Origin: a virus
Strand: one strand, 5' to 3'
IMG/VR virus record: IMGVR_UViG_3300045988_014290
DNA length: 6,596 bases
Numbering within the stretch: the first letter of the stretch is position 1; each line of letters begins with the position of its first letter. The notes beneath the pieces were generated by a model. The model saw only the letters and a list, made by a program, of their open reading frames with translations. It was not told where the DNA came from and made no database searches. The position numbers were made by a program, and so were the translations under genes. Below are positions 1 to 6,596 of this stretch, in pieces.

Positions 1-84
1 AGGGCGTCCGTCAAAATCCTGCCTTTGTGCAAAACGGAGAAAATGTTGCAAAAACAGGCCAAATAGGCGATATCGTATCCCCAT
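1..84. repeat. Left terminal inverted repeat (84 bp). Contains related sub-motifs TTTGTGCAAAACGG (24-37) and TGTTGCAAAAACAGG (45-59).
   Basis: Positions 1-84 are the reverse complement of 6513-6596 with 2 mismatches (pos 56 and 59); aligned by hand. Confidence 0.95.
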
Positions 85-95
85 TCGCGGATTTG

Positions 96-110
96 TGTTG
101 CAAAATCAGG
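96..110 (+). repeat. Subterminal direct copy (14/15) of the TIR-internal motif TGTTGCAAAA[A/T]CAGG.
   Basis: tgttgcaaaatcagg at 96-110 versus tgttgcaaaaacagg at 45-59. A partial inverted echo, cctgattttctgtga, lies at 6499-6513 just inside the right TIR. Confidence 0.6.
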
Positions 111-275
111 TGTTTTTGGGTGTTTCTCGATCCACTTACCGTGGCATGCCGTTCCCGTAACTGAACCGGGAACTCACCTTGGCCCACCATCAATTGCACA
201 CTCATATTACACCCGGCTTTCCCGCCCGTCAACCGCTTTGGCTGATTTGTAACTCACCTGTAACATTCCCGTATT

Positions 276-299
276 TTTGTTACACCGTTTGTTACACCG
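276..299. repeat. Tandem direct repeat, 2 x TTTGTTACACCG.
   Basis: Perfect 12-mer duplicated at 276-287 and 288-299. A nearby AACTCACCT motif also repeats at ~171 and ~251. Confidence 0.8.
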
Positions 300-397
300 C
301 AGCGAGTGATTCTAAATGAGGGGCACGCAGGGGCCTTTTGTTGCACGGCAAACGGCAACGCGCCCCTCACCCCGCCGCACCCCGCGCGGCACATAAG

Positions 398-436
398 GAA
401 AGAGGGCCATTCTTAGCGGAAGAATGGCCCCCTTTC
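398..436. terminator. GC-rich hairpin A1. Core GGGCCATTCTT-agcgg-AAGAATGGCCC at 404-430 is an 11-bp stem that extends with one mismatch to 398-436. REP-like or factor-independent terminator-like.
   Basis: Perfect inverted repeat read directly; no clean U-tract on either strand. Confidence 0.5.
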
Positions 437-451
437 GATTCCCCAAGACCG

Positions 452-468
452 CAAGGGCTACGCCCTTG
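452..468. repeat. Hairpin B1, CAAGGGC-tac-GCCCTTG.
   Basis: 7-bp perfect stem; sequence family shared with hairpin B2 at 735-752. Confidence 0.5.
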
Positions 469-734
469 ACCTGCCATTGCCCGCCTCTGCAAGGCTGATG
501 CTGCACGCGCTGCGCAAAGGAGTGCGTGCAGTTTCTTATTGCCGCTTTCGATTTGGCTTGCTCCTTGTGGCCGCTGCCGCTCTGCGGTGGGGTTTCGGAA
601 GAAATTTTTAACAGCAGCTCGTACCAGCACCGCAGCAGCGGCTGAGCGGAAAGAGAAGCACACCAGATCGTTCAGAAGAAAAAGTCAAACATACGGTTGC
701 CAAAAGGGTAATTTAATATGAGCAGTTCGGGGGT

Positions 735-752
735 CAAGGGGCTTGCCCCTTG
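735..752. repeat. Hairpin B2, CAAGGGG-cttg-CCCCTTG.
   Basis: 7-bp perfect stem; same family as B1. Confidence 0.5.
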
Positions 753-768
753 CGCTCTCTTGGGGTTT

Positions 769-807
769 CAAAGGGGCCATTCTCTACGGTAGAGAATGGC
801 CCCTTTG
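769..807 (-). terminator. Hairpin A2, CAAAGGGGCCATTCTCT-acggt-AGAGAATGGCCCCTTTG: a 17-bp perfect stem. Probable terminator of the minus-strand hsp20 gene, whose stop codon is at 859-861.
   Basis: Perfect 17-bp inverted repeat 52 nt beyond the hsp20 stop. It shares the GGGCCATTCT core with hairpin A1. The U-tract is poor, as is common in high-GC Actinobacteria-like DNA. Confidence 0.5.
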
Positions 808-858
808 GTCGCACCGCCGTCAGGCGGCAAATGTCGCGCCGCCCTCAGGCGGCAGATC

Positions 859-1299
859 TCACTCGATCGCCAGTCTCCGGCTGCCGGAGACCTCAACGTC
901 CTTCTTCGGCATCGTCAGGCTCAGCACGCCGTCGTTGTAGCTGGCCTTGATGCCCTCGGCCTTGACGCCGGAGATATCGAAGCTCCTCGCGTAGCTGCCG
1001 TAGCTGCGCTCGCAGCGGACGTAGCTCTTGTCCTTCTCCTCGTGCTCGTTCCTGCGCTCGGCCTTGATGGTCAGGTTGTCGCCGTCGATGTCGATGGCAA
1101 TGTCCTCCTTCTTCATGCCGGGCAGATCGGCCTCGAGCAGGTAATGGTCGCCCTTGTCCTGAATGTCGGTCTTGAACGTGCCGACGTCGCCGAGGAAGTC
1201 GCGGTTGCCGAAGAACGCGCGCTCCAGCGCCTCCATGTCGCGGAACGGGTCATAGGTGGTCATGTGGTTATTGTTGCGGTAAGGTCTCAGTTCAAACAT
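859..1299 (-). CDS. hsp20: Small heat-shock protein, Hsp20/alpha-crystallin family (146 aa).
   Basis: The translation contains a typical alpha-crystallin domain (GDHYLLEADLPGMKKEDIAIDIDGDNLTIKAERR..., GVLSLTMPKK) and a C-terminal I-x-I/V-type motif (LAIE). A GGAGG Shine-Dalgarno lies 8 nt before the ATG on the minus strand. Third codon positions are very GC-rich, unlike the rest of the window. Confidence 0.93.
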   Translation of the reverse strand: MFELRPYRNNNHMTTYDPFRDMEALERAFFGNRDFLGDVGTFKTDIQDKGDHYLLEADLPGMKKEDIAIDIDGDNLTIKAERRNEHEEKDKSYVRCERSYGSYARSFDISGVKAEGIKASYNDGVLSLTMPKKDVEVSGSRRLAIE

Positions 1300-1427
1300 A
1301 ATGAATACCTCCGGAAATTCGAGATTTGGAAAGCCTCGGGAGCTTGCCTTCCTTTGCTTTTCTTGACTCAGAGTCTACCCCGGAATTGTGTCCAAAGATA
1401 CGCATTTGTGTGAACGGACTATGAATT

Positions 1428-1454
1428 TTAGCACTCTCACTCTAAGAATGCTAA
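1428..1454. promoter_or_regulatory. CIRCE-like inverted repeat TTAGCACTC-N9-GAATGCTAA, one mismatch to the HrcA operator consensus TTAGCACTC-N9-GAGTGCTAA. It lies ~130 nt upstream of the hsp20 start.
   Basis: Read directly from the sequence. The 9-bp arms have the canonical 9-nt spacer and sit in the divergent region between hsp20 (-) and Rep (+). Confidence 0.6.
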
Positions 1455-1506
1455 AATCGTCGGATTTTGTTGCATTTGACGGGCAGCCTGCCCCAAAACC
1501 GCCCAT

Positions 1507-1595
1507 GTCTACCCGATGTCTACCCGCCGAAACGCCTGGGGCGCAAGGGCTTGCGGGTTTTCCAAGAGGGCCGCCGTCTACCCTTCCGTCTACCC
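1507..1595 (+). repeat. Iteron array: four direct copies of GTCTACCC (1507-1514, 1518-1525, 1576-1583, 1588-1595) as two pairs. They flank a small GC hairpin (cgcaa-gggc-ttgcg, ~1540-1553) followed by a gggtttt run.
   Basis: Exact 8-mers counted by hand. The first pair forms an 11-bp tandem ATGTCTACCCG x2 and the second pair is CCGTCTACCC-tt-CCGTCTACCC. Confidence 0.7.
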
Positions 1596-1661
1596 AATTT
1601 TTCGCGCCGATTCTTGAAATGCCTGCCATTGCTGCGAAAATTTTTGAAATTTCCGAAAATA

Positions 1662-1684
1662 TATGGGGGTACGATATCCCCATA
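1662..1684. promoter_or_regulatory. Hairpin TATGGGG-gtacgatat-CCCCATA immediately upstream of the Rep SD. It contains GGGGGTACGATATC, a 13/14 match to the GGGGATACGATATC motif at the inner TIR boundaries.
   Basis: Compared with 6515-6528 (same orientation) and the RC of 69-82. Confidence 0.55.
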
Positions 1685-1700
1685 CAAAGAAGGTGATTTC

Positions 1701-2714
1701 TTGTCATGCTATCATCCGCTTAAAGCCTTTGTCTTAGGTGAAAAAGACGGCAAACGGTTGCTCAAGGTGACGTGTTATGAGGTAGACCATCTTGAACGTT
1801 CTGGTGAAGGTTTTGCTTGTTGTACGCATCCTGCTTATGGTCGTCCTGGTGATGTTACCGAGTTTATCGAGATTCCCTGCGGAAAGTGTTCCGGCTGTCG
1901 TCTCCAGCGTTCGCGTGAATGGGCTAACCGATGTATGCTGGAGCTTGAATATCACAAGTCCAGTTATTTTGTAACGCTTACTTATGATGATGCTCATGTT
2001 CCGATTCATTACTATTCCGACCCCGAGACTGGCGAGGCCCTGCCGAGTATGTCTCTTGTGAAGCGTGATTTTCAGCTTTTCATGAAGCGTCTCCGTAAGA
2101 AGTTTGGCGAAGGTATTCGTTTCTTTGCTTCTGGTGAGTATGGTTCAGTGTCTTTTCGTCCGCACTATCATGCTATCATTTTTGGACTTGAGCTTAACGA
2201 CCTTGTTTTTTACAAGAAGTCTTTTCAAGGCTTCACTTACTATAATTCGCCTTCTCTTAAAGAAGTTTGGCCGTATGGCTATGCTGTTGTAGCTCCTGTG
2301 ACTTGGGAGACCTGCGCTTATACTGCTCGTTATGTTATGAAGAAGCTCACTGGCCCTGAAGCTGAGTTCTACGAGAATTTCAACATTGTTCCTGAGTTTT
2401 CGCTTATGTCTCGCAAGCCCGGCATTGCCCGGCAGTATTATGAAGACCATCCTGACCTATATGAACATGAGTTCATCAACATTTCGACTGAGAAAGGAGG
2501 AAGGAAGTTTCGACCTCCGAAGTATTATGATAAGTTATTTGATGTCGATTGTCCGGAAGAATCTGCCAAGCTTAAGGCTGTCCGTCAGAAGATGGCAGCT
2601 GAAGCTCAGAAAGCAAAACTACAGAAAACCACACTTAGTTATTTAGACCAGCTTGCTGTTGAAGAACGCAACCAGCTGGCCCGAATAAAATCATTGAAAA
2701 GGAGTTGTATCTAA
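1701..2714 (+). CDS. Rolling-circle replication initiation protein (gokushovirus VP4 / phiX174 A-like HUH endonuclease), 337 aa from a TTG start.
   Basis: Motifs are present: FVTLTYDD (motif I), PHYHAIIFG (HUH), and YTARYVMKK (catalytic Tyr pair with Lys). The N-terminus SCYHPLKAF...PCGKCSGCR matches the conserved gokushovirus Rep N-terminus. The first in-frame ATG lies well inside the conserved region, and the tracked start at 1467 is also TTG. The TTG at 1701 is preferred because AAAGAAGGTGA sits 4-5 nt upstream and the conserved N-terminus begins there. Confidence 0.88.
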   Translation: MSCYHPLKAFVLGEKDGKRLLKVTCYEVDHLERSGEGFACCTHPAYGRPGDVTEFIEIPCGKCSGCRLQRSREWANRCMLELEYHKSSYFVTLTYDDAHVPIHYYSDPETGEALPSMSLVKRDFQLFMKRLRKKFGEGIRFFASGEYGSVSFRPHYHAIIFGLELNDLVFYKKSFQGFTYYNSPSLKEVWPYGYAVVAPVTWETCAYTARYVMKKLTGPEAEFYENFNIVPEFSLMSRKPGIARQYYEDHPDLYEHEFINISTEKGGRKFRPPKYYDKLFDVDCPEESAKLKAVRQKMAAEAQKAKLQKTTLSYLDQLAVEERNQLARIKSLKRSCI

Positions 2715-2827
2715 TGCGTAAGAAAATGCGTCCCAAGAAAGACAAGAAGGTCTTTCGCCGTACTGCTGCGAAGTCCAAGAAGATTAATATCAATCCGACT
2801 GTTTTCCGTGGAGGTATCCGGCTGTGA
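2714..2827 (+). CDS. Small highly basic DNA-binding protein (37 aa, MRKKMRPKKDKKVFRRTAAKSKKININPTVFRGGIRL), the gokushovirus ORF8 / phiX174 J-like packaging protein.
   Basis: Hand translation. 15 of its 37 residues are K or R. The ATG overlaps the Rep stop (TAATG), and an AAAAGGAG SD lies 9 nt upstream. It occupies the position of the J-like protein in gokushoviruses. Confidence 0.65.
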   Translation: MRKKMRPKKDKKVFRRTAAKSKKININPTVFRGGIRL

Positions 2828-2913
2828 AGTGTCCGTTTGATTATCCCGATTACGATTGTCCTTATGAGGACGACCCAGATTTAACATGTGAAGATTGTGA
2901 GGTTTTGAAATGA
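2824..2913 (+). CDS. Tiny acidic Cys-rich ORF (29 aa from GTG: KCPFDYPDYDCPYEDDPDLTCEDCEVLK); hypothetical.
   Basis: A GTG start overlaps the upstream stop (GTGA), with GGAGG 9 nt upstream. Its stop overlaps the next ATG (ATGA). The four Cys are arranged C-x8-C...C-x2-C. It is too short to be listed in the ORF track. Confidence 0.3.
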   Translation: MKCPFDYPDYDCPYEDDPDLTCEDCEVLK

Positions 2914-3161
2914 AATACGGTGTTTATTCTATCCGTGATGCTCGGACGGGTTTTCTCCCGCCTACGGTAGATCAGAACGATTCTTCCGCTATGCGGAATT
3001 TCGCTCATGCCTGTATGCAGAAGGAAAGCCTTTTGTTTTCCCACATTGAGGACTATGCCCTCTGTAAGATAGGTGAGTTTGATTCTTCTAAAGGTGTGAT
3101 CACGCCTCAGCCTGTCGATGTTATTTTGGATGGTTCTTCCATTCAAGGAAAGGATTATTGA
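2910..3161 (+). CDS. Hypothetical 83-aa protein in the position of gokushovirus VP5 (small non-structural protein).
   Basis: The ORF has GAGG 7 nt upstream of its ATG and is chained by overlaps to the neighbouring genes. Its codon usage matches the capsid genes. It has no recognisable catalytic motif. Confidence 0.55.
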   Translation: MKYGVYSIRDARTGFLPPTVDQNDSSAMRNFAHACMQKESLLFSHIEDYALCKIGEFDSSKGVITPQPVDVILDGSSIQGKDY

Positions 3162-3163
3162 CC

Positions 3164-3664
3164 ATGTATGATGAAAAGCTTGGATTCTCTACTCAGTATC
3201 GTCCGCGAACTCGCTTCATTTCAAATGGAGGTCAGCGCGAAAGGATTCTCTATCAGCCTAAATTTGATGAGAATGGAGTTATGGATCTCGTTGAATCTGG
3301 CAAAGAAGACCTTTACGATTTCATTCAATCCCACGCCGAAGCCGTTGACATCCACGTGATTTTGGCTCGATTTCAGAATGGCGACGTTGACGCGCTTTCG
3401 CGTGTCCAAGGCGCTTATGGTGATTTCACCAATATGCCAACGTCTTATGCTGAACTTCTGAACAGGGTTAATGAAGGTCAGAGCTTTTTCAATTCTCTGC
3501 CTGTGGATATCCGTGCAAAGTTTAACCACAACTTTGCGGAGTTCATGGCTGGCATGGACAAGCCTGATTTCCTTGACAAGCTCGGAATCAAGCCCGAGCG
3601 AGAGCCTGACCCGTCCCAGGAGGAAAAACCGGCTGTTGAGCCGAAAAAGGAGGTTACGGAATGA
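3164..3664 (+). CDS. Internal scaffolding protein, gokushovirus VP3-like (166 aa from ATG 3164; alternative TTG at 3158).
   Basis: Its size and position, immediately upstream of VP1 with an ATGA overlap, fit VP3. The C-terminal tail is acidic and Pro/Glu-rich (PEREPDPSQEEKPAVEPKKEVTE). An AAGGAAAGGA run precedes the ATG. Confidence 0.7.
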   Translation: MYDEKLGFSTQYRPRTRFISNGGQRERILYQPKFDENGVMDLVESGKEDLYDFIQSHAEAVDIHVILARFQNGDVDALSRVQGAYGDFTNMPTSYAELLNRVNEGQSFFNSLPVDIRAKFNHNFAEFMAGMDKPDFLDKLGIKPEREPDPSQEEKPAVEPKKEVTE

Positions 3665-5358
3665 ATCGTAATGTTGAATCTCATTTTGCACTTAATCCCA
3701 CAAACATTGATATCCGGCGCTCGACGTTTGACCGCTCGCATTCGCTTAAAACTTCGTTTAACGTTGGTGACATTGTACCTTTTTTCGTTGACGAAGTACT
3801 ACCGGGAGATACGTTCAACGTGGACACATCCAAGGTTGTGCGCCTGCAGACGCTGCTTACTCCGGTCATGGACAACATTTACCTTGATACGTATTTCTTC
3901 TTCGTACCGAACCGTCTTACGTGGTCTCATTGGAAGCAGTTCAATGGTGAGAATACGGAATCTGCGTGGATTCCTCAGACGGAGTATGAAATTCCTCAGG
4001 TTACTGCTCCTGCTGATAGCGGATGGTCTGTTGGAACTATTGCCGATTATCTCGGTGTCCCTACTGGCGTTCCTAATCTTTCCGTTAGTGCTCTTCCCTT
4101 CCGAGCTTATGCCCTGGTGATGAATGAGTGGTTTCGTGATGAAAACCTATCTGACCCGCTCGTTGTTCCCGTCGATGATGCTACTGTAGCTGGTGTTAAT
4201 ACTGGTACGTTCGTGACTGATGTTGCGAAAGGCGGTCTTCCCTATAAGGCTGCTAAGTATCATGACTATTTCACAAGCTGTCTTCCGTCTCCGCAGAAAG
4301 GCCCGGATGTTTTGATTCCTTCGGCTACGTCCGGTGAATATCCTGTTGTTACTCGTGAACAGCCTCATGATCCCGGTGGATATGTTTTGACTGGTGTTTC
4401 TAATATTTCTTTTGCTTCTGGAGACCGACCTGTTAATATCTATGATTCTCTTGCTTTTAAGCCTGTTGTTGCTGGTTCTAATTATGCTGGTATTACTGGT
4501 TTCAGTGGTGGTGCTGATAAGCCCGGTTTCGATCCTGTTAACCTTTATGCTGTTTCTTCCGGTGGTCTTGGTGCTTCTATCAATCAGCTTCGTATGGCGT
4601 TCCAGATTCAGAAGCTCTATGAGAAAGACGCTCGTGGTGGTTCCCGCTACATCGAGATTCTTAAGTCTCATTTCGGCGTGACTTCTCCGGATGCCCGTCT
4701 TCAGCGTCCCGAATATCTCGGTGGTAACCGTGTCCCCATTAATATTAATCAGGTTGTCCAGCAGTCGGCCACGGCTTCCGGTGAGACTGCACAAGGTACT
4801 GTTACTGGTATGTCTGTCACTACGGATACCCATTCTGATTTCACGAAGTCTTTCACGGAGCATGGTTTTGTCATCGGCGTTATGGTCGCTCGCTACGATC
4901 ATACTTATCAGCAGGGTCTTGAACGTTTCTGGTCTCGTAAGGATCGCTTTGATTACTATTGGCCTGTGTTCGCCAATATTGGCGAACAGGCTGTGAAGAA
5001 CAAGGAGATTTTTGCCCAAGGCCCTGGCGTTAAGGATACCGCTGGTGCTGTCATTGATGACCAGGTCTTTGGTTATCAGGAAGCGTGGGCTGATTACCGT
5101 TATAAGCCGTCCCGTGTAACTGGTGAGATGCGTTCTCTGTATGCGCAGTCTCTTGATGTTTGGCATCTTGCCGACGATTATACTGCGCTTCCTATTCTTT
5201 CGGATTCTTGGATTCGTGAGGATAAGGCTAACGTTGATCGTGTGCTTGCAGTTACTTCCGCTGTCAGTAATCAGTTGTTTGCCGATATCTATATCAAGAA
5301 CCGGACTACCCGGCCTATGCCTATGTATTCTATCCCCGGTCTTATTGATCATCACTGA
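3661..5358 (+). CDS. Major capsid protein VP1 (F-like), Gokushovirinae type, 565 aa.
   Basis: The N-terminus MNRNVESHFALNPTNIDIRRSTFDRSHSLKTSFNVGDIVPFFVDEVLPGDTFNVD is the conserved gokushovirus VP1 start, and the length is typical. A perfect AAGGAGG SD lies 7 nt upstream. The ATG overlaps the VP3 stop. Confidence 0.95.
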   Translation: MNRNVESHFALNPTNIDIRRSTFDRSHSLKTSFNVGDIVPFFVDEVLPGDTFNVDTSKVVRLQTLLTPVMDNIYLDTYFFFVPNRLTWSHWKQFNGENTESAWIPQTEYEIPQVTAPADSGWSVGTIADYLGVPTGVPNLSVSALPFRAYALVMNEWFRDENLSDPLVVPVDDATVAGVNTGTFVTDVAKGGLPYKAAKYHDYFTSCLPSPQKGPDVLIPSATSGEYPVVTREQPHDPGGYVLTGVSNISFASGDRPVNIYDSLAFKPVVAGSNYAGITGFSGGADKPGFDPVNLYAVSSGGLGASINQLRMAFQIQKLYEKDARGGSRYIEILKSHFGVTSPDARLQRPEYLGGNRVPININQVVQQSATASGETAQGTVTGMSVTTDTHSDFTKSFTEHGFVIGVMVARYDHTYQQGLERFWSRKDRFDYYWPVFANIGEQAVKNKEIFAQGPGVKDTAGAVIDDQVFGYQEAWADYRYKPSRVTGEMRSLYAQSLDVWHLADDYTALPILSDSWIREDKANVDRVLAVTSAVSNQLFADIYIKNRTTRPMPMYSIPGLIDHH

Positions 5359-5369
5359 GAGGTGATTTT

Positions 5370-6161
5370 ATGACTACTGGTAAGGATGCTGCCCAGGTTC
5401 AGAGTGTTCCTGCTGTTGGAAATTTGGATTCTGCTCTTTCTCGTATTACTCGGACTGCTTCGGAAAACACCGCTAAAAGCGCTCAGATGGCTTCTGAGCA
5501 ACGCGACTGGCAGGAAAGGCAAAATGCCCTGGCTATGCAATTCAACGCTCAGGAGGCCGCTAAAAGCCGTTCTTGGCAGGAATACATGTCCAATACTGCG
5601 CATCAGCGTGAAATTCGCGACCTTAAGGCTGCTGGTCTTAATCCGGTACTTAGTGCTATGGGAGGTAACGGCGCTGCCGTTACCTCCGGTGCTACTGCTT
5701 CCGGCGTGACCTCTGCTGGAGCTAAAGGCGAGGTTGATACTTCTGCTAATGCTGCTTTGGTTCAGATTCTTGGCTCTGTCCTTTCGGCACAGACTCAGCT
5801 TCAGACTGCTAATGTTAATGCCAGGACTCAAGAGGCCGTCGCCGATAAGTACACCGCGATGGAGAAGCTCGTTGCTCAGATCGGTGCCGATGCTTCAAAG
5901 TATTCTGCAAATGCTCATTATGCTCTTGGTAAGTATCAGACTGATAAAGGTTTTGAGAATCAGGTGTTTCTTGAGCAGAACTATCCTTCGAACTATGTTC
6001 AAGCTGTTAATTCTATTCTCAAGGCTCTTGGTCTTGATGTTACTGGTGGTTCTACCTCCGGTGAAGGTTCTGTTTCTGCTGAACAGTATGCTAAGCTCAT
6101 GGAAAAGTATAATGCTGCTCTTCTTGGTTCAGGTCCAAAACGTTCTGGCCATCAGAGGTAA
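5370..6161 (+). CDS. Minor capsid / DNA pilot protein VP2 (H-like), 263 aa.
   Basis: Its position directly after VP1 fits VP2. It carries the conserved NTAHQREIRDLKAAGLNP segment typical of gokushovirus VP2, and Gly/Ala/Ser/Thr-rich low-complexity linkers. GAGAGGTGA precedes the ATG. Confidence 0.85.
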   Translation: MTTGKDAAQVQSVPAVGNLDSALSRITRTASENTAKSAQMASEQRDWQERQNALAMQFNAQEAAKSRSWQEYMSNTAHQREIRDLKAAGLNPVLSAMGGNGAAVTSGATASGVTSAGAKGEVDTSANAALVQILGSVLSAQTQLQTANVNARTQEAVADKYTAMEKLVAQIGADASKYSANAHYALGKYQTDKGFENQVFLEQNYPSNYVQAVNSILKALGLDVTGGSTSGEGSVSAEQYAKLMEKYNAALLGSGPKRSGHQR

Positions 6162-6163
6162 AG

Positions 6164-6205
6164 AAAATAGAAAGCGTCGAGGCTTTGCCTCGGCGTTTCT
6201 ATTTT
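6164..6205 (+). terminator. Rho-independent terminator after VP2.
   Basis: A ~19-20-bp stem (AAAATAGAAAGCGTCGAGGC-ttt-GCCTCGGCGTTTCTATTTT; GC core gcgtcgaggc/gcctcggcg with two G-U wobbles) is followed by and includes TTTCTATTTT. It starts 3 nt after the VP2 stop. Confidence 0.75.
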
Positions 6206-6243
6206 GTAACCAAGCGTGAGCGCGGTTAGCGAATAGATATGCA

Positions 6244-6263
6244 CCAGCGAGCGCCAGCGAGCG
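6244..6263. repeat. Tandem direct repeat, 2 x CCAGCGAGCG.
   Basis: Exact 10-mer duplicated at 6244-6253 and 6254-6263. Confidence 0.8.
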
Positions 6264-6267
6264 AACA

Positions 6268-6300
6268 CAGCCCCATTACCTTCTTGATGTAATGGGGCTG
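6268..6300. repeat. Hairpin CAGCCCCATTAC-cttcttgat-GTAATGGGGCTG (12-bp perfect stem).
   Basis: Read directly. No adjacent U-tract, so it is a structural or binding element rather than a classic terminator. Confidence 0.55.
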
Positions 6301-6338
6301 AGTGACACCACGATAAGCAAAATGCTCTCTTTAGGTTA

Positions 6339-6366
6339 TTGACAAGCTATGAATATATGATATATT
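6339..6366 (+). promoter_or_regulatory. Sigma70-like promoter: TTGACA (6339-6344), a 16-nt spacer, then TGaTATATT as an extended -10 (6358-6366). A 15-bp perfect palindrome AATATATGATATATT (6352-6366) overlaps the -10 and is a candidate operator.
   Basis: Consensus -35, a 5/6 -10 with TGn, and an AT-rich upstream region. It sits ~30 nt upstream of the SD and ATG of the small ORF. Confidence 0.55.
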
Positions 6367-6396
6367 AATGAATATAATAAACTGTAAGGTGATTAA

Positions 6397-6513
6397 ATGA
6401 AAAATGATAAAGATAAAATGCTTGATGATTTTTGTTTACAGATGCTTTTGCTTGTAGGAGCTGGTGTTGCTCTAATTTTTATTGTTTGTTCTTTCCTTCC
6501 TGATTTTCTGTGA
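6397..6513 (+). CDS. 38-aa single-pass membrane peptide (MKNDKDKMLDDFCLQMLLLVGAGVALIFIVCSFLPDFL). Candidate small lysis, toxin or membrane peptide.
   Basis: An AAGGTGA SD lies 4-5 nt before the ATG and a strong promoter lies upstream. The charged N-terminus is followed by a ~21-residue hydrophobic segment. The ORF sits in the lowest-GC part of the window and its stop abuts the right TIR. Confidence 0.45.
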   Translation: MKNDKDKMLDDFCLQMLLLVGAGVALIFIVCSFLPDFL

Positions 6514-6596
6514 TGGGGATACGATATCGCCTATTTGACCCGTTTTTGCAACATTTTCTCCGTTTTGCACAAAGGCAGGATTTTGACGGACGCCCT
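6513..6596. repeat. Right terminal inverted repeat (84 bp), partner of 1-84.
   Basis: RC of 6513-6596 matches 1-84 at 82/84 positions. The stop codon of the 38-aa ORF (6511-6513) overlaps its first base. Confidence 0.95.

Follow-up and report, generated by a model that had tools for sequence, protein, structure and literature searches.

A gokushovirus prophage at a multi-copy core site upstream of surface-protein genes in an Oscillospiraceae chromosome

Introduction

When a GC-rich gene for a small heat-shock protein (hsp20) stands beside microvirus genes of much lower GC content in one viral record, it could be cargo acquired by the virus, part of a chromosome into which the virus has integrated, or one of two templates that were joined artificially. 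A first-pass annotation of IMG/VR record IMGVR_UViG_3300045988_014290 raised all three options for the 6,596-nt stretch analysed here (the window). Gut gokushoviruses are among the most abundant members of the mammalian gut virome, and their hosts are mostly unknown; for Gram-positive lineages, few host cases are on record (PMC9239249). We conclude, with a probability of about 0.9, that the window is a piece of an Oscillospiraceae chromosome carrying an intact gokushovirus prophage of 4,850 nt between two copies of a 19-bp core.

Results

Windowed GC content and codon usage show that the mosaic composition perceived by eye is real. The hsp20 gene has 60.5% GC and, as its evident third-position bias had suggested, a GC content at third codon positions (GC3) of 0.905, and the microvirus part (1682–6512) has 45.9% GC, with genes whose GC3 is 0.375–0.49 and whose third positions are T in 36–53% of cases, in line with the earlier estimate of about 45% GC and T-ending codons (GC3 counts, 133/147 for hsp20 vs. 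587/1421 for the phage genes; Fisher p = 7e-33). Likewise, 6300–6510, judged to be about 30% GC, has 29.9%. The value for 300–1300 had been set too high, at about 65%: its GC content is 59.3%, and a peak of 65.5% is limited to 200-nt windows around 801–1000. The best single GC change point falls at 1249, away from the true junction at 1663–1681, because the host intergenic DNA at 1300–1662 has merely 48.8% GC; the host DNA at 1–299 has 48.5%. Host DNA occupies 1–1662 and 6532–6596, and is not confined to the block at 300–1460 that had been singled out as foreign. The premise that a virus and its host rarely differ so much in composition fails here, the phage lying some 11–13 GC points under its host.

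Positions 1–1681 match an uninterrupted bacterial contig (L001, from NCBI GCA_027494445.1) at 99.94% identity, well above the 95% to a bacterial chromosome that had been proposed as the mark of host DNA. The same contig resumes at window positions 6513–6596, and the 19 bp by which its two matches overlap define the empty site (attB). Phage-free chromosomal contigs in which 1–1681 and 6513–6596 adjoin are up to 410 kb long, such that the option of a microvirus integrated beside a higher-GC hsp20 region is the one that holds. The host is a bacterium of the Clostridia/Oscillospiraceae, and not the Actinobacteria-like organism that had been supposed; its closest relatives in the genome collection are Oscillibacter sp. 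MSJ-31, which carries empty att sites, and the metagenome-assembled genome UMGS1945. These two were also the only true relatives recovered when the collection was scanned for the core. Nine of the 12 matching loci (in Lachnospiraceae, Ruminococcus, Verrucomicrobiae and others) were set aside as chance matches, having only the 19-mer in common, several of them apparently in coding sequence.

Because MDA over-amplifies microviruses in viromes and assemblers can be misled by palindromes, and because the ends of the window are inverted copies of each other, the junction might be suspected to be an assembly or amplification chimera of a microvirus with unrelated bacterial DNA. The probability of such an artefact is negligible, and the same evidence disposes of the artificial two-template join. 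Identical junctions were recovered from different assemblers and sources, and the full 6,596-nt window occurs at 100% identity within three longer contigs (10,048, 9,826 and 7,116 nt), which extend into SLH genes or their upstream leader. Three of the contigs with 100% identity may share one sequencing run (ERR589859), assembled by different groups, and the independence of the junction evidence therefore rests mainly on other prophage variants: the same junctions occur in about 30 further contigs with different prophages, whose VP1 is 85–99% identical to that of the window. The reciprocal polymorphism of attL and attR, described below, would also not be expected of a chimera.

The DNA between the two cores encodes VP1 to VP5, all on the + strand, and no external scaffold or spike gene was found. 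The replication initiator VP4/Rep (337 aa; 1701–2714; Pfam REP_ORF2-G2P, supported by gene calls in contigs L025–L027) starts at a TTG preceded by gaaggtga; a longer Rep reading frame from 1467 was rejected since it extends back into host DNA. It is followed by a small basic protein (37 aa; 2714–2827), probably DNA-binding as judged from its composition, and by VP5 (2910–3161; Phage_ORF5, E = 1.4e-22), the internal scaffolding protein VP3 (3158–3664; Chlamy_scaf, E = 3.5e-40), the major capsid protein VP1 (565 aa; 3661–5358; Phage_F, E = 3.6e-163) and the DNA pilot protein VP2 (263 aa; 5370–6161), which had no Pfam match and was assigned from its position and its alignment to annotated GenBank relatives. 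By this gene content the phage is classified as a gokushovirus (Microviridae; Family 3 of Kirchberger et al. 2022). Downstream of VP2 are a strong promoter-like site, recognized from its consensus match (TTGACA-16-TATATT, 11/12; 6339–6366, + strand), and, within the 30% GC region, a hydrophobic reading frame (38 aa; 6397–6513, + strand) whose stop codon takes in the first nucleotide of the core. The promoter-like site would point through attP into Rep in the free phage, and towards a host SLH gene in the prophage. Relatives of the 4,850-nt unit are deposited as circular records of 4.9–5.05 kb, circular and concatemeric contigs were also found, and GenBank gokushoviruses, these circular records included, match only 1663–6528 of the window. 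In a scan of the whole window, a sub-threshold Rfam match of the attL hairpin to CyaR (27.7 bits; cut-off, 47) was treated as chance.

All four attachment forms were recovered: attB as an empty site, attP in free phage, and attL and attR as hybrids whose flanking variants have been exchanged. In free circular relatives attP is a perfect palindrome, ATGGGGATAcgaTATCCCCAT, which divides into ATGGGGA-TACGATA-TCCCCAT, and the host core reads ATGGGGG-TACGATA-TCGCC. Hence attB carries G7/G17 and attP carries A7/C17 (contigs L011 and L012), whereas attL (ATGGGGGTACGATATCCCC; 1663–1681, + strand) joins a host left part (G7) to a phage right part (C17), and attR (ATGGGGATACGATATCGCC; 6513–6531, + strand) reciprocally joins a phage left part (A7) to a host right part (G17). 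Integrations at two further site types (S3 and S4) have only ATG[AG]GG[AG]TACGATA in common with attP, which narrows the crossover to positions 8–14. As read from these variants, integration is by conservative, reciprocal exchange, the crossover lying within the 7-bp TACGATA.

Among 54 contigs carrying the phage side of attL, 32 contained host junctions and 20 had attP only, the free contigs including one 1004x concatemer and two that were circular. Two contigs (L087 and L088) that had seemed to be integrations at a type-2 arm proved on inspection to carry an ordinary attP. Every prophage and free form surveyed had a full-length Rep, and the prophages also had full-length VP5 and VP1 and, except in one contig (L045), VP3. 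The clade, which was seen in human, pig and chimpanzee faeces, is best described from these integrated and free forms as one of temperate gokushoviruses. There were 25 integrations that could be classified, 16 beside hsp20 and at least nine at other L-arm sites without it.

What all the integrated prophages surveyed have in common is their left flank, a host segment (the L-arm; 1494–1662, + strand) that occurs in multiple copies and precedes the core at several loci. GTCTACCC occurs four times in it, and it also has a promoter-like site facing outward (1614–1641); a fifth GTCTACCC lies at 1373, the chance expectation being 0.14 copies per whole window. The host core is situated between this upstream L-arm and the leader of a gene for an SLH-domain surface protein, and 20 kb of host DNA has 2–4 copies of it, each preceding a surface-protein gene or some other gene. 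The leader, X, which has a match in front of each SLH gene of the host contigs, appears twice in the window. One copy (6532–6596, + strand), contiguous with 1681 in empty sites, leads into an SLH gene just past the right end, and the other (1–65, − strand) belongs to a second SLH gene beyond the left end and is its reverse complement with two mismatches. Next to the latter is a type-2 copy of the 19-bp core (ATGGGGATACGATATCGCC; 66–84, − strand) that has a different left flank (…atccgcga) and is unoccupied, none of the 32 integrated copies surveyed using this site. The window's ends thus form an 84-nt inverted repeat of 98% identity, with X as its outer part, which might have been taken for a viral terminus were it not that the repeat continues into host genes: in contig L025, which continues into an SLH gene, it extends more than 240 nt beyond the window ends. 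The terminal inverted repeat is the host core and leader upstream of two opposed SLH genes.

That repeat is also what would lend substance to the idea of a larger microvirus of 6.6 kb that ends in 84-nt inverted terminal repeats and carries hsp20 as cargo, as would the 16 contigs in which hsp20 adjoins the phage. We give this idea next to no credence, nor does the suggestion of a recently acquired chaperone survive. The repeat runs past both window ends into two SLH genes, and the flanks 1–1681 and 6513–6596 are contiguous in phage-free chromosomes; hsp20 lies outside attL, is missing from the free circular genomes of 4.8–5.1 kb and is missing at nine of the 25 integration sites, which is a minimum. 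Moreover, the gene (146 aa; 859–1299, − strand; Pfam HSP20, E = 6e-23) has the codon usage of the host. Its best NCBIfam match is the clostridial Hsp18 (Hsp18_Clos), aligned over its full length with a score under the cut-off, and an identical protein is indexed in 1121 blocks, in bacterial contigs of up to 410 kb. CIRCE is the operator of HrcA, and a CIRCE-like heat-shock operator (TTAGCACTC-N9-GAATGCTAA; 1428–1454), which is conserved across host strains, overlaps promoter-like sites of hsp20 found in a promoter scan; hsp20 would accordingly be placed under HrcA control. Given the host-like GC3, this operator, the clostridial family match and the integrations elsewhere, hsp20 is a host bystander in a 1.6-kb segment beside the most-used integration site, unconnected with the phage.

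The DNA 3′ of hsp20 (85–858) is non-coding host DNA with hairpins at 398–436, 769–807 and 808–857; it gave no Rfam match, its reading frames had no Pfam match, and positions 288–727 vary between host strains. The hairpins had been likened to REP elements, but within the 20-kb host loci their motifs occur only downstream of hsp20 and are not dispersed.

Which enzyme carries out the exchange? Pfam searches detected no integrase or recombinase in the phage, and none in ten host contigs out to 10 kb from hsp20. There was likewise none in the scanned reading frames of two further host loci (L017 and L068) or, with Pfam and NCBIfam, among 20 unannotated host reading frames, the host searches returning only IS transposases. 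Because the phage encodes no integrase, we infer that a host tyrosine-type recombinase probably acts on the 7-7-7 core site, exchanging attP with the host core, and that it probably needs an L-arm on one partner.

A phage-encoded alternative is that Rep, an HUH endonuclease, cuts the attP hairpin and its host match and then joins them, with no part for a host recombinase; HUH transposases and AAV Rep are models for such cut-and-join reactions. Several features would suit this mechanism: as single-stranded DNA, attP folds into a stable hairpin of 9 bp (z = -3.0), it is situated 20 nt upstream of the Rep start, where a rolling-circle origin is typically placed, neither the phage nor the host loci scanned yielded an integrase, and precise cutting and rejoining at one position would also yield hybrid cores. 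However, the 7-bp inverted arms and 7-bp asymmetric crossover spacer have the geometry of a tyrosine-recombinase core, a loop of 3 nt is not large enough to present a nick site, and phage-free contigs occur in which the host DNA between two cores is inverted. In addition, the type-2 site is never used though its core is fine, which suggests that the host L-arm is required, and not a bare nick site. Integration by Rep is, in our view, unlikely.

Far less probable still is integration by host XerC/XerD at a dif-like site. The dif consensus has an 11-6-11 layout, unlike the 7-bp arms and 7-bp spacer of the present core, which has no dif-like arms when compared by eye with that consensus, and the core is multi-copy whereas dif is a single site. 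Xer/dif recombination has been described or proposed for other integrase-less microvirus prophages, both enterobacterial and from Bacteroidetes (PMC7062461, PMC3091885).

If a host recombinase of the tyrosine type is responsible, the same activity may invert the hsp20 segment between two SLH genes. Between samples, this segment is inverted in contig L001 relative to L006, with breakpoints at the cores and no phage present, and in this one clean inversion pair SNPs place the crossover between positions 8 and 25. A simple two-state inversion was rejected as an account of all host contigs, only L001/L007 vs. L006 being clean and the others carrying further rearrangements. The host rearrangements could stem from homologous recombination between long repeats and not from a site-specific enzyme.

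Discussion

The window ties a gokushovirus clade to an Oscillospiraceae species with a cultured relative, the isolate Oscillibacter sp. MSJ-31 (PMC10989993), and since MSJ-31 has empty att sites, infection and lysogeny can be tested there. Temperate microviruses were themselves already known; here a host and an integration site are named for a common group of them in the gut. The non-dif att site is of a second kind and widens the known integration routes of integrase-less microviruses. These results also carry a warning, in that the host-derived 84-nt repeat and hsp20 could lead pipelines to report a complete, chaperone-carrying virus of 6.6 kb.

A possible explanation for the choice of site, which we hold only tentatively and think somewhat more apt to be wrong than right, is that this integrase-less clade mimics the core of a host system for shuffling SLH genes and promoters, the GTCTACCC L-arm serving as an accessory arm. 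If so, lysogeny would separate an SLH gene from its promoter and put Rep behind that promoter, and the cell surface could change, possibly including the phage's own receptor.

Lambda-type att sites comprise a 21-bp B-O-B′ core with a 7-bp overlap, plus arm-type sites. The present site is similar in that inverted 7-bp arms enclose a 7-bp asymmetric overlap holding the crossover and in that one partner has a long arm of repeated motifs (here GTCTACCC, four times), but the roles are the opposite of those in lambda, the host partner carrying the arm and the phage the minimal site. Surface-protein DNA inversion systems are known in Campylobacter fetus (sap) and Clostridioides difficile (cwpV/RecV), and there, too, inverted repeats flank a segment that occurs in both orientations, between or in front of surface-layer protein genes; unlike in those systems, several SLH genes here own an L-arm, and a phage uses the same core.

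Among microviruses, the closest parallel is with the enterobacterial gokushovirus prophages (Kirchberger & Ochman 2020, PMC7062461), which are also integrase-less, about 4.5–5 kb long and flanked by short repeats, have circular forms and, like the present phage, presumably rely on a host recombinase. They use the single chromosomal dif through XerCD, whereas the present phage, in a Clostridia host of Gram-positive lineage, uses a multi-copy 19-bp core upstream of SLH genes and has a palindromic 7-7-7 attP unlike dif. The Alpavirinae-type proviruses of Bacteroidetes (Krupovic & Forterre 2011, PMC3091885) likewise belong to the Microviridae and are integrated in gut bacterial genomes. Microviral prophages also exist in Firmicutes isolates (Kirchberger et al. 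2022, PMC9239249; Zucker et al. 2022, PMC9753089), and our literature search yielded none from Oscillibacter. In the available text of these two reports, the hosts are Erysipelatoclostridium or Mammaliicoccus, or are given by bacterial class alone, and there is no description of an att site, an empty site or a free form; in the present case, the host belongs to the Oscillospiraceae and all four att forms are defined.

Results

In a phage-free host contig (L001, NCBI GCA_027494445.1), one unbroken stretch is 99.94% identical to window positions 1–1681 and is followed directly by the counterpart of 6513–6596, with the two matches sharing 19 bp. This locus is an empty integration site, and the match identifies the left part of the window as host DNA. 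The first-pass annotation had offered a host junction as one origin of the mosaic, and the contiguity of both segments in L001 makes that junction real and well defined. The artificial join that it also considered is contradicted by recurrence: contigs of 10,048, 9,826 and 7,116 nt (JGI and ENA assemblies) contain the whole 6596 nt at 100% identity and extend into the flanking genes for SLH (cell-surface domain) proteins or their upstream leader. Because some of these contigs possibly derive from one sequencing run, more weight falls on a survey with the phage side of attL (the left junction), in which host junctions were present in 32 of 54 contigs, including pieces of contigs 11–33 kb long; since L066 and L008 are one contig, this amounts to 31 distinct further contigs. 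Twenty others carried only attP, the site of the free phage (one a concatemer at 1004x coverage, two circular), and the remaining two were L046, with attP and attR ends, and L072, which fell outside the classification.

The right-hand part of the window encodes a standard gokushovirus gene set, i.e., Rep/VP4 (1701–2714), a 37-aa basic protein (2714–2827), VP5 (2910–3161), VP3 (3158–3664), VP1 (3661–5358), VP2 (5370–6161) and a 38-aa hydrophobic ORF (6397–6513), in a phage unit of 4,850 nt. GenBank gokushoviruses from chimpanzee, pig and human samples, among them circular records of 4.9–5.05 kb, are 86–90% identical in nucleotide sequence to this part, and their matches are confined to 1663–6528; positions 1–1662 had no match in the phage collection. 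VP1 identity to the window is 82–99%, with the same span of diversity in prophages and free forms, and the prophages retain full-length Rep, VP5 and VP1, as well as VP3 in all except L045. This phage clade is temperate and no decaying relic. A 415-aa Rep ORF from TTG 1467, which extends back across attL into host DNA, was rejected; the true start is TTG 1701, 20 nt past the core, as in the gene calls of three contigs (L025–L027). Antisense to VP1 lies a 402-aa ORF (4147–5355, minus strand; gene-called in L008), most likely a by-product of T-rich third codon positions and not a gene.

In composition the window is indeed a mosaic, as windowed GC and codon usage confirm. The contrast described by eye was real but the estimate of ~65% GC for 300–1300 was too high, the computed value being 59.3% with a maximum of 65.5% in the 200-nt window 801–1000; the ~30% assigned to 6300–6510 was accurate (29.9%). 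Third positions are GC-rich in the small heat-shock gene hsp20 (GC3 = 0.905) and T-ending in the microvirus genes (T at 36–53% of third positions; GC3 0.375–0.49), both as anticipated, and GC3 differs accordingly (133/147 for hsp20 vs. 587/1421 for phage genes; Fisher p = 7e-33). The best single change point, 1249, misses the true junction, since the intergenic host DNA at 1300–1662 has a GC content of only 48.8%. Host loci are 57–59% GC, which places the phage 11–13 points below its host; together with the phage's strong preference for T-ending codons, this gap would cause composition-based host prediction to fail for the clade.

An Actinobacteria-like host had been suggested. The only true relatives in a one-genome-per-species collection are instead Oscillibacter sp. 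MSJ-31 (Oscillospiraceae, Clostridia; 96–97% identity, with empty sites), a biobank isolate cultured from the macaque gut (PMC10989993), and a MAG labelled UMGS1945 (98% identity).

The hsp20 gene (859–1299, minus strand, 146 aa; Pfam HSP20, E = 6e-23) is a bystander, a host gene next to the integration site. The assembly collection indexes its exact protein in 1121 blocks, on bacterial contigs as long as 410 kb, and the gene is always flanked by a pair of SLH-domain protein genes in opposite orientations; its codon usage is host-like, clostridial Hsp18 is the family model that matches it best, and a CIRCE-type operator upstream (1428–1454) is conserved in host strains. Among 25 integrated copies with sufficient flank, 16 used the L-arm (the multi-copy host segment left of the core, here 1494–1662) on the hsp20 side, six the L-arm on a polysaccharide-deacetylase side, and three a further site, S3, so that hsp20 is absent at 9 of 25 integrations and the notion of a microvirus-associated chaperone is not supported. 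The supposed REP-like hairpins (398–436, 769–807 and 808–857) occurred only downstream of hsp20, and are thus not dispersed REP elements in the host loci examined. Also downstream of hsp20, positions 288–727 are strain-variable and had no Rfam or Pfam match; part of this stretch (399–601) aligns at ~80% in opposite orientation in five contigs (L002, L004, L007, L008, L009), and hairpins sharing AGAATGGCCCC (421–436 and 769–783) bound it. The stretch could represent a second small element that has been inverted or rearranged.

The four forms of the core are attB in the host, ATGGGGGTACGATATCGCC; attP in free circular relatives, ATGGGGATACGATATCCCC, embedded in the perfect palindrome ATGGGGATAcgaTATCCCCAT; attL (1663–1681), ATGGGGGTACGATATCCCC; and attR (6513–6531), ATGGGGATACGATATCGCC. 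Variants at core positions 7 and 17 are swapped reciprocally, which places the crossover between them. In every integrated copy, attL has the host variant at positions 1–7 and the phage variant at 15–19, and attR is phage-like on the left and host-like on the right, the sole exception being L045, with a host-like A4 in its phage-derived left part. Exchange is therefore confined to the asymmetric 7-bp TACGATA between inverted 7-bp arms. All partner sites (attP, the main host site, S3 and S4) have in common only ATG[AG]GG[AG] followed by TACGATA. S3 (ATGAGGATACGATAC + tctcgacc) lies upstream of a DUF4317 gene, and neither it nor S4 (ATGGGGATACGATAT + gatactctatcagcg) shares sequence with the SLH leader outside the core; examples of these two kinds of site come from L008 (3803–3830), L039, L079 and L077 (reverse strand, ~178). 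Orientation is constant, with the L-arm beside Rep; attL is bordered on its left by host L-arm in every case, and the arm of the type-2 host site served in 0 of 32 integrated copies despite a good core.

Several forms depart from this scheme. In L042, a free form, attP has a host-type G7, and L046 ends in attP on one side and in attR on the other; together with L045, they may bear witness to excision and re-integration, and to the presence of both free and integrated forms in one sample. Immediately left of attP (6490–6512), several phage variants have TGAAATTTCG or TTGAATTTCCG, resembling the L-arm end TTGAAATTTCCG (1637–1662) but with another spacing to the core, which could reflect chance, a shared binding site or imprecise excision.

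Discussion

Given that integration is real, we put the probability that a host tyrosine-type recombinase performs the exchange at roughly 60%. The geometry of the core, 7-bp arms around a 7-bp overlap, would be that of a tyrosine-recombinase site, as in the attB core of lambda. ORF calls and Pfam revealed no integrase in the phage genome, and the enzyme would therefore be host-encoded; searches of ten host contigs, out to 10 kb from hsp20, and of ORFs from two further loci found no recombinase. That one partner appears to need an L-arm suggests accessory binding sites. One strand carries the motif GTCTACCC five times (1373–1380, 1507–1525 and 1576–1595; chance expectation, 0.14 copies per whole window), and the four copies within the L-arm, i.e., all except that at 1373, are conserved in every copy of this host segment; a regulator may bind them, or they may serve the recombinase as accessory contacts. 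An unlikely alternative is that the phage Rep (HUH) drives integration at an origin-like hairpin, for which it can be said that attP, when single-stranded, folds stably into a hairpin (z = -3.0) and sits 20 nt ahead of the Rep start. Integration by Xer at dif is very improbable, and homologous or other recombination takes up the remaining probability.

The host may recombine at the same cores. Every SLH gene is preceded by a core and a conserved leader, and two such genes face each other across hsp20, such that window 1–84 is the reverse complement of 6513–6596 with 2 mismatches. This terminal inverted repeat is the host's own: in L025 it runs more than 240 nt past the window ends at about 97%, and 84 nt therefore marks only where the window stops. 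A pipeline that took the repeat at face value could report a complete 6.6-kb virus bounded by ITRs. Between L001 and L006, from different samples, the 1.6-kb hsp20 segment (window 66–1681; 9619–11234 in both) is inverted relative to the outer genes with breakpoints exactly at both cores; since SNPs at repeat positions 26, 29, 97 and 132 go with the outer blocks and position 7 with the inner segment, the crossover lies within positions 8–25. The pattern agrees with site-specific exchange at the core; it comes from a single clean case, in repeats long enough to permit homologous recombination as well. Other host contigs carry further rearrangements, and surface-protein genes may be switched by inversion of the hsp20 segment.

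Consensus scans point to effects on expression. A promoter-like site in the L-arm (1614–1641) faces outward, toward the SLH gene normally and Rep in the lysogen, and a strong promoter-like site of the phage (6339–6366), from which transcription would normally run through attP into Rep, points at the SLH gene once integrated. With both redirected, integration would rewire both transcription units.

The host–phage junction is of moderate interest for microvirus biology. Clostridiales are predicted hosts of gut gokushoviruses (PMC10159846), and a genome survey lists Clostridia among the Firmicutes classes with Microviridae-like regions (PMC9753089); for Gram-positive lineages, reports of complete prophages are limited to Erysipelatoclostridium and Mammaliicoccus isolates (PMC9239249). 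Our literature search found no description of an Oscillospiraceae host, an SLH-leader site or these att forms. Integrase-less microvirus prophages as such are already known, from Bacteroidetes (PMC3091885) and from Enterobacteriaceae, where they reside at dif and use XerCD (PMC7062461).

Follow-up and report, generated by a model that had tools for sequence, protein, structure and literature searches.

CIRCE Operator of a Host hsp20 Gene

The palindrome detected at positions 1428-1454 very probably serves the bacterium's own hsp20 as its CIRCE operator, and it lies beside a phage Rep gene merely through phage integration. The window, that is the whole stretch of 6,596 nt analyzed here (IMG/VR record IMGVR_UViG_3300045988_014290), is composed of Oscillibacter chromosome (1-1662 and 6532-6596) and of a gokushovirus-like microvirus prophage (about 1663-6531). 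The putative HrcA-type control of hsp20 is well supported and of an ordinary kind, because the orthologous genes keep a perfect CIRCE at the same place, with spacers and upstream DNA that are unrelated.

On the + strand, the palindrome reads TTAGCACTC TCACTCTAA GAATGCTAA, with the two arms spaced by nine nucleotides (N9). As described in the initial annotation, this is a one-mismatch match: 17/18 arm bases agree with the CIRCE consensus TTAGCACTC-N9-GAGTGCTAA, as quoted in PMC3806222, and the sole mismatch is an A for G at position 1448. In the hsp20 sense (- strand), the putative HrcA operator reads TTAGCATTC-N9-GAGTGCTAA and is located 128 nt upstream of the hsp20 ATG. The possibility of equally good matches arising by chance had been raised as a potential objection. 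When up to three mismatches were allowed, 1428-1454 was the sole CIRCE match in the window, and such a match appeared in 0/200 dinucleotide-preserving shuffles. Also, across some 190 kb of related host loci, matches with three mismatches or fewer were limited to the orthologous sites upstream of hsp20, exactly one CIRCE being present per host locus of about 20 kb, always before hsp20. No CIRCE was found in these loci upstream of the neighboring htpG (HSP90) gene.

The two flanking genes named from the start were confirmed by Pfam, namely hsp20 (PF00011) on one side and the phage Rep on the other, which is a microvirus Rep (PF23343). The host gene hsp20 (859-1299, - strand) encodes a 146-aa small heat-shock protein of the alpha-crystallin type (PF00011, E = 6e-23). 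Its Shine-Dalgarno sequence, GGAGG (1308-1312, - strand), is positioned 8 nt before the ATG and is conserved in the orthologs. A perfect hairpin with a 19-bp stem (769-807), found just 3' of the stop codon, is a possible terminator, lacking a T-run on the hsp20 strand. Two related perfect hairpins are in fact present downstream of hsp20, at 398-436 and 769-807 (GGGCCATTCT...AGAATGGCCCC). The stretch 399-601, between the hairpins, is rearranged or only about 81% identical across strains, and a Pfam search of the ORFs located between the two hairpins gave no matches.

Candidate Promoters and Leader of hsp20

A consensus scan placed a sigma-A-like candidate promoter of hsp20 within the CIRCE (P1, 1425-1454, - strand). 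It consists of a -35 TTAGCA (1454-1449), a suboptimal spacer of 18 nt and an extended -10 TGcTAAAAT (1433-1425); the -35 is inside one CIRCE arm, and the other arm followed by AAT constitutes the extended -10. The -10 of P1 was unchanged in 34/35 related loci, the exception (L055) having TATAAT. A second promoter-like element (P2, 1385-1414, - strand; TTCACA, 18 nt, CACAAT) is predicted as an alternative or tandem hsp20 promoter. Its hexamers and spacing are largely kept across species (TTCACA-18-CA(C/T)AAT), with weaker versions in L059 and L062 and a partly variable spacer. P2 could be the true hsp20 promoter, which would place the CIRCE upstream of its -35. We infer the role of P1 and P2 as hsp20 promoters from the sequence, and either of the two may be the one that fires.

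Because the operator coincides with a sigma-A-type promoter that faces hsp20, an HrcA dimer bound to the CIRCE would block RNA polymerase at normal temperature. Upon heat shock, HrcA would lose its activity and hsp20 would be derepressed. In the standard model, unfolded proteins titrate GroEL away, which renders HrcA inactive. We infer that HrcA would bind the hsp20 operator and that hsp20 would be induced by heat in this manner.

In the leader of hsp20 (1300-1345, - strand), a conserved UYCC located about 25 nt before the GGAGG could pair with it in the style of an RNA thermometer. RNAalifold gave just -1.35 kcal/mol for this leader. A conserved RNA structure or thermometer is not claimed here, as the UYCC...GGAG elements were nearly invariant and showed no compensatory change, one G-U/G-C wobble being the sole change in the pairing.

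Conservation of the Operator Across Strains and Species

The hsp20 orthologs of six further Oscillibacter/Oscillospiraceae lineages, whose proteins are 63-99% identical, were all preceded by a perfect CIRCE (18/18), at a distance of 116-130 nt from the gene. Oscillibacter sp. MSJ-31, O. valericigenes An907 and several Oscillospiraceae MAGs are among these lineages. These orthologs occupy three unrelated neighborhoods (pyrophosphatase/GidA, RecJ/RelA and a tRNA-like region), and both the operator spacers and the DNA further upstream are unrelated to one another. When seven species-level sequences were compared, variable columns amounted to 1/18 in the arms, 8/9 in the spacer and 18/20 further upstream (Fisher p = 3.5e-5), the sole variable arm column being due to the window's own allele. 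This cross-species footprint, together with the overlap between the operator and the candidate promoter, supports the initial proposal that hsp20 is probably under HrcA-type control. At the level of the genus, the invariance of the arms argues that a cognate binding protein exists.

At a finer scale, a perfect CIRCE was found at the orthologous position in 26/35 related loci, with variable spacers. Within the species, most strains have a perfect CIRCE, and variation other than the window's arm allele is mostly located in the spacer. Two further variants were observed: L007 (9845-9872) has perfect arms separated by a 10-nt spacer (N10), and L055 carries GAGTGCTAT, the A-to-T change that turns its -10 into TATAAT. 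For HrcA binding, these two variants could serve as controls supplied by nature.

The window's own arm allele is a C-to-T change in the hsp20 sense, and it may weaken HrcA binding. One could therefore propose that the operator is real and the allele partly disabled, the change in the arm that overlaps the -35 loosening HrcA repression and making hsp20 more constitutive in this lineage. All the other species retain 18/18 arm bases, and the allele can be considered a stable polymorphism because it recurs in nine loci (3 phage-free and 6 lysogens), two observations in line with this proposal. Against it, this same distribution reveals no association of the mismatch allele with lysogeny, and natural functional CIRCE sites often contain one or two mismatches. 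We regard a partly disabled operator as unlikely.

HrcA in the Host Lineage

The evidence for HrcA itself covers the family level (Oscillospiraceae). A B. subtilis HrcA query retrieved matches from Bacillaceae only. A consensus probe of the HrcA N-terminal region retrieved mostly unnamed fragments and one match in an Oscillospiraceae MAG (GCA_017513385.1), in which the hrcA fragment, corresponding to the N-terminal domain, is preceded by a perfect CIRCE 21 nt before the start codon. Moreover, detection of the HrcA protein has been reported for Faecalibacterium duncaniae (PMC13020158), and a taxonomy look-up placed Faecalibacterium and Oscillibacter in the same NCBI family. A literature search pairing HrcA with Oscillibacter, Oscillospiraceae or Ruminococcaceae returned nothing useful.

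Host Identity and Microvirus Prophage

The host is Oscillibacter (Oscillospiraceae, Clostridia). Its Hsp20 protein shares 99% identity with that of Oscillibacter sp. MSJ-31, 91% with that of O. valericigenes An907 and 84-86% with those of Oscillospiraceae MAGs, and an identical protein is encoded on many phage-free gut-metagenome contigs as well as in an NCBI 'Clostridium sp.' MAG. The phage-free locus L001 is colinear with window positions 1-1681 at 99.9% identity; window positions 6513-6596 then continue from the same 19-nt core in L001 (core at 9619-9637), which constitutes an empty attB. The G+C content is 57-63% around hsp20 vs 42-49% in the phage portion. A search for tRNA and tmRNA found none in the window. 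An Rfam search at a permissive threshold returned only a sub-threshold CyaR match at 1655-1741, regarded as a chance match (27.7 bits for a gathering score of 47).

The prophage (1682-6512, + strand; PF23343, PF20577, PF09675, PF02305) has a full microvirus gene set, colinear with that of a free genome. On the + strand were found, in this order, Rep/VP4 (from a TTG at 1701 to 2714; PF23343; ribosome-binding site AAGGTG), a small basic protein (2714-2827), VP5 (2910-3161), the VP3 scaffold (3164-3664) and the VP1 capsid (3661-5358), all three assigned with Pfam, VP2 (5370-6161), identified by the way related records are annotated, and ORF38 (6397-6513), which is small and hydrophobic. A strong phage terminator made of a 12-bp stem and a T-run (6172-6207, + strand) is situated after VP2. 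In megablast, window positions 1663-6528 aligned to the entire 4900-nt Microviridae record MG945853.1 (88.9%), and the complete relatives, of 4.8-5.0 kb, matched only this part of the window. Two 'complete' microvirus records, MG945853.1 and OP549876.1, both begin exactly at the base corresponding to window position 1663, at the att core, perhaps because prophages were the source of the assemblies or because the contigs broke at the att palindrome.

The prophage is bordered by a 19-nt direct repeat formed by the attL core ATGGGGGTACGATATCCCC (1663-1681, + strand), with host DNA on its left and phage DNA on its right, and the attR core ATGGGGATACGATATCGCC (6513-6531, + strand). The core can be written ATGGGG[G/A]TACGATATC[C/G]CC, with the crossover located within TACGATATC. 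We scanned IMG/VR with the phage-side att and rep ribosome-binding site sequence, and obtained 33 loci, of which 11 were free genomes and 22 integrated copies. In the 11 free genomes, attP contains ...GTGATGGGGATACGATATCCCCATACAAAG... and ...GTGATGGGGATACGATATCCCCAT..., and forms a perfect 9-3-9 palindrome, ATGGGGATA-CGA-TATCCCCAT. Each host genome has at least three copies of the core, located where a leader common to SLH-domain genes begins, and lysogens were seen at three different core copies. This core presumably does not resemble dif, and no paper on this att site was found in the literature.

A gokushovirus-like microvirus of about 4.85 kb recombined via the 19-nt core (1663-1681/6513-6531), a multi-copy host site of which one copy happens to be just 208 nt away from the operator of hsp20. 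The CIRCE is found near the phage Rep gene because this ssDNA phage inserted 208 bases away. The 'divergent region' between hsp20 and Rep, initially taken as one unit, is in fact a host-prophage junction with the attL core at 1663, and no co-evolved unit.

Integration also swaps promoters between the phage and the host. The phage's own promoter, its only strong one (6339-6366, + strand; TTGACA, 16 nt, TATATT; 11/12, with TG), is conserved in the free phage genomes, where it is followed by the small hydrophobic ORF (ORF38), attP and rep. These free phages thus have a promoter of their own upstream of rep. In the prophage, this promoter and ORF38 read out through attR into a host SLH gene and are cut off from rep.

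The locus that hosts the prophage has its own organization. The left end of the window (1-84, - strand), which is the reverse complement of 6513-6596 with two mismatches, holds a third att-type core (66-84, inverted) and the start of the shared SLH-gene leader. This 84-nt terminal inverted repeat is the inner end of inverted repeats of about 945 nt, which correspond to the leader and the 5' part of two outward-facing SLH genes. Across assemblies, the hsp20 segment between these repeats, that is the whole window in lysogens, was observed in both orientations with respect to flanks of about 9 kb (for example L006 vs L007, and L002 vs L001). The segment looks like an invertible S-layer locus of the phase-variation type, which we take to be reminiscent of Campylobacter fetus sap. 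A motif resembling TTGYGCAAAA / TGTTGCAAAA was also noticed at 22-52, 96-105, 1468-1477 and 6543-6575, both within the leader that the SLH genes share and close to the operator of hsp20.

Repeats in the SLH-Gene Block

The octamer GTCTACCC occurs five times in the window, at 1373, 1507, 1518, 1576 and 1588, for 0.14 copies expected. The array mentioned in the initial annotation does exist, and its interpretation as iterons of Rep was ruled out: the repeats belong to host DNA, being present in phage-free hosts, and are missing from the 11 free phage genomes, none of which has a copy within 260 nt upstream of rep. Two pairs (1507/1518 and 1576/1588), with a periodicity of 11-12 nt, are contained in a host block of about 170 nt (1494-1662, + strand), and a single copy is found outside at 1373-1380. 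This block is repeated upstream of several SLH-domain genes and recurs in host loci with 92-98% identity; with its GTCTACCC repeats, it is present in phage-free loci and is kept in O. valericigenes An907. In all the 22 integrated copies of the phage, the left flank is this same block, and 1-4 GTCTACCC were counted in 21/22, the exception (L041) having only 31 nt of flank.

Given their pairing with a periodicity of 11-12 nt, the GTCTACCC repeats are probably bound by a host transcription factor that regulates the SLH genes. No convincing sigma-70 promoter for these genes was located in the shared leader. On the + strand, a promoter-like site at 1614-1641 turned out to be allele-specific.

Operator and Rep: Shared Control or Chance Neighbors

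The initial annotation had further suggested that the region could function as a shared control region, in which HrcA bound to the CIRCE would also gate Rep, with GTCTACCC serving as Rep iterons, the whole constituting a temperature-responsive phage or plasmid-like switch. Such a proposal finds some basis in the palindrome itself, which in the window's allele also reads TTAGCA-18-TGcTAAAAT on the + strand, 246 nt from rep, as well as in the separation of the rep-to-VP2 block from the promoter at 6339-6366, no strong promoter having been seen within this block in the prophage. However, the CIRCE and the repeats are host DNA: in phage-free loci, both the CIRCE and the GTCTACCC repeats accompany an empty attB, and no CIRCE was detected upstream of rep in the 11 free phage genomes. 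The integrated copies argue in the same direction. Among the 15/22 with enough flank to judge, 10 are beside hsp20 and its CIRCE, and 5 are at two other copies of the block, both CIRCE-free, one beside a polysaccharide-deacetylase gene and the other beside a 129-aa/OAD-beta gene. Even next to hsp20, the mirror -10 facing Rep is spoiled (TAAAAG, the key final T being lost) in 7/15 hsp20-adjacent lysogens, and also in several phage-free strains. Finally, Rep matches PF23343, the microvirus/inovirus rolling-circle initiator family. We take this Rep to be a rolling-circle initiator as a mechanistic class, and initiators of the microvirus Rep type are not known to use iterons. Nothing indicates a selected coupling of HrcA and Rep, and we consider a shared control region very improbable.

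A narrower version of this idea is restricted to hsp20-adjacent lysogens in which the mirror promoter is intact, as it is on the + strand of the window's allele (1428-1457, TTAGCA-18-TAAAAT). Since no strong promoter lies within the rep-to-VP2 block, Rep expression in lysogens must rely on read-through from the host or on weak sites, and the separation of this block from the phage promoter leaves a small residual chance that host transcription reaches rep. In such lysogens, host transcription entering from the left, including that from the HrcA-gated + strand face of the palindrome, would then drive the prophage, with heat or proteotoxic stress as the switch. We give this scenario a very low probability. 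If it were true, it would describe a microvirus prophage switched on by heat without any phage-encoded repressor. As for hsp20 and its operator being phage cargo, an auxiliary gene in a single viral genome enlarged to about 6.5 kb, the terminal repeats of the window and the adjacency of hsp20 and rep might evoke it, but the repeats are inverted and not direct, the G+C content differs between the two portions, the complete relatives match only 1663-6528, and hsp20 exists with the same flanks without any phage; the empty sites and the free genomes refute it. The retained interpretation is thus a CIRCE operator belonging to the host's hsp20 and a phage that integrated next to it.

Because the apparent control region is a host-prophage junction, annotators should not take host operators and repeats for phage replication signals. 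Of more interest than the operator itself is what surrounds it, where an integrase-less microvirus uses a multi-copy host site in an apparently invertible SLH-gene locus.

Comparison with Known Systems

The operator has the same 9-N9-9 repeat (TTAGCACTC/GAGTGCTAA) as the CIRCE/HrcA class I operators of Bacillota, which precede dnaK and groESL in Bacillus subtilis and Clostridium. As in class I, it is situated in the promoter/leader of a chaperone gene, with conserved arms and a free spacer. Unlike in class I, the controlled gene would be a monocistronic small-hsp gene and not dnaK or groE, and one arm contains a mismatch. The B. subtilis CIRCE is located downstream of the -10, whereas the hsp20 site overlaps both promoter hexamers.

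The repeats can be compared with the iterons of theta plasmids that depend on a Rep, such as pSC101, F and R6K. The likeness, short direct repeats clustered near a Rep gene, is positional only. Unlike these iterons, the GTCTACCC repeats are chromosomal, located upstream of several SLH-type genes and independent of the phage, and the Rep in question is a rolling-circle initiator.

A precedent for the operator is the hsp16 gene of Lactobacillus acidophilus NCFM, where the extended -10 promoter has a CIRCE beside it, read as HrcA control (PMC3179173). The hsp20 operator similarly adjoins an extended -10 promoter of a small-hsp gene. It differs in that the host belongs to the Clostridia (Oscillospiraceae), and in that HrcA control is proposed from a cross-species footprint rather than from expression. 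By our data, one more small-hsp gene, from a gut Oscillibacter lineage, would join the HrcA/CIRCE regulon, in an arrangement conserved across Oscillospiraceae. CIRCE before small-hsp genes was already known from L. acidophilus hsp16. In itself, the finding matters little.

The prophage can be compared with microvirus proviruses that use host recombinases. Its core is not dif-like and recurs at least three times per genome, at the start of the SLH-gene leader, and its attP is a perfect palindrome, features that distinguish it from the gokushoviruses of Enterobacteria, which use dif/XerCD (PMC7062461), and from the proviruses of Bacteroidetes (PMC3091885). Like them, it is a microvirus that lacks an integrase, measures about 4.9 kb, is bordered by short direct repeats and is found in both free and integrated forms.
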